Shown: one piece after another, positions 1 through 64,000 of the stretch
Layout: every line of letters begins with the position of its first letter
Position numbering within the stretch: the stretch's first letter is position 1
DNA from: Chitinophagaceae bacterium
Lineage (GTDB): Bacteria; Bacteroidota; Bacteroidia; Chitinophagales; Chitinophagaceae
Assembly: GCA_016786805.1 (NCBI GenBank)
Contig: JAEUVP010000557.1
Location: 8,710 to 72,709 of the forward strand
Direction: 5' to 3'
Length of the DNA stretch: 64,000 nt
Notes under the pieces: generated by a model
Told to the model about the DNA's origin: nothing
Seen by the model: only the letters and a program-made list of their open reading frames with translations
Databases searched by the model: none
Program-made: the position numbers and the translations under genes

Positions 1-384
1 ACACTTAACGAGAATGGACTTTTTACATTTCATGACCAAGGCTGCTACGGGCAAAAGTTTTCACAAGGACGATGGTCTAAAAATAACGGCTTAATTCAGT
101 TAACAAGTTTTGACATTTTTAAACAACAAGAAGAAACCAAACCGGCCACGATAGCAGAAGTTCATCAAAAGAAACCAAACCGAGAATTAGAAGAAGGGGA
201 TGTTGAGTATTCATTTGTAGGTTTTGATAAGGCCGCATCTCAAATTTTGCCAGGACCCAACGACACTGTTAGGGTCTATTTGGATAAGATCCAATTGCAA
301 GTAAGAAATGACACTTTGTATTGCGTGGGATCAAACAATTTACCTGAAGAAGCAAGGTTTCATCGAAAAAAAAACAACCGCTAA
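1..384 (+). CDS. hypothetical protein, 3' fragment (5' end lies outside the window)
   Basis: Frame 1 is open from base 1 to TAA at 382-384 (ends ...LYCVGSNNLPEEARFHRKKNNR*). No domain recognised. Confidence 0.35.
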   Translation, partial: TLNENGLFTFHDQGCYGQKFSQGRWSKNNGLIQLTSFDIFKQQEETKPATIAEVHQKKPNRELEEGDVEYSFVGFDKAASQILPGPNDTVRVYLDKIQLQVRNDTLYCVGSNNLPEEARFHRKKNNR

Positions 385-407
385 CAAGGGGTTTGGCGTC
401 ATGGCGG

Positions 408-470
408 CTTTACGAATAAATACTGATCGATATAACGCTGCTGAGCGACATATCCAACTTTACGAATAAA
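408..470. repeat. 13-nt direct repeat CTTTACGAATAAA, two copies (408-420 and 458-470)
   Basis: Exact 13-mer seen twice, 50 nt apart, in the intergenic region. Confidence 0.6.
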
Positions 471-492
471 GCCCAGCTGTAGAATATATTCT
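468..492. repeat. left arm of an imperfect inverted repeat: AAAGCCCAGC-N3-AGAATATATTCT
   Basis: 12-bp perfect palindrome AGAATATATTCT at 481-492, preceded by AAAGCCCAGC at 468-477. Partner lies in inverted orientation at 1671-1708. Confidence 0.5.
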
Positions 493-598
493 CATCTTCA
501 TATCTTTGATCAGCACCAGTCCCGGCTGACGTAACACGGAATATCGCCACGTCGCCAAGCCCGGACGTTGGCTACAAGTTAAACAGACAATTCACAAA

Positions 599-901
599 AT
601 GCGAGAAAAAAAGTTATTGAATTTCACATTTATAGTAAATTTTCGAGGTGGAACCTATTGTTCGCAAGTTCAAGCAACCGAAGTAAACAGATCTACTCTT
701 GAATGGATTAAACAAATTGAGAAAGTGAAAGATCAAATAAAATATTTAGGGGATAAAATTATTGAAGAATTAAAAAAGGAAGCAATGAATGAGGACAACA
801 ACGTTACACCCTTAAGCGGTCTTAAAAACATTTGGTTTACCCTCTATTCAACAAAACAAGGCTCATTTTTTATAAACATCGTCCAGACAGACATTCCATA
901 A
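599..901 (+). CDS. hypothetical protein (100 aa)
   Basis: ATG-initiated ORF in an otherwise empty region. No domain recognised. Confidence 0.4.
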   Translation: MREKKLLNFTFIVNFRGGTYCSQVQATEVNRSTLEWIKQIEKVKDQIKYLGDKIIEELKKEAMNEDNNVTPLSGLKNIWFTLYSTKQGSFFINIVQTDIP

Positions 902-999
902 CCTGCAGCCAAAAAGTCGTTTTGCAAAAATGTGGCTGGACAATCATTAACAAACTTTAATTTTTAACTTCAGCAAATTAACAATATTCCGCTGAGGTT

Positions 1000-1632
1000 G
1001 TGGGCGGATACAATTCTAAGTCCACATCTTTGCAAAGCGCCGGCTCGTTGACTGCTATCTTTTCAGACTCTCTAAAATTCAAAAATTACCGACTAGTGAT
1101 AAACTTTGAAAATTACATAATTAGACCATTAGAAGTTAGCGACTTAGAATCGTATTTTGACCTGGTTGATAGAAACAGGAAAAGGCTTGAAGACTTTTTT
1201 ACCGGGACAGTTTCAAGGACAAAAGACCTTGTGGAAACAGAAATGTTTTTAATAGAGCTAACAGCTAAAAGAGATTCTAAACAATATTTTCCGTTTATCC
1301 TGGTGGACAATTCAACAAATGAGTTTATAGCTTTCATTGATTTGAAAAATTTGGACTGGACAATTCCAAAAACTGAAATTGGTTGTTATACAGACACAAA
1401 ATTTGCAGGAAAAGGTTTGACAACAAAAGCGATAAACCTCTTTCTGGATTATTGCTTTGAACATTTTGGATTTAAAAAAATATATCTCAGGACACATTAC
1501 TCGAATAAACCAGCACAGACTTTAGCTGAGAAATGTGGTTTTGAAAAAGAAGGAATTATCAGGATGGATTATAAGACAACATCGGGCGAAATTGTAGACT
1601 TAATCTATTACGGCAGGCTCAACAATAAATAA
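1000..1632 (+). CDS. GNAT family N-acetyltransferase (RimJ/RimL-like)
   Basis: IIRPLEVSDLESYFDLV N-terminus and acetyl-CoA motif region TKFAGKGLTTKAINLFLDYCFEHFGFKKIYL...NKPAQTLAEKCGFEKEG. Start is uncertain (GTG at 1000, no nearby in-frame ATG). Confidence 0.75.
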   Translation: MGGYNSKSTSLQSAGSLTAIFSDSLKFKNYRLVINFENYIIRPLEVSDLESYFDLVDRNRKRLEDFFTGTVSRTKDLVETEMFLIELTAKRDSKQYFPFILVDNSTNEFIAFIDLKNLDWTIPKTEIGCYTDTKFAGKGLTTKAINLFLDYCFEHFGFKKIYLRTHYSNKPAQTLAEKCGFEKEGIIRMDYKTTSGEIVDLIYYGRLNNK

Positions 1633-1670
1633 CACAACGTACAACATGGGTATCCAATAGGGCACGGCGG

Positions 1671-1708
1671 AGAATATATTCTCAGGAGTTTGTTCGCTGC
1701 TGGGCTTT
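1671..1708. repeat. right arm of the inverted repeat: AGAATATATTCT-N16-GCTGGGCTTT
   Basis: Same 12-bp palindrome at 1671-1682 (14-bp palindrome GAGAATATATTCTC at 1670-1683). GCTGGGCTTT at 1699-1708 is the reverse complement of 468-477. Confidence 0.5.
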
Positions 1709-1883
1709 CGCTTCAGGAGAAGAATAACCCCGGTCACAGAATAAACAATGAACCTTTGCATCTTTAACCAGCAACGGCAACGGGCAGACAGAACACAGAA
1801 TACCACCTCAACGCCAATGCTTTTACGTTACGCATCCTTTTGCAACGACAGAAAAAGTAAACTGACATGTAAAATAATCTCTT

Positions 1884-2307
1884 ATGACGTCAGTGAATCC
1901 ATACCTTTATTTTAATGGTATGTGAAGATGCATTTACTTTCTATAAATCAGTTTTCCAGCAGGAGTTTACTTACATCGGGCGCTATAAAGATGTTCCAAA
2001 AACGGATAGACACATGTTTCAGGAAGCTGACGAGAAAATTATGCATATCTCCTTACCCATAAGCACAGAAACAATCTTAATGGGCGCTGGCAACACAGAA
2101 GCATATAAAGAATCAATAGCTTATAGTAACTTTTCTCTGATCATTCATACGGATAGTAAGGGAGAGGCAGACAGGTTATTTGATAAACTTTCTGAAAGTG
2201 GTCAGGTAAAGCTGCCGATGAATTTAACATGCTGGGGTTCGTATTATGGTATTTGCGTTGACAAATTTGGAATTACTTGGAAGATCACTACAGAAGCCAT
2301 AAAATAA
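1884..2307 (+). pseudogene. VOC / PhnB-like glyoxalase-fold protein, frameshifted near 1920
   Basis: ATG 1884 gives MTSVNPYLYFNGM* (stop 1923-1925). The frame starting at 1915 continues CEDAFTFYKSVFQQEF... Together they rebuild the family N-terminus NPYLxFNG-x-CExAFxFYKxVF. Only one base (a1920) separates GGT from TGT. Confidence 0.6.
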
Positions 2308-2541
2308 AACAAATCGTTTATTTTTGCAGGTGGACAAGAAACGAACGGAAAACTTTGCAAGAAACGGATGAGTATGACTAAGATCAGGCCGGGCTTTTTC
2401 ACTTGTGCTTTTGTAATTACCTTTATACTTGGTTAACTACCGGACAGCGGTTCGGGTTGTACGGATCACATCATATTAGCACAGCAGCAAACCCGGCCGT
2501 TACCACCAGGTGTAAAAGACGGTAGAAACAACAACAAAACA

Positions 2542-3120
2542 ATGAAAAAGACACTTTTTGACTTTATAGCAAAATACATTACGCTCACAGAAGATGAGAA
2601 GAACGCATTACTTTCACTGGACCTGTTTCGCTCGGTAAAGAAAGGGACGATATTACTCAAAGAAGGACAGAAATCAATCAATAGCTACTTTGTTTTAAAA
2701 GGCTGTATCCGGGTCTATTACCTGATAGACGGGGAAGAAAAAACGACTGCCTTTTATACAGAAATGGACGCTTTAACACCTCATTGTGTTATGAGTCAGG
2801 CTCCTTCTGAATATTTCATTAGTTGTGTGGAAGACAGTATCCTCACGGTTTCCAATGCCGATATGGAAGCCGAAATAAACAGTAAATTCCCAAAGTTTGA
2901 AATAATGTGCCGGGTATTGTCGCAGGAATTGTTAGCTAAACAACAAATTGACTTTGACGAGTTTAAAACTTCATCCCCTGAACAACGATACCTGAACTTA
3001 CTGCAAAAAAGACCGGATCTCATTCAGCGTGTTCCTCAACACCAGTTAGCGAGCTATTTAGGGATCAAACCGCAATCATTAAGCAGGCTGAGAACAAGAA
3101 TTCTTGAAAAAAGCAACTGA
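2542..3120 (+). CDS. Crp/Fnr family transcriptional regulator
   Basis: cNMP-binding-like beta-roll (YFVLKGCIRVYYLIDGEEKTTAF) plus C-terminal HTH (VPQHQLASYLGIKPQSLSRLR). Clear paralog of 24831-25421. Confidence 0.9.
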   Translation: MKKTLFDFIAKYITLTEDEKNALLSLDLFRSVKKGTILLKEGQKSINSYFVLKGCIRVYYLIDGEEKTTAFYTEMDALTPHCVMSQAPSEYFISCVEDSILTVSNADMEAEINSKFPKFEIMCRVLSQELLAKQQIDFDEFKTSSPEQRYLNLLQKRPDLIQRVPQHQLASYLGIKPQSLSRLRTRILEKSN

Positions 3121-3130
3121 AACACATTTC

Positions 3131-3174
3131 TTAACTTAAGTGAACGGAGCCTCGTAGCCCCAAATTTACTTTTG
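3131..3174 (+). promoter_or_regulatory. FNR-type box TTAACTTAAGTGAA (3131-3144) plus -7 box TACTTTTG (3167-3174)
   Basis: 5-4-5 palindrome 11 nt after the regulator stop. Box start to -7 start is 36 nt. The -7 box matches TAnnTTTG. Target ATG at 3203. Confidence 0.65.
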
Positions 3175-3202
3175 CAGTATCGTTTCACTTAAAAGGAAAG
3201 AA

Positions 3203-3844
3203 ATGCAAAAGAAAATATTATGGATTGGACTTACCCTGTTTTGGGCAGGCAGTTTCAGGGTGAATGCACAGGATCAGGACAGCTCTTACAAGCGATGGTT
3301 CGTTGGAAGCACCTTCTATTTATTGGGAAATTTTGATAACGTAAATAACCCGGAGTATGTACAATTAAATGTTGGATACAGGATTACCCCTAAAGATGTT
3401 GTTTCCATTAGATTCAAAAGATCCATTTATGCCTGGCCATTAGGTATCCCTTTTGCGTCATCCTCCTTTGATGCGCCGGGACAGAATTATCCCGGGCATG
3501 CCCGCATATTGGCACCTACAGTAGGATACCAGCGGTTTTGGTGGAAAGGAGCTTACACATCCGTTCAGGCGTTGCATGCGTTTGAAAAATACATGGATGC
3601 GAATAAGAAAAAGATCGGCAATGGCTACACGTTATACCTGGACTTTTATTTGGGTTACCAGTTTACCTTTTTTAAAAAACGGTTCTTTTTTGAACCAGCT
3701 ATAGGATGCAGTTACTGGCCGGTAAGAACCGGCGTTCCGGCATCTTTTAAAGCCGTAGAAAAAAAATGGTCTAACTACTTTATTCAACCCGGGCTTGATT
3801 TTGGGTATAATTTCAATGTTAAAAAGAAAAAAAGAAAGCTGTAG
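3203..3844 (+). CDS. secreted / outer-membrane-type protein, paralog of 4057-4683
   Basis: Signal peptide MQKKILWIGLTLFWAGSFRVNAQ. Shared blocks KRWFVGST..LLGN, QLNVGYRIT.KDV, YAWP.G, VGYQRF.WKG. Aromatic-rich C-terminal FGYNF. Confidence 0.6.
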   Translation: MQKKILWIGLTLFWAGSFRVNAQDQDSSYKRWFVGSTFYLLGNFDNVNNPEYVQLNVGYRITPKDVVSIRFKRSIYAWPLGIPFASSSFDAPGQNYPGHARILAPTVGYQRFWWKGAYTSVQALHAFEKYMDANKKKIGNGYTLYLDFYLGYQFTFFKKRFFFEPAIGCSYWPVRTGVPASFKAVEKKWSNYFIQPGLDFGYNFNVKKKKRKL

Positions 3845-3983
3845 TCCATCAGCTGGGTAACTCTTGGCGTATTTAAATAAAGGAATTACTGTTCCAATAC
3901 GCGGTGATGGTCAGAATTTTTGAAAAAATAGTTGCTGATGCCGTACGCAAGAAGGCTTGAAAAAAAGAGCGAACCCATATTTA

Positions 3984-4028
3984 TTAACTTAAGTTAACCG
4001 GTCATGGCAACGCGGCGATCGACTTTTG
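3984..4028 (+). promoter_or_regulatory. FNR-type box TTAACTTAAGTTAA (3984-3997, perfect palindrome) plus -7-like GACTTTTG (4021-4028)
   Basis: Spacing 37 nt. ACTTTTGCAGTAT and the leader ..AAAAGGAAGAAATGCAAAAGAAA are shared with the 3131-3205 promoter. Confidence 0.65.
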
Positions 4029-4056
4029 CAGTATTGTTTAACCTAAAAAGGAAGAA

Positions 4057-4683
4057 ATGCAAAAGAAACTCTTATTGATTGCTGTTGTCGTATGGATGAC
4101 CAGTGCGCTCCCACTCAAAGCGCAGTATGCCAGGACAGACAGCACCCACAAAAAGTGGTTCGTGGGCAGCACGTTATTTCTATTGGGCAATTTGGCTTCC
4201 ACAAATCCCCCCGGCTTCTTTCAACTCAATGTTGGCTACCGGATCACCGCAAAAGATGTAATTACTATAGAACCAAAAACCTGGAAATATGCCTGGCCGA
4301 ACGGCATTCACCCATTTTTGAACAAAGCATACGGAAAAGCGGAAGAAGAATTTCCCGGTTATATTCGTGAGTACGGCGTTGCAGTGGCGTACCAGCGATT
4401 CTTCTGGAAAGGCTTATATGCCGAATTGAACGTGATGCCTTCCTGGCAAACTTTTGTAAATGAGGACGGCCATAAAATTGACAATGGATTCCAGGTCTTT
4501 AATACCTACCGGGCTGGATATCACATCAAACTTTTTAAGGACCGTATATTTATTCAACCATCCCTTGCCATTACCCACCGGGCATATCACACAAGGATGC
4601 CGGGCGGATTTAAACAATTAGATGATAAATGGTCGAAATTTGTCTTCGGCGAACCCGGATTTCATGTGGGGTTTAATTTTTAG
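4057..4683 (+). CDS. secreted / outer-membrane-type protein, paralog of 3203-3844
   Basis: Signal peptide MQKKLLLIAVVVWMTSALPLKAQ. Same conserved blocks as 3203-3844. Ends HVGFNF. Confidence 0.6.
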   Translation: MQKKLLLIAVVVWMTSALPLKAQYARTDSTHKKWFVGSTLFLLGNLASTNPPGFFQLNVGYRITAKDVITIEPKTWKYAWPNGIHPFLNKAYGKAEEEFPGYIREYGVAVAYQRFFWKGLYAELNVMPSWQTFVNEDGHKIDNGFQVFNTYRAGYHIKLFKDRIFIQPSLAITHRAYHTRMPGGFKQLDDKWSKFVFGEPGFHVGFNF

Positions 4684-4725
4684 TTGATAACTTATTGAAT
4701 ACATAAAAAAGAAGAAATCTATACA

Positions 4726-5286
4726 ATGGAAGTATTGAATATCCAAACAACACGAATTAACATTCGGCACCTCAGATTATCTGACCTGGCTGACTTTCAT
4801 AGTTATAGATCAAATCCGGAAGTTACAAAATATCAGGGGTTTGATGTTATGACAATAGACCAGGCTGAAGAATTTATTAAAGATAACTCTGCAAAACATT
4901 TTGGTAAAGCCGGAGAATGGGTACAGTATGGAATTGAAAATACTGAAACAACAAAACTTATCGGGGACTGTGCAATTAAACTTGACCTGTATGACACAAG
5001 AATCGCAGAAATAGGTATCACTATTTCGCACCTCGAACAACAAAGAGGTTTCGCGAAAGAAGCATTACTCGGCATCTTGTCATTTTTATTTGACATAAAA
5101 GAAATACACAGAGTAGTCGAAATTGTGGATGTTGAGAATCTGGCTTCAATTAACCTGTTAAAAAGTACAGGGTTCAGGCAAGAAGGACATTTTATCGAAA
5201 ATATATTCTTCAAAGGAAAATGGGGAAGTGAATATCAATATGCAATGCTGAAGCGGGAATGGGACAATAGAAAAAAAATAAATTGA
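4726..5286 (+). CDS. GNAT family N-acetyltransferase (RimJ/RimL-like)
   Basis: INIRHLRLSDLADFHSYRSNPEVTKYQ N-terminus. Acetyl-CoA motif region QQRGFAKEALLGILSFLF...NLASINLLKSTGFRQEG. Confidence 0.8.
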   Translation: MEVLNIQTTRINIRHLRLSDLADFHSYRSNPEVTKYQGFDVMTIDQAEEFIKDNSAKHFGKAGEWVQYGIENTETTKLIGDCAIKLDLYDTRIAEIGITISHLEQQRGFAKEALLGILSFLFDIKEIHRVVEIVDVENLASINLLKSTGFRQEGHFIENIFFKGKWGSEYQYAMLKREWDNRKKIN

Positions 5287-5290
5287 AAAA

Positions 5291-5761
5291 ATGATGTTGA
5301 TAAGGGAAGCTAAGATTGAAGACATAAAGCAGATCCAGGTAATAAGAAATGCTGTGACAGAAAATACCTTGTCCGATCCCGGCCTGGTAACAGACGAAGA
5401 CTGTAAAGAATTTATTACCGTAAGAGGAAAGGGATGGGTCTGTGAAATGAACCGGCAAATTGTGGGCTTTTCCATAGTGGACCTCCGTGAAAACAATATT
5501 TGGGCCCTGTTTGTAGACCCCGGCTTTGAGAAATTAGGCATCGGGCAGGCGCTGCACAACATAATGCTGGACTGGTATTTTACACAGACCAGGGAAAAAC
5601 TCTGGCTGGGAACAGAATTTAACACCAGGGCAGAAAACTTTTACAGGAAAGCCGGTTGGACGGAAGCAGGAACACACGGACCAACTGAAATAAAGTTTGA
5701 AATGACATATAATGACTGGATAGCTGGTCATCCCAATCACCCTGCCATACCTGGTGAGTAG
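5291..5761 (+). CDS. GNAT family N-acetyltransferase
   Basis: LFVDPGFEKLGIGQALHNIMLDW and NTRAENFYRKAGW motifs. Starts 5 nt after the preceding GNAT gene. Confidence 0.8.
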   Translation: MMLIREAKIEDIKQIQVIRNAVTENTLSDPGLVTDEDCKEFITVRGKGWVCEMNRQIVGFSIVDLRENNIWALFVDPGFEKLGIGQALHNIMLDWYFTQTREKLWLGTEFNTRAENFYRKAGWTEAGTHGPTEIKFEMTYNDWIAGHPNHPAIPGE

Positions 5762-6000
5762 TAATCAGAAAGATGCCAGGATACAGGCTGCACAGGTATA
5801 CCGCGGCTGCAGATTCGTCCGTTGCTATTCAACACCACAGTAAAGGAACGGGCTAATGCCCGATTCCTTTTATCCCGCATTCAATTCGTTTTTACCCGCA
5901 TTGAATGGTTTATATCAATTTCCCTTTTCCCGGCTGCTGATCTTGCAGTGAAATCAGGTGCAGTGATACAACAGCCTGAACACTCAAAAAATTAAAGAAA

Positions 6001-6759
6001 ATGGAAAAAGAGATTTTAAACCAGATGCAGGCCATTGAAAACCGGTATAAAAGGATGAAGCATTTTTTTATAGGGTTTGTCAGCCTCACATTGATCGGTA
6101 TGATCAGCTTTGGTTTCGCCAAAACCGACAAATTCTCGCTGATCAGGGCGAAAGGGATCATCATTGAAGATGAAAATGGTAAAGACAGAATTTTGATTGG
6201 GGCACCTGTACCTTATTCAAAGGACAGGGTCAGGACAGATACTAACCTGGTAAGAAAATACTTTGCAGGTGACATTTACCCCAAAGATCCAAACCAATAC
6301 ATGGAATGGTATAAAAAATACAGGCATTCAGCTTTTGGAATGGTGGTAATGAATGAAAAGGGAATAGATGTCATGCAGGCTGGTGATCAATTATCGGATC
6401 CCAATGTAGGCAGGAGGATCTTTTTACCTACCGGTATTCTTTTAAACAACCAAAAAGGACTGGAAGTGGGTGGTTTTGGTACACATACATTTGACGATGG
6501 GAGAAGTGGGGTGGCATTGGGCCTGGATGATCCGGGAAATGGCAGGGAAGCTTTTCATGCCTTAGTGCTGTCGGATGGGACCCGGGCTTTGATACTCCAG
6601 GATGCAAATGGAAAATTGGTGCTTGGATTTGGAAACGCCGGTACCAATATTTTCCGTAATAAAGATAGCCTGAACTTTGTGGGCATTAAGTATTTTGACA
6701 AGAAGGATAATTTGCTGTGGGAACAGAAAATGAATACTACAGGAAGTACAAAGAAATAA
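6001..6759 (+). CDS. membrane-anchored hypothetical protein
   Basis: One N-terminal hydrophobic helix (FFIGFVSLTLIGMISFGF) followed by about 200 aa of unassigned sequence. Confidence 0.5.
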   Translation: MEKEILNQMQAIENRYKRMKHFFIGFVSLTLIGMISFGFAKTDKFSLIRAKGIIIEDENGKDRILIGAPVPYSKDRVRTDTNLVRKYFAGDIYPKDPNQYMEWYKKYRHSAFGMVVMNEKGIDVMQAGDQLSDPNVGRRIFLPTGILLNNQKGLEVGGFGTHTFDDGRSGVALGLDDPGNGREAFHALVLSDGTRALILQDANGKLVLGFGNAGTNIFRNKDSLNFVGIKYFDKKDNLLWEQKMNTTGSTKK

Positions 6760-6877
6760 AAATACCACCCCCTGCCCTCCCGGGACTTCAATATATTCAC
6801 CCGGGATGCAGCAACTTTTTTGGTAATTTCATTTTTTGCCAACTCCGGCAGGCATCAGTAACCGGTAATCAATGTAA

Positions 6878-7921
6878 ATGAAACGCATCCCCTACTTACG
6901 TACATGGTATTTTGGGCTGATCTTTACAGTATTCTATTCATCGTTTATCTTCTACCTTTTTGCCACCCTGCACCCGGATGGTACGCCCTCGGACTGGGAA
7001 AGTTTTTTCTTTTACATCGCAGCGGGGCTCGCCACTTATTCTTCCATTTATCTTTGTTACCGGCTCCTTCGTAAAAAGGAAAACAGGATGTCGGTCGGTT
7101 CTTTCTTTACCTTACTTTTTGTGGTCAGCCTGCTTTTGTTCCCTGTTGTTTACGGCATCTATTATGGTGTCATTGTAAACCGGATGATATACCGGGGCGG
7201 CGCCACGATAGCCATTATATTGCGGGAAGCCCGGATTATGGTGGGTGTATTTCATGTACCCATTTGCTTTTCAATTATTGTGGGACTGTACAACGAAAAA
7301 GTCTTCCGGCTTAACCAGGACATCCTTGAAAAAGAGAAAATGCTTTCAGAAACCCGCCTGGTACAATTGCAGCAGCAGGTAGATCCGCATTTTCTGTTCA
7401 ACAATCTCAACATCCTGTCTGCACTCATTCAACGTTCGCCGGCACAGGCAGAAATATTTTCACAGCGGCTATCGGAAATGTACCGGTACCATCTGCGGTC
7501 AGGCAGGCAGCCATTGGTCACCCTCCGGGATGAATTGCAATACATGCAGGATTACTTATACCTGCTCCACTCCCGTTTCGGGGATGCATTCCGGCTGGAT
7601 CTGCAGGAAATGGAAACAATTTCGAAAGAGGAATTATTGATCGTAACCGGCACCCTGCAACTATTGATGGAAAATGTGGTGAAACACAATACAGCTTCTT
7701 TGCAACAGCCACTTACCGTTCGGGTCCGGATCAATAATGAAACCTTGCTGATGGAAAATGAAATTCGTTCCCGGGAAGCTGTTTCTGAAGGGGTGGGCTT
7801 GAAAAACCTGGAACGACGTTACCTGATTTTGTCGGGTAAAAAACTAATCTTCGGAGCAGCAGGCGGTGTTTTCCGCGTACAGGTACCTTTGATCAAACAA
7901 TTAAAATTGCATCGTACATGA
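6878..7921 (+). CDS. LytS/YehU-family sensor histidine kinase
   Basis: Multi-TM N-terminus. His_kinase box QVDPHFLFNNLNILSALI. ATPase boxes LLMENVVKHN and GVGLKNLERRY. Confidence 0.85.
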   Translation: MKRIPYLRTWYFGLIFTVFYSSFIFYLFATLHPDGTPSDWESFFFYIAAGLATYSSIYLCYRLLRKKENRMSVGSFFTLLFVVSLLLFPVVYGIYYGVIVNRMIYRGGATIAIILREARIMVGVFHVPICFSIIVGLYNEKVFRLNQDILEKEKMLSETRLVQLQQQVDPHFLFNNLNILSALIQRSPAQAEIFSQRLSEMYRYHLRSGRQPLVTLRDELQYMQDYLYLLHSRFGDAFRLDLQEMETISKEELLIVTGTLQLLMENVVKHNTASLQQPLTVRVRINNETLLMENEIRSREAVSEGVGLKNLERRYLILSGKKLIFGAAGGVFRVQVPLIKQLKLHRT

Positions 7922-8679
7922 ATGTAGTGATCGTTGAAGATGAATTGCCTGCCGCGGAGCAAATGCGCAGTTTTATAAATCGTTACCCCGAGCCTGTCAC
8001 GATTGGCGGGATGTACAGCACCTGTGCAGAGATCATCCAACATCTTGATGGAAATGACAATATAGATGTTGTCTTCTGTGATATTGAACTTCGTGATGGC
8101 AATGCATTGTCCGCCCTGCGGCAAACGGATCTCAAAACGGTCATTATTTTTACAACGGCGTATGATCATTTTTGGAACGAATCCCTGCAGCATAATGGGA
8201 TTGATTACTTACTCAAGCCCGTTACTGCTCAAAAAGTACACGCTGCACTGGATAAGGTGATGACCTTAAAACGAATTTTTACCAAAGATAATTTGTTGCT
8301 CAGGCAACTATCCGGAATGTTGCAGCAAAAGCCGGGTAACAGCTACAGGAAACGTTTTCCCGTGAGAGTGGCCGGGGAACTCTTTATTATTGATGTGGCC
8401 GACGTGATTTTTTTTCGCATCACCAACGGGGTCATTTTTGCGGTGCCGGGAGAAAAGAAAAAATACCCGCTCATGGAAGAAACCCTTTCCGCATTAGAAG
8501 AACAATTGGATCCGCAACAATTTTTCCGGGTTAACCGCTCGGATATTGTCAACATTAACTTTATCCGCTCTATTCGCATTACGGAAGGAAACGATTATAC
8601 TATACTGCTAAAAAATGTGGAAGATCAGTTGACCGTAAGTCAGTCAAGGATTACCCAACTGAAAGAATGGTTTGCCTGA
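7918..8679 (+). CDS. LytTR-family response regulator
   Basis: Receiver domain (VVIVEDELPAAE, VFCDIELRDGN) plus LytTR DNA-binding domain (FFRVNRSDIVNINFIRSI). ATGA overlap with the kinase at 7918-7921. Confidence 0.9.
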   Translation: MNVVIVEDELPAAEQMRSFINRYPEPVTIGGMYSTCAEIIQHLDGNDNIDVVFCDIELRDGNALSALRQTDLKTVIIFTTAYDHFWNESLQHNGIDYLLKPVTAQKVHAALDKVMTLKRIFTKDNLLLRQLSGMLQQKPGNSYRKRFPVRVAGELFIIDVADVIFFRITNGVIFAVPGEKKKYPLMEETLSALEEQLDPQQFFRVNRSDIVNINFIRSIRITEGNDYTILLKNVEDQLTVSQSRITQLKEWFA

Positions 8680-8867
8680 TGGTAGTAATGTATGGTCAGT
8701 TTTCAATTGAAAATCACTTCCAAACTGTACCCGCAAAGCCATACATTTACCAGCCAGATGTCCTTAACTCATAACAGTCCCGGCATCCCGGCCTGCCATT
8801 TTCATGTTGACGCTGAGCTGTTCCTGTCAACTGGTAAGAAAAATTATCTGGTCAACAAACAATCTTT

Positions 8868-9437
8868 ATGATTTCCCCGGAATTTTTATTTAGCAACATA
8901 CCTGAAAAACAGTCGAAATCATTCTTCGCTATCATTCAGAAAATTGGAAAAGAAAGAGCTGTTAAAAAAGGAGAACAGATTATCCGCCACGGGTCCTATC
9001 CTTCTTTCTTCTTTTATATCGTGGAAGGTGCGTTCAAAACTTCCATCACCAAAAATGATAAAGCCTGGATCCTGGGCTTCACCTTCAGGGCTGATGTGGA
9101 TGGCTGCCCGGCATCCTTATGGAAAGGGATGGCGAATAATTTTACCATCGAAGCTGTTACCGACAGTACAGTACTGGTTTGCGAATTAAACGATTTTCAA
9201 AAAGCCTGCCCGCCAAAAACATATTACACGATTACGACGAATATCATGGCAAATTATATTTCCATTTTGGAAAACAGGGTGATCGATGCCTTATCCTTAA
9301 CGGCAGAACAACGCTATGCAAACTTACTGGTGAAGCAACCTCACCTGCTGGAGAAAATACCGCTTTCGCTCGTCGCAGCCTATTTAGGTATTACACAAGA
9401 AAGGCTGAGTCGAATAAGAAAAAAATTAAACGTTTGA
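8868..9437 (+). CDS. Crp/Fnr family transcriptional regulator
   Basis: Beta-roll (FFFYIVEGAFKTSITKNDKAWILGF) and HTH (IPLSLVAAYLGITQERLSRIR). Confidence 0.85.
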   Translation: MISPEFLFSNIPEKQSKSFFAIIQKIGKERAVKKGEQIIRHGSYPSFFFYIVEGAFKTSITKNDKAWILGFTFRADVDGCPASLWKGMANNFTIEAVTDSTVLVCELNDFQKACPPKTYYTITTNIMANYISILENRVIDALSLTAEQRYANLLVKQPHLLEKIPLSLVAAYLGITQERLSRIRKKLNV

Positions 9438-9477
9438 CCTAGGTCAAATCAGGCAACCCGGCACTCCTGTACATTTG
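9434..9477 (+). promoter_or_regulatory. FNR-type box TTGACCTAGGTCAA (9434-9447) plus -7 box TACATTTG (9470-9477)
   Basis: Part of a perfect 16-bp palindrome TTTGACCTAGGTCAAA at 9433-9448 that overlaps the regulator stop codon. Spacing 36 nt. The -7 box is a perfect TAnnTTTG. Confidence 0.7.
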
Positions 9478-9509
9478 CATCCACCTGATACACAACAGAC
9501 AAATAAAAA

Positions 9510-9776
9510 TTGAAATTGAACAAGTTCATTTCCTTCCTGTTAACAACAACTGCAATTATTTTAATTTATGGGACCAACTATAAATGGAATTGGTTGCAGC
9601 ATCAAAACTGGATCATTCCCGTTGTAATCCTGCTAACGCTGGTTTCCGGCCTGCTGTTAAAACAAAAAAATGCCCATAGGAACCTGGGCTGGGGGTTAAT
9701 TGTGGGTTCGTTGACTTGTTTGGTCCTGCTGGCCCTTCAAATTATTTGGACCCTTGTATTCGCCGCAGGAATGTAA
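9510..9776 (+). CDS. small integral membrane protein (88 aa)
   Basis: Three hydrophobic helices. TTG start as given in the ORF track, so the start is uncertain. Confidence 0.45.
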   Translation: MKLNKFISFLLTTTAIILIYGTNYKWNWLQHQNWIIPVVILLTLVSGLLLKQKNAHRNLGWGLIVGSLTCLVLLALQIIWTLVFAAGM

Positions 9777-9802
9777 TTATACAACTTTAAAAATGCTGCT
9801 TC

Positions 9803-10891
9803 ATGATGACCAGGATTTTCTTCATAGCATGTATAGTTTTGAATTTTATGCCTGTGCTCGGGCAAAAAACAGATCAGTTTGCAGATTCCATCAGGAGGGT
9901 ATATCATATTCCTGAACTGAGTTATGCGGTGCTGAACAGCAGTACCACACTCGAAATGGCAGCATTGGGAAAGCATTCCATTGACCTTCCGGACACAGCC
10001 ACCCTGAATGACAGGTTTCATATTGGTTCCAATACAAAAGCGATGACGGCATTTATGATTGCCCGCTATGTGGAAAAAGGGAAATTGAAATGGACAACTA
10101 AATTCTTTGATATATTCCCGGAATGGAAAGCTAAAAGCAACCCGGCCTATTGGAATATGACCTTACAGGATTTGCTATCACACAAAGCAGGCATACAACC
10201 CTTCCAGGGAGAAGATGACCCTGAGATACCAGGCTTCAAAGGAACAAACCCGGAGAAAAGAAAACAATTCGGCCAGTTTGTATTAACAATAGAACCGGTG
10301 AAGCCGGACGACCAGCATCCCTTCATTTATTCAAATGCCGGGTATACCCTGGCCACATTAATGCTGGAAAAAGTCACCCGTAAAAGTTGGGAGCAGCTGG
10401 TGGAGAAAGTATTCAATAAAGATCTGAAGCTGAATGTAAAATTGTCCTGGCCTGAAAACCAAAAACGAAAAGATACCTGGGGACATAGTACAGAAAATGA
10501 TACCCTCAAACCGGTCCCTTCAACGAATGGTTATCATTTAGATTATACGGAGCCGGCAGGAGATTTGAACATTACACTGAAAGACTATAGCCAATTCATC
10601 CGGCTAAACTTAAAAGGACTACAAGGTCAGGACAATTATCTGAAAGCAGGAACCTATCAATTCATACACAATGGGGTCCCCAATTATTCAATGGGCTGGT
10701 TCAATGTTTCTGTAGACGATAAAGTGCTTTCCGTACATTCAGGAACCGGTGCATTTACGTATTTCACGATTGTGCATATTGACAGGCAGCAGGACAAGGC
10801 TTATATCATTTTTACTAACTCTTTCAATGCTGATACCCAGCAGGGAGTGAGATTATTGATGAGAAAACTAAAAGAAAATTACGGCAACTAA
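9803..10891 (+). CDS. serine hydrolase, beta-lactamase (class C / PBP4*-like) family
   Basis: Signal peptide. SxxK (HIGSNTKAMTA), YxN (FIYSNAGY) and HSG (SVHSGTG) motifs. Confidence 0.85.
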   Translation: MMTRIFFIACIVLNFMPVLGQKTDQFADSIRRVYHIPELSYAVLNSSTTLEMAALGKHSIDLPDTATLNDRFHIGSNTKAMTAFMIARYVEKGKLKWTTKFFDIFPEWKAKSNPAYWNMTLQDLLSHKAGIQPFQGEDDPEIPGFKGTNPEKRKQFGQFVLTIEPVKPDDQHPFIYSNAGYTLATLMLEKVTRKSWEQLVEKVFNKDLKLNVKLSWPENQKRKDTWGHSTENDTLKPVPSTNGYHLDYTEPAGDLNITLKDYSQFIRLNLKGLQGQDNYLKAGTYQFIHNGVPNYSMGWFNVSVDDKVLSVHSGTGAFTYFTIVHIDRQQDKAYIIFTNSFNADTQQGVRLLMRKLKENYGN

Positions 10892-11104
10892 AAGTTATTG
10901 CAAAACCGGGGCTGGACGATCTGCTACAGGAATTTCGGAGAAGGCGACTGCCCCCGGCCAGCATTCAATTTTCAATTTTACTTTATAACTTCAGCAACCT
11001 GTTTACAAAAGGGCATTTACTGGTGTGGGCAGGCACAACTTTCAAATGTTGGTGGAGACCCTGGCAGGCACTTTAACTGCAGACAATTTGGAAACGCTCA
11101 TACG

Positions 11105-11902
11105 ATGGATGCAAAAAAAATCATTTTTATTCACGGGCTTCATGAAAATGCCCATAGCTGGACTGCATGGAAAATATTTTTTGAGAACTTAGGATATACT
11201 TGTCATGCACCGGATTATCCTTACCATGGTGGAATACCTTCCGTATTGCGGCAACATGCGGATAAGCGGTTGGCGAAAATTCGGCTCAGGGACGTAGTGC
11301 AGTATTACACCCAATTCATTGATCAGTCAGGAACTGAACCTCCAATTTTAATGGGTCATTCCATGGGCGGGCTGATTGTTCAAAAACTCATCCAGGCAGG
11401 TAAAGGATCCCTGGGCATTTGTATCACTTCGGCCTCCCCGCGGGGAGTCTTGAGTCTTAAATGGAGTTTTATAAGATCTAATATTGGTGTTATAAATCCT
11501 TTCAAAGGAAATAGTTTGTATTGCGGGACAAAGGAGTGGTTTCACTATGCCATTTGCAACACGCTGACACGGCAACAAGCAGATGAGATCTACGAAAGAT
11601 CAGTCATTCCGGAAAGCCGCAACATTCCGAGAAGCAGCCGGTTCAGTGACGGGAACATTGATTTCACCAAGCCACATAAACCCTTATTATTTGTAAGTGC
11701 TGAAAAAGACCACATCATACCCATAAGTTTAAATAGAAGGAACGTGGAAGCTTATAAGGACAAGCAAAGTATAACTGACTTTAAAGAATTCAAAGGACGT
11801 TCTCATAGTATTTGTGTTCAGGACGGCTGGCAGGAGGTAGCTCAGTTTATTGCAGAATGGATAACAAAAAATAACAGCCACCGGCAGGCAGTATTGCTAT
11901 AG
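11105..11902 (+). CDS. alpha/beta hydrolase
   Basis: Start moved to ATG 11105 (MDAKKIIFIHGLHENAHSW). Nucleophile elbow LMGHSMGG. The upstream 69 codons of the tracked ORF look non-coding. Confidence 0.75.
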   Translation: MDAKKIIFIHGLHENAHSWTAWKIFFENLGYTCHAPDYPYHGGIPSVLRQHADKRLAKIRLRDVVQYYTQFIDQSGTEPPILMGHSMGGLIVQKLIQAGKGSLGICITSASPRGVLSLKWSFIRSNIGVINPFKGNSLYCGTKEWFHYAICNTLTRQQADEIYERSVIPESRNIPRSSRFSDGNIDFTKPHKPLLFVSAEKDHIIPISLNRRNVEAYKDKQSITDFKEFKGRSHSICVQDGWQEVAQFIAEWITKNNSHRQAVLL

Positions 11903-12268
11903 ATGGATAAAAAAGATAGAATGAAAATACTAATTACAATAATTGGGATCCTAAACGGTGCTTATATGCTGCTGGACGGGATGTATGTCATTATGAACGG
12001 GAAATACATTGGGCCGGAAAAGCCAGGACCCTGGGCGGAGTTATTTTATAAGCTTAATATAGATGTATTTAAACTGGGCTGGCTATTTCTACTGTTTGGT
12101 ATTCTTTGGCTGACCTGGTTGTATGGCCTGTGGGCAAATAAAGATTGGGCATTTGTTTATGGCATTACTTTAAGCGCCTTAACCCTATGGTACTTTCCGG
12201 TCGGAACATTATTCTCCCTCATAACTATGGCAGTCTTAGTTCTGTACCGGCACAAAATTGGCTTATGA
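11903..12268 (+). CDS. integral membrane protein (121 aa)
   Basis: Four hydrophobic segments. Starts immediately after the hydrolase stop. Confidence 0.5.
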   Translation: MDKKDRMKILITIIGILNGAYMLLDGMYVIMNGKYIGPEKPGPWAELFYKLNIDVFKLGWLFLLFGILWLTWLYGLWANKDWAFVYGITLSALTLWYFPVGTLFSLITMAVLVLYRHKIGL

Positions 12269-12280
12269 AAAATTACAGTA

Positions 12281-12865
12281 TTGACTTCACAGCAACAAAC
12301 CCGGGCAACGGATACAATGACAACACAGGAGATTTTAAACAGTCTGGGAAAATTCTCAAATGCTGATACAGAACTTTTTGAAAAACATTCCGCAAGGAAA
12401 ATGCTGAACAAAAATGAAGTACTACTATGCGAAGGCGAAATTTGTAAATCCTTTTATTTCATTTTATCTGGTTCATTTTCACAATTCCAAACTGGCGAAA
12501 TAGATGATGTTATTCTTGATTTACACGTACATGATGAGTGGATGTTCAATCAACAAAGCCTGACAGAACAAACACCATCCGCTACGACCATTAAAGCATT
12601 CTCAAAATCAGCAATTATTGAGCTGAGTTTAAACAGCCTTCATAGCCTTTGTTCAAGATCACATTCCTTTCTTCAGTTTGGTAAAATCCTCAACCAGGCA
12701 AAAAACAGGACTTTCATCTTTGACAATTCCCTTAATCCAACTGAAAAATATAGCTACATCAACAAATCTAAACCACAATTAACAAAAGTGTTTCCAATTA
12801 AAATGATTGCTTCCTATCTTAAGATGGCACCTGAAACCTTAAGCAGGGTCAGGGCCAACTATTGA
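12281..12865 (+). CDS. Crp/Fnr family transcriptional regulator
   Basis: Beta-roll (FYFILSGSFSQFQTGE) and HTH (FPIKMIASYLKMAPETLSRVR). The true start may be ATG 12317. Confidence 0.8.
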   Translation: MTSQQQTRATDTMTTQEILNSLGKFSNADTELFEKHSARKMLNKNEVLLCEGEICKSFYFILSGSFSQFQTGEIDDVILDLHVHDEWMFNQQSLTEQTPSATTIKAFSKSAIIELSLNSLHSLCSRSHSFLQFGKILNQAKNRTFIFDNSLNPTEKYSYINKSKPQLTKVFPIKMIASYLKMAPETLSRVRANY

Positions 12866-12870
12866 ATTTA

Positions 12871-12914
12871 CTGATTTCAATCAAGTTGCTTTTGTTGTCC
12901 ATCCTCCACCTTTA
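12871..12914 (+). promoter_or_regulatory. FNR-type box CTGATTTCAATCAA (12871-12884) plus degenerate -7-like CACCTTTA (12907-12914)
   Basis: Close to the classical FNR consensus TTGAT-N4-ATCAA. 6 nt after the regulator stop. Spacing 36 nt. The -7 element is weak. Confidence 0.45.
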
Positions 12915-12925
12915 CAAAAAAATAT

Positions 12926-13282
12926 ATGCTGACAACCATTATTCCCAAACTCCCGATGCGCAGCAAGGCTGCCACCAGGGACTTTTATATAACCCAATTA
13001 GGTTTTACCGACATTGGTAGCGCTGACTTCGAAGGTTATTTATTAATGAAGAAAGACAATGCAGAAATTCATTTTTTTGAATACAAAGAACTTGACCCCA
13101 ACGAAAATTATGGACAGGTGTATATTCGTACCACCGGCATTGAAATGCTGTATCAATCCATGCTGGAGAATAATAATAGCATACACCCGGCAGGTCATTT
13201 ACAAACCAAACCCTGGGGACAAAAGGAATTTGCCATGCTAGATCCGGATAACAACTTGCTTACTTTTGGACAACCTGCATAG
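12926..13282 (+). CDS. VOC family protein (glyoxalase / bleomycin-resistance fold)
   Basis: 118 aa. IPKLPMRSKAATRDFYITQLGF... and C-terminal KPWGQKEFAMLDPDNNLLTFGQ, typical of the bleomycin-resistance/glyoxalase fold. Confidence 0.75.
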   Translation: MLTTIIPKLPMRSKAATRDFYITQLGFTDIGSADFEGYLLMKKDNAEIHFFEYKELDPNENYGQVYIRTTGIEMLYQSMLENNNSIHPAGHLQTKPWGQKEFAMLDPDNNLLTFGQPA

Positions 13283-13461
13283 GGCTGCGGAAAACTGGCA
13301 TAGGAGGCATGAACTGGGTAAGTACCAGTCAAAAAGCTTTGTTACTGTCTGGTACTTGCCGGAGAAATAAAAGAAGGGAATATTGAAAAGAACTGATCAT
13401 TATAGGAAAATCGATAAGTTCGGGCTACTTTTCAGGTTCCTTAAATTGCTCCGGGGACTAT

Positions 13462-14694
13462 ATGTTATTTTTAGTTGGTATTACCTTTACGTTCTTCCTG
13501 GCCTTTCTTTTAGCCGGTAAGAAAAATAAAAGCCGGGCCGATAAAATTTTGGCCACCTGGCTTTTCTTTGTAGGGCTGCATTTATCCTTCTTTTACTTTT
13601 CCATTACAAAATTAAACTTCAGGTACCCGTTCCTCTTAGGCATTGAAATACCCATGCCCCTGCTCCATGGCCCCTTTCTTTTCCTGTATGTCAGTACGAT
13701 TACAGATCTGCGGAACAAATGGCAATGGAAATTGGTACTGCATTTTATTCCGTTTGCTGCTGCACTGCTTTCACTCGCAGTTTTTTTTTTATTACCGGGT
13801 ACCCGGAAAATAGCTGTTTATGAAGCCCAGGGCAAACCCTATGAAGTTTTTAAGGGAGTTTTGCTGGTTGGCTTCGTGGTTTCAGGCGCCACATATACCA
13901 TTCTTTCCCTGCTGAAATTGCTGGAACATCGCAGGAGGATCAATGATTATTTCTCTTTCACAGAAAAGATCAACTTAAAATGGCTCCTATATTTAATTTC
14001 CGGGCTGAGTATTATTTGGATGATCGTAATTGCCGGTGATGAGGAACTTACTTTTTCTGCAGTGGTGATTTATGTTTTTTGGATAGGCTATTTTGGTATT
14101 AAACAGGTGGGCATTTTTACACAAAGGGAGATTTCAGCGGAGAGCAATGAAACACCGCCTCTTCCATCGGGCGCTGTTACGGTTTCACCGTTTGCTGCCG
14201 GTGCTGAGCCGGATACCGGGGTGCCGCCAATGCCTGCAGAAAATGAAACGGAAACAACAAAATCCCTTGAGGGGTATGAGGAAAATCCCGGGCAGGCCGA
14301 AAAGATAAAGTATGAAAAATCGGGACTTACCGATACCGGTTTACGGGTCATTCATGCCGGGTTGACGGAATTGATGCAAAAAGAAAAATTGTATACGAAC
14401 CCCGAGCTCACCCTGGCTGACCTGTCGAAAATTTTACAGGTACACCCAAATATTGTTTCCCAGGTCATTAACACCATTGAACAGAATAATTTCTATGACT
14501 ATATCAATAAACAAAGGATCAGTGAATTTTTAAGAATATCCGCCCTCCCGGAGAACAAAAACTTCACGTTATTATCGCTTGCCTTTGAGTGTGGCTTTAA
14601 TTCAAAAACATCCTTTAACCGGAATTTCAAAAAGGTAACCGGTCTCTCTCCCACCGAATATTTAAAGAAAGAAAATACCTCCCTTGATCAATAA
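13462..14694 (+). CDS. membrane-anchored AraC-family transcriptional regulator
   Basis: About 220 aa with multiple TM helices, a low-complexity linker, then a C-terminal AraC HTH pair (LADLSKILQVHPNIVSQVIN ... CGFNSKTSFNRNFKKVTGLSPTEY). Paralog of 37479-38660 and 45931-47148. Confidence 0.85.
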   Translation: MLFLVGITFTFFLAFLLAGKKNKSRADKILATWLFFVGLHLSFFYFSITKLNFRYPFLLGIEIPMPLLHGPFLFLYVSTITDLRNKWQWKLVLHFIPFAAALLSLAVFFLLPGTRKIAVYEAQGKPYEVFKGVLLVGFVVSGATYTILSLLKLLEHRRRINDYFSFTEKINLKWLLYLISGLSIIWMIVIAGDEELTFSAVVIYVFWIGYFGIKQVGIFTQREISAESNETPPLPSGAVTVSPFAAGAEPDTGVPPMPAENETETTKSLEGYEENPGQAEKIKYEKSGLTDTGLRVIHAGLTELMQKEKLYTNPELTLADLSKILQVHPNIVSQVINTIEQNNFYDYINKQRISEFLRISALPENKNFTLLSLAFECGFNSKTSFNRNFKKVTGLSPTEYLKKENTSLDQ

Positions 14695-14719
14695 AAGAGG
14701 TTCAACGCTCAGGGAAACA

Positions 14720-14748
14720 AACAACCAGCTTTCATCTTGCTGGTTGTT
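14720..14748 (+). terminator. hairpin AACAACCAGC-N9-GCTGGTTGTT
   Basis: Perfect 10-bp stem 26 nt after the AraC stop. No U-tract follows. Confidence 0.45.
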
Positions 14749-14856
14749 AACAAACTAGCCTCATGATTTTTTTCCAGGTCAGCAGGTACCATCCTTCACG
14801 GTGGGGCGCAGGGCTGCTTTTCTGCTCCCAATTTTGCAGCAATAAATTTATTCAAA

Positions 14857-15849
14857 ATGAAAACAAGTTCACGGCTACTGCTGGCATTGGCCATCTCCTC
14901 CGTCTTTATGACAGGATGTAAAAAAGAAATGAAAATTACAGATGAAGGGAACCTGGTCCCTAAAACAGTTGAATTTGACCTGGGTCTGCCGGCAATTTCT
15001 GTAAATGGTACAAAACTCCACGCTGAAACTTTTGGTAATCCCGATGACCCGATGGTAGTGTTTTTACATGGGGGTCCCGGGGGGGATTATCGAAACGGAT
15101 TGCCCGTAAAACAAGTAGCAAATAATGGTTATTATGTTGTTTTTTACGATCAGCGGGGATCCGGTTTGTCAAAACGCCATCCGAAAGACAGCTATAACAT
15201 CCAGGTAATGTTCGATGATTTGTCGGCAGTGATCCGGCACTACCGTACATCCGCTGCACAGAAAGTTTTTCTTTTTGGGCATTCCTGGGGGGCTATACTG
15301 GCCGCAGGTTATATCAATAAATATCCGGCACAAATAAACGGGGTAATTTTTGCTGAACCGGGCGGCTTCAATTCAAAAAGCCTTGAAGAATATGGTGAAA
15401 AGACCAGGAAACTGGAACTCTTTAAAGAAGCCACCAATGACATTCTTTATAAGGATCAATTCCTGTCCGGGAAGGAAAATGACCATGCAATTTTGGATTA
15501 CAAGCTGAATATTTCTTCAAGTTTTGCCTTTGCCAAAGGAAATATTGAAGGCGTTGAAGGGCCTTCCCCTTACTGGAGAAATGGAGCGGTGGTGTTGAAA
15601 AGCCTGGCTGATATTGCCGATAAAGAGGGCTATGACTTTACAGCGAATCTCAGGTTGTATAATACAAAAGTATTGTTCCTCTATAGTGAAAATAATAAGG
15701 CCTACGGATTGGAATATGCGCAAAAAGAAGCCGCCTTTTTTCCCAATAAACAAATCAGCCGGGTCAATGGAACCGGGCACGAAATGATTTTTTTCAAATG
15801 GGATAATGTCTATCCTGTTGTATTACCCTATTTAAATTCTTTAAAATAA
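14857..15849 (+). CDS. alpha/beta hydrolase, proline iminopeptidase-like lipoprotein
   Basis: Lipoprotein signal (SSVFMTGCKK). VVFLHGGPGGD oxyanion region. GHSWGA nucleophile elbow. Confidence 0.8.
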   Translation: MKTSSRLLLALAISSVFMTGCKKEMKITDEGNLVPKTVEFDLGLPAISVNGTKLHAETFGNPDDPMVVFLHGGPGGDYRNGLPVKQVANNGYYVVFYDQRGSGLSKRHPKDSYNIQVMFDDLSAVIRHYRTSAAQKVFLFGHSWGAILAAGYINKYPAQINGVIFAEPGGFNSKSLEEYGEKTRKLELFKEATNDILYKDQFLSGKENDHAILDYKLNISSSFAFAKGNIEGVEGPSPYWRNGAVVLKSLADIADKEGYDFTANLRLYNTKVLFLYSENNKAYGLEYAQKEAAFFPNKQISRVNGTGHEMIFFKWDNVYPVVLPYLNSLK

Positions 15850-15854
15850 TCGCA

Positions 15855-16526
15855 ATGAAACAAATAAAATACTTTGCTGTAGCAGGCCTTCTGTGTATCG
15901 CTCAAACCTGCTTTGCCCAACTGATCAACTGGAAAAATTTATCTCCCCTTCAAAAGCACATCCTTTCAGTCAATGTCGGCTTAGATTATGGGGCAGTAGT
16001 AGGGATAGGCTACAGCAAACAATTAAAAACAAAGCTGCCTGCTCTTTTAGGTATTTCCTATTCCTTTCCTTCCGGCGAGAAGCTCCTGGACGATTTTAAA
16101 GTAAAAATAGGTGGCCAGGTCCGCGTATATAAAATAGATAATATACAGTTCAGTGTGGCGGCGCACGGAACGTACAGGAGATTCCAAAACCCCTTTGTGC
16201 GGCTGCAGAATTTTGGCAGTGAACTGAAAGCTGTTGCCGGGTACTATCGCCCCAGGTGGTTTGTAGCCGGTGAAATGGGTTTTGATAAAGCGATCGTTAC
16301 CCACTTTAAGCATTCAGCCGAATTTAAATCTTCCTTTCCAGAGGTCAGAGATGGTTGGTATGAGCCTTCCACGGGTGGCGTATTCAGCTATGGAATTCAA
16401 ACCGGGTATTGGTTCAACAATAGTGCGGTCACTCTGGAAGCAGGAAAGTTAATGAACCAGGATTTTCAAACAAAACCTTTGGTACCGATATACATCCGGC
16501 TGGGGTATAACCTCGCGATTAAATAA
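15855..16526 (+). CDS. outer-membrane beta-barrel-like protein
   Basis: Signal peptide. Alternating hydrophobic pattern. Ends RLGYNLAIK. Confidence 0.5.
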   Translation: MKQIKYFAVAGLLCIAQTCFAQLINWKNLSPLQKHILSVNVGLDYGAVVGIGYSKQLKTKLPALLGISYSFPSGEKLLDDFKVKIGGQVRVYKIDNIQFSVAAHGTYRRFQNPFVRLQNFGSELKAVAGYYRPRWFVAGEMGFDKAIVTHFKHSAEFKSSFPEVRDGWYEPSTGGVFSYGIQTGYWFNNSAVTLEAGKLMNQDFQTKPLVPIYIRLGYNLAIK

Positions 16527-16546
16527 GCAGGAAGGGTACTTCCTGC
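16527..16546 (+). terminator. hairpin GCAGGAAG-GGTA-CTTCCTGC
   Basis: 8-bp stem with a 4-nt loop directly after the stop codon of 15855-16526. No clear U-tract. Confidence 0.45.
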
Positions 16547-16698
16547 ATTAGTCTACAGAAACCATTGAATGGTCAACAGAAGCACGGGTCTGAATCGCTG
16601 CACTGGATTTGTTTATAATAATTTTGTTGGCCCCATATATTAGATGGGCTTATACTATTCATTAATTAGATCAATACCTAAACGTTAAAAAATCCGGT

Positions 16699-17133
16699 AT
16701 GAAAATGACAAAATTAGCAGGCGCAACTTTGCTGACCTGCATGATAATGTTCTCCTGCAAAAAAGAAAAAGATGCACAACCTTGCGAACGGACAACGACC
16801 GGTATCAGTGGCAGCTACAAGCTCCGGTCCCTCGAATACAAAATGACGCCAACATCCACACCGGTGGATTTTATGGCCTTCCTTGATCCCTGCGAAAAAG
16901 ATGATATCATACAACTCAAAACAAATGGCACCTGGATCTATACGGATGCCGGGTCAGTATGTACACCACCTGGTGCGGATAATGGCACCTGGACCTTATC
17001 GGGTAACGTGATCACCAGTGACGGGTTGGTGAGTGGTACCATACAAAGTTATGATTGCAAGATCCTGGTGGTATACACAGAGAATGTAACAGTGCCCGGT
17101 GACCGGTACATTCAAACATTGGTAAAACAGTAA
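16699..17133 (+). CDS. lipoprotein, unknown function
   Basis: Lipobox LTCMIMFSCKKE. Confidence 0.5.
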   Translation: MKMTKLAGATLLTCMIMFSCKKEKDAQPCERTTTGISGSYKLRSLEYKMTPTSTPVDFMAFLDPCEKDDIIQLKTNGTWIYTDAGSVCTPPGADNGTWTLSGNVITSDGLVSGTIQSYDCKILVVYTENVTVPGDRYIQTLVKQ

Positions 17134-17283
17134 CCGGTTTCCAGCCGGTACTGGTATTGGTGAATGCTTAATAAACAGGCATCCTTCCTTTCCAGGATTG
17201 GGATGCCTTTCTTATAAGTCGTCCCTGAAAAATCAGCAGGACGGGGAAATATCAAAATTGAAATACCTCTAAAAACAAAAAAT

Positions 17284-17667
17284 ATGAAAACAACAATCTT
17301 AAAAAGCACCATCTTCCTCCTTGTACTTATTTTCAGTTTCTCCTGTAGTAAGGACAAAGACAATAACAATAATTCTAGAGTGGTCACCTATGAGCTCACC
17401 GGCAACTATACAGGGAATAAATTTGCTTCTTACACAACAGCTACCGGCGGTACCGCCAATGAATCGGTGGCAACACTTCCCTGGACAAAGGAAATAACCT
17501 ATAACGCCAGTGTAACGGCAGCCGCCTTTGCCATATCGGGCAATGGCGGAACAACCGGCCAGCAGGTCACACTGGTGATAAAAAAAGGCGGGGCAATAAT
17601 CTCAACAACCACGGCTACCGCTGATAATTCCGGCAGCTTTACCCGTTCTGCATTAGTTATGTTTTGA
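17284..17667 (+). CDS. lipoprotein, unknown function
   Basis: Lipobox VLIFSFSCSKD. Confidence 0.5.
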   Translation: MKTTILKSTIFLLVLIFSFSCSKDKDNNNNSRVVTYELTGNYTGNKFASYTTATGGTANESVATLPWTKEITYNASVTAAAFAISGNGGTTGQQVTLVIKKGGAIISTTTATADNSGSFTRSALVMF

Positions 17668-17719
17668 AAGAAAAGATACGCAGGGCCATATGGCCTTACC
17701 ATTTAATAACTAAAATAAG

Positions 17720-18274
17720 ATGATGAAAACTACAATTTCACTGGCCTTCGCATTACTTTGTCTGCAGGCCAGCAGCATTGCACAAAAAGAACCAATTTCC
17801 GTTGCAGCCACTGCAGGTGTATACGTAGCCTATGGAAATGGTGGAAACATCGGTCCGGGTTTCGAAATAAAAGCCTCCAAAAAAATAGCTCCTTCTTCCT
17901 GGATCAGCCTCGGCCTGGGTTTTATCAACCTCTGTCCCATCCAAAAACCTTTTTCCGGGTACGACCTCAATACAAGGCTGGTGCCCGTCCTGATCGGGTA
18001 CAGGAAATACTGGAACAAATTCTACCTCGAACCACGCGCAGGGCTGGGCGAATTAGGAGGTAAGGTTAATATAGGTGAGGATCTCGCCAAACCTTCGGTG
18101 CTTGCTTTCATGTATGCACTGGGCACCGGGTATTCGTTCCGTAAAATAGACATCGGGTTGGAAGTACAGGGCGGAGCAATCGGTATGAGTTCACCGGATG
18201 CAGGCTATTGGTATAATAAACGCCAATACTATTCTGCCCTTAAAATCGGTATTCCGCTTTTTAAGATTAAGTAA
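17720..18274 (+). CDS. outer-membrane beta-barrel-like protein
   Basis: Signal peptide MMKTTISLAFALLCLQASSIAQ. Gly/aromatic-rich strands. Ends KIGIPLFKIK. Confidence 0.5.
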   Translation: MMKTTISLAFALLCLQASSIAQKEPISVAATAGVYVAYGNGGNIGPGFEIKASKKIAPSSWISLGLGFINLCPIQKPFSGYDLNTRLVPVLIGYRKYWNKFYLEPRAGLGELGGKVNIGEDLAKPSVLAFMYALGTGYSFRKIDIGLEVQGGAIGMSSPDAGYWYNKRQYYSALKIGIPLFKIK

Positions 18275-18607
18275 CGGTAAAGCCCGCCGCATTTGCAGGT
18301 GGTGAGTGCTTCAGCAGGAAAAGATATATTGGAAAATCTGCTGGGAAACTAATCAGGGATTACAACGTAAAAGTAATGGATCAGCACAAAGCGGGTTGAT
18401 GTATACGCAGGAGAAAGAAAAATTAGATCTGTCATCGAAAGCAGATCAAACGTTGTCAGTAAGAAAAATGTAACGGCTTTCTGATCAGAAATTTGGTGTG
18501 GTTAACAGGTACATCCCCCAAAACAACAGTCGCTCATACCGGGGATGCAAACTGGTTAGTTTGGTTGGAGAAGATCCAACTTATCGTTATCGTGGTTGAT
18601 AACGCAG

Positions 18608-18638
18608 GCAGGTAGTTTCCACTACCTGCTGTTTTTTT
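18608..18638 (+). terminator. rho-independent terminator GCAGGTAG-TTTCCA-CTACCTGC followed by TGTTTTTTT
   Basis: 8-bp stem at 18608-18629 with a T7 run to 18638. It lies about 330 nt downstream of the nearest + strand gene. Confidence 0.65.
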
Positions 18639-18652
18639 ATCCCTCCGGGAGG

Positions 18653-18688
18653 GCAAAAAAAACTGGCACCCCAGTGGTAGTGCCAGTT
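18653..18688 (-). terminator. rho-independent terminator of 18716-21154
   Basis: In the minus sense, AACTGGCAC-N10-GTGCCAGTT (18688-18661) is followed by a T-run (the A-run at 18655-18662). It begins 27 nt after the stop. Confidence 0.7.
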
Positions 18689-18715
18689 AAGAAATGAACT
18701 TTGGTTTTCCTATGG

Positions 18716-21154
18716 TCAATTATTTTTCAACAGCGTCAGTGTGGTTCCGTCGCTGAACTGCAATAGATACACACCGGGAGATAACCGGGAAATATCCAGC
18801 AGATGAGGCCGGCTGGTAATCACTTCCTGCATTACCAGCCTTCCGCCTGCATCCGTAACCCTAACCTTCGTATTCAGTAATGAAATATCATTGAAGGATA
18901 AATAAATTTTATTCGTCGCCGGGTTAGGAAACAGGAGGACCCCTGACCCGTTAACTTTGATTTTTACGATAGCACTATAAGAAAATTTTCCGTCATGATC
19001 TTCGATCTTTAACCGGTAATAAACAATCCCTGTATGCAATGAACAATCAGTATATGTGTAGCGGTGATCACCATCTCCTGCAGAAGCTTTTGTTCCTTCC
19101 GGAACAAACGAAATTCCATCTGCACTTTTTTCAATGATGAACTCTTTCACATTCACTTCATCAGCCGTCTGCCAAATTAGGTTGGTACAACCGCCAGCGG
19201 CATGACCGGAAAAATTCAGTAAGCGGAGAGGCAGGGTACCTAATTGTGTTTTGACAAAAAAACCACTGAACCCGCTGATATCAAAACTAACTTCCCAGCG
19301 GGACGCAGCCGCGTTCCACACGCTGGTAAGTGATGCATTGGGGATCGTTTGTATCGCCCCGGTATAACTTTCAGGTAAGCCTGTTCCGTTGTTACTGATC
19401 CCTCCCCTTTTTTCAATTTGTATATTGGCAATACCTGAAGCATCTGCGGGCCCGGTCGGCAACTTAACACTGTTCACCGCATTGAAATCATTAAATTCCT
19501 GTTGACGGAAATACAGGGTGACCCTTGCGGTCGCTGTTCCCGGGTTCAGTTGCGGACTGACTTCGTAATGCCGTTTGACATACTGCGCAGGTTGTGTGGT
19601 TTCGATCCAAACTTTGGAAGTGACTGTTCCGGTAATTGTATAAGGAGCCCCGGATTGCACCGCACCCACCAGGCTCGAGCAGTTGGAAAAATAATTGACA
19701 CCGGTGGGGTTCATACTGAGTTGAACGGTCGTGGCAGCCGATGGCAAAGGGTTGGCAGGACTGTTCGCATGTTCTCCTTCATAGGCACCAATGTCAAGGG
19801 GTGAACTGCGGGAAAGACCGAGTATATCTGTCAGTGGCGATGCACCACTGCCGGCATTCGTTGCGGGTGATCCGCATTGCAAACGTAAACCATCATCTGC
19901 TGTACCCCAGCGGTTATCAGCACCGTCCCCATCCGCTAAATTTACAAATTGCGGATTCCCGTTCAATACGTTGTTCGTAACTGTATTGGTAACACTTAAC
20001 GGGGAACCACTGGCATCCCGGATGATACAGTTATTGAAAGTGGGCAGGTACTGCACTCTTGTTTCCTGGCTGTAAATTTCATTACGACCCGGGACACTGC
20101 TGCTGGTCGGTGTATTATTCCAGAAGATACAATTGGTAAAGACGGCATCTGCAAATCCCTGGTAAGCCGTACCCGCAAACGATGAGGTATTATTCGCGAA
20201 GGTGCAATTCGTGATCGTGGTAAAATTAAATTCGCCGCCACCCATACAAATAGCCGCTCCGTTTTGGGAACTGTTATTATAAAAGACACAGTTGATCACT
20301 TGCGTGGATCCGCTGACAATATACAAACCTCCTCCGCGGGAAGCATCTAAGAATCCCGACCCGCTTGTGTTATTGACGAAATAGCAACGGGTGAGCACAC
20401 AGGCACCGGCCAGGATATTCATACCCGCACCAAATACACCGAAACTGGCACCCCCGTTCAAAAAGGAGTTGGCATCAAAACGGCAATCCGTGATCGCAGA
20501 CGAACATTGGTCATTCATCATACCCGCTCCCCAGGCATCATCATTGGTATCGGTGCAGTCTGCACTGTTACCGGTAATAATACAATTGGAGAATACAGTG
20601 GAAGAAAATGTATTATAAATTCCTGCGCCCTTATACCGGTCAATGGCACGGGTACCGACCGTCACACTCGATAGCCAGGGAGCGGTAGCATATCCTTTCG
20701 TAATGGTAAATCCGTCCAGCACACTGGTATTGGATAAATTAACGGAGAGCACTACATGATAGGCATTATCAGTAAGCGTATTGACCACACCGAGATCACC
20801 ACTTAATATAGTAACATTATTAATGGGACTGCGTTGGCTCAGTTGTGTCTCCGTACCCCCAAAACCGCCATAGATCTTCACCGTATTTTTCAACAGGAAA
20901 GTTTTATCCCTGTTATTCGCAGGTGTTGCGTTACCAAAAGGATCATGTGTCGGAAGATAGGTGCCGGCCTTCACCCAGATACTGGAATTGGTACCGGCCA
21001 GGTTAATAGCAGCCTGGAGGTCTCTTTTAGCAGTGGCCCAGGATGTTCCTGCACCGGAATTATCTGGTCGGGCTGCATCCACATAATACGTGACCTGTGA
21101 ACGGACAAGAAAGCAACTGAACAATAAGGTAGCAACAAGCAGTAGTCTTTGCAT
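18716..21154 (-). CDS. T9SS-sorted secreted protein with right-handed beta-helix (pectate-lyase-like) repeats
   Basis: Signal peptide. Repeated N-x-x-F-x-N-N / G-G-A-I-type turns (FANNTS, FYNNSS, FVNNTS, IITGNSA). C-terminal Por_Secre_tail pattern (LLFPNPATNKIYLSF...LSPGVYLLQF). Confidence 0.85.
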   Translation of the reverse strand: MQRLLLVATLLFSCFLVRSQVTYYVDAARPDNSGAGTSWATAKRDLQAAINLAGTNSSIWVKAGTYLPTHDPFGNATPANNRDKTFLLKNTVKIYGGFGGTETQLSQRSPINNVTILSGDLGVVNTLTDNAYHVVLSVNLSNTSVLDGFTITKGYATAPWLSSVTVGTRAIDRYKGAGIYNTFSSTVFSNCIITGNSADCTDTNDDAWGAGMMNDQCSSAITDCRFDANSFLNGGASFGVFGAGMNILAGACVLTRCYFVNNTSGSGFLDASRGGGLYIVSGSTQVINCVFYNNSSQNGAAICMGGGEFNFTTITNCTFANNTSSFAGTAYQGFADAVFTNCIFWNNTPTSSSVPGRNEIYSQETRVQYLPTFNNCIIRDASGSPLSVTNTVTNNVLNGNPQFVNLADGDGADNRWGTADDGLRLQCGSPATNAGSGASPLTDILGLSRSSPLDIGAYEGEHANSPANPLPSAATTVQLSMNPTGVNYFSNCSSLVGAVQSGAPYTITGTVTSKVWIETTQPAQYVKRHYEVSPQLNPGTATARVTLYFRQQEFNDFNAVNSVKLPTGPADASGIANIQIEKRGGISNNGTGLPESYTGAIQTIPNASLTSVWNAAASRWEVSFDISGFSGFFVKTQLGTLPLRLLNFSGHAAGGCTNLIWQTADEVNVKEFIIEKSADGISFVPEGTKASAGDGDHRYTYTDCSLHTGIVYYRLKIEDHDGKFSYSAIVKIKVNGSGVLLFPNPATNKIYLSFNDISLLNTKVRVTDAGGRLVMQEVITSRPHLLDISRLSPGVYLLQFSDGTTLTLLKNN

Positions 21155-21340
21155 AATTAAAATTTAAAGCAGGTAACCTTGAATGGTGTCGCATAAATAA
21201 TAAATTTCTAAGACGGTGAAATGAAAAATCAACGAAACAGCATTAATGGGCTACGGAAAACACAGGTTAGTAGAAAAGTGAAATGAACATGCAACGCTGC
21301 AGTAACCCGGGTTGTTATAACTGGCAACAAAAACTATTGT

Positions 21341-21748
21341 ATGAAAAAAACAATTTCCCTTTTACTGGCGGTACTGACATTAAATATCTTTACTGCCTGT
21401 GATAAGTGCTGGGAGGAATGCCGCTTGATCCCTGCAAAAGTAATAAGGTACGATTGTGACCAGGTGATTTTCCAGTTGCTCACCAATGAGATCCTTGGTG
21501 ACAGTACCTGGTTGGATGTCAATAGCGGGCAGGTTTATAGTAACGTGGTCAGTTGCTTTAATACCTGTGAGATCGCAGCGATCACAAAAGGAGAATACAT
21601 GACGCTGTATGTAAACCCTGAAAAAACAGACCTGCCCCTTCCTCCTGCGGATTGTTTCCAGTGCCAGGCGATCGCCAATGATCCGCCCAAAACCAGGATG
21701 ATCTTCAGGGACATATCAACGAAGCCTTGTGAGGCTGTACCAGAATAG
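21341..21748 (+). CDS. Cys-rich lipoprotein, unknown family (paralog of 62919-63311)
   Basis: Lipobox LNIFTAC. Conserved EC.LIPA, DCD.VI, W.DV.SG, NVVS, LYVN, C..CQA, PPK, PC blocks are shared with 62919-63311. Confidence 0.55.
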   Translation: MKKTISLLLAVLTLNIFTACDKCWEECRLIPAKVIRYDCDQVIFQLLTNEILGDSTWLDVNSGQVYSNVVSCFNTCEIAAITKGEYMTLYVNPEKTDLPLPPADCFQCQAIANDPPKTRMIFRDISTKPCEAVPE

Positions 21749-21807
21749 CAACAACAAGAGCTGATCATAAAGTTGCAGCAATAGCTGACGGTTGATGAAC
21801 ACCGGTG

Positions 21808-21850
21808 ATGACCTGTTTTAATCTTTTTTAAAGCAGGTCATTTCTTTTCT
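21808..21850 (+). terminator. hairpin ATGACCTG-N18-CAGGTCAT followed by TTCTTTTCT
   Basis: 8-bp stem with a T-rich tail, between convergent genes 21341-21748 and 21922-22977. Confidence 0.5.
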
Positions 21851-21921
21851 AAAAGCTGCTCCGGCAGATGAAATGCTCAAGTACCTTAGCAGAGTGTGGT
21901 TCATCTTCCTCAAGGATAACT

Positions 21922-22977
21922 TTATATTTTTACATAACTGTCCAGGTGAATGGACAACCTCACCTGGAAATGAGTTGCTTCATTTTTAATTTCAAGTTGG
22001 TAGTCGGTAAACAACAGGTCCAGTTGTCTCCTTAAATTACTCAACCCGATATTTTCCTTGAGATGGCCGGAAGCACTATTCTTGCTTTTTGAATTCTCCA
22101 CAACAAAATCTAATTGACCCTCGTGGACCCGCAACTGCATCGAAATAAACGGTTGATGGATGGTTTCGGATACCCCGTGCTTAAACGCATTTTCCACCAG
22201 CGGGATCAGTAATAAGGGCGGAACCGGCTGACCGGCATCATCGATCTCCTCCTGTATCGTGATGATCAATGATTCATCATACCGCATCCTTTCCAGTTCA
22301 ATATATTCCCGTATGATTTTCATTTCTTTCCCGATGGAAATAAAGGACGCGTCCGATTCATAAAGCATGAAACGCAAAATGGCAGACAGGCGCAAAATGG
22401 CACCGGCCGTACGGGGCGACCTTTCTTCTGCAAGCGAATAAAGGTTATTCAGCGTATTAAAAAGGAAATGCGGGTTGGTCTGTGATTTTAAATAACTCAA
22501 CTCAGCAGTTTTCTTTTCCAGCTGGAGCCGGTTATTCCTGTTTTTTAACTGTACAATATGAAGCAATAACTTGATCGTGGTAAAATAGGCGATCCCGTAT
22601 AATAGGAAAATGATACCCCTGACAATGTAACCGCTGGTCATCATCTTTTTTTCGATCATAGGGTAGATCCCGATTTGCATCCCCAGTTTCAGCCAGCCCT
22701 GGTATACTGCAGAGATGAGAACAAACACAAGGACACCGGCCGCGATCCGCCAGGGAATTTTGTTGTTTCTTGTATTGACAAATGGAATAAGAACATGAAA
22801 GAGTAAGAGGCTCACCAGCAATCCGTAACCGTTTTGCCAGCAGGTATAGCGGTAGGACGGGCCGAACTCCGCGGCATTATAATCCACGGAAATGATGATA
22901 GCAATTGCCCACAACAGGAAATAGGAAGCACCAATCAATAAACTGGTTACTAATTCGCTCTTAAAAAAACCCTTCAT
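21922..22977 (-). CDS. LytS/YehU-family sensor histidine kinase (no adjacent response regulator)
   Basis: Multi-TM N-terminus. QTNPHFLFNTLNNLYSL, LIPLVENAFKHG and IGLSNLRRQL boxes. Confidence 0.85.
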   Translation of the reverse strand: MKGFFKSELVTSLLIGASYFLLWAIAIIISVDYNAAEFGPSYRYTCWQNGYGLLVSLLLFHVLIPFVNTRNNKIPWRIAAGVLVFVLISAVYQGWLKLGMQIGIYPMIEKKMMTSGYIVRGIIFLLYGIAYFTTIKLLLHIVQLKNRNNRLQLEKKTAELSYLKSQTNPHFLFNTLNNLYSLAEERSPRTAGAILRLSAILRFMLYESDASFISIGKEMKIIREYIELERMRYDESLIITIQEEIDDAGQPVPPLLLIPLVENAFKHGVSETIHQPFISMQLRVHEGQLDFVVENSKSKNSASGHLKENIGLSNLRRQLDLLFTDYQLEIKNEATHFQVRLSIHLDSYVKI

Positions 22978-23172
22978 AAGTTATCATTACCGCAGGTAAA
23001 TTAATGGATTTCTATACGACCTCGCGCTATTTTACTATGAATAAAACCAGGGGGCTACAAAAAGGCAATAAAAGTCTACCAATCTGTCTGCAAAAAAAAT
23101 AACTGGTAAAATACTCTTTAGCGGGGCAAAAAAGTTGAAGCACCTTTAATCCAAATATAAATTGAACAACAA

Positions 23173-23985
23173 ATGAAAATCAAATCGGTTCTCCTGCTCT
23201 CAGCGCTGCTCATCAATGTAGTGATCCTGGCAGGACAGCAAAACGACACAATTAGGGTTACCGCCAAAGACATCAACACCAAAGTATTGAAAGAAGGTAC
23301 CCACCGGTACCTTGTATATTTCAAAATGAAAAAGGACTCTGTCCGCACCATGTCCCAGTTTTGGACAAGAACCATTAAACGCACGGAGTATAATGGCACT
23401 CCCGCCATCGAGATCACACAAGAATGGGAAGACAAAGATAGTATCATGCATATTGTGCGATCCTACTCAGATGCAAAGACCATGCAACCGCTGTATCATC
23501 ATACCTGGTGGAAAGTGCAGGCCGGCAGGAATGCAACCACAAAGACAGTCACCTCGACCATCGTGGATATGACCGGTAATACAGTAAGTTACAATGGCAG
23601 GTTACTCAGTGATGCAGATACCGCCAAACAAGTGAAGAAAATATGGGATGGCTATAAATCATCCCTTGGTAAATTTTACCTGAACTGGCACCTGGACCTG
23701 GAAACTTTTCCAACTTTACCTTATAAAAAGGATCTTACATTTGTGATCCCTTTTTATGATCCCGGCACCGCTTCTGATTTTCAAACAGTGGCCTATACGG
23801 TAAAAGGAGAAGCTGAACTGGAAGGATATGATCAGCAAAAAATGAAGTGCTGGTTACTGGTGCATGAATCACCGGGGAACAAAGAGACGTTCTGGATCAG
23901 TCAAAAAACAAGGGAGGTCCTGAAACTGGAACAGGTGTTTGGAAGCATGTACCGTTATAAAATAAAATTAGGATTTAGTAATTGA
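23173..23985 (+). CDS. secreted hypothetical protein
   Basis: Signal peptide MKIKSVLLLSALLINVVILAGQ. No motif recognised. Confidence 0.5.
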   Translation: MKIKSVLLLSALLINVVILAGQQNDTIRVTAKDINTKVLKEGTHRYLVYFKMKKDSVRTMSQFWTRTIKRTEYNGTPAIEITQEWEDKDSIMHIVRSYSDAKTMQPLYHHTWWKVQAGRNATTKTVTSTIVDMTGNTVSYNGRLLSDADTAKQVKKIWDGYKSSLGKFYLNWHLDLETFPTLPYKKDLTFVIPFYDPGTASDFQTVAYTVKGEAELEGYDQQKMKCWLLVHESPGNKETFWISQKTREVLKLEQVFGSMYRYKIKLGFSN

Positions 23986-23992
23986 GCATAGG

Positions 23993-24736
23993 ATGAAATT
24001 AACCTTCGTACTCGGACTCTGTATTTTTTATTGCAGCGCACAAAGCCAGCAGGTCAAACAACCTGACACGGCTTATTTCAATAGGGCAGGCAGGAAAACA
24101 AATCACAGGGATTCAGCTGAATTTTATACAGTCAGGCACTATAACCCGGAAGACAGCAACCGGGTAAGAATGACCAAACAGGCCATGAACGGACAGTTGC
24201 TGGGTGAAAATTATTTTTCCAACTTCAAAAAATTGATAAAGGAGGGCACCAGCAGGGAATACCATTCTTCGGGTGCCCTCGCAAAAGAGATAAGTTACGT
24301 GAACAATAAAATCGAAGGCCTCTTTCTTACTTATTGGCCCGATGGTAAAATAAGGCGCAGGGACCTCTGCCGGAATGATACCCTGGTTACGGGCCAATGT
24401 TATACCCGGGAAGGAAATGACACCATTTATTTTGAATATGAGCAGCCGCCCAAATTCCCGGGAGGGCAGGATTCCTTACGGAAATTCATTGGACGCAACC
24501 TTAAATACCCTCCAAATGCAAGATTGGATGCTATCGAAGGAACAGTGTATGTACTGTTCACAGTGACCAAAGAAGGGTCCGTAACAGAAGTCAAAATCTA
24601 TAAAGCTGTATCGCCGGAACTGGATGCAGAAGCGATCAGGGTTGTTAGCCGGATGCCGCCTTGGATGCCCCGCAAGCTGGAAGGGGAATTAACCCCATAC
24701 AATTTAGTGTTACCCGTTGCATTCAGGCTCGAGTAG
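23993..24736 (+). CDS. TonB C-terminal-domain protein with MORN/YwqK-like repeats
   Basis: Signal peptide. EYHSSGALAKEISYVNNKIEGLFLTYWPDGK repeats. TonB_C pattern PPKFPGGQDSLRKFIGRNLKYP...IEGTVYVLFTVTKEGSV. Confidence 0.7.
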   Translation: MKLTFVLGLCIFYCSAQSQQVKQPDTAYFNRAGRKTNHRDSAEFYTVRHYNPEDSNRVRMTKQAMNGQLLGENYFSNFKKLIKEGTSREYHSSGALAKEISYVNNKIEGLFLTYWPDGKIRRRDLCRNDTLVTGQCYTREGNDTIYFEYEQPPKFPGGQDSLRKFIGRNLKYPPNARLDAIEGTVYVLFTVTKEGSVTEVKIYKAVSPELDAEAIRVVSRMPPWMPRKLEGELTPYNLVLPVAFRLE

Positions 24737-24830
24737 TTATCCGGTTATTTTAACGTTCATTTTTTCGCAGAACATCATTTGCCATCTAACTTTACACAAA
24801 CATGGTTATACAGAGTGAAAATGAACAGTT

Positions 24831-25421
24831 ATGGAAAAAAAACTCTTTGCATTCCTGGAAAAGTACATGCCCCTGGAGAAAGAAGAAAAGCAGGCGATCA
24901 CGGACCTGGACTTATTCAGGAACTATAAGAAAGGTACGGTCATTTTGAGGGAAGGGCATATCGCCAGGGAAAATTATTTTGTCATCAGCGGTTGTATCCG
25001 GACTTATTACATCATTGACGGGGAAGAAAAGACGACGGCCTTCTTTACCGAATTTGAATCCGTGCTTACAAACAGCATCAGGAAGGATAAACCCGCTGAA
25101 TATAACCTGGCCTGCGTGGAAAATACGGTCCTCGTTGTTTCCAATCCCTCGATTGAAAAACTAACCTTCGAAAAATTTCCACGTTTTGAAAAATTGTGCA
25201 GGATATTTTCCGAGCAGTTACTCGCAAAGAACCAGGCTTCCTTCGATTCCTTCCGGACCAACACACCGGAACAACGCTATATAGAATTACTGGAGAAAAG
25301 GCCGGACCTGGTGCAAAGGGTGCCTCAATACCAGCTCGCCAGTTACCTCGGTATAAAACCCGAATCTCTGAGCCGCATCCGCAAACGCCTGCAGGAGCAG
25401 GTACAGCAGGTCGTGAAATAA
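24831..25421 (+). CDS. Crp/Fnr family transcriptional regulator
   Basis: YFVISGCIRTYYIIDGEEKTTAF beta-roll. HTH VPQYQLASYLGIKPESLSRIR. Paralog of 2542-3120. Confidence 0.9.
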   Translation: MEKKLFAFLEKYMPLEKEEKQAITDLDLFRNYKKGTVILREGHIARENYFVISGCIRTYYIIDGEEKTTAFFTEFESVLTNSIRKDKPAEYNLACVENTVLVVSNPSIEKLTFEKFPRFEKLCRIFSEQLLAKNQASFDSFRTNTPEQRYIELLEKRPDLVQRVPQYQLASYLGIKPESLSRIRKRLQEQVQQVVK

Positions 25422-25438
25422 GGGTAGATACGCTTTAC

Positions 25439-25481
25439 TTAACATAAGTCAACCAAAAGCTGGCAGGGTTGAATCACTTTG
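25439..25481 (+). promoter_or_regulatory. FNR-type box TTAACATAAGTCAA (25439-25452) plus -7-like TCACTTTG (25474-25481)
   Basis: 18 nt after the regulator stop. Spacing 35 nt. ATG of the target at 25500. Confidence 0.55.
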
Positions 25482-25499
25482 CCGGATAAATCAAACACA

Positions 25500-26123
25500 A
25501 TGGTCAGATCAACGGCACTGGTTGTCTTATGCATGGCGCTAAGTTGCTCAGCAAAAAAAAATAAGGTAGACAAGTACATTGATAACCCGCTGGTCGAAAC
25601 ACTCTTCCAAAAAGATATTGAAATCAGGGAACTGGATGCCAGGACAGATACGGTTAATTTGGAAGCGTATGATAAAAAACACCGGGAGCAGATATTCCAA
25701 CTGCTGGCAGAAAATAAACTGGTGACCCCGAAAGATAAAGTGAGAGCAGCCTGGATCTTACAGCATACGGCGGCAAGATATTGTGATGGAGAAATAACAA
25801 GCTTAAGTCCTGAAAACTTTTTATTAGCATATCAGCTTTCATCCGCTGCTTTGCAGCAACTCACAGCACATAATGATACGGCTGCGATCAGGAAACAAAA
25901 TGTACGCCGGGTGATCGCCCTGAATTATGACCGGTATTTATTGTATTCCTTCGGGTACCAGAAATTCGGAACCCAGTTTGTTTTTGACGATACAACAGGA
26001 GAAATGCTATTGGCCCCCATTGATACAAGCCTTTCAACGGACGAAGAAAGAAGTAGATTCGATGTGGAAACCCTGGATCAATTACTCGCAAAATATAAAA
26101 TGAAACCCCTGCCCCGGAAATAA
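25500..26123 (+). CDS. lipoprotein, unknown function
   Basis: Start moved to ATG 25500 (MVRSTALVVLCMALSCSAKK lipobox). The tracked TTG start at 25479 overlaps the predicted -7 box. Confidence 0.5.
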   Translation: MVRSTALVVLCMALSCSAKKNKVDKYIDNPLVETLFQKDIEIRELDARTDTVNLEAYDKKHREQIFQLLAENKLVTPKDKVRAAWILQHTAARYCDGEITSLSPENFLLAYQLSSAALQQLTAHNDTAAIRKQNVRRVIALNYDRYLLYSFGYQKFGTQFVFDDTTGEMLLAPIDTSLSTDEERSRFDVETLDQLLAKYKMKPLPRK

Positions 26124-26193
26124 GTAAGCCCCGGAACTTGTATAACGGCCCCACTCCTCACCTGCTGCAAAAAAAACCGGAACCATCTCCTTC

Positions 26194-26237
26194 TTAACTT
26201 AAGTCAACGGAACTGCTGTGACGCAGCGGCATTTTTG
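26194..26237 (+). promoter_or_regulatory. FNR-type box TTAACTTAAGTCAA (26194-26207) plus -7-like CATTTTTG (26230-26237)
   Basis: Spacing 36 nt. Flanks (TTCTTAACTTAAGT.AACGG ... TTTTGCAG.AT) resemble the 3131 promoter. 128-nt leader before ATG 26365. Confidence 0.55.
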
Positions 26238-26364
26238 CAGCATAAGTGAAACATGATGCAAACAATCAGGGCTTTTCGTGAAGTTCATACTGCTGCTTTA
26301 AGGCAACGATACCCAGACTGCATCTCGTGTACAAATTCTGGTTACCGTTAATGCATTTTCAACG

Positions 26365-27294
26365 ATGAAAGCAGTCATTTATAAAAAATATGGGGGACCG
26401 GAGGTGTTAGAGTGCGTGGAGACGGAAAAACCGGTGCCCGGTAGTAAAGAGGTGCTGGTAAAAGTGGAAGCCTCTTCTGTTTCTGCAGGAGTGACCTGGA
26501 TGCGGAAAGGGAAATACCAGGGCTCATTATTATTTACGGCAATGCTCCGTTTGATGTATGGTGTAATCAAACCCAGGCAGCAGGTTTTAGGTGTCGAATT
26601 TGCAGGAACAGTAGAACAGGCAGGCGCAAAAGTAAAGTTATTCAAACCGGGAGATAAAGTATATGGTACAACGACCGGTCTGAAAACCGGTTCGTATGCA
26701 CAATACATAGTCATCCCGGAAAATCGCAGGCAGGGAGTGATAGCAGTAAAACCACCGCAACTTTCCATGACGGAAGCAGCCGCACTTCCAGTAGGCGGTA
26801 TGACGGCCATCCACCTGCTTACTAAAGCGGAATTAGGTACGGGGCAAAAAATTCTGATCTATGGTGCATCCGGAAGTGTGGGAACAAGCGCAGTGCAGGT
26901 AGCCAAATATGCCTGTGCAAAAGTGACGGCTGTTTGTAGTACCGCGAATGTGGCATTGTTAAGTGAGATCGGTGCTGACCATATCATTGATTATGCCCGG
27001 CAAGACATGATGCAACTGAAAGATCGGTTTGACATTGTTTTCGATGCGGTAGGTAAACTCCCGGCTTCAACAGCCAGGCAGTTGCTAAAAAAAGGAGGCC
27101 GCTACTGTACGGTTCGTTCAATAACTGAAGAAAAGACAGCTTACCTGCGATCACTGCACCAGATGATTGAGCAGGGAGAATTCCACCCGGTGGTCGACCG
27201 GGTTTACCCAATGGATAAGATCGTGGAAGCACATCAGTATGTGGACAGGGGACATAAGAAAGGGAATGTGATCATTACCCATTGGCCCGTGTAA
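26365..27294 (+). CDS. NAD(P)H-dependent medium-chain dehydrogenase/reductase (quinone oxidoreductase-like)
   Basis: MKAVIYKKYGGPEVLE N-terminus. Rossmann motif LIYGASGSVGTSAVQVAK. C-terminal GHKKGNVIIT. Confidence 0.85.
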   Translation: MKAVIYKKYGGPEVLECVETEKPVPGSKEVLVKVEASSVSAGVTWMRKGKYQGSLLFTAMLRLMYGVIKPRQQVLGVEFAGTVEQAGAKVKLFKPGDKVYGTTTGLKTGSYAQYIVIPENRRQGVIAVKPPQLSMTEAAALPVGGMTAIHLLTKAELGTGQKILIYGASGSVGTSAVQVAKYACAKVTAVCSTANVALLSEIGADHIIDYARQDMMQLKDRFDIVFDAVGKLPASTARQLLKKGGRYCTVRSITEEKTAYLRSLHQMIEQGEFHPVVDRVYPMDKIVEAHQYVDRGHKKGNVIITHWPV

Positions 27295-27417
27295 AACAGG
27301 TGGACCGGCGATATAACAATTCCATAGACACTAATTGTCTTTGTATAGATGGTACCGGAACTAAGCAGCCTTACATTTCAGGGGCTGGTTATTGCTGCAT
27401 AAATTTATCACCACTTA

Positions 27418-28650
27418 ATGTACGCACATATGAAAATAGTAAAACACGCAGGCTGCCTGCTCGTACTGCTGTTGATGGTCGCAGGTACTGGTGTTGTATT
27501 ATATGGCCAGGTAGATACAGCAGATAAATCAGGCATGCCGGTCCTGCTGAAATGTATAGATCGGCTCAGGGGATTTGCAGGCTTTGAATACGATGCCAGT
27601 TTTAAAATGAAATTCTTTGACAATGCTGATACTACTGACTTTTATTCACGGCATTGCAGGGTACTCAAAAAACAGGAAGATACAATATTGAAATACCATG
27701 CCCTTCTCTCCTATGGCGGTACAGATATTGGTTACACGGGGGAACAGTTCTTTATGAGCAATAAAAAAGAAAACTGGCTGAAACGGGAACCCGCTGCAGT
27801 TGTGGGGAGAAGTTTTATACGCAATAATATCGGGCTCAACTTTGTACCCAACTTCATTTATTCTACCGACCCGCTCAATAGCTGGATCAAAGCAGCCATT
27901 GATATTATTAAGCTGGAGGATAGCAGGATAGCCGGCAAAAACTGTTATGTGATAAAATTTATTTTCAAAGCCGATGAAGATATCACCCGGTCTGAGAGAT
28001 ACCTGTATATTGATAAGCAAACATTCCTGCCGGTCCGAATGCAGGGATATGCAGAATACAAAGGCATACAGCAGGAATACCAGGAACTGGTCATTAAAAA
28101 CCTGGTGGGGATCAGGGATAAGAAAGCAACGATCCGGTACAATTTTACACCGGGACTGGAACCGGAGCCTTTTGATGCTGCAAGAAAGAAAACAGAACAA
28201 CCCCTGTTAAATACAGGAACAGAAGTGCCACGAATTACCGGCAGGTATATAGATAACAAACCCTTCCAACCCGGAGAGCTGTCGGACAAAAAACTGATCC
28301 TGTTGGATTTTTGGTACCTCGCCTGCTCTCCCTGTTTGAAAGCAATACCTGAACTCGCTGATTTGCAAAAAGAGTATTCATCCAAAGGGTTGCAGGTGTT
28401 GGGATTGAACAGCACCGATACATCAGCAAACAAAATTGCAGAAATAAAAAAATTCATGCCGGTGCTGAACATGAATTACCCGGTGGTCCTGGTCAGCAAA
28501 GAAACAGAACAGGCCTTCCGGGTTACGGTCTGGCCAACAGTTTACCTGGTAGAGAACGGTAAGATCATCTATGCCGGAAAGGGGTACGATGAAATTGAAT
28601 TTAAAAATTTAAGATCCATTATTGAACAGCGCCTGTCAATTGGAAGATAG
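27418..28650 (+). CDS. TlpA/ResA-like thiol-disulfide oxidoreductase with an N-terminal extracytoplasmic domain
   Basis: Signal/anchor (second ATG at 27430 gives MKIVKHAGCLLVLLLMVAG). Thioredoxin fold with LILLDFWYLACSPCLKAIPEL (CxxC). Confidence 0.8.
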   Translation: MYAHMKIVKHAGCLLVLLLMVAGTGVVLYGQVDTADKSGMPVLLKCIDRLRGFAGFEYDASFKMKFFDNADTTDFYSRHCRVLKKQEDTILKYHALLSYGGTDIGYTGEQFFMSNKKENWLKREPAAVVGRSFIRNNIGLNFVPNFIYSTDPLNSWIKAAIDIIKLEDSRIAGKNCYVIKFIFKADEDITRSERYLYIDKQTFLPVRMQGYAEYKGIQQEYQELVIKNLVGIRDKKATIRYNFTPGLEPEPFDAARKKTEQPLLNTGTEVPRITGRYIDNKPFQPGELSDKKLILLDFWYLACSPCLKAIPELADLQKEYSSKGLQVLGLNSTDTSANKIAEIKKFMPVLNMNYPVVLVSKETEQAFRVTVWPTVYLVENGKIIYAGKGYDEIEFKNLRSIIEQRLSIGR

Positions 28651-28824
28651 CAGGTATGACACATTGATCAAAAAGAATGAAACAGGTTTCTCTATAAACG
28701 AAAATTGGGGCATCCCCTGTTGCAGCGGATTCAATTAAACTTGTCCGGCCCCGGTTGATATAAACGCGTATCGGTAATTTGATTCAAAGAAGAATCCTTT
28801 TCCTGTTGTGACATTTCCTTGCTG

Positions 28825-29124
28825 TTAAAACCCGCTTGGGGTATGATTAAACCCGGATAACCACAGGAGAAGAAGGTAACACAAGATGGGACAACAAAAA
28901 TTGAAAAGAAGCAGCCACCCGGAACTCTTCTGTCCGCTTTGTTTATACCGGTAAAATAAATAACCGGCGGCGATCAAAAGTACCAGGTTGATAAACGGGG
29001 CGATGGCAAATACCAATAAACCCGACTGTACCTTGTTCCTTGCCGAAAGTAGGAAATGATAAAAGACCACGTTGATAAAGATGCTGCACATCAGTAGTAA
29101 CAGATGTGATTCCTTTTTTTGCAT
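28825..29124 (-). CDS. small integral membrane protein
   Basis: Three hydrophobic helices. Last gene of a co-directional block. Confidence 0.4.
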   Translation of the reverse strand: MQKKESHLLLLMCSIFINVVFYHFLLSARNKVQSGLLVFAIAPFINLVLLIAAGYLFYRYKQSGQKSSGWLLLFNFCCPILCYLLLLWLSGFNHTPSGF

Positions 29125-29150
29125 GAAACAGATTTCACTTCAATAATATT

Positions 29151-30263
29151 TTACTCTCCCAGTAATTCCTTTAATTTTTGCCTGAGTTGTTCTCCACGCA
29201 GGTTTTTGGCAATGATCCTACCCTGCTTATCAATCAGGTAATTCGTGGGCATCTCGTATACACCATAGATCATGGCTGCCCTGTTATTAGAGCCTTTCAG
29301 ATCACTCACCTGCGGCCAGGGAAGTTTATCAGTAGCAATAGCTTTTTTCCACAAGGATTCTTTTTCATCCAGGGAAACACCAAGTATCTCAAACCCCTTA
29401 GCCTGGTATTGCTCATAAAGTTTCACCAGATCTGGGTTCTCTCTCCGGCAGGGAGCACAGGACGAACTCCAAAATTCGAGCAAAATGAAGTTGCCACTAA
29501 GATCGGAAAGGCAAGTGGTCTGACCAGTTGAGGAAGGCAAACAAAAATCAATAGAGTTATCACCCACAGATAAATCGGCATTCAGGTCAATAAATTCCTG
29601 GATCTGCCTTCCTGATACAGAAATTTTATGCTCCGGCGAAAGTAGATTATACAGTTCCTGGGTCTTGAAACGACCCCGGGTTGCTTTACCACCATTCACC
29701 CAGTTCAAACTCACAATAGAAGCTGGGTTAGCTTTAATGATAGCAGCTACGGCCAGTTGAATAGAATCTTTCAGCTGAACGATCCGCTGGTTGATCTCCG
29801 GGTCGAGGTCACCATATTTCCCACGCAGGCTGTCGATAATATTTCTCACCGGGTTTTCGGCTGCAAGCAATTGTTCAAAACAAATTTGTGAAGGGCTGCC
29901 CTTTAGGGTTGCATTTTTGAAATTTCCTTTGGTGCCATTGAAATAAGCAGGTTGTTGTTCTAACCAAATATATTTATAATCGCTGGCATCCTTTGTTCTG
30001 AGCAGCACATAGATGGCCTGCACATTGAAATCAATTTTCCGGGTAAAGGCAAATTGTCCGTTCATGATCAGGGCAGAATCCCTGAATGCCGGGGCATCAT
30101 ACTTCTCGAGGTATAGAATAGTACTGTCTTTGAAACCGCTGGCAGTCCCTGACAAGTACGGGGTACCGGGACCCTGCAGGGCCAGCAAATGATTGGGGTG
30201 GTTAATAGCCAAGACAAGAAAGCATAATAACTTTACTAATGAATAGAAGCTAAACTTTTTCAT
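29151..30263 (-). CDS. TlpA/ResA-like thiol-disulfide oxidoreductase
   Basis: Start moved to ATG 30263 (MKKFSFYSLVKLLCFLVLAINH signal). FILLEFWSSSCAPCRRENPDL (CxxC). The tracked 120-codon N-terminal extension overlaps the upstream gene. Confidence 0.85.
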   Translation of the reverse strand: MKKFSFYSLVKLLCFLVLAINHPNHLLALQGPGTPYLSGTASGFKDSTILYLEKYDAPAFRDSALIMNGQFAFTRKIDFNVQAIYVLLRTKDASDYKYIWLEQQPAYFNGTKGNFKNATLKGSPSQICFEQLLAAENPVRNIIDSLRGKYGDLDPEINQRIVQLKDSIQLAVAAIIKANPASIVSLNWVNGGKATRGRFKTQELYNLLSPEHKISVSGRQIQEFIDLNADLSVGDNSIDFCLPSSTGQTTCLSDLSGNFILLEFWSSSCAPCRRENPDLVKLYEQYQAKGFEILGVSLDEKESLWKKAIATDKLPWPQVSDLKGSNNRAAMIYGVYEMPTNYLIDKQGRIIAKNLRGEQLRQKLKELLGE

Positions 30264-30457
30264 ACCTGTTAAATAATTTAGTCTGCGCGCAATTTCGTAT
30301 TGCTTCCCTTTAAATGCATGCAAAAAAGTTTGAGAGTTTGGAACAAGCGCTGCATCCAACCATCTTTTTTCCATTTTCGTTGAAATAAAATACTTACTGG
30401 TAGACAAGAATGGGTAAAAACAACAGCTGTATGGATTTATATATTTGGCAGATACAT

Positions 30458-31183
30458 TCAATAAATGGCAATCGCCTGTTCTGTAGTTGGAAACCAATTC
30501 AGCAACCCTAACTTTTCCCGGCTCTGCCGGACAACCATATCCAGGTAAGAGGATATATAAGACGGTCCCTTTTCTGTAAGGGCAAGTAAGAGAAGGCAAT
30601 CCCTGGCTGCTTCGGCAGCCCATTCCCTTTTATCAGCGGAGAACAGATCATGTGCATCGTTTAAACGGGTCCGGGCTGCTTTCAGATCTCCATTCCATAA
30701 ATGAAGATGGCCTGTTTCAAAAAGATCCCATTCTCTTGCTCCCCAGTAAACACGTTTACCAAAACGGCTACGGCCAAAAATAGTGGTACGACGTGATTGC
30801 TTAATACCCTTACCGGACCCGGTGGCCTCAAAAAAAGGAAAAGCATAAACTTGTAAAAGCTGACTGATCTCATGAAAACTTGCCTGTAGTTGTTCGGGGC
30901 TGGCAGTATCCCACCATTTATCAACTTTCCCTTTACTGGCAAACTTATTCAAACGATTACCCGGTGTTAAAGTCAAAATATCAGTTGGATAAAAGAGCGG
31001 CCTGCTTACTATTTCGATGGTAAATGTTTCGCTAAACCGGTGTTCGTGAACATAAATAAGCTGGAATACATGATCGTTAGTAATGCGGGCAACTCCGCAA
31101 TCCTGATAGGGCGAAAAGCCCGCTTGCTTTGTATAGTTGTTAAGGAGTAAGTGAAATTGGGAAAGTAGTTCTTTGTTCTTCAT
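30458..31183 (-). CDS. hypothetical cytoplasmic protein (DUF4304-like by recollection)
   Basis: 241 aa, no signal peptide. 7 nt downstream of the preceding gene. Confidence 0.45.
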   Translation of the reverse strand: MKNKELLSQFHLLLNNYTKQAGFSPYQDCGVARITNDHVFQLIYVHEHRFSETFTIEIVSRPLFYPTDILTLTPGNRLNKFASKGKVDKWWDTASPEQLQASFHEISQLLQVYAFPFFEATGSGKGIKQSRRTTIFGRSRFGKRVYWGAREWDLFETGHLHLWNGDLKAARTRLNDAHDLFSADKREWAAEAARDCLLLLALTEKGPSYISSYLDMVVRQSREKLGLLNWFPTTEQAIAIY

Positions 31184-31190
31184 AGTAGGG

Positions 31191-31481
31191 TTATTGGAAA
31201 GCTAATGAACCATAACTACCCGGGTACCCTGCCTTTGCTTCTGCGATCATGATCAGGTCCCTGGGATCTCCATAAAATCCCGTATCAAATATTCGCTGGA
31301 CTTCATTGAAATTGCCCGCGGCGATAACCAGGATACTTCGTTGTAATTGTTCCATACCCACGGTAATGGCCTCCTGCGAAACAGACTGAAACAAATTTAT
31401 TACGGCCACCCGGTCAGTAATTCCGGTAATATCTTTCATGATCCTTTGCAGGATATCATCCTGCAGCAATTTCTTGTTCAT
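31191..31481 (-). CDS. hypothetical small protein (96 aa)
   Basis: ATGA start/stop overlap with the upstream gene (31478-31481). Confidence 0.45.
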   Translation of the reverse strand: MNKKLLQDDILQRIMKDITGITDRVAVINLFQSVSQEAITVGMEQLQRSILVIAAGNFNEVQRIFDTGFYGDPRDLIMIAEAKAGYPGSYGSLAFQ

Positions 31482-32926
31482 TGGTTCACAAACTTTAAAA
31501 GCCCCACCTGCCCATCAGAGCAAAGCAAGATCGTCCGGTCATGGATTATAGAAGAAGATAAAATAATGGGCATCGGTTTACCGGAATCATATCCATATAG
31601 CAGCTCCTTGTTATACTTGTTATCCTTTCCGATTGTTACAAGGAACAAACCATTCTTATCGTTTTTATTGGCAACATACTTAACCGTTTCCCCGGTAGCG
31701 GAAAGGTTTTCCTGCAGGTCATTATAAAGCAGGAACACTTTATCATCAATGAACGTACTCAGGATGGAAGGGTTATCAAAATCAAACTGCAGCTTTGGGA
31801 TGCGAACAGCAGTTCCTGAGTCTTTATCTTTGTTCAGCCGGATACAGGCGATATCATTATACATTTCCTTTTTTAAATATTGGCTGATGGTCTGCTGGTA
31901 TTGCTCAGCGACCAGCACCAACTCACCGGATTGCGATTCGTAAATATGACGGATAGTATAGGCCAGCCGGTCTTCAGCTTTAAGTTTTCCCTCCGGGTAC
32001 AAGCCATTGACGGTGGTAAATACAGAATCCGTATAATACAGGCCAGCGGGATCAAGACGATAGAGAAAAAGATCAGCGCTGCTGGTGCGGCTTGCCATGA
32101 CATCTTCGTCATAAGACAATCCTGCAATATAAACCGCATCTTTATCTTCCTGGATAATATCAATACCCGGTACATATTTGCCGGGAAATGAAATGGTAAA
32201 GTTGGCGGAAGCACCTGCCGGAGAAAATACCCTGATAGAATGAATACCTTTACTTTTCCCGCTAAATTTACTGCCGGTCCGCTGGTAGCTGATATTTTGA
32301 AAATAAGCATTCCCCAAATTGTCAACCTGTATTGCGTCAGTGGTTTCCAGTGTGTAATTATAAGAAAATGTCCCGCTGTAAAGCAGTTCGCTGGTTTTAG
32401 TAGATAGCACAACAAAATCCCGGTCAACTATTTTCGTCTTTCGGTGGAAATAAAAATTGCAGACCAGTAATTTGCTGCGGTCTGAAGAATAAAAAGCCTG
32501 GACGAAACTGGTGGGACCCGCTTTCATAGAGCTGACAGCAATACTACCCATAGAAAGGATCACGGAATCCTTTTTATTGTCAAACAGGTACTGGAAATGG
32601 ACCAGGCCCGTATCCGAAACGAACGAAAGCAGGAATTGGGCAGGATGATCGCTGGTACCGAAGGACATCATCCGCTCATCGTTTAATCGCAATCCGGGGC
32701 TAAACTGGCGGACGACAACTTCATTGTTCCCCTTACTTTGCAGCACATATAAACTACTGTCCTTAGATCCTGCAAACCGGGAATCACCTTTTGCTTTGAA
32801 TGGGTCAGACCAGCTGAAGAGGGGTATTTGTGCATAGCCTGGTTGCCCGGGTAAAAGAAGTAGCACGTAAATAGAGAAGCAAATGAACCTTTTACAACTG
32901 ATCTTTCGAAATTTAATTTGGTACAT
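31478..32926 (-). CDS. secreted hypothetical protein (482 aa)
   Basis: Signal peptide FICFSIYVLLLLPGQPGYAQ. No motif recognised. Confidence 0.55.
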   Translation of the reverse strand: MYQIKFRKISCKRFICFSIYVLLLLPGQPGYAQIPLFSWSDPFKAKGDSRFAGSKDSSLYVLQSKGNNEVVVRQFSPGLRLNDERMMSFGTSDHPAQFLLSFVSDTGLVHFQYLFDNKKDSVILSMGSIAVSSMKAGPTSFVQAFYSSDRSKLLVCNFYFHRKTKIVDRDFVVLSTKTSELLYSGTFSYNYTLETTDAIQVDNLGNAYFQNISYQRTGSKFSGKSKGIHSIRVFSPAGASANFTISFPGKYVPGIDIIQEDKDAVYIAGLSYDEDVMASRTSSADLFLYRLDPAGLYYTDSVFTTVNGLYPEGKLKAEDRLAYTIRHIYESQSGELVLVAEQYQQTISQYLKKEMYNDIACIRLNKDKDSGTAVRIPKLQFDFDNPSILSTFIDDKVFLLYNDLQENLSATGETVKYVANKNDKNGLFLVTIGKDNKYNKELLYGYDSGKPMPIILSSSIIHDRTILLCSDGQVGLLKFVNQ

Positions 32927-32958
32927 AAAAAATTGGATTACAACCGCACGAAACTTTT

Positions 32959-33717
32959 TTACCGGGCACGGAATAATTGAATGGTATAATCAAGCAAATT
33001 TTGATTACCATATTCACCATGTCCGGGAACCACCACTTTCACTTCCGGGTAATGTTTTTTGATTTTATCAACGGTTCCGGGCCAGTCCTTTTCATTGGCA
33101 TCACCTAAATACCCTTTGCTGGCCTCCAGCTCTTTGATCAAACAACCCCCGAACAATACCTGTTCAGCGGGATAATAGCACACCACATTATCTTTAGTAT
33201 GTCCTTCTCCAAAAAAATTGGCAATAATATTTTCATCGCCCACTTTTAAAGAAAGAGAATCCGGGAAACTATTCCGGGGAACAACATAATTGTTCGCTTC
33301 CGCCAGTTCAATGGTTTTGCTGAAAGCATAGGAAGGAATATTATTATCATGAAAAGCTTGCAGTCCGCCCAGGCAATCATCATGAAAATGGGTGGGAATA
33401 ATAGCATTAATTTTACATTGCAGGGTTTGTTGTATCCAATGGATCAGTTCAGCTGCGGAACTGTCCTTAGTGGGTGTGTCAAATACAATGGTCTCATTCC
33501 CGTTTCGCACAACAAGACCGTTACAGGGAACATTCCCAAAATCATTGGTTTGCTTATAGGAAGTATGTTGAAAAGTACTTTCCGTGAGTTGTGTGATGAT
33601 TAATGTGCTGGTCTTATAAACCTCCCGGGGCTGAAAGGCAGTTTGCTTTTTTGATTGGCAATTAAAAAAGATAATGGAAAGGGCAATAGCAAAGAAGAAA
33701 ACTTGGACTGGTCTCAT
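32959..33717 (-). CDS. subclass B1 metallo-beta-lactamase
   Basis: Lipoprotein-type signal (IIFFNC). All B1 zinc ligands are present: HFHDD (H116/H118/D120), GEGHTKDN (H196), LFGGCLIKE (C221), VVPGHGEYG (H263). Confidence 0.9.
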   Translation of the reverse strand: MRPVQVFFFAIALSIIFFNCQSKKQTAFQPREVYKTSTLIITQLTESTFQHTSYKQTNDFGNVPCNGLVVRNGNETIVFDTPTKDSSAAELIHWIQQTLQCKINAIIPTHFHDDCLGGLQAFHDNNIPSYAFSKTIELAEANNYVVPRNSFPDSLSLKVGDENIIANFFGEGHTKDNVVCYYPAEQVLFGGCLIKELEASKGYLGDANEKDWPGTVDKIKKHYPEVKVVVPGHGEYGNQNLLDYTIQLFRAR

Positions 33718-33769
33718 TATAATTCAGCTTTTAAAAAAAATTGTGGATAACATTGAAAATAATTTCCCG

Positions 33770-35065
33770 CTACCGGGTCTTCTTAAGTTTAACAGCTACA
33801 GTTTCCCCCTCCTTACTGATGGTCACGACCTTCTTAATACTGGCGGCAGCATTGGTGGCATACGTATTCACTTGGGTATTCGCGCTTGTTCCCTGGAACA
33901 TACCATTAATATAAGTATCGGTATAACCCACCACTTCAGTCCGGTGAGAAGTATGGACATAGCCAAACTCTGTATACAACAGGTAATCCCCGGGCATTAA
34001 ATTCACAAACTCAAAGTTGCCTTTATCATCATAGACCGTTGCCACCTTAATACAGGCAGCTGCCTCCTTGGGAAGGGGTATGGACCTGCCTTTCTTGCGG
34101 GAAGCTTCATTTAATTTGATCCATTCCTTAAAAAATGGCGTATAGGGGATCAGCACGATCGTGGTACCTTGTCGTGCATACTGTTTCTTATTAATATTCA
34201 GTACCGCCATTCCTTTCAGCAACCCTTCATTTTCATTATCCCTAGCAAAAGCCTGCCCGCTGATGACCGCATTGCCACCGGTGATGAGTTGCAGGGTTTC
34301 CTCCTTATTGAAGGGTTTGGTGAAAGGGTTAAAATCGATCTCCTTATTGAGCAGCAGCAAATTTTGGTTTCCTGATCGAATTTCAATTTTCCATATCCTC
34401 CGGTCAACTTTGTCAATATAATATTCATATTGATCATTGGTTGCTTCTTCCAGCACACTAACTTGCCAGACTTTGTGCTCACCGGTAAGCTGGCTAACAT
34501 ACAAATTAGTTTTCACCGACTGGATCCTGGCTAACTTCACATGATCGGAACGACCCGGTTTATATTCATATACAGGCAGATCTTTCTTATACCCGGAACT
34601 GAGTGGCAATAAGCTCAGGAGATAGGGATAAGTATAGCTTTCAAAAAAGCTGTTGCCAGCCGCTTCCTTTATGGCTTCCTTTTTCTTATTCTTTTTGTCG
34701 TAGTAATAACCGGACACATCCTGTCCAAACCGGAGTACATATTCTTTCTCATTGCTGAAAGATGACCGGTAGATGGGTTTAAACGTACCAGCTTCAGAAA
34801 CGGCAGTATCGGTCCATTGATCTTCAGAGTACAAGGACTTCAAATGGGTATAGACAGAAACTGTTTTTGGGGTGGCATGTATATCATAGGCAAAGGAATA
34901 AAGTTCTGCCCATTTATTTTCATTCCATACATAATACCCCATCTCTGTCCTGCCGCTGCGTAACCATTTCTTGTCAAAATCAGCCGCACCTGCCGTAAGG
35001 GCTTGTTGGCCAACCGCAGGTAGCCACAATAGGTACAACATTAAAAAGGAGAAAATATTTTTCAT
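33770..35065 (-). CDS. secreted hypothetical protein
   Basis: Start moved to ATG 35065 (MKNIFSFLMLYLLWLPAVGQQ signal). The C-terminal part has a carboxypeptidase-regulatory-like strand pattern (DDKGNFEFVNLMPGDYLLY). Confidence 0.55.
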   Translation of the reverse strand: MKNIFSFLMLYLLWLPAVGQQALTAGAADFDKKWLRSGRTEMGYYVWNENKWAELYSFAYDIHATPKTVSVYTHLKSLYSEDQWTDTAVSEAGTFKPIYRSSFSNEKEYVLRFGQDVSGYYYDKKNKKKEAIKEAAGNSFFESYTYPYLLSLLPLSSGYKKDLPVYEYKPGRSDHVKLARIQSVKTNLYVSQLTGEHKVWQVSVLEEATNDQYEYYIDKVDRRIWKIEIRSGNQNLLLLNKEIDFNPFTKPFNKEETLQLITGGNAVISGQAFARDNENEGLLKGMAVLNINKKQYARQGTTIVLIPYTPFFKEWIKLNEASRKKGRSIPLPKEAAACIKVATVYDDKGNFEFVNLMPGDYLLYTEFGYVHTSHRTEVVGYTDTYINGMFQGTSANTQVNTYATNAAASIKKVVTISKEGETVAVKLKKTR

Positions 35066-35266
35066 ACATCCGGAATTTGAATTCCTGTAAACAGTAACCA
35101 GTCCCCCACTCCACTGGTCTGTCCCCGATGAACCGGGGTACTGGCTATACAGACTACAAAGGAACAAATTAAGTTGTGCCACCTGGAACATGGTCTACAG
35201 AAACACTATTATTGCATACGAAATACATAGGATGGTCTATCCAATACCGTGCAGGCATTAAAAAAT

Positions 35267-37324
35267 TTATTTTTTACGCTCCGCCCTCACTTTCCCATTG
35301 GGCTGCTGCAGGATCAATGCAGTCACTTCTTCTTTATCGTTACTTTCAAATTGCACACTGAATCCACGGACCCCTTTAATAGTAAACTCATCTTTATTGC
35401 CGGGGACCAGGGTATAGGCAGGCTGACCGGGCAGTTGGGCGATAAGCTGTTCAGCTTTGATAAATACGCTGACCACTTGCCCGGATAATAAATATTCACC
35501 TACGTATCGTTGAATTTTTCCTTCAACATTACCAGCGACCTTTTCTGTTTCCTTCCCGGCTATGATCCGGTTCACCTTAAATGCACCGTTGGGTTGTATG
35601 AAAGAACCCGAATTGATATTCCCCGATGCATCACGGTCAAATTTTATGCTGACTCCTTTTATGCCTTTCAGCGTGAACAGGTCCTGTTCCTGGAAGATCA
35701 TTTCATATTCGGGTTGTCCCGGCACCAGGGCCTTTAGAATACCGGCCTCGCTGAGAAACACTTTTACCACACTGCCGTTAAAATCATATTCCCCGGTATA
35801 CTTTTTCAGGTCATCTGTCTTTGCAATGGCTGTTCGTTGCTTAAGGAAGATAATATCTTTTATCCCGCTTTCAAAGGGTACCTTTAAAGAACTGATATTC
35901 CCATCGGCATCAATGCTGAATTCACCATCCATGGCCTCACTCCCATCAAAAGCAGCATCATCAATGGTAATAGTATAGTAGTTATAATGTTTATGCTGCA
36001 ATTTCAGGTTCCACCGGTTGAACCTGCCGGTCAGTTTATTATTGTCTGCCTGGATGGAAATAGTTCCATATCCTTCATGTTTATATACACCTGCATAAGC
36101 GCTTAGTGGATGGGTCGGGGTACCTTGTTTGGAATTATTTATTACGACAGCTGAATTTCCTCCTGCCTGCATTTTGATCAAGCTGTTCCAGTCAAGGTAG
36201 GGGGCGTTGATCATCCTGTCGAGGATCAGGTTACTCAATACCCGGGTGGCGGGAGAATTGTTTTGATTGACGCAAACAAATACACCGATACTGTCGGTAG
36301 GCAAAAAAGTAACAAAGCTGCTGAACCCATTAATGTTGCCGCCATGACCCACACCATAATGTCCGCGGTAACTGGCAGTATACCATCCGAGTCCATAATT
36401 AAAAAAATAAAAATCGGGAACCTGTTTGATGGGCAAATTAGCGGAAGCGATCATCTGCGAACTGATCGCCTGCTGGTAAAAGGAAAAAGGAATGATTTCT
36501 TTCCCGTTCAATTTTCCCTGGTTGGTCCAGAGGAGTAACCAGTTAGCCATATCCTTTGCGGTAGACACAACAGCACCTGCAGGTGCAATGCCCTGTAGAT
36601 TTTCCGGCAGGAAACCTAATGGCTGAATTGAATGGTCCCTGTAAACATAGCCGTAAGAGAAATCACCTTCCTTGTTAAAGTTACCCGTAGTGGAACGGCT
36701 CATACCCAGCGGGGTAAAAAATTTTTCCATTATTTGTTTTTCCCAGGACTTCCCGCTTAACTTTTCAGCCAGGCTTCCCAGGGCAGCATACATATAATTA
36801 TTGTACTGGAAAGATTGCCGGAGGGGTGCACTGGGTTCGAGATAACGCAGCAGGTACAATAAACTATCCCGGCTCCCGGTATTACCGCTGTACCAGGAAT
36901 AATCATGACGGGGTAACCCGGTACGGTGACAAAGCATATCCCTTACCGTGATCTGCGAACTGAGTTCGGGTGTAAAGAATTTAAGCGAGGGCAAATAGTT
37001 GGTAACAGGTACATCCAGGTCAAGTACACCTTCCTGCTGGATCGTACCGATCAGGGAAGCAGTAAATGCTTTGGTACAACTACCGATAGCAAACTGGGTA
37101 TTCTCAGTGACCGGTTTATTATTGACCACATCTCTTGATCCATATCCCCGGGTCAGCAACACTTTGTTTTTTTCCACCACCGCAATAGAAACACCGGGTA
37201 CATTCCATTCTTTCAAGATCCGCTGGATCATCGTATCAAGGCCTTTCAGCCGGTTGTCTTGTTTTTGTGCGTTGGCCGCAAAAGTCAAAGATGCCAGCAA
37301 CGCTGCACTGAATAATCGTCTCAT
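35267..37324 (-). CDS. serine hydrolase (beta-lactamase family) with three C-terminal ~85-aa repeats (DUF3471-like)
   Basis: Signal peptide. SxxK (AIGSCTKAFTA), YxN (QYNNYMY), HGG (GVGHGGN). C-terminal repeats start YAGVYKHEGYG.., YTGEYDFNGSV.., YVGEYLLSGQV.. Confidence 0.85.
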   Translation of the reverse strand: MRRLFSAALLASLTFAANAQKQDNRLKGLDTMIQRILKEWNVPGVSIAVVEKNKVLLTRGYGSRDVVNNKPVTENTQFAIGSCTKAFTASLIGTIQQEGVLDLDVPVTNYLPSLKFFTPELSSQITVRDMLCHRTGLPRHDYSWYSGNTGSRDSLLYLLRYLEPSAPLRQSFQYNNYMYAALGSLAEKLSGKSWEKQIMEKFFTPLGMSRSTTGNFNKEGDFSYGYVYRDHSIQPLGFLPENLQGIAPAGAVVSTAKDMANWLLLWTNQGKLNGKEIIPFSFYQQAISSQMIASANLPIKQVPDFYFFNYGLGWYTASYRGHYGVGHGGNINGFSSFVTFLPTDSIGVFVCVNQNNSPATRVLSNLILDRMINAPYLDWNSLIKMQAGGNSAVVINNSKQGTPTHPLSAYAGVYKHEGYGTISIQADNNKLTGRFNRWNLKLQHKHYNYYTITIDDAAFDGSEAMDGEFSIDADGNISSLKVPFESGIKDIIFLKQRTAIAKTDDLKKYTGEYDFNGSVVKVFLSEAGILKALVPGQPEYEMIFQEQDLFTLKGIKGVSIKFDRDASGNINSGSFIQPNGAFKVNRIIAGKETEKVAGNVEGKIQRYVGEYLLSGQVVSVFIKAEQLIAQLPGQPAYTLVPGNKDEFTIKGVRGFSVQFESNDKEEVTALILQQPNGKVRAERKK

Positions 37325-37478
37325 AATTTTATTTTCAGCAAAATTGCCGCGGTACGATGGCAGGGAGGTAGCACTTTATAAGAAGCAGCCAAATTTTAAA
37401 CAACTGGTTATCAATTGTATTAAGAAGTAACACCCGGGGAATTCGTCCTTACTTATAAGATGACACGCTACATATATA

Positions 37479-38660
37479 TTATACAGGCGATGAGGGGGAC
37501 CGGCCGGGAAGCTGGGCCAGGTATTCGGTGGGTGATTGTCCCATGATCTTTTTGAAATTCTTATTAAACGAGGACTTGGAATTAAAACCACAATCCATAG
37601 CAATGCTCATTAAAGTAAATTGTTCCTGCCCCGGTAATTCAACTAATCGTTTAAACTCCTCCACCCGCAGGAAATTGATATAATCAAAAAAGGATTTCCC
37701 CTCTTTTGCGTTGATCACCTGGGACAAGTAATTCGGGTGGACCTCCAGTTTGGCGGCGAGCATGGAAAGTGAAAGTTCGGGTTCTGTATACAACTTCTCT
37801 GCGGTCATAGTACGGGTAAGCTTTTCATAAATCAGGTCGGCTGCTTCCGGGTTCAGGCCTGAACTGCTGTATTTTTTGCTAACTTTTTCCTGCACTGGAT
37901 TGACAGCAACAGTTACAACAGGTGAAATAGTTGGCCCGGTGCTCACTTCTTCCTCGGCCGGTAGTTGTTCCGGTACAACTTGCCTTGGATTTTTGGGACC
38001 AAAGATCCCCACCTGTTTGATACCAAAATAACCAAACAGGACGACAAAGATCACCACCGCACTGAAGATGAAGGAATCCTTTTTGACGAAGATGATAATC
38101 ATCCAAACAGCGAGCAATGCATAAATATGGTAGCGCAACCAGTTCAGGTTGATCCGCTCCTCATAGGAGAACAGGTCCCCGATATTTTTTTTATGTCTCC
38201 TTAACAGCAGGAAGCACCAGGCCACATAAGCAACACCCGAGACCCGCATCAGCCAGCCGGCAATGATCATAAATTCAGTATAATCCCGGCCTTTGTTGTT
38301 AAACACTTCCATCTTTTCAGCTGCACTCAGGGAAAAAAAAGGAATCGCCAGCACCAGGATCACAGCAGCCGGTAAAAAATGAAGCAACAACCATTTCCTG
38401 TTCACTGGCAATAACTGAGTAACAGCAGCGGTATATAAATAGAGGAAGGGTCCGTGCAAAAATGGAAAGGGCATACCTAAACCCATCTGGTGAATGTTAT
38501 TGATCGATATCGGCTGCTGGCTTAACACATAAAGCGACAAATGACAACCGATAACAAATAACCAACCAGCCAATATTTGATCAGCAAAAGATTTATTCTT
38601 TTTAGAAAGCAGCAAGACCAGTAAAAACAGGTTGAGCCCAACCCCGAAAAAATAAAACAT
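37479..38660 (-). CDS. membrane-anchored AraC-family transcriptional regulator
   Basis: Start set at ATG 38660 (MFYFFGVGLNLFLLVLLLSKKNKSFADQIL), which aligns with its paralogs. C-terminal AraC HTH (CGFNSKSSFNKNFKKIMGQSPTEY). Confidence 0.85.
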   Translation of the reverse strand: MFYFFGVGLNLFLLVLLLSKKNKSFADQILAGWLFVIGCHLSLYVLSQQPISINNIHQMGLGMPFPFLHGPFLYLYTAAVTQLLPVNRKWLLLHFLPAAVILVLAIPFFSLSAAEKMEVFNNKGRDYTEFMIIAGWLMRVSGVAYVAWCFLLLRRHKKNIGDLFSYEERINLNWLRYHIYALLAVWMIIIFVKKDSFIFSAVVIFVVLFGYFGIKQVGIFGPKNPRQVVPEQLPAEEEVSTGPTISPVVTVAVNPVQEKVSKKYSSSGLNPEAADLIYEKLTRTMTAEKLYTEPELSLSMLAAKLEVHPNYLSQVINAKEGKSFFDYINFLRVEEFKRLVELPGQEQFTLMSIAMDCGFNSKSSFNKNFKKIMGQSPTEYLAQLPGRSPSSPV

Positions 38661-38846
38661 ATGCCCGCAGATAAATGCCGGTAAAAATACCAAAAAGAAC
38701 TTAACACTTGTCAGTTAATACTTTGCTCATTATATTACAGCATTACACTTCGGCCTTAATTTTCCCAGATGTTGATCTATATATTTTTTCAATTACTGGT
38801 AACAATCCTGATCGGTAATGATTACTTTACAATGCTAAATGACTAA

Positions 38847-39392
38847 ATGACCACAGCACAAAAGATACTCATGGAGATTGGGCGGTTTTCAGAAAACGAA
38901 ATCGCTATGTTTGAAAAGGTTATCAAACCTGCATTCTTCAGCAAAGAAGAGCTGTTACTGAATAAGGGAGAAATTTGCAGCTCCGTATTTTACATTATTA
39001 AAGGTGCTGCTTATCAATTTACGGATGAAGATATAGACGAAAACATAATTGGTTTACATATAGAAGGTGACTGGTGCCTGAACTATTCCAGCTTTATAAA
39101 CCAAAAACCTTCCAATGCAATAATTAAATGTTATACTGACCTGGAAGTTGTAGAACTTCCAATTACAACTATTCATGAGTTAATTGCCCTTTCTCCCTCT
39201 TTCTTTCAATTGGCAAAAGTGCTGGAAGATACCCGAGTCCGGTATTTTGATAATGCCAGTACTGCACTGCAAAAGCATAATCAATTATTTTTGTCAAGAT
39301 CAGTGCTTTTTCAAAAGTTTCCCCTTAAGATGATAGCGTCATATCTGAGTATTACTCCGGAAACATTGAGCCGGATAAGAAGCATAAAATAA
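38847..39392 (+). CDS. Crp/Fnr family transcriptional regulator
   Basis: Beta-roll (VFYIIKGAAYQFTDED) and HTH (FPLKMIASYLSITPETLSRIR). Related to 12281-12865. Confidence 0.8.
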   Translation: MTTAQKILMEIGRFSENEIAMFEKVIKPAFFSKEELLLNKGEICSSVFYIIKGAAYQFTDEDIDENIIGLHIEGDWCLNYSSFINQKPSNAIIKCYTDLEVVELPITTIHELIALSPSFFQLAKVLEDTRVRYFDNASTALQKHNQLFLSRSVLFQKFPLKMIASYLSITPETLSRIRSIK

Positions 39393-39401
39393 TTTCATTT
39401 A

Positions 39402-39446
39402 TTGACATTCGTCAAGTGATACTAAGACAGTACAGCCCAATCTTTG
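39402..39446 (+). promoter_or_regulatory. FNR-type box TTGACATTCGTCAA (39402-39415) plus -7-like AATCTTTG (39439-39446)
   Basis: 10 nt after the regulator stop. Spacing 37 nt. Target ATG at 39465. Confidence 0.55.
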
Positions 39447-39464
39447 CCTTTCAAATAAGCAAAT

Positions 39465-40103
39465 ATGGAAAAGCAATTCAAAAAAGCATCGGGTATCTGT
39501 TTGTTATTGGGGTCTGCACTTGCCACGTTTACAATGGCAATGCACCCGGTCGGTGGAAGCCTGGCAGAGATAGCCAGAAAGAAAGGGATCTTTATATTTT
39601 CACACTCTTTGGCTATCCTTAGTATTCCATTTATCGCTTTTGGTTTTTGGGGCTTATCAACAGCCTTGGCTACAAAGAGCAGAATCTCCTATCTTTCCTT
39701 TGCCATTGGTTGTTTTGGACTAATGGCCGTATTGATTGCGGGAACTGTAAATGGCTTTGTGCTGCCTTCATTTGCATCAAACTACTCGGATAATACGGTT
39801 GACTGGGCTGTTCTGCAGGCCATCCGTAATTACGGATGGCTTATAGGCAAATCCATGGACTATATTTTTATTACAGCCCTTATGCTTGCAATAGCAATCT
39901 GGTCATCTATTATTATCACTTCGGGGCAGCTTTCAAAATGGCTTGGCTATTACGGTTTCCTGATAGTGATAGTAACTACTTCAGGCCTTCTTATGAAATT
40001 TAATTTCACCAGCGCTTTTGGTTTCGGTCTATTTATTTTCAGCCTGGTAAGCTGGAAACTTATTGCTGCCTTTCTTTTGATCAGTTCATCCAAAAAAATA
40101 TAA
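39465..40103 (+). CDS. integral membrane protein (6 predicted helices)
   Basis: Hydrophobic throughout. No motif recognised. Confidence 0.55.
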   Translation: MEKQFKKASGICLLLGSALATFTMAMHPVGGSLAEIARKKGIFIFSHSLAILSIPFIAFGFWGLSTALATKSRISYLSFAIGCFGLMAVLIAGTVNGFVLPSFASNYSDNTVDWAVLQAIRNYGWLIGKSMDYIFITALMLAIAIWSSIIITSGQLSKWLGYYGFLIVIVTTSGLLMKFNFTSAFGFGLFIFSLVSWKLIAAFLLISSSKKI

Positions 40104-40107
40104 CCTT

Positions 40108-40902
40108 ATGAATGAAATTGAAGTAGGTAAATATTGGAACAATAATGCACATACATGGACAATACTTTCAAGGGCTGGTTATGACATTTACAGAGATTAC
40201 CTGAATACTCCGTCATTTTTTGAAATATTGCCGGATATAAAGGGAAAGAAAGGTATTGATATTGGATGTGGAGAAGGCCATAACACAAGGCTGTTGGCTG
40301 ACCAGGGTGCAATTGTAGAAGCAATTGATATTGCACCCCTATTTATTGAAAATGCAAAGGCACTGGAAAAAGAACACCCCCTTGGAATTAATTATTCATT
40401 AGCCAGTGCCACTCACTTGCCTTTTCAAAATCAAACTTTTGACTTCGCAACTTCCTTTATGTGCCTGATGGATATACCTGACCAGGAAATGGTGCTAAAG
40501 GAGGTCTTCAGGGTGCTGAAGTCCGGCGGGTTTTTCCAGTTTTCAATTGAACACCCCTGCTTTAAAACACCGCATCTTAAAAAAGTAAAAACGCTAGCCG
40601 GGAAAACATATGCGTTTGAAATCGGCGGCTACTTTTCTGAAACAAACGGAAAAATTGAAGAATGGATTTTTGGTGACGCCCCAACCGGGACTAAACATAA
40701 ATTTTCAAAATTTAAGGTACCTAACTTCCATAAAACATTATCCTTCTGGATGAACTCCATTATTAAAAGTGGATTTTCCATTGAACAGGTACTGGAACCT
40801 TACCCGGGAGGTAATATACTCCGGGATAAACCGTCCATGCATGGTGCGAGTATAGTAGCTTACTTTTTACATATCAGATGCAGAAAACCGCAGAAGTTTT
40901 GA
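40108..40902 (+). CDS. class I SAM-dependent methyltransferase
   Basis: Motif I GIDIGCGEGHNTRLLA. Motif II/III FDFATSFMCLMDIPD and LKSGGFFQFSIEHP. Confidence 0.85.
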   Translation: MNEIEVGKYWNNNAHTWTILSRAGYDIYRDYLNTPSFFEILPDIKGKKGIDIGCGEGHNTRLLADQGAIVEAIDIAPLFIENAKALEKEHPLGINYSLASATHLPFQNQTFDFATSFMCLMDIPDQEMVLKEVFRVLKSGGFFQFSIEHPCFKTPHLKKVKTLAGKTYAFEIGGYFSETNGKIEEWIFGDAPTGTKHKFSKFKVPNFHKTLSFWMNSIIKSGFSIEQVLEPYPGGNILRDKPSMHGASIVAYFLHIRCRKPQKF

Positions 40903-41207
40903 TCATCAACTTTACTTTTTATTAAACCGCCACAGGTGTAATTCGATTGTCCGGCAAGCACGAACTGGAATGTACCCGGAAAATGAGTGCAGTGGATTTT
41001 CCCAGCTGCATCCCACCTCACCGCAACAAAACAAAAGTTCCCTTTGCAAAATATATTTTGGTTGGTAACCGGAAACGAAACAACTCTAATAAGACCCTCA
41101 GAATTCTGTTCAGCGCGGCATTACAGTCAAAGACGCTGGCGGGTAAAAATGTATATCGGTAAATTCGGCTGATTTTAATATAAATTTGCAGCACAGAAAC
41201 TCATCCG

Positions 41208-41729
41208 GTGAAATATATTCTCACAATAATTCTCGTTGTACCCTGCTTATTCTTCGCCTGTACAAAAAAGGAAGAAACCTCCCCACCCCGGATCGAAATG
41301 ACTTTTAAGAGGAACGGAATTCCAGATACCTTTTATATTTACAGTTGCCTGATCATGAATGACCAGGTCGATCCGGCAAAATCAAATTTTAGTATGGAGG
41401 CCGGAACAGAAGATTCCAAAAGGATGCTGCATATTACTATTGAGGCCAGCAATCCTTTTAAAGCGGGGTCATGGGAAACGATTAAAAATGCAAGCGGTTT
41501 TTATCCGGTTACAGTGCATTATTATGAGGAGAGGAGCTTGCCCGCGTATAAAGATTTTATCATCGAAAATGCTCCTGGCAGACCGATAGCCAACTTCAGG
41601 ATAAACATCAGCTACCTGGGTGAACACCTGGTGACGGGAACTTTTACCGGCAATTATTTATATGAACAGGTCCTGGGCGAAACCATTGAGATCACGGATG
41701 GAAAATTTACAGCAAGAAATCCCTTTTGA
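41208..41729 (+). CDS. lipoprotein, unknown function
   Basis: GTG start. Lipobox VPCLFFACTKKE. A TAAATTTG -7 box lies about 20 nt upstream. Confidence 0.5.
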   Translation: MKYILTIILVVPCLFFACTKKEETSPPRIEMTFKRNGIPDTFYIYSCLIMNDQVDPAKSNFSMEAGTEDSKRMLHITIEASNPFKAGSWETIKNASGFYPVTVHYYEERSLPAYKDFIIENAPGRPIANFRINISYLGEHLVTGTFTGNYLYEQVLGETIEITDGKFTARNPF

Positions 41730-41772
41730 TAGTTCAACTATATACAGTTGTAATGTAAATAAGGAATGAAAT

Positions 41773-42234
41773 ATGATCAGCTCCCGGTCTTTAAAAACAA
41801 CATTCGCTTTCCTCGCTATACTATTCCTGGCCTGCAAAACCGGCGATCCCGACTTTAAGTACGTTCCCCTAAAAGAAATGAAATACCAGGAGGCCAATAT
41901 TCCGGAAGGAACGGAAATCGAAATCCTTTCCTTTTCCGGGGGAAAAACCTGTACCACTCAGATCACTTATTTCTACCAGTTCATTGGTATCAATACAGTA
42001 AACGGCGATACAGTAAGGATACTCACCCCCTGCCAGAAACTGGATGAAACAGCATCACCTGCAAAAGGCACGTTCACACCCTGGTCAAAAACGTCGCCGA
42101 TTGTTGAACAGGTATTAAAGGAAACAGGTGAGCAAAAATTGGTGGGCGAAAAATCATTGGTGGTGTTTAATAAGCGGCAACTGGAAATCGAAGAAGGCAA
42201 TTATAAAACAGCCATCGGCACGATCGGATTTTAA
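41773..42234 (+). CDS. lipoprotein, unknown function
   Basis: Lipobox AILFLACKTGD. Confidence 0.5.
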   Translation: MISSRSLKTTFAFLAILFLACKTGDPDFKYVPLKEMKYQEANIPEGTEIEILSFSGGKTCTTQITYFYQFIGINTVNGDTVRILTPCQKLDETASPAKGTFTPWSKTSPIVEQVLKETGEQKLVGEKSLVVFNKRQLEIEEGNYKTAIGTIGF

Positions 42235-42273
42235 AACTGCCTGACGGCTACTATACCTGGCACTACAACATAA

Positions 42274-43110
42274 CTATAGGTATACTATACATTTTTTCTT
42301 TAACCCTTCAAGCCAACCGGGTATTTCATTAATGGGATTCCACCTCAGATCCAGGCGTTCCAGGTTTTCCAGGGCTGATAATTCGACCGGAAGTTTCGAA
42401 ATATTGTTACCTCTCAAATCAATTTTTCTAAGCAGCTTTAATTGTGTGATTGCAGGCGGAATTTCGGAAATTTGATTGTTCCGCAGGTATATTTCTCTTA
42501 AATCCGTATTCCCTGTTGGTATAGTTTTGATGGAATTGCCTTCCAGGTTTAAAACTCTTAATCTTTTCAATTCAATAAATTTTGCTGGCAGTTCGGTAAT
42601 CCTGTTTTCAGCCAAATTAAGTTCTGCTAATGATTGAAGAAGGCAAAATGAATCCGGAATAATGCGGATCAGATTTTTTTCTGCCTTTAACTCTGACAAA
42701 CTGGACAAATTCCCGATATACGCTGGTAATTCACTAATTCTGTTTCCGCTGATATTCAGATAATTCAGCTTTGTTAAGTTGCAAATGCCAGGGGGCAGCT
42801 TTTCAATTTTATTATCGTGCAGGTACAAATATGCATCTAAATTCACAAGTTGTCCGATCGATTCAGGAATTTCCAAAAGTTCATTATGCCCCAGGTCTAT
42901 CATGCTGAGTTTGCCTAATAGCCCGATTTTATCCGAAATAACGCTAAATCTGTTACAGGAAAGATTAAGAATTTCTAATTGGGTTTGCTCCCAAAGTTCA
43001 TCCGGGATATGTTCGATTTTATTATCAAAAACAGAAAGCTCAATCAATCCTTCCGGTAATCCAGGAAAGACATTTAGTTGCTTACTGTTAAGTATAAGTT
43101 TATTTTCCAT
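42274..43110 (-). CDS. leucine-rich repeat protein (LRR only, no signal peptide)
   Basis: About 11 tandem 23-aa LxxLxLxxNxIxxIP repeats (e.g. LTKLNYLNISGNRISELPAYIGN). N-terminus MENKLILNSKQ lacks a hydrophobic signal. Confidence 0.85.
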   Translation of the reverse strand: MENKLILNSKQLNVFPGLPEGLIELSVFDNKIEHIPDELWEQTQLEILNLSCNRFSVISDKIGLLGKLSMIDLGHNELLEIPESIGQLVNLDAYLYLHDNKIEKLPPGICNLTKLNYLNISGNRISELPAYIGNLSSLSELKAEKNLIRIIPDSFCLLQSLAELNLAENRITELPAKFIELKRLRVLNLEGNSIKTIPTGNTDLREIYLRNNQISEIPPAITQLKLLRKIDLRGNNISKLPVELSALENLERLDLRWNPINEIPGWLEGLKKKCIVYL

Positions 43111-43524
43111 TTCATATTTTTACACAAGTACTGGCAAATAATAGCTAAACTTCCTTTCAGGGTTTGTTTGGCGCGGGTACATTTAATTAAAAGTTGATAT
43201 CCCCGGCAAAACCTTCCCGCTTTTAAATAAATACAAACCAGTTACGATTCAAAAGCCGGCAGCAAGATTAGCGGTAACTTTCGGCCCAACCTCTTACCTT
43301 TCATTTCACCCATTTCTTATTAGCTACATTACATTTAAGTGAACCTAAGAATAGACAAGTCTAACAAAATTATGTATCCCTCCAGGTGGACAGTCTATAA
43401 ACAGCCGTTTAAGGTAAACAAACAGCATTGGGGGTCACTTTAATTCAAATTTACTTTCCTTTACATTTTTACTGCCACCTTATAACTTCGCGGAAACCTG
43501 TTTACATAAGGCGATCTTCTGCTA

Positions 43525-45017
43525 TCAAAACACACTTCTAAATATAAGAGGCAGGTAGTTCTTTTTTGCTATGGAGTTAAGCGATTTTTTTACTGCAAAA
43601 TTAACAGGGTCATACGCTAGTCCGGCCTCATCCACGTTGCCAGTAGCATAAAAATTAAACACCATGCCAAAGATAGCCCCGGCTTGTTTTCCGGATAACA
43701 AAGTATGTGAATAGTCTTTCAGGATCACCTGTTTCCCATTCGGCAGCGTGGGCAGCAATTTCTCAGTGGCAAAATCGGCAGGTGTTGCGACATCCAGGTT
43801 TCCGCTTATGATGAGTGTTTCTGTATGCGATAAACGGGTTTTTTTGTATTCTTCAGGTATTGAATAATCAAACCAGGCCTTTATAATACCCCAACCCTGC
43901 AAAGAAGAAGTGGGCCCCAATGTTGTTTTAAAGGAACGCAACCATTCTCTGTAATTAACGGCGGGTTGATAATCTGCACTGGCAGCCTTTTGAAAATAGT
44001 CTCCCCAGGCCATACTTTTAGATATACCCCTGTCATATAGTACCTGCATCATGTATAAGCCACTATAATCTTTTTTATTTGCAGCTCTGAAATAGGCATC
44101 AAATGCTTCTGCAGCACCTCCTTTGGAAAACATCATCTGAAAGGTGGCTGTTTTTATCTTATCTGCATCTAATCTGAATACCCGCCAGCGTTTTGGCATT
44201 TTCTCAAAAGATGTTTGCATGGCTTCTTTTATAGAACCCTGGTAATTGAAGATACTGGTAGCTTTATAAATACTATCATATTTATCAAGGATCTGTTCTG
44301 TTTTTTCCGGGTACCAAACAAAATGCCCCGGAGGATTGGCGCCAACCATTACTGACCGTTGAATGATATCCGGGTATTTGTAACTGTATAACAGGGCTAC
44401 CCTTGTTCCGTAGCTATTGCTGAACAGATTTATCTGTGCATAGCCTAAAGCTTTTCGGGCATACTCTATATCCTCTATAACATCCAGCATGGTGTATTTA
44501 TCAATGTTAATCCCTTTTTCTTTTAGTGAGGCCGCAAACCTCTTTACTTTCTTTTCCAAATTATCTAATGACTCATCGCTTAGTAGCTGATGATGTAATC
44601 CTTTGGCAGCTTTTCCCACTTTTTTTGAATGAAGTTTTACTGTTCCATCTGCGCCACGATAACCCACACAAACAATATCATGGCTGGTTACCAACCCCAG
44701 GCTTTTAAGGTCCAGCATATTTGAAGCCCCGGGACCTCCTTCCAGGTAAAAACAGGTGCAACGGTATCCTTCAGGGGGGATTTTAGTATCGCAACAGGCA
44801 ATCTGAGAATTCGCCCATTTGGTTTTTCCCTGTCTTCAGGTACATCAATAAATCCATGCAGTATTTTAACTTTCTGTCCGTTAGCGTTTATATCTTCATA
44901 AGTTAATTCTTTTAGTTCCGGATTTTGGCAAAATGCCCGCAGGGTTGCTGCTATCAATAACAGCAGGCAAATCACATTTTTGAAAAGTGTTCTGTTCATC
45001 ATCTTCGCTTTTTTCAT
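43525..45017 (-). pseudogene. alpha/beta hydrolase (proline iminopeptidase-like), -1 frameshift in a homopolymer
   Basis: ORF 44688-45017 (signal peptide ... DTVAPVF) and ORF 43525-44718 (..LFSNSYGT nucleophile elbow) join into ..APVFYLEGGPGASNMLDLKS.. if the T5 run (A5 on the + strand, 44748-44752) were T6. Confidence 0.7.
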
Positions 45018-45037
45018 TATAAATTTAATTTTGAACT

Positions 45038-45730
45038 TTATTTACGTACCCGTATGGAAATAACATTTCCGCCAGGCTGGCTGATAATGCATTTAATTAC
45101 ATTTCCTTTATTGTCTTTTTGAAACTGTAAACTAAAACCGCTTAACCCCTTTACAGTAAAATGACTTTCACTTACCGGCACCAATTCATAATCTTGCTGG
45201 CCCGGAATTTTAGCAACCAGGATAGTATCATTGCGCTTTACCTGTAAGGTATTGCCCGGTAGCAAATAGTCACCGGTGTTTTTATCCAACTGCTCTTTGG
45301 TGAGTTGAACAGGCGTTGCAGAAGCAATATTCACTACTCCTGAAACTTTGTTGGCTTTAACCATACCATCCGGCTGGATCAGGGTGAACCCCGTAATATC
45401 TTTATGGGTATCTGTTTCAAATCGCACGATAAAACCAGGTGCACCTTTTACAGTAAACTCATATTCCTTTACAAAGGCTAATTCGAACTCGGGCTGGTTT
45501 GGAAGGACGGCCCTCAGTATATTTTCCTTCAAATAGACGGTAATAGTCTCGCCGGAAAGAAGGTACTGTCCAACATATTTTTGCAGGCTATCAGAAGGGA
45601 GGATAGGCTGAATTTGAGATGTACAGCTTAGCATGTACCCGGTATTACCTGTGCTGTCACAATTATTGAGGTGAGCAGAACTCTTTAGGCTTAGAAAGCC
45701 AGCGAAAAGAAAGAAAATGTGTTGTTTCAT
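45038..45730 (-). CDS. secreted protein made of two DUF3471-like repeats
   Basis: Start moved to ATG 45730 (MKQHIFFLFAGFLSLKSSA). Repeats YVGQYLLSGETITVYL... and NTGDYLLPGNTLQVK... resemble the C-terminal repeats of 35267-37324. Confidence 0.6.
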   Translation of the reverse strand: MKQHIFFLFAGFLSLKSSAHLNNCDSTGNTGYMLSCTSQIQPILPSDSLQKYVGQYLLSGETITVYLKENILRAVLPNQPEFELAFVKEYEFTVKGAPGFIVRFETDTHKDITGFTLIQPDGMVKANKVSGVVNIASATPVQLTKEQLDKNTGDYLLPGNTLQVKRNDTILVAKIPGQQDYELVPVSESHFTVKGLSGFSLQFQKDNKGNVIKCIISQPGGNVISIRVRK

Positions 45731-45930
45731 TCGTTTGAATTTGAGTTTTAGAAATGGAGAGTGGAGACAGCAAATGACGCAGGTCACTTAACTGATTGCG
45801 GGGGCAAAGATGAAACTCAAATGGGGGATCAGGGTGTCACCCTATAGGTGGAGACTAATTATAGATCATTTATTATCAATAAAATACTTTACTTTTTAGA
45901 TAGAAGGTGGCTCACAGTGCAGGAGGACCC

Positions 45931-47148
45931 TCAGGAGCCCGGATCTTGTCTCCTTTTACTCAGGTAGGCGGAGGGTGATTGGCCGGTAACTTTTTTGAAA
46001 TTTTTATTAAACGATGATTTGGAGTTAAAACCGCAATCGGCAGCCAGGCTCATCATGGTAAACTTTCCATTTTCAGGTAACAGTACCTGCCGGATAAATT
46101 CTTCCACCCGGAGCGTGTTTATATAATCATAAAAGCTCTTTCCTTCCTTTTCATTGATCACCTGCGATAAATAATTCGGGTATATATTTAGTTTTTCTGC
46201 CAAGGCCGCAAGTGTAAGCTCCGGTTCAGTATACACTTTTTCCTGCTCCATCAATTTTTTTAACTCCTGGTAAAGGTTTTGGGATGCTATGTCCGTAAGT
46301 CCGGAATTAGCATATTTCTTTTTAATAGCAATAGTTGCTTCGTTTGCTGATCCGTCAATAGGTGTTTCTTCGGATTTTGTTATATCATTCTCAGTATCTC
46401 CGGGCTTGCTTTTGAATTCATCTTCCAAACGATTACCTGGTGGGTAACTGGACGGTTGACTAATAGCGGGGTTAAAGATCCTTCCCTGTCTGATTCCAAA
46501 ATACCCGATAATTAGAACAAGTGCCACCCCGGATCCAAAAATAAAATTATCATACGATACCCCCTGCACATTTTGTGCTATTACAAGCATCCAGATTACT
46601 CCCAAACCGTAAATCAAATAACGCAGCCAGTTTAGCTTGATCTTTTCGTCGTTCGAAAAATGGTCAGCAATGTTCTTTTTATGTTCCCGTAAAAGTGCCA
46701 ATAACCATATTACATATACAATTCCGGAAAGGATCATAGCATAATTATTGATATGAATCTGAAGTTCATATCCTTCCCCGCCGGAATTAATAACCATTTC
46801 CTTTTCCTGAGTTGTCAAAAAGAAGAATGGGCTTACTAAAAAAGAAATAATTATAAAAGGCAAAAAATGCAATGCCCTTATAATTATATTGCCCGGGAGC
46901 TTCTTTGTCATTTCAGCGGTATATAAATAAAGCATGGGGCCGTGCAATAGTGGGAAAAGAGGAGCTACAACGAATACTTCCGGATATTTATTACCTATTG
47001 AAGTGGTGGCAGCAACAAAAAGTAACAGGTGGCAGCAAATAATGATAAGCCATACCAGTAAAAATTTATCTGCAAGTACTTTGTGTTTTTTTGAGACCAG
47101 TAAAAGAATGAGGAAGATATTTATGCTGATTCCGAATATGTAAAGCAT
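45931..47148 (-). CDS. membrane-anchored AraC-family transcriptional regulator
   Basis: MLYIFGISINIFLILLLVSKKHKVLADKFL N-terminus, multi-TM. C-terminal AraC HTH (CGFNSKSSFNKNFKKVTGQSPSAY). Confidence 0.85.
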   Translation of the reverse strand: MLYIFGISINIFLILLLVSKKHKVLADKFLLVWLIIICCHLLLFVAATTSIGNKYPEVFVVAPLFPLLHGPMLYLYTAEMTKKLPGNIIIRALHFLPFIIISFLVSPFFFLTTQEKEMVINSGGEGYELQIHINNYAMILSGIVYVIWLLALLREHKKNIADHFSNDEKIKLNWLRYLIYGLGVIWMLVIAQNVQGVSYDNFIFGSGVALVLIIGYFGIRQGRIFNPAISQPSSYPPGNRLEDEFKSKPGDTENDITKSEETPIDGSANEATIAIKKKYANSGLTDIASQNLYQELKKLMEQEKVYTEPELTLAALAEKLNIYPNYLSQVINEKEGKSFYDYINTLRVEEFIRQVLLPENGKFTMMSLAADCGFNSKSSFNKNFKKVTGQSPSAYLSKRRQDPGS

Positions 47149-47184
47149 CAGGTGTGAATTAATCGCAAAAATAACAAAAGAAGC

Positions 47185-47273
47185 TTATCCACCCCTTCTC
47201 CAATGATTCGGCGTCAGCCCGGTTTTAAACGAGGGTTGTCAAAGGCCCATTCAAACCAGTCCTGGAAATTCAT
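47185..47273 (-). pseudogene. remnant of an AraC-family C-terminus
   Basis: The minus strand reads ..QPSFKTGLTPNHWRRGG* (stop at 47185-47187). 47196-47221 matches 47691-47716 (3' end of the AraC gene 47668-48600) at 23 of 26 positions by my count. No intact ORF. Confidence 0.45.
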
Positions 47274-47398
47274 TTTTGTTGAGTTATTGTTCTTAAATCC
47301 CCTGTCTGCTTAGAGCGGGAGCTGTAGTTCCCGCTGCTCGTATAATGCGTTTCAAAAGGAAGCCCTGTTTGTTTACAACAACTCTTTACCTTGCACCC

Positions 47399-47647
47399 AT
47401 GGAAGAAGGATTCGAATTACCGGTAGTATATAAAGGCGATGAAATCAGTTTTCCCGGCCGCCTGCTGAATTATGGATACAGTTATAAAATTGAACTGGAA
47501 ATATTTGGAACGATGCTGTTGTTTGAGCCCGATGAACAACGCAACTTCCGCGCACTCATCGCTCCCGAAGAAATGAATAAACACAAGGAGATTACAGTGG
47601 ACTTACTGGAAGCGATAGTTAATTCACTGGATGAACTGCTGAAATAA
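47399..47647 (+). CDS. hypothetical small protein (82 aa)
   Basis: Start moved to ATG 47399 (MEEGFELPVVYKGDE). No motif recognised. Confidence 0.4.
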   Translation: MEEGFELPVVYKGDEISFPGRLLNYGYSYKIELEIFGTMLLFEPDEQRNFRALIAPEEMNKHKEITVDLLEAIVNSLDELLK

Positions 47648-47667
47648 ACTATCGTGTTTTTTTTATT

Positions 47668-48600
47668 TTATGCACCACCCCTCCTTCCCTTTCGCCATTG
47701 ATTCGGCGTCTGCCCGAAACGCTTGCGAAATTCGGTGATAAAACCGGCGAGTGTTTCATACCCGCTTTGCGAACAAATATCCTTCAGCGGCAGGTCGGTG
47801 CTTTCCAGCAGGAATTGCGCATGTTCCATCCGGCGTTGAATGAGCCGGGGGAAAATGCCGATCCCGAAGACTTGCTCATACGCTTTCTTCAGGAAAAAAG
47901 TATTCGTGCCCGCCCTTCGCGCAAGATCACGGATCGTATGACTGGCATCCAGGTTCTCAGCAATATACTGGTCGGTCTCGTACACAAACGCCAGTTGCTG
48001 CGGACTGAAAGCTCCGGGTTGTATAAAATCGGTCGCACTCACATGATGAAACAATAATTCCCGGATCGCATTACCATAATAGAAGATGCGCAACTGTTCA
48101 GCAAAAGGATGAACGAGGATGCCATGGATAGTTTCCAGCATCAGGGCCGGCAGCGGGCGGGGTTGGGTACTGGCGGGAAGCACAGGAAGTCCGAGTTGCT
48201 CCAGCAGGGCCGGGGAATAATGAATACGAAAGTACCTGCAATCTTTAGCCGAAGTAAAGGTAGCCTGCACCTGCGGCAGATCGGTCAGCAGGTATTGACC
48301 AGGGAATAAGGAAGTATGGCTTCCGTCCGGGTAATTGAATTGCACTTCGCCATGAAGTAATGTCTCCAGCCGCAGCCAGGGTTGTTGTTCCCGGATAGTT
48401 AAGCTATAAGTTTCTTCTGCCTGCAATTGCAGCAGCGATAATTGAAACGTGGAATGACTGAACAGATGCAAATGGACAGTCAGCTGGGACTTTGCAGAAG
48501 AGAATAGCAAGGCACCAGGGATCTTTGTTCCCCGGAAGCTGCGCGGGTTGGCGGGCTTCAGCCCGATAGGTTCTCCTGTTAGTTGGTTCAGTTCCGTCAT
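47668..48600 (-). CDS. AraC-family transcriptional regulator (soluble, N-terminal ligand-binding-type domain)
   Basis: C-terminal double HTH (IRDLARRAGTNTFFLKKAYEQVFG ... SGYETLAGFITEFRKRFGQTPNQWR). Confidence 0.85.
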   Translation of the reverse strand: MTELNQLTGEPIGLKPANPRSFRGTKIPGALLFSSAKSQLTVHLHLFSHSTFQLSLLQLQAEETYSLTIREQQPWLRLETLLHGEVQFNYPDGSHTSLFPGQYLLTDLPQVQATFTSAKDCRYFRIHYSPALLEQLGLPVLPASTQPRPLPALMLETIHGILVHPFAEQLRIFYYGNAIRELLFHHVSATDFIQPGAFSPQQLAFVYETDQYIAENLDASHTIRDLARRAGTNTFFLKKAYEQVFGIGIFPRLIQRRMEHAQFLLESTDLPLKDICSQSGYETLAGFITEFRKRFGQTPNQWRKGRRGGA

Positions 48601-48796
48601 GCCTTCGTCCTTAGCGGCTTAATTTCGCAGAATTCGTGGTGCAAGCATTTTGCTACGGATAATTTTTATTTAGCAGAACAACTATGCACCAACTTTATGG
48701 ACGTTCCGTCCCACCTTCCGGTATCTTCCTCTATCGTCTTTCCTTCTTCCGGACTTTCGGTCTCCCCTTCCATCATCTTCCACCATAAACTATGGA

Positions 48797-48846
48797 CCAT
48801 GGACAATCGACCATGGACTATCGACCATGGACTATCGACCATGGAC
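48797..48846. repeat. 14-bp tandem repeat CCATGGAC(A/T)ATCGA, 3.5 copies
   Basis: Units at 48797-48810, 48811-48824 and 48825-48838, plus a partial unit at 48839-48846. Each carries the CCATGG palindrome. A pyrimidine-rich tract lies next to it at about 48700-48790. Confidence 0.85.
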
Positions 48847-48853
48847 CCTCTCC

Positions 48854-49516
48854 CTACACCACCACCAAATCATGCTTGATCGCATAAATAACGATCCCGA
48901 TCGCATTCTTCGCCCCGGTCTTCTCCTGTAACTTTTCGCGGTGACTCTCCACGGTGCGGATACTCAATGTTAACTTCGAAGCGATCTCTTTACTGGTATA
49001 TTGCTGGCACATCAGCTTAATGATATCGAGTTCACGGGGAGTGAACCGCACAATGGGTTGGTTGCGGTAGGGATTAAATTTACTGTCCGCGATCATGCGG
49101 GTGAGTTTTTCCGAGGTGGCGCTGCAATAATAGGTATTGCCTTCATAGACAGCCCGCACGGCCGTGAGCAGTTCCTGTTTATTCGTATTCTTCAGTAAAT
49201 AACCTTTCGCACCGGCTTCCAGCATATCCACGATCAGGCTGTCTTCATTGAACATCGAAAGAGCGATCACCTGCACATCGGGAAATTTTTTCCGGATAGC
49301 CTTACAGGCATCAACACCGTCCAGCACAGGCATTTTGATATCAACGATCACGACATCTGGTTTGGCCTCCTCCAAGACCTTGAGCAATTCACGGCCATGC
49401 TCTGCTTCACCCACCAGTTGAACTTCGTTCTGGTCACGCAGGAGCAGCTTAAATCCTTCCCGAAAAATTTCATGATCATCTGCGATAGCGATCTTAATAC
49501 GTGCATACATAATCAA
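48854..49516 (-). CDS. NarL/LuxR-family response regulator
   Basis: Receiver (IAIADDHEIFREG, VVIVDIKMPVLDG) plus LuxR HTH (LTPRELDIIKLMCQQYTSKEIASKLTLSIRTVESHR). Confidence 0.9.
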   Translation of the reverse strand: MIMYARIKIAIADDHEIFREGFKLLLRDQNEVQLVGEAEHGRELLKVLEEAKPDVVIVDIKMPVLDGVDACKAIRKKFPDVQVIALSMFNEDSLIVDMLEAGAKGYLLKNTNKQELLTAVRAVYEGNTYYCSATSEKLTRMIADSKFNPYRNQPIVRFTPRELDIIKLMCQQYTSKEIASKLTLSIRTVESHREKLQEKTGAKNAIGIVIYAIKHDLVVV

Positions 49517-49528
49517 ACCTTAAAAAAA

Positions 49529-50266
49529 TTATAAAGGGATCTCGAATAAAAACGCAGATCCTTTGCCCATCTTTGATTCAGTAGTCATCGTACCACCTAA
49601 AAGTTCAGTACGGTTCCGCAGGCTCAGCAGGCCCATACCGGAGCCGGGTATCGTACTATCAAAACCTTGGCCGTTATCCCGGCAGAGTACCTTAAACTTG
49701 CCGGGGACTTGTTCCATCCGGATCTCCATCAACGTTGCGTTCGCGTGTTTCACCGTGTTATGGATCACTTCCTGCAGTACACGGTACAAGTGGATCATAC
49801 AATGTTCCGGTATGTCAATCGTGGCCGGGTGTTCAAACACGATTTGCAGCGGGCTGATACTTTTTATCTTACTGATAAATTCTTCCACGGCCACAAGTAA
49901 TCCTTTTCGAAGCAGGGTACTTGGCATCAGGTCATTGGAAATTTCCCGCATCCTGGCGATCATCTCATCCAGTTGCACACTCGCCGAATCCAATTGTTCC
50001 TTGTCCGGGTGCGAACTTTGCGAAGCCAGGTCCACTTTGAACTTGATGACGGAAAGCACAGGGCCCAGTTCATCATGCAGGTCGGCGGCGATCCGGGAAC
50101 GTTCTTTCTCCATGGCTTTGATCTCCGCCAGTATATTCGCTTTTTGTAACGCGAGGTTACGCCGTTGCTGCCGGATCACCGAGAGCGCAAAAAACCCGAT
50201 GATCACTCCGATCACCACAGCAGTGATCACGATAGCAGTAAAGATTCTTGCTTCCTGGGCATCCAT
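49529..50266 (-). CDS. sensor histidine kinase, HisKA_3 type (one TM helix)
   Basis: H-box RSRIAADLHDELGPVLS. N-box NTVKHANAT. DNGQGF and GMGLLSLRNRTELLGG boxes. Confidence 0.85.
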   Translation of the reverse strand: MDAQEARIFTAIVITAVVIGVIIGFFALSVIRQQRRNLALQKANILAEIKAMEKERSRIAADLHDELGPVLSVIKFKVDLASQSSHPDKEQLDSASVQLDEMIARMREISNDLMPSTLLRKGLLVAVEEFISKIKSISPLQIVFEHPATIDIPEHCMIHLYRVLQEVIHNTVKHANATLMEIRMEQVPGKFKVLCRDNGQGFDSTIPGSGMGLLSLRNRTELLGGTMTTESKMGKGSAFLFEIPL

Positions 50267-50880
50267 AAAACAGCGATTGCGTAAATAATATTGACAACTA
50301 AATTAACATAGGCCATGATACGATACACTTCAAGCCGGAACGATTTGCTGGCATTCAATCCATAGATCCAGAATATTTCCACCAACAGGGCGTACGTAAA
50401 AAACAGGATGAACCCGGTACAGATGATGAATTTCGAATTCTTCAGCAATCCCTTTCGCTCGGCTGCCTGAACTTTGTTGATCATCGTGATACTGAGTAAG
50501 ACGATCATGAAATACGAAAAAACAATAAAGTAGGAACTGAAACTCCGGATACTGGAAAAAACGAAATTCTCAGCGATCCAGGTGGATAGGATCAGCAGTA
50601 ACAAAATACCAAAAGACAAGTTACGGTGCCGGAAGATCCTGAAATTGTAAAAGAACCACAGGATCAAAGCTACTTCGATCAGGGTATAAATATTCGTATT
50701 GACGGCATTGGAGAAACCTCTTGAAATAATGATCGTATTGATAAGTTCATTGAGCAGTCCTGTCCACATTAATAGAAAGAAAGGAAGATAAGCCCTGTCA
50801 GTTCGCCGGAAACGGACAAGGCTTATCATTGCTGCAATCGCAATGGAATAACTGAATAGCTCCACCAGGTTATAATTCAT
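50227..50880 (-). CDS. polytopic membrane protein (6 helices), possibly the detached sensor domain of the downstream kinase
   Basis: Hydrophobic throughout. Its 3' end overlaps the kinase ORF by 40 nt in another frame. Confidence 0.5.
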   Translation of the reverse strand: MNYNLVELFSYSIAIAAMISLVRFRRTDRAYLPFFLLMWTGLLNELINTIIISRGFSNAVNTNIYTLIEVALILWFFYNFRIFRHRNLSFGILLLLILSTWIAENFVFSSIRSFSSYFIVFSYFMIVLLSITMINKVQAAERKGLLKNSKFIICTGFILFFTYALLVEIFWIYGLNASKSFRLEVYRIMAYVNLVVNIIYAIAVLWMPRKQESLLLS

Positions 50881-50892
50881 CAGTTCAATTTA

Positions 50893-51252
50893 TCAATCTC
50901 CATTCAGGGGTGACTCAGGCGGGCAATCTTCCGGGCAGCGTCGTCCGTTCTCCACGATATCATCCCCGCCCGTCAGGTTGGTTGCCGCACCAACAGCCAG
51001 CATATCTTCATTTTTGTCATTAACGGCAACGGCGATAGCATGCACTTTCTGCGAAACGTCCATCCCGTAATAAATACGGATACCTGCACAGCCGCTCTTG
51101 GCAAGTAAGGTATCAAAGGTAACCCGGTCAAAGGTCTCACTCAGGGCCAAAATATTCTGGCCCCTGAATTCAGGTGCTAAAATAGTTTCCCGCATGTTGC
51201 GGTAAAGCGTGGTCATGTCAACAGCTTGTGGAAGAGAAATGAATTGGCTCAT
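50893..51252 (-). CDS. hypothetical protein (119 aa)
   Basis: First gene of the co-directional block 51252-48854. No motif recognised. Confidence 0.45.
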   Translation of the reverse strand: MSQFISLPQAVDMTTLYRNMRETILAPEFRGQNILALSETFDRVTFDTLLAKSGCAGIRIYYGMDVSQKVHAIAVAVNDKNEDMLAVGAATNLTGGDDIVENGRRCPEDCPPESPLNGD

Positions 51253-52275
51253 ATTGGTTCTTTTTATAGGTGAAAAGATGCCGGCAAATTCAATCGAACC
51301 AACTTACCAAACAACCGTATTAATACGGATAGGCACAGGGAGCTTACCACATCCTGACACCTGACTCGGTATTGATTAGCCTCAATGTAACAAGCAACAG
51401 GAAATCAACACTAAAACAAATCAAACACAAAAAACGACAATTCATTCCGCACATTATTTCGTTTGTATAGAAGGAGGCCCAGTTCACCCATTTTCAGTAA
51501 TTCCACGGACAGGTAATTAGTAAAATCAATCCTGTTTATTTCTTTTATCATTTCTTTAAAATAAAACATGTAATTAAAGATGGGGTACAGTTACCCCAAG
51601 CTGCCTATTTGTATGGAATAACCCAAAATTCATAAGTATAGAATACTTTGTCGCAAATTCATTTACCAATGGCAAATGAGATCACCTAACATTACCCCTT
51701 GCTGTCAAGGTGTCCTCTAACAGTACATTATACATTAAGACTACTTCATCCAACCCTTGTTTAGTTTGGATAAGGATATCCATAACGGACTATTTCATCC
51801 TTAATGGCTTTTGGTTGTGAAAATCGAAGGGTATTGATTTATGCAGATTGACAGACAATCCACATACAGTTCCTATTGCACCATATCACTTTATCCGGAT
51901 TCATCATAGCAAATTTCGTGGCAAGAGCTTGACTGTTGATTTGAAATTCAATACGATCTTAAGGTCTGATCAGGCCCTTTATGACCAGAGGGAATCCGTG
52001 AAAATACGGATGTAATCATAATTAAGATTCTTTACATTTAAACGATTTTAGGAATTAGAATCTTTTCAAAAAACCAATTTTTACCGCAATTATTTTTTTT
52101 CTCAAAATAGAGAAATATAAAACCCGGTTTTCATTATGTATGGCCCCTCTGGCCTGCATGATATGCTAAATATATGTTTGAAACAAAAAAGTAAATCAAC
52201 CCAGCTGACAAATTGTCCAAATACAGCCCAACCATTACCTAAGAATTCGCAATACTATAACCATACTCACAGATT

Positions 52276-54579
52276 ATGGCTCTCTTCAAAGATATTTTGG
52301 CATTAAGAGAAATCTCAGACAATGTTCTGAGAGGTTATAAATTTGAACAAACTATAAGAGAAATCCAGCCCTGGGATAGAAAACCACCGATAGCTGCCAC
52401 ATTACCATCCGAACAGTTGGATGGCATTTTTCTCTGGAAAGATCAGGCCTATTTAATTGAATCAAAGGCAAAACATGATATCATAACGCCAGGGTCACAC
52501 GACTGGGAAGACTTTGAATTAAAAATTCGAAAACGGAAAAATACAGTGATCGGATTGTTTTGTTCACTTTTTCCGGTCAGCGAAAAGCTATATGAACATG
52601 CAGAACAATTAAACAAAGAAGGGCATTTTGTTATTGTTCTGGCTGGGCACATTTGGGATGAGTTGAATCAGTACCAGCTTCCAATTAAAGACTTGCTGGA
52701 ATACATGAATTTATTTAGCAGAGTAAAATTTATGGCTAGGCCGCCTGGGATCCAGATAATTCTTGACTGGTGTTACGATAAAGAGACAACTCAAAACAAG
52801 ATAACTAACTTATGTAAACGAAATTCTTCTACATTCCTGAGGAGACATAAATCGCCATTTCACTCCTCACTATACATAACAAGAGATATTGACATTCAGG
52901 TTCATGCATTTTCCAATAACCTAAAACCCTCAACGTTACAGAAGGAAAAAGAGAAGCCAAAACAAATTTGTTTAATACGAGACTACTCAGGCTCTGGAAA
53001 AACCACATTATCTCTGGAAATAGCAAGCAGCCAGGAAATATACTGTGGAACTGGCCTTACCGCTAACGAGCAAGATATCGATGAACGATTTGCTGATTTT
53101 TTTAAATCACTGGGAGACAACTATGGCTTGCTTGAAATCATCTCATTAAATAAACCGCTGGTCTTTGTAATTGACTCCCTGGATGAGGCTAACCTGGATT
53201 TGCAGAAAAAGAAAAAAGAAATTCTTTCCATTCTGAAATTCATTGAAGAGGACCTAAACAATGCTGCTGAATTACTAAATCTGCTTGCCTATCCCTTGCT
53301 TGTGATCTTTACTATCAGGGAAGACTACTGGCGTGATTGGGAATCAATATTCGAAGGCCGAAAAAGAAATGATATTAATAAACGAATTTCTTCCTTTGCT
53401 ACTGATGAGTTACCAAAGGCTATTCACAATTACTCAAAATGTTATAGTTATTCTATAATTAATGAAATAAGTGCAGAATCAAAACGGGTGCTTTCCACAC
53501 CGATCAACCTGCTTATATTCTCGGAGACATATAAATACTACGGGGATATTGAAATTGAAGAAATTTGGGAAGGTAATGTAATAGACACTTATTTTTCGAG
53601 AAAGAAGGAAGATATTTACAAAAGGTACATTCAGGGCTTCACTTCAAAAATATTCTTTCAACTCATTTCTCTGCTGGCCTTCCATACTGTATTAACAAAA
53701 AAAAACGCTGTTAGTAAAAACGAAATTGAGTATATAATAAACGTCAACTTCCCGATCCTGAACCCATACAATGACGAAATAATAAATGCGATTGTCTCGG
53801 AATTAATACTAATTCAGGATTCTGAAAATCTGAATCAATTAAGATTCCGGCATTCACGATTTATAGAGTTCTTACTTGCATATTACATTGTATCTTCTAT
53901 TGAGAGAGAACGATCCCTTAACAAACTTGACTACTTTGCAAAAATTTCATTTGAATCAGGTATTGTATTAATGTTCAGGGTCCATGACGACATCAGATTC
54001 ATTGGGAAAACAAAATTTCCGGAAATAGTTTACCAAATAGAAGACTATTACTCAAAGTCCAATTTCTTTATGTCAAAGAAATTATTGCGTCTCCGGTCGG
54101 ATCTATCAGTGAGCCTGACAACAGGGAAAGAGGATGTTGAATTGATATTGCGAAATACAAATAGCAATGACCCGGAATTGATTTCAAATGCCTATTTCGT
54201 AATTGTGGCAAAAGCTAATCATCAACCGCAGGAAACGGTTTTGAACTTATTTATTGCATCATTTAAGAGTTGTCCAAAACTCAATGAAAGGTATAAACTG
54301 ATCGCTAAACTCGAGTATCATAATCTACTGCTGCATGAAGCAGTCTTGGATTGCATACTCCTTTCGAACCTTAGCAAGGATTGGGAGGTGTTTTTGGGAC
54401 TTATCTTAAAAAACCGGCTAAATAAAGAATTCAAAGAGTTGTGGGAGCAATCGGACAGCAATACAAAATTGGAGAAAATTATTAAAAGCACCTTTACAGA
54501 AGATTGGCGTCAGGTTATAAGACTCAGAAAGTCAATTTTAGAAAACACAATAATGGTTTTGGGAGAGCTTGAGGATTGA
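52276..54579 (+). CDS. NACHT/STAND NTPase with an N-terminal PD-(D/E)xK (Mrr-like) nuclease module and a helical C-terminal region
   Basis: N-terminus GYKFEQTIREI...LDGIF...YLIESKAK (D...ExK). Walker A DYSGSGKTTLSLEI. Walker B LVFVIDSLDEA. NACHT-type LLVIFTIRED, STPINLLIFSE and winged-helix RFRHSRFIEFLLAYY. Confidence 0.8.
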   Translation: MALFKDILALREISDNVLRGYKFEQTIREIQPWDRKPPIAATLPSEQLDGIFLWKDQAYLIESKAKHDIITPGSHDWEDFELKIRKRKNTVIGLFCSLFPVSEKLYEHAEQLNKEGHFVIVLAGHIWDELNQYQLPIKDLLEYMNLFSRVKFMARPPGIQIILDWCYDKETTQNKITNLCKRNSSTFLRRHKSPFHSSLYITRDIDIQVHAFSNNLKPSTLQKEKEKPKQICLIRDYSGSGKTTLSLEIASSQEIYCGTGLTANEQDIDERFADFFKSLGDNYGLLEIISLNKPLVFVIDSLDEANLDLQKKKKEILSILKFIEEDLNNAAELLNLLAYPLLVIFTIREDYWRDWESIFEGRKRNDINKRISSFATDELPKAIHNYSKCYSYSIINEISAESKRVLSTPINLLIFSETYKYYGDIEIEEIWEGNVIDTYFSRKKEDIYKRYIQGFTSKIFFQLISLLAFHTVLTKKNAVSKNEIEYIINVNFPILNPYNDEIINAIVSELILIQDSENLNQLRFRHSRFIEFLLAYYIVSSIERERSLNKLDYFAKISFESGIVLMFRVHDDIRFIGKTKFPEIVYQIEDYYSKSNFFMSKKLLRLRSDLSVSLTTGKEDVELILRNTNSNDPELISNAYFVIVAKANHQPQETVLNLFIASFKSCPKLNERYKLIAKLEYHNLLLHEAVLDCILLSNLSKDWEVFLGLILKNRLNKEFKELWEQSDSNTKLEKIIKSTFTEDWRQVIRLRKSILENTIMVLGELED

Positions 54580-54912
54580 AAAGCTCACAACCCGGAAAGC
54601 ATTTTTTTTATATGGACCTGGATAGGGAAGTGTTCAGGTTTTTCTACCATATAAGGGCATCCTCATTTTTTTACAACTTACAGGAAGGGGTCTGAGGACC
54701 CGCATATACGAGTATTTGTGGAAATATTTATTACAAAACAACTGAGTCCAACCTTTTACAATGTAATGAGATATTCCCGTTTGGATTTACCACGATAAGA
54801 ACTATTATCTCCTGCTCTCCACTCCCTAAATTAGTAATGCAAAAATGGTTTCCAAATCAAATGCAGGGCTCATGCACGCTAAACAAATGTTAGGGTTACA
54901 GAGGATCATTCC

Positions 54913-56379
54913 CTACCCCCTGATCACATACTCCACATAACAACTTCCCTGGGCAAAACTGTTCGTAAACTCCTTTTTTTCTTCCCGGGTCAGTTGTCCC
55001 CGCAGTTCCTTGGCTTTCGCAGCCGTTACCACACCCTGGTCGGTTCTGATCAATCTCCCCTTTGTTTTATCAATAAGTACTTTGTATAAAGGCTTGGCCG
55101 GAAAATTGGTCGAGCCTCCCCATTCCTCCGGTATCGCATTCTGAATTAAAGGCATCATCGCAACGAGGTCGGGACTCTTGACATATTCCAGCCCGCTCAC
55201 CGAAGCAGTTCCGTTATGACTGCCATGGTGTCCCACTTTATAAAACACAGTATGGTTCAGTAATTCAACAGTGGTCTTGCCACCATTGTCTTTTAGCTGT
55301 TGACTGACATCCGGTTTATGCCATCCCATCCAGTTCCCGGATTGTGCATCACCTGGCAACAGGATCACCCGGCCGCTATCTTCAAATTCAATCGCCATGG
55401 CTAAGCTGGTATTATTCGTCAATCTCGTGGCTTTTAAAGCAATCGAAGCAGAGGTTTCCAGCCAGTCGGTTTCGATCTGCCGCCACGCAAAGGCTTCGGA
55501 ATTGTAAACCTTATTGAATGCCCGGATAGCAGCCGCATCCATAAGGAATTCATCCGCAAAAGGGGATCTGCCTTCCACCAGGTCGATCCCTGTATTTAAT
55601 AGTCGCTCTTCTTCGGGCATTTCACCTTCATCGGTGGGGCTGTTCATCGCCAGGTGGTACATTTCCTCATCTTTCAGGGCGATCTTGAAAAACTTCATGT
55701 CGCGGTCCCGTGGAGGACCCAGCATAAAAAACTTCATGCCTTCGGCACCGGTAATATCTTTAATAACCTCACCGGGTAGCCGGTATTGAATTTTTCCCTT
55801 ATTCCGCACATAGTCCATTGCCTGGTCATTGGTGGGCTTGGCCCCCTTGAGGGCTTTTTGGCCAGGTTCAAAACCTAATTCAAAATGAACCAGGTTACGG
55901 GTGTTTTGCATGCTCAGTTTTCTCTTTTCCAGGCGTTTTCCGGCATCCTTAACCGGGGGTAAAACTTGGTTGGTATTCCCCATCACCTGCAGGGCACGGT
56001 CAGCATGGTCCTGTAAACGGGCCAGTGTCTTTCCGAATTTAGTTTTCAAAACTTTGGCAACTGCATCATTCTTATTTTCGATCCAGCTCATCCAAACATC
56101 CTTGACAGTGATCTGGTCAAATATTGTCTTTGCCTGGTTAAAACCAGATACATGATCAAGATGCTGATGAGTCACGACCAGCAGGTCTAATTTCCCGCCG
56201 CAGGTCTTTTGAATATCCAGCACCGCGGGACTGATCTTCGCAGTACTCGTACTGAAACCACCACAATCGATTAGCATACTAAAACTCGTTTGACCCTGCT
56301 TCTGGAATAATAATAACAGGCAATCGCCCACCGAACCGGTATCATACATCCGGAATTTAATCGCATCAACTTTACTCAT
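54913..56379 (-). CDS. MBL-fold metallo-hydrolase (ComEC-like signature), cytoplasmic
   Basis: LLVVTHQHLDHVSGF (HxHxDH), LLPGDAQSGNW, YKVGHHGSHNG. About 270-aa insertion between motifs. No signal peptide. ATGA overlap with the upstream gene. Confidence 0.8.
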   Translation of the reverse strand: MSKVDAIKFRMYDTGSVGDCLLLLFQKQGQTSFSMLIDCGGFSTSTAKISPAVLDIQKTCGGKLDLLVVTHQHLDHVSGFNQAKTIFDQITVKDVWMSWIENKNDAVAKVLKTKFGKTLARLQDHADRALQVMGNTNQVLPPVKDAGKRLEKRKLSMQNTRNLVHFELGFEPGQKALKGAKPTNDQAMDYVRNKGKIQYRLPGEVIKDITGAEGMKFFMLGPPRDRDMKFFKIALKDEEMYHLAMNSPTDEGEMPEEERLLNTGIDLVEGRSPFADEFLMDAAAIRAFNKVYNSEAFAWRQIETDWLETSASIALKATRLTNNTSLAMAIEFEDSGRVILLPGDAQSGNWMGWHKPDVSQQLKDNGGKTTVELLNHTVFYKVGHHGSHNGTASVSGLEYVKSPDLVAMMPLIQNAIPEEWGGSTNFPAKPLYKVLIDKTKGRLIRTDQGVVTAAKAKELRGQLTREEKKEFTNSFAQGSCYVEYVIRG

Positions 56380-58412
56380 AATACAGCATTTTGAGGTTCA
56401 TGAATAGCAGCAAAAGGTTCCGTACTCCCAGGAGGTGCAAAGCCGATCTTTTCAGCATAGTCTCCAAGCATACAGCGGTATTGCATCGCAATTCTCCAGG
56501 GATGATACGCAAGGACCCTACGACCGCGGGTAGTCTTCATCGCAGGATCGAAAATGGGTTTGCAGATTGCATGTTTCAGCATTAGGTCATTCAGGTCAAA
56601 GATCAGGGTACAGCCCCCGCGAAAGGTAAACCGGTCCAGTTCATCGTTGGTCTTACTTTTTGTATAAGGGACATAAAGCTTCTTGTCCCCCGGCGCATCC
56701 TTTACCATTACAGTGCATCGTTGCATAAGCGTCATGATGATCTGGTTCTGTACCTGGCCATCGGGTCCGGTGCGGTTATGCATCTTTAAGGAATGTAATT
56801 CGATCGAAGGCACATCAATAGCAGCGCCATCCTGGCGGTTCATACGGGAATGACCGATACCCAGTTTTTTGAATGAGGAGGAGAAGACCAGGCCGGTGAT
56901 ATTTTCAAACAACTTCGGATTTTTCCAGAATACTTTCTGGCCAAACAGGTACCGGTAAAATCCCGGCTGGTCTTCTTCATCATTACCGGTAATAAAGTCC
57001 TGCGTAATGTCGAAAATTTGCCGGCGGTCGGTCTTATAGGCCAGTTGTTCCTTGAACTTTCGCAAGTAATCGCTGATCTGTTTCATGAACCCGGTTTTAT
57101 CTGCCGTTTCCGGCAATACATTATAACAGAGTGTATCAACAGATAAATTGGGAACGCCTTCAGGGAAAATACCGCGCTTGCGGAATGCATTGATAAATGC
57201 GATGCGATAATGGTGATCATCATTCAGCACTAATTCTTTATCGGCCGTGATCAGGGCACGCAGGTAATCGCCGTAATTCAGGTCAACAGGCGGGCAATAA
57301 TCAAGGGCTCGTACACACATACATAAAACATGGGAAGCAGCCTTGGAAGCTTCATCCGCAAGCCGCCCCACTAGGTCTGGATGGATATCACCTGCAGGCA
57401 TCACGCCAGTTCCACCGGTCGCTATACGAAGCAGGTCGGCCGTCCTGTTCTTATAGATAGCGACAAAGGCATCGAAGACAGCAGAGACAAGCAGGGCCCC
57501 GCGGTCATGACATTCGATCATGGTTTCATAATCTGCAGTACTCGGTACTTTCGGAATCCAGGTACCGTTGGCATCAGTGGTACCGATGGCATCCCGGAGA
57601 GAATGGTACTCTCCGGTACTCTGTCCAAATTCGACAGCTAATTTCCCAAGCATGCTTTCGGCATGCAGCTTTCCCTGTGTTTGCCGTATTTCATTCTTCA
57701 CGATTTCGGGATATGTAAAATGTTGCAACAGGGCAATGATATCAGCGAATCCCTCATGGAAACCAGCCATATCGGGATGCGATGTTTCCATATAGCGAGG
57801 GTACATCCCATCCAGGATGGCATGGGTCGTTTCATGGGCAATGATATCATGGGAAAGACAGGAATAGACAATACCACCCGGCAAAAAAGTTCCTCCTTTG
57901 GCAGGAGTGGCATTATAATAACCAAACAACAACGCTTTCCGGTCAGGACTATAATAGGCATTTTGTTCCCGCACAGCATGGGGGTAGACCAGCAGTTTCT
58001 CCACGAATTCCGTGTACATCTTTCCCTTCCGGCCATTCTTCTCTTTCCTGAATTTCTGCACATTGCTCCACATCACTTTACGCCCCAGTGCCATCTCAAA
58101 ATTTTTAATGGTGTTCATCACCACGGCATAGACCATTTGCTGGTGAAACTGCGGGTTCGTTTCACTTGGCGTCAAGCCATCCGAAGCCAGTATGGATGGC
58201 TCATTTAGATCAACCGGCTTATACACTGCATTGCTCGCGGGGTCACGGTCGATCACTTTAATATAATCGCCTTCCGGGCCCGGTAGCAACTGAACTTCCC
58301 AGGGAATTTTATAGACGATCTCATTAATATCAGCAGTGCTCAGGTTAAGGGAAGTACTCGGATCGAAAGCATATCCTTTGAGTTTCCTGAACGGGGGTCT
58401 GTTACCTGGCAT
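56376..58412 (-). CDS. thermolysin-like (gluzincin) zinc metallopeptidase with an unassigned ~300-aa C-terminal half
   Basis: EQNAYYSPDRKALLFGYY, DIIAHETTHAILDG (HExxH), GFHEGFADIIALL (third ligand Glu). N-terminus MPGNRPPFRKLKGYAF has no signal peptide. Confidence 0.8.
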   Translation of the reverse strand: MPGNRPPFRKLKGYAFDPSTSLNLSTADINEIVYKIPWEVQLLPGPEGDYIKVIDRDPASNAVYKPVDLNEPSILASDGLTPSETNPQFHQQMVYAVVMNTIKNFEMALGRKVMWSNVQKFRKEKNGRKGKMYTEFVEKLLVYPHAVREQNAYYSPDRKALLFGYYNATPAKGGTFLPGGIVYSCLSHDIIAHETTHAILDGMYPRYMETSHPDMAGFHEGFADIIALLQHFTYPEIVKNEIRQTQGKLHAESMLGKLAVEFGQSTGEYHSLRDAIGTTDANGTWIPKVPSTADYETMIECHDRGALLVSAVFDAFVAIYKNRTADLLRIATGGTGVMPAGDIHPDLVGRLADEASKAASHVLCMCVRALDYCPPVDLNYGDYLRALITADKELVLNDDHHYRIAFINAFRKRGIFPEGVPNLSVDTLCYNVLPETADKTGFMKQISDYLRKFKEQLAYKTDRRQIFDITQDFITGNDEEDQPGFYRYLFGQKVFWKNPKLFENITGLVFSSSFKKLGIGHSRMNRQDGAAIDVPSIELHSLKMHNRTGPDGQVQNQIIMTLMQRCTVMVKDAPGDKKLYVPYTKSKTNDELDRFTFRGGCTLIFDLNDLMLKHAICKPIFDPAMKTTRGRRVLAYHPWRIAMQYRCMLGDYAEKIGFAPPGSTEPFAAIHEPQNAVL

Positions 58413-58453
58413 AGTAGATGATTAAATTTGAAACAAAAATTATTAGTGATGTA

Positions 58454-59746
58454 CTATTGAAATAAGGACGGACAATATAATTTCACCTGCAACTCTGTTA
58501 GCGCTTCCGCTTGTTTGATCAGGCAATCAACTTCTTGTTTCGAAAGTGCTGTCAGGTTAGTACTGACCGAACGGGCAATCTTCTTTTCCTCCGGTGTAGG
58601 TTTAGGTATAGCATCATATCCCAGCCGGTTTTTTAAATAGGTAGTGATCTCCGTTTCATATTTCCGTGGAGCTGCAACCCACTCTGGCTTGAGCTGGTGG
58701 GCATCAATTACAAACCGGGTAATTTGTTGTTTATCCAGGTTGGTAATGAATCCGCTGATACAATTTTCTGTATCCCAGCCAAGCGAAAAATAAGCAACCT
58801 GTTTATTGACAGTGGAAGCATTATCATACACATTACGGACCATCTGGCTTTTTTTGATTCTTGACATAAATACATTCACCGTTTCCATCAGCAGGGAAAA
58901 AGTATTTTTAAAGGACATTTCACCCGAAGATCCACAGCCTGCATCACTGGTAATCACAATGCCACAGTTATACTGCCCGCTTTGCATCACTTTATGGATT
59001 CCCTGGTTATCATAAACACCGCCATCCACTAATACAGGGTGTACTTTACCTGCTTCAGCCTCATCGTCGAAGAATTCTTTATCAATAGTAACTGGTGTAA
59101 AAGCAAATGGCACGCAACTGGAGGCCATGACAGCTCGGGCTAACGGGTACTTGGCAGGCTTGAACTTTATCGGATCATCCATATACTGGTAAGTGGAGTC
59201 CTGCATCCAGTCCTTGGAAAAAGAAAAGGGCTTTGCCGTTTGCAGGTTCGTTGACCCGATCACAAGCGTAGGTTGATCCGGCAACTGTCCCAGCATAAAA
59301 TGCTGATAGAAAAATTCATCATAGATCTGTTCGATCCGTTTACTGATCGGGAATAACTGGAATTGAAACTTCAATAATACAAGTAGTAGTAACACAATGG
59401 CAATAGGAAATAGCCATGCATAGGAAGTGAACAGGAAATAACCGGAGCCAATAAACAACAGGAGAAAAACCAGGAAACGAAGCCCCATCCAGGACAACAA
59501 AATTCTCTTGATGACATTCTTTGTTTGCAGCCCCGAATACAAATCCTGGTAAAAGGCATCAAAGTCACCCTTTCTTGAACAATAACAGGCACCGGTAATG
59601 GAACCACCCGAGATCGTCGAAATGACGTTAACCCGGGAAAGAATACCCAACTGCTCTAATTTTTTTAAAGTACCGAGGTGAAAAGCAGTGGCGCGGTAAC
59701 CGCCACCGGATAAGGCAATGCCAATACGATCTTGGTGAAAGGACAT
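58454..59746 (-). CDS. patatin-like phospholipase with an internal transmembrane hairpin
   Basis: IALSGGGYRATAFHLG (oxyanion hole), VISTISGGSITG (nucleophile region), LVDGGVYDNQG (catalytic Asp). Two hydrophobic helices LRFLVFLLLFIGSGYFLF and LFPIAIVLLLLVLL lie between the Ser and Asp motifs. Confidence 0.85.
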   Translation of the reverse strand: MSFHQDRIGIALSGGGYRATAFHLGTLKKLEQLGILSRVNVISTISGGSITGACYCSRKGDFDAFYQDLYSGLQTKNVIKRILLSWMGLRFLVFLLLFIGSGYFLFTSYAWLFPIAIVLLLLVLLKFQFQLFPISKRIEQIYDEFFYQHFMLGQLPDQPTLVIGSTNLQTAKPFSFSKDWMQDSTYQYMDDPIKFKPAKYPLARAVMASSCVPFAFTPVTIDKEFFDDEAEAGKVHPVLVDGGVYDNQGIHKVMQSGQYNCGIVITSDAGCGSSGEMSFKNTFSLLMETVNVFMSRIKKSQMVRNVYDNASTVNKQVAYFSLGWDTENCISGFITNLDKQQITRFVIDAHQLKPEWVAAPRKYETEITTYLKNRLGYDAIPKPTPEEKKIARSVSTNLTALSKQEVDCLIKQAEALTELQVKLYCPSLFQ

Positions 59747-59880
59747 GGTTCAGTGGTTTGGTTGAAGGAAGGTCGCAATAATTTATCAATTCCGGCATCC
59801 GTGTAAATACCTAATTTACGGTTGTGGATTCAGCCGGGAACTGTAGCTGATAAATGAAATTGAAACTTTAACTTCGGAAC

Positions 59881-61032
59881 ATGAAGTTCCGGTTATCGTT
59901 ATTTGCAATTGTAGTATTGGTTCTTGCAGGTTGCAAAAAAGATCCCCCTGCTCCACCTGCTCCTGCTGTTGCCTCCTTCACGATCAACTGTGCGGCCGTA
60001 ACGGTGCAGGGAACTTATACGGGTGGTTTAACATTGAACAATACAAATACTATTACTGTTCCGGTGAATGTAACACAGGTGGGAACCTATTCGGTGAGCA
60101 CCGCCACGATCAACGGTATTACATTTTCCGGATCAGGTTCATTCAGCACTACGGGTAAGCAGTCAATAACTTTGCAGGGAACCGGTATCCCTGTCAATAA
60201 CAGTACGTATTTTTATTTGATATCCGCAGGAGCAGCAACCTGCAGTTTTCCAGTCTCCATCATAACTGCTCCCTCCGGCAATTTCGACAATGATCATATG
60301 TTGTTCGGTAATCCCAGCCGTGCTGCTACAATCATTGACAGCACCCGCAATTACCTGTTGCGCAAACAATACTATGCACTTTCGTATAATAAAGACCGGG
60401 GCACACCTAACTGGGTCAGCTGGCATTTGTTTCAGAATGATCTCGGCAGTACCTCCCGGCAGGATGATTTCCGCACCGATAATACCTTACCTGCTGGCTG
60501 GTACCAGGTTCCCGCCAATGCGTTTTCCGGCAGTGGTTTTGACCGTGGCCACAATTGTCCTTCGGGCGACCGCACGTCCTCGGTGGATGCGAACTCCTCC
60601 ACGTTTCTGATGACCAACATGATCCCGCAGGCACCGGTGATGAACCAGGGAATTTGGGCGAACATGGAAGACTCCTTACGCAGGTTGGTGAACCAGGGCA
60701 ATGAAATTTATATCATCATGGGTTCATATGGTACCGGTGGTACGGGAAATAACGGGCCAGCGACAACAGTGAACGGCGGCAATGTAACGGTACCATCCAC
60801 AGTCTGGAAAGTGGCCCTGGTCCTTCCCAACGGCAACAATGACAGCAGCCGCGTGGATAACAACACAAGACTCATTGCAGTAAACATCGCGAACTCCAAC
60901 AGCTCAACAGGAAGCTGGAAAAATTACCGCACCAGTGTCGATGCGATTGAAGCCGCCACCGGGTACGACTTATTGGACCGTCTTGCCCCAGTGTTACAGG
61001 GTGTGATCGAAGCGAGGGTGGATAATTTGTGA
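59881..61032 (+). CDS. secreted DNA/RNA non-specific endonuclease (DRGH beta-beta-alpha-Me family) lipoprotein
   Basis: Lipobox VLVLAGCKKD. N-terminal ~130-aa beta-rich domain. SGFDRGHNCPSGDR and LMTNMIPQAPVMNQGIW catalytic motifs. Confidence 0.85.
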   Translation: MKFRLSLFAIVVLVLAGCKKDPPAPPAPAVASFTINCAAVTVQGTYTGGLTLNNTNTITVPVNVTQVGTYSVSTATINGITFSGSGSFSTTGKQSITLQGTGIPVNNSTYFYLISAGAATCSFPVSIITAPSGNFDNDHMLFGNPSRAATIIDSTRNYLLRKQYYALSYNKDRGTPNWVSWHLFQNDLGSTSRQDDFRTDNTLPAGWYQVPANAFSGSGFDRGHNCPSGDRTSSVDANSSTFLMTNMIPQAPVMNQGIWANMEDSLRRLVNQGNEIYIIMGSYGTGGTGNNGPATTVNGGNVTVPSTVWKVALVLPNGNNDSSRVDNNTRLIAVNIANSNSSTGSWKNYRTSVDAIEAATGYDLLDRLAPVLQGVIEARVDNL

Positions 61033-61463
61033 CCTGATTTTTTTCAATTCTATTTTCTTCGACAGTACGGGCAGGCAGTTAAAGTTAATATCATTGAACT
61101 GAATTGCTTGTTGCTACATGCAACACTTATAGAGCCTTCATACCCATGCGATGATTTCAAAGTACATACCATTCGAAAGAAGAGATTCCGGAACTATATA
61201 GGCCCGCAGCACCCGGATGAATTGTACCTGGCTTAGTCAATGAGTCAACGGAAACTATTTCTTTGCTATACCTCAACTCGCACCGGCAACACAACTTATA
61301 TCCAAACAAGCAACAGGCAAGTTTGATAGCATCTTTCATTTGTATTCCGGTATTATCCGGTCACCCCTACGGTATTAGTACGGATAAAATTCTCAAACAC
61401 TGCCCTTACTTTTATTTCTATATACAAAGCCAGCTAAACCTAATTCACCAACACCAGATCAAT

Positions 61464-62150
61464 ATGAACAATCGCAGTATTCAAATGACACCTGAGTTTT
61501 TACGGCAGTATGGGCTCAGTGCAGACCCTCCTCCTTCCAATTCCCTGTTCTTTCAATTATGGAATGCCAACATTGCCGTGGCAACTTCGGCCTTGAATAC
61601 CGCTTTCATACAGGGCATAAAAAACGGGAACCTGGACCCGGTTAAGTATGGAGCCTTTAATGTTACAGATGCGTACTATTGTTACGAAGGGGCCGAAGAT
61701 TACCTGGTGGCAGAGAGCCAGGCGACCGATCCTGTACTCCGGGCATTCCTGTTGAAGAAATACAATTCGTACCTGAAGTATAACCAGACTTTTACTTCAA
61801 TATGGCACCTGCGTGATGCAAGCGGGGTCGTGCCGGTGCCGGTGGTGCAGGCTTATGCACAGTTTGAAGAACAGGTGGCCTCCCACCAATTGCCCATCTA
61901 CATGCTGATCACCATGATCCCTTGTGAGTTCCTCTGGTACTGGCTGGGTAACCAACTATCCCCCGCAGCACCGGGTAATTTATATGCACCCTGGATCAAT
62001 GGCAACAATGATCCTTCCGGGGCCTATGCAATGGGTAATTTCTTGCAAACGTACCAGCAACAAAACCCGGTGGATGTGAATCTCGCTTTGCAACTCTATA
62101 CACAGGCGATGAACTTCGAATTACAAAACTTCCAGGCAGCAACACAATAG
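61464..62150 (+). CDS. TenA/heme-oxygenase-like fold protein
   Basis: Start moved to ATG 61464 (MNNRSIQMTPEF). AFIQGIKNGNLDPVKYGAFNVTDAYYCYEGAEDY and MIPCEFLWYWLGNQL resemble TenA blocks (hpF..G...G.L....F..Y..QD.Y / LLPC.W.Y..IG..L). Confidence 0.55.
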   Translation: MNNRSIQMTPEFLRQYGLSADPPPSNSLFFQLWNANIAVATSALNTAFIQGIKNGNLDPVKYGAFNVTDAYYCYEGAEDYLVAESQATDPVLRAFLLKKYNSYLKYNQTFTSIWHLRDASGVVPVPVVQAYAQFEEQVASHQLPIYMLITMIPCEFLWYWLGNQLSPAAPGNLYAPWINGNNDPSGAYAMGNFLQTYQQQNPVDVNLALQLYTQAMNFELQNFQAATQ

Positions 62151-62195
62151 AAAATTATTCGCTCACCGGTGATTCAACACCAACAACAATTTACC

Positions 62196-62573
62196 ATGGC
62201 ACAAAAAACATTCAACATAGATGCATTCCCCCAAGGTTATTTTATGAGCTGGTTCGTAACCACACAGGCAGCTTTTACCGTGTCTGCATCCCTGAGTGAC
62301 AGCAGCGGTACTTATTTCTCCGGAACAAAGACCAGTATGAATATTGAACCTCCCCTTGCACAGGGCGCAGCCAATATTGGCGGCACCAATCTTGTATTGA
62401 ACATTAATATCCCGCAATCCGAAGCAATACTCAACAGTATAAATTCGTATAACATCACGAACCCTTCCGGCAATATCGTCGGGTATGGGTATAACATTTG
62501 TATTGAAGACGGTACCGACAATGATTTCAATGATGTGAACATCGCCCTCGTGGCATGGAAGTCAAAAGGATAA
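62196..62573 (+). CDS. PA-IIL (LecB) family calcium-dependent fucose/mannose-binding lectin
   Basis: Start moved to ATG 62196. C-terminus IEDGTDNDFNDVNIALVAWKSKG* matches the LecB Ca-binding loop EDGTDNDYND. It also ends in the conserved terminal Gly. Confidence 0.85.
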   Translation: MAQKTFNIDAFPQGYFMSWFVTTQAAFTVSASLSDSSGTYFSGTKTSMNIEPPLAQGAANIGGTNLVLNINIPQSEAILNSINSYNITNPSGNIVGYGYNICIEDGTDNDFNDVNIALVAWKSKG

Positions 62574-62597
62574 AGATTAACAGTGTCTTCCGGAACA

Positions 62598-62634
62598 CCG
62601 GGCCGGGTTCTTTACCATAGCTTACCTGGCCCGG
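62598..62634 (+). terminator. GC-rich hairpin CCGGGCCGGG-N17-CCTGGCCCGG
   Basis: 10-bp stem (one G-U pair) 25 nt after the lectin stop. No U-tract. Confidence 0.4.
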
Positions 62635-62918
62635 CCCCGGAAAATCATTTCCCTGCCAGGGAAACCCGGAAGAAAAATAAAACAAAAGCAGTTATTATAG
62701 TACTGCAGGATATCCGGGATATGATCTTCACCTGCCACCGAAGATGTAAATATTCCTACACAAAGCTGCAGCCTAATGCAACGCAATGATTGAATGCGAT
62801 GTCAGGGGGTTACGGGAATCCTTTTGTATTTCACAATTGTTTTGATCTTAACCCTGTCCCTGACCATGCAAAAAGGTTTACCGCATAATACCTATTACCA
62901 GATTTTGAATTAACCCGG

Positions 62919-63311
62919 ATGAGAACCATAACACTTGTAACAGGGATATTACTATGCCTGTGCAGTTCCTGTAAAAAAGAATTCAGCAAAGAATGCGAAT
63001 TGATTCCGGCACAAATCATCAAATTTGATTGCGACCGGGTAATACTTGAATTGGAAACATCGAAGACTTTTGGCGACAGGGAATGGACCGATGTACTCAG
63101 CGGTGAAAAATTCAATAATGTGGTCTCTTTTTACGATATCTGTTTAATGCAGCAGATAACGAATGGAGAAAAAATAAAGTTGTATGTAAACCTGGAAGAG
63201 GATAAGGGAAATGCGGTTCCCGGATGCCGCGGGTGCCAGGCCCTTTCACTAAACCCTCCCAAATCAAAGGTCATTCTAACTAAAATCCGCAAAACACCTT
63301 GCGGCAGGTGA
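62919..63311 (+). CDS. Cys-rich lipoprotein, paralog of 21341-21748
   Basis: Lipobox LLCLCSSC. Same conserved Cys-containing blocks as 21341-21748. Confidence 0.55.
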   Translation: MRTITLVTGILLCLCSSCKKEFSKECELIPAQIIKFDCDRVILELETSKTFGDREWTDVLSGEKFNNVVSFYDICLMQQITNGEKIKLYVNLEEDKGNAVPGCRGCQALSLNPPKSKVILTKIRKTPCGR

Positions 63312-63624
63312 GACGATGGAATAATTTACAATGCTGGTAAAATGATTTCGTTCGCCTTGTAGCTGGCTACTCATTAGAATGTAGAAAAAAAGATTCTTGC
63401 TGCTTCTCAAATTGCAGGCATTTGACAAGGCCGGAAATTGAAACAACCAGCTACATGCATTCGTATATATAAAACCGGTTTAAGTATACCGAAATCAACG
63501 TCAAATTACTGCGAACAACACTTTTGAAATTACCTTTGCAAACTCAGACTTAATAAGTCCGATTGCATACTTAAGCCAGGTAATTCCCGGCTTGCAGCCA
63601 AAATTTTCTTGAACATATTGTTTC

Positions 63625-63668
63625 TTAACAGAAGTTAACTGGTAATAAAGACAGTCACCTTTTCTTTG
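63625..63668 (+). promoter_or_regulatory. orphan FNR-type box TTAACAGAAGTTAA (63625-63638) plus -7-like TTTCTTTG (63661-63668)
   Basis: Same 5-4-5 palindrome class and the same 36-nt spacing as the other seven sites. No Crp/Fnr gene nearby in the window and no ORF of 60 aa or more downstream before 63991. Confidence 0.45.
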
Positions 63669-64000
63669 GAGCTGCTAATAATTAAATAAAAAAAAATGAA
63701 CGACATCCATCCCGTTGGGCTTGGTTTTTTCATCACAGGGCCAGGATGAAAATTTCCAAACAGTACTTAAAATGCTGGCAGATTTCCATTGTTTTGTTCT
63801 TCCGGAGACAATCACAGACAAGCCAGTTTTACACCCGCAGAAATTTGAACGACACAGCAATGTCTTTACAAGAACCGGTCCGGGTCAGTAAAACCTAAGG
63901 GAACTGTTGCTACATACATTTTACTGCAAGTCCGGCCCCGGGTTTAGCAACCTAATACAGATTTAGAAACCATAAAATAACATCCTGAAAATGAAAATTT

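Follow-up and report, generated by a model that had tools for sequence, protein, structure and literature searches.

A compact nuclease-NACHT protein from a Chitinophagaceae bacterium as a likely single-protein, NLR-like antiphage sensor-effector

Among the bacterial NACHT proteins tested for defence by Kibby et al., the closest relatives of the protein described here, as judged by the switch module, are bNACHT25 and bNACHT32 from E. coli (clade 6), both of which are antiphage. Each is a single gene that encodes a PD-(D/E)xK nuclease, a NACHT module and a short, non-repeat helical C-terminus in that order, and defence needs the nuclease active site, as it is abolished by D48A. bNACHT25 lies within a Rac-like prophage, depends on host DnaJ and was hyperactivated by mutating the equivalent of NLRC4 H443 (Kibby et al.). 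Clade 2 of the same study includes proteins annotated as "REase+NACHT" or "Mrr_cat+NACHT" (WP_157567192.1 from Hymenobacter, WP_044834066.1 from Thalassomonas, KAF0246040.1 from Planctomycetes and PKN68616.1 from Deltaproteobacteria). The NACHT subclade is defined by a Walker B motif of the form D[GAS]hDE, in which a small residue follows the magnesium-binding aspartate and two acidic residues stand one position further on (Kibby et al.; Koonin & Aravind 2000; Leipe 2004).

A second point of comparison is Avs4 (SeAvs4, PDB 8dgf), an antiviral STAND protein of about 1,540 aa with a Mrr-like nuclease, which binds the phage portal through a large TPR-like sensor. Binding of the phage protein reportedly leads to oligomerisation and nuclease activation (Gao et al. 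2022). The animal NLRs, including NLRP3, NLRP9, NLRC4 and NOD2, share the NACHT fold and carry LRRs and PYD or CARD adaptors.

The gene analyzed here lies on the forward strand of the window, which is the whole 64,000-nucleotide stretch of Chitinophagaceae DNA under study. It encodes an uncharacterised bacterial relative of the animal NLR receptors that joins a predicted DNA-cutting domain to a NACHT-type switch, a class of protein already known. Its features, and the segment of low G+C in which it is embedded, are given below.

52276..54579, + strand: complete nuclease-NACHT gene, 767 aa, stop codon within the range (open reading frame list, homologues, AF2 model)
52276..52680, + strand: PD-(D/E)xK nuclease-fold domain, aa 1-135, presumed effector (model topology, Foldseek, invariant residues)
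52345-52347, + strand: catalytic-type E24, invariant
52420-52422, + strand: catalytic-type D49, invariant
52459-52467, + strand: catalytic-type E62-x-K64, invariant
52501-52524, + strand: invariant DWEDFELK helix following E62-x-K64
52681..52959, + strand: helical linker or pre-NBD region, aa 136-228 (predicted secondary structure; the hhalign alignment begins at residue 195)
52960..53361, + strand: P-loop NBD, aa 229-362 (invariant columns; aligned to the Walker A, Walker B and TSR of bNACHT25)
52990-53007, + strand: Walker A GSGKTT, with K242 at 52999-53001
53173-53187, + strand: Walker B with the NACHT signature D300-S-L-D-E304 (D[GAS]hDE)
53311-53319, + strand: T346-x-R348, invariant
53362..53913, + strand: helical domain 1 and winged-helix domain, aa 363-546 (hhalign, Foldseek)
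53494-53526, + strand: STPINLLIFSE, with P409 invariant
53842-53871, + strand: RFRHSRFIEF, with the conserved histidine H526 at 53851-53853
53914..54576, + strand: C-terminal all-helical region, aa 547-767 (11 helices in the model)
51400..54900, no strand: segment of about 32-40% G+C against 43-50% around it, comprising the gene and its non-coding flanks (200-nt composition profile)

The reading frame proposed in the original prediction is intact over all 767 aa, and the motifs quoted with it are each present in the translation: GYKFEQ at 20-25, EQLDGIF at 46-52, LIESKAK at 60-66, GSGKTT at 239-244, VFVIDSLDEA at 296-305, VIFTIRED at 343-350, STPINLLIFSE at 407-417 and RFRHSRFIEFLLAYY at 523-537. 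The database holds 138 homologues, many with E = 0; the full-length ones measure 765-790 aa, and in the alignment their N-termini coincide with the predicted start. In an alignment of 34 sequences with identity down to 35%, the residues E24, D49, E62, K64, G239, G241, K242, T243, D300-S-L-D-E304, T346 and R348 are invariant and R525-H526 is near-invariant. Single-sequence searches with Pfam, NCBIfam and PADLOC models gave nothing above threshold, and profile and structure comparison were therefore used, the latter based on an AF2 model of the full-length protein with a mean pLDDT of 90.

Residues 1-172 are modelled at pLDDT 95 with an alpha-beta-beta-beta-alpha-beta core. In this model, helix 16-30 carries E24, the second strand (47-54) has D49 at its start, and the third strand (57-64) carries E62-x-K64, followed by helix 75-86 and strand 91-97. 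The predicted core of aa 1-135, with an acidic residue in the first helix and the aspartate and ExK placed as they are, matches the defining features of the PD-(D/E)xK superfamily, and the catalytic residues first read from the pattern of the single sequence hold under proper alignment. A Foldseek search of PDB and BFVD with the N-terminal model returned structural neighbours that were almost all PD-(D/E)xK nucleases, the best being the nuclease domains of Cdn1, Can2 and Card1 together with MspJI, Nt.BspD6I, EndoMS, AF1548, HindIII, McrC, Avs4 and phage "restriction endonucleases". Because the scores were modest (best E 1.3e-3 in PDB and 4.3e-5 in BFVD, TM 0.4-0.55), the fold was assigned from the agreement among the hits together with the motif. 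We confidently assign residues 1-135 to the PD-(D/E)xK nuclease fold, in which E24, D49, E62 and K64 may form a metal site.

The nuclease is not demonstrably of the Mrr_cat type, one of the profiles named for checking with the original prediction. PF04471 found no match in the window protein (E <= 1), in the 34 relatives (E <= 0.01) or in 20 isolated N-terminal domains (E <= 10). The Mrr label given to some relatives in UniRef, or to look-alikes by Kibby et al., is not reproduced by the current Pfam model. NERD (PF08378), the only Pfam signal for this domain, matched 6 of the 20 N-terminal domains weakly, with a best E of 0.025, and did not match the window protein. A profile of the N-terminal domain recovered solely fragments of the same family; against PDB it matched designed TIM barrels at E 1e-4, which we regard as spurious because a 30-residue helix-strand segment is repeated four times in these targets. 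The nuclease domain is family-specific, with no Pfam model clearly covering it, and with a mean pairwise identity of 50%, it is the most conserved domain of the family.

Residues from about 195 to 546 form a NACHT-type STAND module. Its Walker B motif, DSLDE, follows the D[GAS]hDE form and is invariant in the 34 relatives. The NBD, helical domain and winged helix of a STAND module are recovered by Foldseek, and hhalign pairs the winged-helix motif RFRHSRFIE[FY] with FkHRTFAEYF of the bNACHT25 family, so that H526 falls on H506. The alignment of the two families spans 425 columns (probability 95%, E 3.9e-8) and strengthens when the NOD module is used alone (probability 96%, E 1.5e-9). Searched with the full-length model, Foldseek returned Avs4 first (E 5.4e-9), followed by about 30 NLR NACHT structures. 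The Walker A departs from the GxxxxGK[ST] consensus at its first position, where an invariant D236 replaces glycine. These results, namely the DSLDE signature, the profile homology to the bNACHT25 family, the Foldseek matches and the N-terminal model, bear out the original reading of a nuclease fused to a STAND NTPase.

The Pfam check on the single sequence that had been proposed with that reading recovered neither part. The window protein scored 15.5 bits against the NACHT model (PF05729), below the gathering score of 26.7, and only sub-threshold STAND matches were found, with nSTAND3 and NPHP3_N scoring similarly to NACHT. Six of the 34 relatives matched the NACHT model at E <= 0.01, with a best E of 1.5e-5, while most fell below threshold. 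Sequence searches of PDB gave no match for the single sequence and only a weak NLRP14 match for the full-length profile (E 0.054). The window protein is a divergent NACHT to which the Pfam NACHT model is insensitive.

Relatives that match the NACHT module and C-terminus at E <= 1e-112 carry a Peptidase_C14 (caspase) domain or bDLD1 in place of the nuclease, and some relatives add EAD11 ahead of the nuclease; long paralogues carry an additional DUF7829. As far as domain content across the family indicates, the N-terminus behaves as an exchangeable effector. These swaps bear on an alternative in which the protein works as a type IV-like, McrBC-style restriction enzyme that depends on NTP. The P-loop domain would then drive its binding to DNA or its translocation, and modified or foreign DNA would be cut directly by the nuclease, without a protein or host-factor trigger and without a signalling oligomer. 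Two relatives are named [quoted passage not shown] in UniRef, MspJI and McrC are among the structural neighbours of the N-terminal domain, and type IIG RM genes adjoin some relatives. However, the winged-helix motif with its ADP-contacting histidine, the D[GAS]hDE signature and the matches to Avs4 and NLRs identify the NTPase as a STAND switch rather than a translocase, and Pfam detected no DNA-recognition or modification-reader domain. Moreover, the exchange of the nuclease for a caspase or death-like adaptor in relatives would be senseless in a restriction enzyme that tracks along DNA. We therefore consider a restriction-type activity unlikely, at roughly one chance in ten.

The comparison with bNACHT25 and bNACHT32 is close in design. 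The proteins are of like size (752 aa against 767 aa in the window protein), the parts follow in the same order, and the NACHT homology to bNACHT25 spans Walker A, D[GS]xDE, T[SI]R, TP(I) and the F-x-H-x-x-F-x-E winged-helix motif, with the catalytic aspartate at a nearly equal position (D48 in bNACHT25, D49 here). However, bNACHT25 and the window protein have no pairwise similarity (BLASTP E 1.9), and their nuclease domains show no detectable kinship (hhalign E 0.14-0.42 over 12-15 columns around the ExK lysine). NCH1 (PF22728) occurs in bNACHT25 (2e-38) and in all 120 bNACHT25 relatives listed, whereas the window protein gave no match at E <= 1 and the precomputed domains of 120 of its relatives contain none, so that no member of the window family carries it. 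Membership of clade 6 was rejected because NCH1 is missing and the nuclease domain is unrelated.

The window protein probably belongs instead to the "REase/Mrr_cat+NACHT" group of clade 2. The domain coordinates listed for that group fit it (REase at about 17-133, NACHT from about 214-289 to about 703-737, nothing beyond), and the hosts overlap with those of the window family (Hymenobacter, Planctomycetota, Desulfobulbales, Alteromonadales). Membership is inferred from this likeness of annotation, as none of the clade-2 accessions is among the homologues of the window protein, cluster comparison gave no link, and the accessions of its relatives are not in the supplements of Kibby et al. The tested clade-2 proteins bNACHT20, 27, 30 and 37 have architectures other than that of the window protein. 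bNACHT27 was considered as the closest tested relative and rejected, being 1,473 aa long and similar at Walker B only; the supplementary table of Kibby et al. lists no phages defended against by it.

The best full-length structural match, Avs4, also matches the isolated N-terminal domain (E 2e-2) and likewise couples an N-terminal PD-(D/E)xK effector to a STAND switch, a resemblance that is structural only. The large TPR-like sensor of at least 400 aa that marks Avs proteins has no counterpart here, where only about 220 helical residues without repeats follow the winged helix. PADLOC v2 models, including those of the Avs families, found no match apart from a spurious Cas11 at E 0.038. Of the label "bNACHT/Avs-type" given at the outset, the NACHT part stands by the Walker B signature, while no Avs family modelled in PADLOC matches. 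Like the animal NLRs, the protein has the NBD-HD1-WHD fold and probably HD2 (Foldseek E 1e-8 to 1e-6), as well as the histidine of the winged helix and the D[GAS]hDE motif, at a sequence identity of 10-15%; unlike them, it lacks LRRs and a PYD or CARD adaptor and has its effector enzyme fused in cis.

The C-terminal region, aa 547-767, probably comprises an HD2-like part and a small cap in the model and is presumed to be a sensor or regulatory region. It was described from the sequence as short, unassignable and free of repeats, and this was confirmed over its approximately 220 aa: Pfam gave no match at E <= 1, hhalign of the two halves found no internal repeat (E 0.049, 13 columns), and no similarity to NCH1 was detected (hhalign E 0.48). 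Together with the winged-helix domain, it is the most variable part of the family, with a mean pairwise identity of about 31% compared to 47% in the NBD. The family thus conforms to the pattern given by Kibby et al., in which the NACHT module is stable and the sensor region diversifies. We tentatively suggest that it may represent a "minimal" NLR, in which some 220 fast-evolving helical residues replace a repeat sensor and the mode of detection would be new for nuclease-NLRs. Under such a reading, the protein could guard a host factor, as with DnaJ and bNACHT25, or bind a new phage trigger through the variable surface of the winged helix and C-terminus. If it is true, the DUF7829-bearing long paralogues and the caspase and death-domain variants would show one compact sensor core being rewired.

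Bacteroidota and environmental bacteria are the main hosts of the family, whose patchy distribution extends across at least seven phyla. Outside the family, the closest NACHT proteins contain HEAT repeats, as is also seen for clades 2-3 in the table of Kibby et al. When neighbours were clustered all against all, no gene family recurred in as many as three of the 25 loci, and the gene therefore looks like a single-gene system. Genes flanking relatives include GajA/GajB, PtuA/PtuB, ThsB, AriA-like, type IIG RM, a DRT reverse transcriptase-helicase, Old and DrmMI; the adjoining systems are Gabija, Septu, Thoeris, RM and DRT. Carriage by phages or prophages was not supported, as tblastn against phage genomes and a viral-contig scan returned no relatives of the window family, in contrast to the prophage location of bNACHT25. 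The effector swaps, the defence-gene neighbours and the patchy distribution support the original proposal of a defence candidate. We estimate a probability of about 0.7 that the product is a single-protein NLR-like antiphage sensor-effector with a nuclease, by analogy to the tested proteins.

The same domain content could also fit a STAND-controlled module for regulated cell death or conflict with a trigger other than phage, such as other mobile elements, kin/non-kin discrimination or stress, comparable to the death-domain and caspase STAND systems of multicellular bacteria. The bDLD1, EAD11 and caspase domains found in family members are typical of apoptosis-like conflict systems (Kaur et al. 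2020, 2021, via Kibby et al.), and one relative resides on a conjugative Azospirillum plasmid. Against this, it is specifically known antiphage systems that lie beside relatives, and bNACHT25 and bNACHT32 act against phage. A non-phage trigger is accordingly improbable, although slightly less so than a restriction enzyme, and it shades into the antiphage reading, since abortive infection is a form of regulated cell death.

The composition of the gene was taken to suggest recent acquisition, and the hand counts given for it (21/60, 16/60 and 28/60) are exact. Its G+C is 36.2%, against 43.1 +/- 3.7% in the remaining 56 ORFs of the window, which makes the gene third lowest of 57 (z = -1.9); in GC3 it is eighth lowest. 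The anomaly is thus real but moderate inside the window. No tRNA or integrase was found near the gene, flanking direct repeats were short and at chance level, and Rfam found no family around it, one miRNA match (E 0.88) being dismissed. Recent acquisition is therefore only moderately supported within the window, whereas support is strong at the family level, where 22 of 24 loci show a gene with less G+C than its flanks, the difference reaching 28 points. The 64-kb window is not an obvious defence island, its genes being ordinary apart from an adjacent MBL/HExxH/patatin cluster. A sigma-70 promoter scan gave a chance-level result; a Bacteroidota-type TAnnTTTG stands at 52173-52180, a motif not enriched in the window.

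Foreign composition would also be expected of a horizontally acquired gene that is decaying or domesticated, either functionless in its host or with its nuclease turned into a non-catalytic DNA-binding or regulatory domain. The upstream non-coding stretch is unusual, at about 1 kb compared to 90-270 bp in relatives, and a search of RNA runs found none with the locus. However, the ORF is full-length and retains every family-invariant residue, of the catalytic type as well as of the switch, and conservation within the family is highest in the nuclease, pointing to selection on catalysis. Decay or domestication is thus the least probable of the alternatives and very unlikely.

Returning to the antiphage sensor-effector, the present results establish its three-part architecture, its intact catalytic and switch motifs, the kinship of the switch with a proven defence protein and the defence-like behaviour of the family in genomes and in evolution. 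Activation by oligomerisation, a DNA substrate and an antiphage role are inferred by analogy from bNACHT25/32 and Avs3/4, and a mechanism may be proposed along these lines. At rest, the NACHT module would bind ADP through K242, D300 and H526, holding the protein monomeric and autoinhibited. Upon infection, the variable winged-helix and C-terminal helical region would be engaged by a phage protein, or by a host factor that the infection has perturbed, allowing nucleotide exchange, opening of the module and oligomerisation through the NACHT domains. The PD-(D/E)xK domains gathered at the N-termini would then form active nuclease assemblies that cut DNA indiscriminately. The outcome would most likely be destruction of phage DNA, death of the infected cell before phage release (abortive infection), or both.

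The known picture of nuclease-armed STAND/NACHT immunity is unchanged by these results, which describe no new kind of system. If active, the family would be added to the repertoire of bacterial NLR-related defence, where it is missed by PADLOC v2 models. Its compactness, its family-specific nuclease and the natural exchange of nuclease, caspase and death-like effectors would make it tractable for the study of repeat-less NLR-like sensing.

The nuclease-NACHT gene is one open reading frame of 767 codons (window 52276-54579, +), and sequence comparison shows that it is real. A protein database search gave 138 homologues, which mostly measure 765-790 aa and align over their whole length, and the window copy keeps all residues invariant in an alignment of 34 family sequences with identity down to 35%. 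Such complete conservation argues against a non-functional or non-catalytic relic, which we consider very improbable. Every motif quoted in the original prediction was located at its position in the 767-aa protein. The protein combines a cis-fused PD-(D/E)xK effector, a NACHT switch that retains every nucleotide-handling residue and a variable C-terminus. This architecture is assigned with high confidence, and the whole explanation, architecture together with an antiphage mechanism, is given a probability of about 0.7.

Within the N-terminal domain (aa 1-135), G20, F23, E24, Q47, D49, E62, K64, A65 and K66 are invariant in the alignment, and K66 is followed by an invariant helix W77-E-D-F80...K83. 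The predicted structure of residues 1-172 (pLDDT 95.3, pTM 0.91) adopts the PD-(D/E)xK nuclease core (alpha-beta-beta-beta-alpha-beta), with helix 1 carrying E24, strand 2 starting with D49 and strand 3 holding E62-x-K64. Its PDB structural neighbors were PD-(D/E)xK nucleases almost without exception (Cdn1, Can2, Card1 nuclease domains, VC1899, MspJI, Nt.BspD6I, EndoMS/NucS, AF1548, HindIII, McrC, Cas4-family ACE1 and Avs4). The top matches in a viral structure library were phage "restriction endonucleases" (best E 4.3e-5, TM 0.55, rmsd 3.9 A, 131 columns). Based on the consistent list of structural matches and the invariant motif, the PD-(D/E)xK assignment is sound, with modest structural E-values. 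The Mrr_cat or restriction endonuclease profile to which the original prediction had looked did not appear: Pfam found no nuclease family in the single window sequence and no Mrr_cat in the window protein, 34 relatives or 20 isolated N-terminal domains. NERD gave weak matches in six of these 20 domains (best E 0.025), and a profile built from this domain retrieved just fragments of its own family. Assignment to Mrr_cat could thus not be demonstrated, and the domain is therefore a family-specific PD-(D/E)xK domain without a Pfam model.

Single-sequence searches nearly failed: Pfam placed NPHP3_N, nSTAND5, nSTAND3 and NACHT all below threshold (E about 0.01), and the window protein had no match in NCBIfam, PADLOC or PDB sequences. 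The case therefore rests on the alignment, profiles and structure. The alignment identified the following motifs in the middle module (aa ~195-546):

Walker A: GSGKTT
Walker B: VFVIDSLDEA
FTIRED: T346 and R348 invariant
STPINL: P409 invariant
RFRHSRFIEF: R525 and H526 near-invariant

The DSLDE of the window protein conforms to D[GAS]hDE, the signature separating NACHT from the remaining STAND NTPases (Kibby et al.). Although below the Pfam NACHT threshold, the window protein reads as NACHT by sequence definition (D[GAS]hDE, wHTH), and its profile homology to the bNACHT25 family bears out that part of the claim. The full-length predicted structure (pLDDT 90, pTM 0.77) matched Avs4 best (8dgf, E 5.4e-9), followed by many NLRP3, NLRP9, NLRC4, NOD2 and further NLR structures, with Cdc6/Orc and FtsH ranking far below the NLRs. 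The first glycine of Walker A (GxxxxGK[ST]) is replaced family-wide by an invariant Asp236 (nt 52981-52983), preceded by a near-invariant R235 to give a family motif RDxSGxGKT; bNACHT25 retains the glycine.

For comparison with known systems, the sequence of bNACHT25, a defence protein already tested (WP_001702659.1), was taken from an E. coli genome and its family aligned (n=28). Profile-profile alignment paired the two families over about 425 columns (195-667 against 181-636; probability 95%, E 3.9e-8), and the NOD modules alone reached 96% and E 1.5e-9. Walker A, Walker B, T[SI]R, TP(I) and the winged-helix F-x-H-x-x-F-x-E were paired. The histidine of the last motif is equivalent to NLRC4 H443, and its mutation by Kibby et al. 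made bNACHT25 hyperactive. Membership of bNACHT clade 6 was rejected: NCH1, present in bNACHT25 (2e-38) and in all 120 listed bNACHT25 relatives, is missing from the window protein, the two nuclease domains are not alignable, and BLASTP against bNACHT25 gave no match. The PADLOC-modelled Avs family was likewise rejected, with no model match and the large sensor missing, as was a relationship with the clade-2 protein bNACHT27, whose similarity is confined to Walker B. Clade 2 in Table S1 of Kibby et al. contains "REase+NACHT" and "Mrr_cat+NACHT" proteins from Hymenobacter, Thalassomonas, Planctomycetes, Deltaproteobacteria and Kibdelosporangium, with coordinates (REase ~17-133; NACHT to ~703-737) compatible with the window family. 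Look-ups linked none of these accessions to the relatives, and on domain coordinates this group is probably the window family; the tested clade-2 proteins differ from the window protein in architecture. Several relatives are named "NACHT domain-containing protein" at NCBI, and two are named [quoted passage not shown] in UniRef. The bNACHT25 locus itself (L025; NZ_CP091756.1, 2680525-2688923) belongs to a Rac-like prophage segment, where ydaT, ydaV and DUF1627 precede the gene and an IS3 transposase follows it. Among 5,426 complete E. coli genomes, only 17 carry bNACHT25.

The C-terminus (aa 547-767) is predicted to form eleven helices. It had been described as short, unassignable and without repeats, and this description held, with no Pfam family, no internal repeat and no resemblance to the bNACHT25 NCH1 domain (E 0.48). 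The WHD histidine is spaced 284 residues from the Walker A lysine, as against about 290 in NLRP3, and NLRP3 NACHT-only crystal structures were nearly fully covered in Foldseek alignments with the model. These two features suggest that the first ~100 residues may be the HD2 of the NACHT module, leaving a small cap. The C-terminus would fall outside the 589 STAND clades catalogued by Lee et al. 2026, for which clustering was limited to sensors of 400 aa or more. Mean pairwise identity across the family was as follows:

Nuclease domain: 50%
NBD: 47%
HD1: 40%
WHD: 31%
C-terminus: 31%

This profile agrees with the stable switch and diversifying sensor region described by Kibby et al.

Relatives vary at both ends. 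Three proteins (P0277, P0278, P0280) carry a caspase-like Peptidase_C14 and one (P0115) a bacterial death-like domain (bDLD1) instead of the nuclease, with NACHT and C-terminus in common at E <= 1e-112, and another (P0253) has an EAD11 adaptor N-terminal to the nuclease. The proteins of a large subgroup (~1,057 aa; P0036, P0067, P0082 and others; loci L019, L021, L022) have an extra C-terminal DUF7829 spanning residues ~835-1057 (Pfam E as low as 7e-58), absent from the window protein; a literature search found no mention of DUF7829, which may be an added sensor domain. These variants show that the effector at the N-terminus can be exchanged and that the C-terminus is an input region open to extension. 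Both the STAND switch features and the variants with caspase or death domains count against an NTP-dependent restriction-type enzyme, which we regard as unlikely.

The family is small: in an exhaustive profile search of 1.84 billion representatives, 568 proteins passed E <= 1e-3 and 110 passed E <= 1e-30, numerous fragments included. Its members occur patchily in Bacteroidota, Acidobacteriota, Planctomycetota, Verrucomicrobiota, Actinomycetota, Methylomirabilota and Proteobacteria, and one of them is encoded on a conjugative Azospirillum plasmid. The three G+C hand counts of the original prediction were exact on recount, and the gene is indeed AT-richer than its surroundings (36.2% G+C against 43.1 +/- 3.7% for the other 56 window ORFs; z = -1.9), but only moderately and not uniquely so, ranking third lowest in G+C and eighth lowest in GC3 among 57 ORFs. 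In a 200-nt profile, the low-G+C segment (~51.4-54.9 kb) comprises the gene and its non-coding flanks. Gene G+C lies below that of the flanks in 22 of 24 genome loci, two near-duplicates included, by more than 4 points in 19 of the 22, the largest gap being 31.5% against 59.9% in Hymenobacter bucti. This pattern is better evidence of repeated horizontal transfer than the window z-score.

The family shows defence-type genomic behaviour. At E <= 1e-10, PADLOC recognized about ten defence proteins among 115 proteins flanking the relatives' genes (GajA/GajB, PtuA/PtuB, ThsB, AriA-like ATPases, type IIG RM, DRT reverse transcriptase-helicase, Old, DrmMI, mad3, HEC-01, PDC-S05), which would be far more than ordinary neighborhoods contain. 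No neighbor family recurs in at least three loci of relatives, so the gene looks like a single-gene system. The following features lie near it in the window:

51253-52275, ~1 kb AT-rich sequence upstream of the gene
54913-56379 (-), 488-aa MBL-fold protein
56376-58412 (-), 678-aa HExxH-motif protein
58454-59746 (-), patatin-like phospholipase
59881-61032 (+), 383-aa protein with a lipoprotein-like N-terminus

The upstream stretch contained no ORF of at least 60 aa, no Rfam match and promoter-like sites at chance level only; a Bacteroidota-type -7 motif TATGTTTG lies at 52173-52180. The upstream gap is ~90-270 bp in relatives, and the ~1 kb here could be a decayed gene or an insertion-event remnant. 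The three minus-strand genes (54913-59746) form a cluster directly downstream of and convergent with the nuclease-NACHT gene, and this cluster may be a conflict or defence module. The N-terminal ~100 aa of the MBL protein match the PADLOC LmuA and Avs1a models; the HExxH protein has no Pfam or PDB-sequence match. Their genes overlap by 4 nt and are also found side by side with one another's relatives on a plasmid of Hymenobacter, where the pair recurs (MBL partner E 3e-64), and tblastn with the HExxH protein alone found 65 plasmids, chiefly from Rhizobium, Sinorhizobium and Agrobacterium. The 383-aa protein adjoining the patatin gene strongly matches the DNA/RNA non-specific endonuclease domain (Endonuclease_NS, E 5.5e-50).

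By analogy, the window protein would work like bNACHT25/32 and Avs4, and an antiphage role is probable. Avs3 and Avs4 reportedly bind a phage protein, leading to tetramerisation and nuclease activation (Gao et al. 2022). For bNACHT25/32, nuclease Asp D48 is required for defence and sensing proceeds via host DnaJ. The window protein would rest as an autoinhibited ADP-bound monomer until a phage protein or infection-altered host factor engages the WHD/C-terminal surface. Nucleotide exchange would then lead to oligomerisation, the nuclease units would assemble in active form, and indiscriminate DNA cleavage would cause abortive infection or phage DNA destruction. A regulated-cell-death module with a trigger other than phage overlaps with this antiphage reading and seems rather unlikely.

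The nuclease plus NACHT architecture is itself already known and would not surprise a specialist. Its own features are the family-specific nuclease domain, the short, family-less C-terminus and the lack of a PADLOC v2 match. That the protein is a minimal NLR, sensing infection in a new way or by guarding a host factor, is a tentative proposal. The natural effector swaps (caspase, bDLD1 and EAD11 variants) could serve experiments, and the interest lies in the manner in which a repeat-less C-terminus of ~220 residues would sense infection.

What the first reader, a model, noticed from the sequence alone, without database searches (positions are those of the whole stretch)
54913..59746. Patatin phospholipase, thermolysin-like Zn protease and ComEC-type MBL hydrolase in one coupled operon: candidate undescribed defence / abortive-infection system
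Seen in sequence. Three co-directional minus-strand genes form the operon.
(1) 58454-59746 is a patatin with an intact GGGYR oxyanion motif, a TISGGS nucleophile region and a DGG catalytic Asp. A two-helix hydrophobic hairpin is inserted between the Ser and Asp motifs.
(2) 56376-58412 is a 678-aa gluzincin (NAYYSP..LFGYY, AHETTHAILDG, GFHEGFADII). Its last ~300 aa match nothing I recognise.
(3) 54913-56379 is an MBL-fold enzyme with HQHLDH, GDAQSGNW and VGHHGSHNG motifs. As I recall, the HHGS signature marks the putative nuclease-type MBL domain of ComEC/Rec2.
The protease stop and MBL start overlap as ATGA (56376-56379). The patatin-protease gap is 41 nt. None of the three has an N-terminal signal peptide.
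Inference. A lipid-degrading, a protein-degrading and probably a nucleic-acid-degrading enzyme are made together inside the cell, next to a NACHT-nuclease gene. That is the logic of an abortive-infection module rather than a nutrient-acquisition locus, where enzymes would be exported. Patatin effectors are established in CBASS (CapV). Here there is no CD-NTase, cyclase, SMC, helicase or NTPase in the operon, so the trigger would have to lie elsewhere. Candidates are the unknown C-terminal half of the protease (for example proteolytic licensing of the membrane patatin or the MBL enzyme) or the neighbouring NACHT protein. I do not recognise this trio as any named system.
Basis: partly seen in the sequence, partly recalled or inferred. 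Interest (0 to 1): 0.85.

Follow-up and report, generated by a model that had tools for sequence, protein, structure and literature searches.

The report
Metalloprotease-gated MBL nuclease module with patatin
The three genes are real, but the conserved unit is a mobile pair: a thermolysin-like zinc protease and a ComEC-type nuclease that looks like a locked pro-enzyme. It resembles the recently described protease-activated nucleases of bacterial antiviral immunity, but with a protease class not yet reported for them, and the patatin lipase is an optional extra.

Summary

**What is conserved.** The core is two genes. The 678-aa protease is followed by the 488-aa MBL gene in 78 of 80 related loci. 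Their divergence is correlated (r = 0.81). The pairing holds in remote branches at 28%/25% identity. The patatin is present in about 40% of loci. The NACHT neighbour is present in none.

**What the proteins are.**
- The protease model matches only M4 vibriolysin. HExxH and the downstream Glu are invariant. The C-terminal 250 aa are specific to this family.
- The MBL model matches the ComEC nuclease domain best. It carries two hypervariable, low-confidence linkers.

**Closest known system.** This is the layout of the protease-gated MBL pro-nucleases (HamMAB, Avs-MBL, Canu) published in 2025. Their reported partners are trypsin-like, caspase-like and S8 proteases. Some relatives here fuse an S8 domain to this metalloprotease, so the uncharacterised "S8 clade" is probably this family.

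**Mobility and context.** The module sits on conjugative plasmids and integrative elements, beside CBASS, Hachiman and SIR2 genes. It is essentially absent from phages.

**Verdict.** Probably a new variant of a known kind of defence module. Cleavage, nuclease activity and phage protection are untested.

The parts
58454..59746 (-). Patatin-like phospholipase (430 aa). It is membrane-anchored by a two-helix hydrophobic hairpin (aa ~78-136) inserted between the nucleophile and Asp motifs. It is a facultative first gene of the operon.
   Evidence: Pfam Patatin 3.4e-19. G14GGYR18, S46GGS49 and D241GG243 are invariant, and the hairpin is present, in 22/22 module-linked homologues. There are no indel-rich linkers. 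Present in about 30 of 80 related loci. 6 of 9 patatin-seeded loci have the protease downstream.
58413..58453 (-). 41-nt patatin-protease intergenic spacer.
   Evidence: Comparable tight spacing occurs in homologous loci.
57123..58412 (-). Protease, N-terminal ~430 aa: a thermolysin-like (M4-like) gluzincin catalytic domain. HETTH is at aa 193-197 (nt 57822-57836). The third zinc ligand is in HEGFAD (E220).
   Evidence: AF2 model pLDDT 81, pTM 0.88. The only real PDB fold match is vibriolysin MCP-02 3nqz_B (prob 1.00, TM 0.58 on target). H193, E194, H197 and E220 are invariant in 41 sequences. HExxH is intact in 65/67 single-domain homologues. Precomputed Peptidase_M4 hits occur in three homologues.
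56379..57125 (-). Protease, C-terminal domain (aa 430-678): a helical part plus a beta-sheet domain. It is family-specific and fast-evolving. It is a candidate sensor or regulatory domain (inference).
   Evidence: No PDB fold match. An exhaustive search of 1.84 billion representatives finds it only at the C-terminus of this protease family (143 hits, no other architecture). It is much less conserved than the catalytic part.
54913..56379 (-). MBL-fold hydrolase (488 aa): a ComEC-type nuclease core with two large insertions. It is the putative pro-nuclease. Its start overlaps the protease stop (ATGA, 56376-56379).
   Evidence: AF2 pLDDT 79.5. The best PDB fold match is the ComEC MBL domain 9ic4 (E 8e-7; 457 alignment columns for a 266-aa target), followed by CPSF73 and RNase Z. 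PADLOC LmuA 1.4e-17, RTasMBL and Avs1a; NCBIfam Avs1a 4e-13, all far below the family cut-offs. H71, H73, D75, H76, D344, H384 and H385 are invariant.
55795..56082 (-). MBL insertion/linker 1 (aa ~100-195): a long helical hairpin (106-167) followed by a low-confidence, indel-rich stretch (~168-195).
   Evidence: alignment indels after positions 168 and 195; pLDDT < 50 at 174-179.
55486..55686 (-). MBL insertion/linker 2 (aa ~232-298): a disordered, hypervariable loop flanked by the invariant blocks LGPP (220-223), SPF (272-274) and WRQIE (299-303).
   Evidence: pLDDT < 50 at 232-263; 54 and 36 alignment insert columns after positions 249 and 286.
52276..54579 (+). Convergent neighbour: a Mrr-like nuclease fused to a NACHT STAND NTPase (767 aa). 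It is NOT part of the module. It is probably an independent defence gene.
   Evidence: 0/80 co-occurrence. Homologues are named NACHT / Mrr domain proteins, and some carry PF05729. GC is 0.35 against ~0.43-0.47 around it.

Best explanation
The locus encodes a horizontally mobile, cytoplasmic protease-effector module.

Its core is a thermolysin-like zinc metalloprotease and, translationally coupled downstream, a ComEC-type MBL nuclease. The nuclease is made as an inactive pro-enzyme because two long insertions (linkers) interrupt its catalytic core.

Proposed mechanism, by analogy with HamMAB, Avs-MBL and Canu:
1. A signal of phage or foreign-DNA invasion is sensed, most likely through the protease's fast-evolving C-terminal domain and a change in its dimeric state.
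2. This switches the protease on.
3. The protease cuts the two MBL linkers.
4. The freed nuclease degrades DNA, causing growth arrest or death of the infected cell.

In this window and about 40% of relatives, a membrane-anchored patatin phospholipase is co-expressed as an additional, exchangeable effector acting on the inner membrane.

Shown here: the genes and intact catalytic motifs, the folds, the conserved pairing and co-divergence, the two-linker architecture, the mobility, and the defence-gene neighbourhoods.

Inferred: that the MBL is the protease's substrate, that it is a DNase, what the trigger is, the role of the patatin, and the anti-phage phenotype.
For: **Pairing.**
- The MBL gene lies directly downstream of the protease, on the same strand, in 78/80 genome loci.
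- The pairing also holds in the tandem-protease clade, in a remote branch at 28%/25% identity, and in duplicated modules.
- In the window the two genes overlap by 4 nt.
- Pairwise distances of protease and MBL correlate: r = 0.81, Mantel p = 0.001, n = 75. The same kind of co-evolution is reported for published pairs (PMC12799240; PMC12642450).

**Folds.**
- Protease: M4-like, with HExxH and Glu invariant.
- MBL: ComEC nuclease domain is the top match, with the metal ligands invariant.

**Zymogen-like layout.** There are two indel-rich, low-pLDDT linkers between invariant core blocks. The published MBL zymogens are cut at two linker sites.

**Dimer hint.** In tandem-duplicated homologues the C-terminal copy always keeps HExxH. 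The N-terminal copy has usually lost the catalytic Glu (HQxxH 23, other 3, intact 7 of 33).

**Mobility and context.**
- 65 plasmids carry it, 35 of them conjugative.
- It lies on integrase/primase elements.
- It lies next to CBASS, Hachiman, SIR2 and AAA-HNH genes.
- Flanks differ in the closest relatives.
- Cross-phylum identities equal within-family ones.

**Cytoplasmic.** No signal peptides.
Against: - No experiment. Cleavage, DNase activity and phage protection are all untested.
- I could not inspect model coordinates or run a complex prediction, so 'the insertions block the active site' is not shown.
- Insertion 1 is largely a structured helical hairpin, unlike the disordered loops described for HamM.
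- Sequence homology to classical defence MBLs is limited to the N-terminal ~80-100 aa.
- No canonical sensor (STAND, helicase, SMC) is in the operon.
- In chromosomal Bacteroidota loci the immediate flanks are mostly ordinary genes. Only roughly 15 of 136 flanking genes hit any PADLOC model (my estimate from the family table), and the robust defence-type hits are fewer.
- Plasmid contexts are few, and two of them (L097, L098) are not independent.
- The MBL could act on RNA or another phosphodiester instead of DNA.
Confidence: 0.55

Rival explanations
1. One reading: an obligate three-enzyme system (lipase + protease + nuclease). Its trigger is the neighbouring NACHT protein, or proteolytic licensing of the patatin.
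For: The three genes are tightly coupled here. The same trio recurs in distant lineages and on plasmids. 6 of 9 loci seeded by close patatin relatives carry the protease.
Against: About 60% of loci lack the patatin. Patatins are swapped between modules: protease 79% identical but patatin 48% in L103, against 72%/72% in L105. In some loci a Tle1-like lipase is adjacent instead. The NACHT homologue is absent from 80/80 loci. The patatin alignment has no linker or zymogen features.
Confidence: 0.08
2. A plasmid or integrative-element addiction (post-segregational killing) or stress-death module, not an anti-phage system. The protease-gated nuclease kills cells that lose the element or suffer a particular stress.
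For: Frequent location on plasmids and integrase elements. No recognisable phage sensor. Weak defence-island signal in chromosomal loci. Evans et al. raise stress-response roles for protease-effector modules.
Against: There is no antitoxin-like small labile partner. Most chromosomal copies are not on obvious elements. Neighbours in annotated records are bona fide anti-phage systems (CBASS, Hachiman, SIR2). The closest characterised relatives of the logic are all anti-phage.
Confidence: 0.15
3. The protease and the MBL act in parallel, not in a cascade. For example, the protease degrades phage or host proteins while the MBL hydrolase is constitutively competent or regulated otherwise. The insertions would be substrate-binding or oligomerisation domains and not gates.
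For: Insertion 1 is a well-folded helical hairpin. Effector-less defence proteases exist. The direction of action is only inferred.
Against: There is strict 1:1 pairing and co-divergence, with the MBL evolving faster in its linkers. The two-linker layout is as in the proven zymogens. An always-active cytoplasmic ComEC-type nuclease would be toxic.
Confidence: 0.15
4. Exported digestive or antibacterial enzymes (nutrient acquisition, or T6SS/T9SS-type toxins).
For: An adjacent secreted lipoprotein Endonuclease_NS in the window. Tle1-like lipases and an RHS/Tc toxin locus lie near some relatives. M4 proteases are classically secreted.
Against: No signal peptide, lipobox, propeptide or Por_Secre_tail on any of the three proteins or their aligned homologues. 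The patatin hairpin keeps both catalytic halves on the cytoplasmic side. No VgrG/PAAR/immunity genes recur. The Endonuclease_NS gene is not conserved with the module (0/80).
Confidence: 0.04

Closest known systems
Protease-gated MBL pro-nuclease modules: HamMAB (Hachiman), Avs1/2/4-trypsin-MBL, Lamassu and DRT variants (Tuck et al., Science 2025, PMC12799240; Huang et al., bioRxiv 2025.09.03.673762; Evans et al., PMC12642450)
   Same: A ComEC-like MBL nuclease encoded next to a co-evolving protease. The MBL core is interrupted by two flexible insertions. The proteins are cytoplasmic and the modules are mobile and found in defence-island contexts. PADLOC/NCBIfam models of these MBLs (LmuA, RTasMBL, Avs1a) are the best sequence hits of the window MBL.
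   Different: The protease here is a zinc metalloprotease (M4-like gluzincin), not a trypsin-like serine protease. It is a free-standing gene and is not fused to HamA/Avs/LmuA. The gene order is protease then MBL, the opposite of the trypsin modules. The MBL is larger (488 against ~325-390 aa), with a structured hairpin in insertion 1. Homology is confined to the N-terminal ~100 aa and scores are far below the family cut-offs. No known sensor is present.
Canu (caspase-nuclease, CanABC; Tuck et al. 2025)
   Same: The nuclease gene lies downstream of a stand-alone protease gene that is not fused to a classical sensor. Accessory genes are variable. The proposed logic is the same (protease licenses the MBL DNase).
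   Different: Canu uses a caspase-family cysteine protease with Ig-like/TPR domains and a CanB partner. Here there is a gluzincin with an unrelated C-terminal domain, no CanB equivalent, and an optional patatin.
'S8 subtilisin-like / subtilase' MBL clade (Clade 3 of Evans et al.; fig. S2 of Tuck et al.), listed but uncharacterised
   Same: Relatives of the window pair on Methylorubrum and Phyllobacterium plasmids encode Peptidase_S8 fused N-terminally to this same gluzincin (43% identical, HETTH intact). They are followed by the same MBL family, at 31-34% identity over the full length. The published clade is therefore probably this MBL family.
   Different: The window protein and the 80 nearest genome relatives have no S8 domain. 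The constant partner is the metalloprotease, which the papers do not mention. The identity of the published clade with this family could not be checked against their sequence lists.
Thermolysin/vibriolysin family (MEROPS M4)
   Same: HExxH plus a downstream Glu (gluzincin). The overall two-lobed fold is similar (Foldseek prob 1.00 to 3nqz_B).
   Different: About 10% identity. The window protein has no Pfam Peptidase_M4 hit. It has no signal peptide or FTP/PepSY propeptide. It is cytoplasmic and has an extra 250-aa C-terminal domain.
CBASS patatin effector CapV
   Same: A patatin-fold phospholipase used as a membrane-disrupting death effector.
   Different: There is no CD-NTase in the operon. 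Only a weak PADLOC phospholipase-effector hit (6.8e-4) was found. The patatin here has a TM hairpin insertion and a different C-terminal region. Where CBASS is adjacent (L096, L098) it is a separate operon.

Membership tests
Protease-gated MBL pro-nuclease modules (HamM / Avs-MBL / CanC type) | MBL-fold nuclease related to the ComEC C-terminal nuclease domain, with intact metal-binding motifs | tested here: met
   Foldseek top hit 9ic4, ComEC domain, E 8e-7. H71-x-H-x-D-H76, D344 and H384/H385 are invariant.
Protease-gated MBL pro-nuclease modules (HamM / Avs-MBL / CanC type) | Two insertions/linkers relative to ComEC that gate the active site | tested here: inconclusive
   Two indel-rich, low-pLDDT insertions exist at ~100-195 and ~232-298. 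Occlusion of the active site could not be examined because no model coordinates or complex prediction were available.
Protease-gated MBL pro-nuclease modules (HamM / Avs-MBL / CanC type) | Adjacent, co-evolving protease gene | tested here: met
   78/80 loci. r = 0.81, Mantel p = 0.001. The pairing is kept in remote and duplicated modules.
Protease-gated MBL pro-nuclease modules (HamM / Avs-MBL / CanC type) | Partner protease belongs to the trypsin-like, caspase/CHAT or S8 class | tested here: not met
   The window protease is an M4-like gluzincin with no Ser/Cys protease domain. An S8 domain is fused only in a minority of relatives.
Protease-gated MBL pro-nuclease modules (HamM / Avs-MBL / CanC type) | Protease linked to an infection sensor (STAND, Hachiman, Lamassu, DRT, etc.) | tested here: not met
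   No such domain or gene is in the operon. The C-terminal domain is family-specific and of unknown function. Hachiman is adjacent only in L097, L098 and L102.
Protease-gated MBL pro-nuclease modules (HamM / Avs-MBL / CanC type) | Site-specific cleavage converts the MBL into a DNase; the system protects against phage | not testable with these tools
   Requires biochemistry and phage challenge.
AVAST type 1 Avs1a (NCBIfam NF041809) / Lamassu LmuA-MBL / 6A-MBL | Score above the curated family cut-off, and presence of the partner genes (Avs STAND; LmuB/LmuC; 6A partner) | tested here: not met
   Avs1a 48.8 bits against cut-off 420. 6A-MBL 17.8 against 220. LmuA matches only the N-terminal ~100 aa. 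No STAND/SMC partner is in the operon.
MEROPS M4 / Pfam Peptidase_M4 (thermolysin family) | HExxH + Glu zinc site and a thermolysin-like fold | tested here: met
   (3nqz_B, prob 1.00, TM 0.58 on target, 10% identity).
MEROPS M4 / Pfam Peptidase_M4 (thermolysin family) | Significant match to the family profile; secreted pre-pro-enzyme architecture | tested here: not met
   The window protein has no Pfam hit. Only faint or precomputed hits occur in a few homologues. No signal peptide or propeptide.
Patatin-like phospholipase (PF01734) | Gly-rich oxyanion motif, Ser nucleophile motif and DG[GA] Asp; profile match above cut-off | tested here: met
   70.2 bits against cut-off 27.7. The motifs are invariant in 22 homologues.
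CBASS | CD-NTase cyclase with a nucleotide-activated effector in the same operon | tested here: not met
   No cyclase in the window operon. CBASS is a separate neighbouring operon in L096 and L098.

The most novel reading that the evidence does not exclude
A self-contained immune module in which a thermolysin-like metalloprotease is both the infection sensor (through its fast-evolving C-terminal domain and dimerisation) and the activator. It would proteolytically license a ComEC-type DNase and, where present, work together with a membrane patatin. That would make it the first metalloprotease-driven zymogen cascade in prokaryotic immunity. It would also be the true conserved partner of the MBL clade so far labelled 'S8-associated'.
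Probability: 0.3. Interest if true: 0.8.

Novelty: new variant of a known kind. Interest (0 to 1): 0.62.

Why it matters
Protease-activated MBL nucleases were established in 2025 as a widespread logic of bacterial immunity, with three partner protease classes.

This locus points to a large family: at least 8000 protein clusters across Bacteroidota, Pseudomonadota, Actinomycetota, Acidobacteriota, Planctomycetota and Deinococcota. In it the partner is a zinc metalloprotease that standard domain libraries do not recognise. If confirmed, four things follow:
- It adds a fourth catalytic class to proteolysis-gated immunity.
- It explains the uncharacterised 'S8' MBL clade.
- It offers a minimal two-gene system, with no STAND, helicase or SMC sensor, in which to study how a protease senses infection.
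- It shows a nuclease and a membrane lipase being deployed from one operon.

Copies on Agrobacterium and Rhizobium plasmids make it experimentally tractable.

Tried and rejected
- **Fusion idea.** I suspected the ~1170-aa homologues were protease-MBL fusions. They are tandem duplications of the protease.
- **Sequence searches against PDB.** Nothing for the protease, the MBL or the NACHT protein.
- **C-terminal domain of the protease.** No fold match. No occurrence in other architectures among 1.84 billion representatives.
- **Phage carriage.** Only 2 remote relatives in 2.9 million viral contigs. Only 2 partial or remote hits in GenBank phages.
- **L090.** An M1-type peptidase sits next to an orphan patatin. 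It is unrelated to this protease (hhalign prob 0.2%), so I dropped it.
- **Hachiman as an obligate partner.** Rejected. It is present only in L097, L098 and L102.
- **Patatin as a zymogen.** No linker signature.
- **Island hallmarks in the window.** No tRNA, no flanking repeats, no Rfam family. The sigma-70 promoter scan is uninformative for Bacteroidota.
- **Literature.** No paper in the held library names a zincin/M4 + MBL (+ patatin) system. The 6A-MBL and modularity papers are unrelated.
- **Full-length homology to a classical short defence MBL.** Only the N-terminal 81 columns align.


Full report
**1. Observation**

The window (a Chitinophagaceae MAG; the protease is 100% identical to NCBI JNJ86_16960) contains the three co-directional minus-strand ORFs at the stated coordinates.

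The protease stop and MBL start overlap as ATGA, and the patatin-protease spacer is 41 nt.

Family scans gave the following:
- Pfam confirms Patatin (3.4e-19).
- Pfam gives a weak N-terminal Lactamase_B hit (6.4e-06).
- The 678-aa protein has no hit in Pfam, NCBIfam, PADLOC or PDB sequences.

None of the three proteins has an N-terminal hydrophobic segment. The patatin has an internal two-helix hairpin at about 78-136.

**2. What is conserved**

Neighbourhood of the protease:
- The protease family is very large: 8000 of 8000 scored candidates were significant.
- A scan of one genome per GTDB species found 578 or more relatives. I analysed the best 80 loci.
- tblastn with the window proteins shows the MBL gene directly downstream of the protease, on the same strand, in 78 of 80 loci.
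- The two exceptions are L059, where the contig ends, and L077, whose +1 gene is not an MBL.
- The patatin is present in about 30 loci, usually at -1 and sometimes downstream.
- Divergent 540-640-aa patatins occupy the same position in several loci.
- The NACHT gene, the Endonuclease_NS gene and ORF119 are present in 0 of 80 loci.
- No other neighbour recurs.

Reverse test from the patatin: 6 of 9 loci seeded by close patatin relatives have the protease immediately downstream. One of these (L085) holds only a 47-aa remnant. Three loci lack the pair.

Co-divergence:

| Pair compared | n | r |
|---|---|---|
| Protease vs MBL | 75 | 0.81 |
| Protease vs patatin | 22 | 0.61 |

- Mantel p = 0.001 for both. 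The MBL evolves faster than the protease (mean distance 0.63 against 0.44).
- Patatins are exchanged between modules. In L103 the protease is 79% identical to the window's but the patatin only 48%. In L105 both are 72%.

So the unit is a protease-MBL pair with a facultative, swappable lipase.

**3. The proteins**

Protease:
- The AF2 model is confident (pLDDT 81, pTM 0.88).
- Its only meaningful PDB match is the M4 protease vibriolysin MCP-02 (prob 1.00, TM 0.58 on the target, 10% identity).
- H193, E194, H197 and E220 are invariant.
- Residues 430-678 form a helical-plus-beta domain with no fold match.
- An exhaustive HMMER search of 1.84 billion representatives finds that domain only at the C-terminus of this family (143 hits). 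It is family-specific and fast-evolving.

Longer homologues:
- About 40% of the top homologues are ~1170 aa. I first suspected protease-MBL fusions. They are tandem protease duplications.
- The C-terminal copy always keeps HExxH. The N-terminal copy has usually lost the catalytic Glu (HQxxH in 23 of 33).
- This pseudo-protease/protease arrangement suggests the enzyme works as a dimer.

MBL:
- The AF2 model has pLDDT 79.5.
- It matches the ComEC beta-lactamase-like nuclease domain best (9ic4, E 8e-7). The 266-residue target spans 457 alignment columns. CPSF73 and RNase Z follow.
- The metal ligands are invariant.
- The extra ~190 residues form two insertions. The first is a helical hairpin (106-167) followed by a low-confidence stretch. 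The second is a disordered loop (232-263).
- Across 75 homologues, exactly these regions (~125-195 and ~243-298) are hypervariable and indel-rich, and they lie between invariant blocks.
- The best profile hits are defence-type MBLs: PADLOC LmuA 1.4e-17, RTasMBL, Avs1a and PDC-M48B; NCBIfam Avs1a 4e-13.
- Those hits cover only the N-terminal ~100 aa and fall far below the family cut-offs.

Patatin:
- The catalytic motifs and the hairpin are invariant in 22 module-linked homologues.
- The alignment has no linker-like regions.

**4. Comparison with what is known**

Three papers establish the closest known system: Tuck et al. (Science 2025, PMC12799240), Huang et al. (bioRxiv 2025.09.03.673762) and Evans et al. 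(PMC12642450). Their findings:
- ComEC-like MBL proteins in Hachiman, AVAST, Lamassu, DRT and 'canu' loci are pro-nucleases blocked by two insertion loops.
- A co-evolving partner protease cuts both loops and releases a Zn-dependent dsDNase, giving abortive-infection-type defence.
- Both phylogenetic surveys list exactly three partner protease classes: trypsin-like, caspase/CHAT and S8 subtilisin-like.
- The S8 clade is not characterised.
- None of the three papers mentions a metalloprotease or a patatin.

The link to the S8 clade comes from annotated plasmids:
- On Methylorubrum extorquens pCMU01, the gene under my protease match is annotated 'S8 family serine peptidase'.
- That protein is a fusion of Peptidase_S8 (aa 6-290) with this gluzincin (aa 422-993, 43% identical, HETTH intact).
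- It is followed by an MBL that is 34% identical to the window MBL over its full length, insertions included.
- A Phyllobacterium plasmid has the same fusion.

I therefore infer that the published 'S8 clade' is this MBL family. Its constant partner would be the metalloprotease, which Pfam does not see, and S8 would be an accessory N-terminal fusion in a minority of members. This identity is an inference. I could not compare with the authors' sequence lists.

**5. Defence or not**

Against a strong claim:
- In chromosomal, mostly Bacteroidota loci the nearest flanking genes are largely ordinary (AraC regulators, TonB receptors, glycosidases).
- I estimate that only about 15 of 136 flanking genes hit any PADLOC model, and the robust defence-type hits are fewer.

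For a defence role, mobility:
- The module is on 65 PLSDB plasmids, 35 of them conjugative.
- L082 sits beside an integrase, HTH_17 and DUF3631.
- L103 sits next to integrase fragments.
- L105/L106 is an integrase plus D5_N primase element that carries two diverged modules in tandem.
- L060 also has two modules.
- The closest relatives (79% and 72% protease identity) have flanks unrelated to the window's.
- Proteases from Acidobacteriota, Planctomycetota and Desulfobacterota are as similar to the window's (47-49%) as those of many Chitinophagaceae. This indicates horizontal transfer.

For a defence role, annotated contexts:

| Locus | Neighbours |
|---|---|
| L098 | CBASS on one side of the trio, Hachiman on the other |
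| L097 | Hachiman directly after the trio |
| L096 | CBASS, ImmA/HTH, AAA_21-HNH |
| L094 | SIR2 x2, IS5, Tle1-like lipase |
| L095 | Integrase, recombinase, SMC-like ATPase |
| L099, L100 | ThiF/E1 genes |
| L101 | No defence neighbours |

Other points:
- The module is essentially absent from phages.
- In the window, the convergent neighbour is a low-GC Mrr-NACHT STAND protein. Its homologues in Sphingobacterium are 76-77% identical. It is plausibly an independent defence gene. It is never linked to the module elsewhere.

**6. Mechanism (committed, with status)**

Shown:
- An intact gluzincin protease and an intact ComEC-type MBL are co-transcribed, co-inherited and cytoplasmic.
- The MBL has two variable linkers.

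Inferred, by analogy with HamMAB, Avs-MBL and Canu:
- The protease cuts the linkers and activates a DNase that arrests or kills the infected cell.
- The trigger acts through the C-terminal domain and/or the dimer state of the protease.
- The patatin is a second, membrane-directed effector. It is not evidently a zymogen.

I put 0.55 on this overall, and about 0.9 on the narrower statement that the protease and MBL form one functional module. The rivals are listed separately: parallel action, an addiction or stress module, an obligate trio with a NACHT trigger, and exported enzymes.

**7. Novelty and verdict**

The kind of system, a protease-gated MBL pro-nuclease, is known. Four things are not described in the literature I could search:
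- the metalloprotease partner;
- its stand-alone form without a sensor;
- the pseudo-protease tandem forms;
- the recurrent patatin or Tle1-like lipase accessory.

The protease is unnamed in NCBIfam (June 2026), Pfam and PADLOC v2. I rate it a new variant of a known kind, with interest 0.62. It is solid, widespread and testable, but it extends a paradigm and does not break one, and no function has been demonstrated.

Noticed in passing
window 52276-54579 (+): A 767-aa protein with an Mrr-like N-terminus and a NACHT STAND NTPase. GC is 0.35 against ~0.45 around it. The closest homologues (76-77% identical) are in Sphingobacterium and other families, so it was probably acquired horizontally. PADLOC v2 and NCBIfam do not recognise it. 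It is likely an independent bNACHT/Avs-like defence gene.
   Followed up: partly
window 59881-61032 (+): A lipoprotein-type (LAGC lipobox) DNA/RNA non-specific endonuclease (Pfam Endonuclease_NS, 5.5e-50), divergently transcribed from the patatin. It is a secreted nuclease that is not conserved with the module (0/80).
   Followed up: partly
P0041 and ~50 other homologues; loci L081, L082: Tandem-duplicated proteases of ~1170 aa. The N-terminal copy has usually lost the catalytic Glu (HQxxH) and the C-terminal copy is always intact. They are still followed by an MBL. L082 also has a patatin and lies next to an integrase.
   Followed up: yes
L094 5741-8839; L101 5270-8830: Peptidase_S8 fused to the N-terminus of the gluzincin protease on alphaproteobacterial plasmids, giving two protease domains of different catalytic class in one polypeptide upstream of the MBL.
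   Followed up: partly
L045 13500-14477: In Flavisolibacter longurius the operon patatin-protease-MBL is followed, 46 nt later on the same strand, by a second, classical short defence-type MBL (325 aa; PDC-M48B 4e-38, LmuA 2e-35).
   Followed up: partly
L105/L106 5185-13497; L060 1429-9629: Two diverged protease-MBL modules (43%/32% identical to each other's counterparts) sit side by side. In L105 they are cargo of an integrase + HTH_17 + D5_N/DUF5906 primase element.
   Followed up: yes
L085 4493-4636: A patatin 75% identical to the window's is followed by only a 47-aa N-terminal remnant of the protease. This looks like decay or deletion of the protease-MBL pair.
   Followed up: no
L097 10600-14102; L098 10592-14169; L102 1894-4895: Hachiman-type genes (DUF1837 + helicase) lie immediately beside the module on rhizobial plasmids. 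In L102 the pair is a remote branch (28%/25% identity). This could be co-localisation or an unfused analogue of HamMAB.
   Followed up: partly
L094 3639-4859; L099 5699-6742; L029 4969-5373: A Tle1-like (DUF2235) phospholipase sits next to the protease-MBL pair in place of a patatin. This suggests the lipase accessory is exchangeable between families.
   Followed up: partly
L099, L062, L100, L045 (within 10 kb of the module): ThiF/E1-type adenylyltransferase genes recur near the module, and an MPN/JAB protein lies nearby in L095. One flank gave strong PADLOC E1-E2/E2 hits. This may be a ubiquitin-like defence operon sharing the islands.
   Followed up: no
L083 (IMG/VR 390-kb contig); LR756511.1 (595-kb 'uncultured phage'); MT836994.1: Two very large viral-labelled contigs encode a remote (24-26%) relative of the gluzincin domain. 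A 9.5-kb 'Bacteriophage sp.' contig from human faeces has a 44.6% match to residues 1-434. No MBL hit in L083; the flanks of LR756511.1 and MT836994.1 were not examined.
   Followed up: no
window 47668-50880 (-): An AraC-type regulator, a LuxR-type response regulator, a histidine kinase and a polytopic membrane protein lie just beyond the NACHT gene. This is ordinary two-component signalling, unrelated to the module in other genomes.
   Followed up: no
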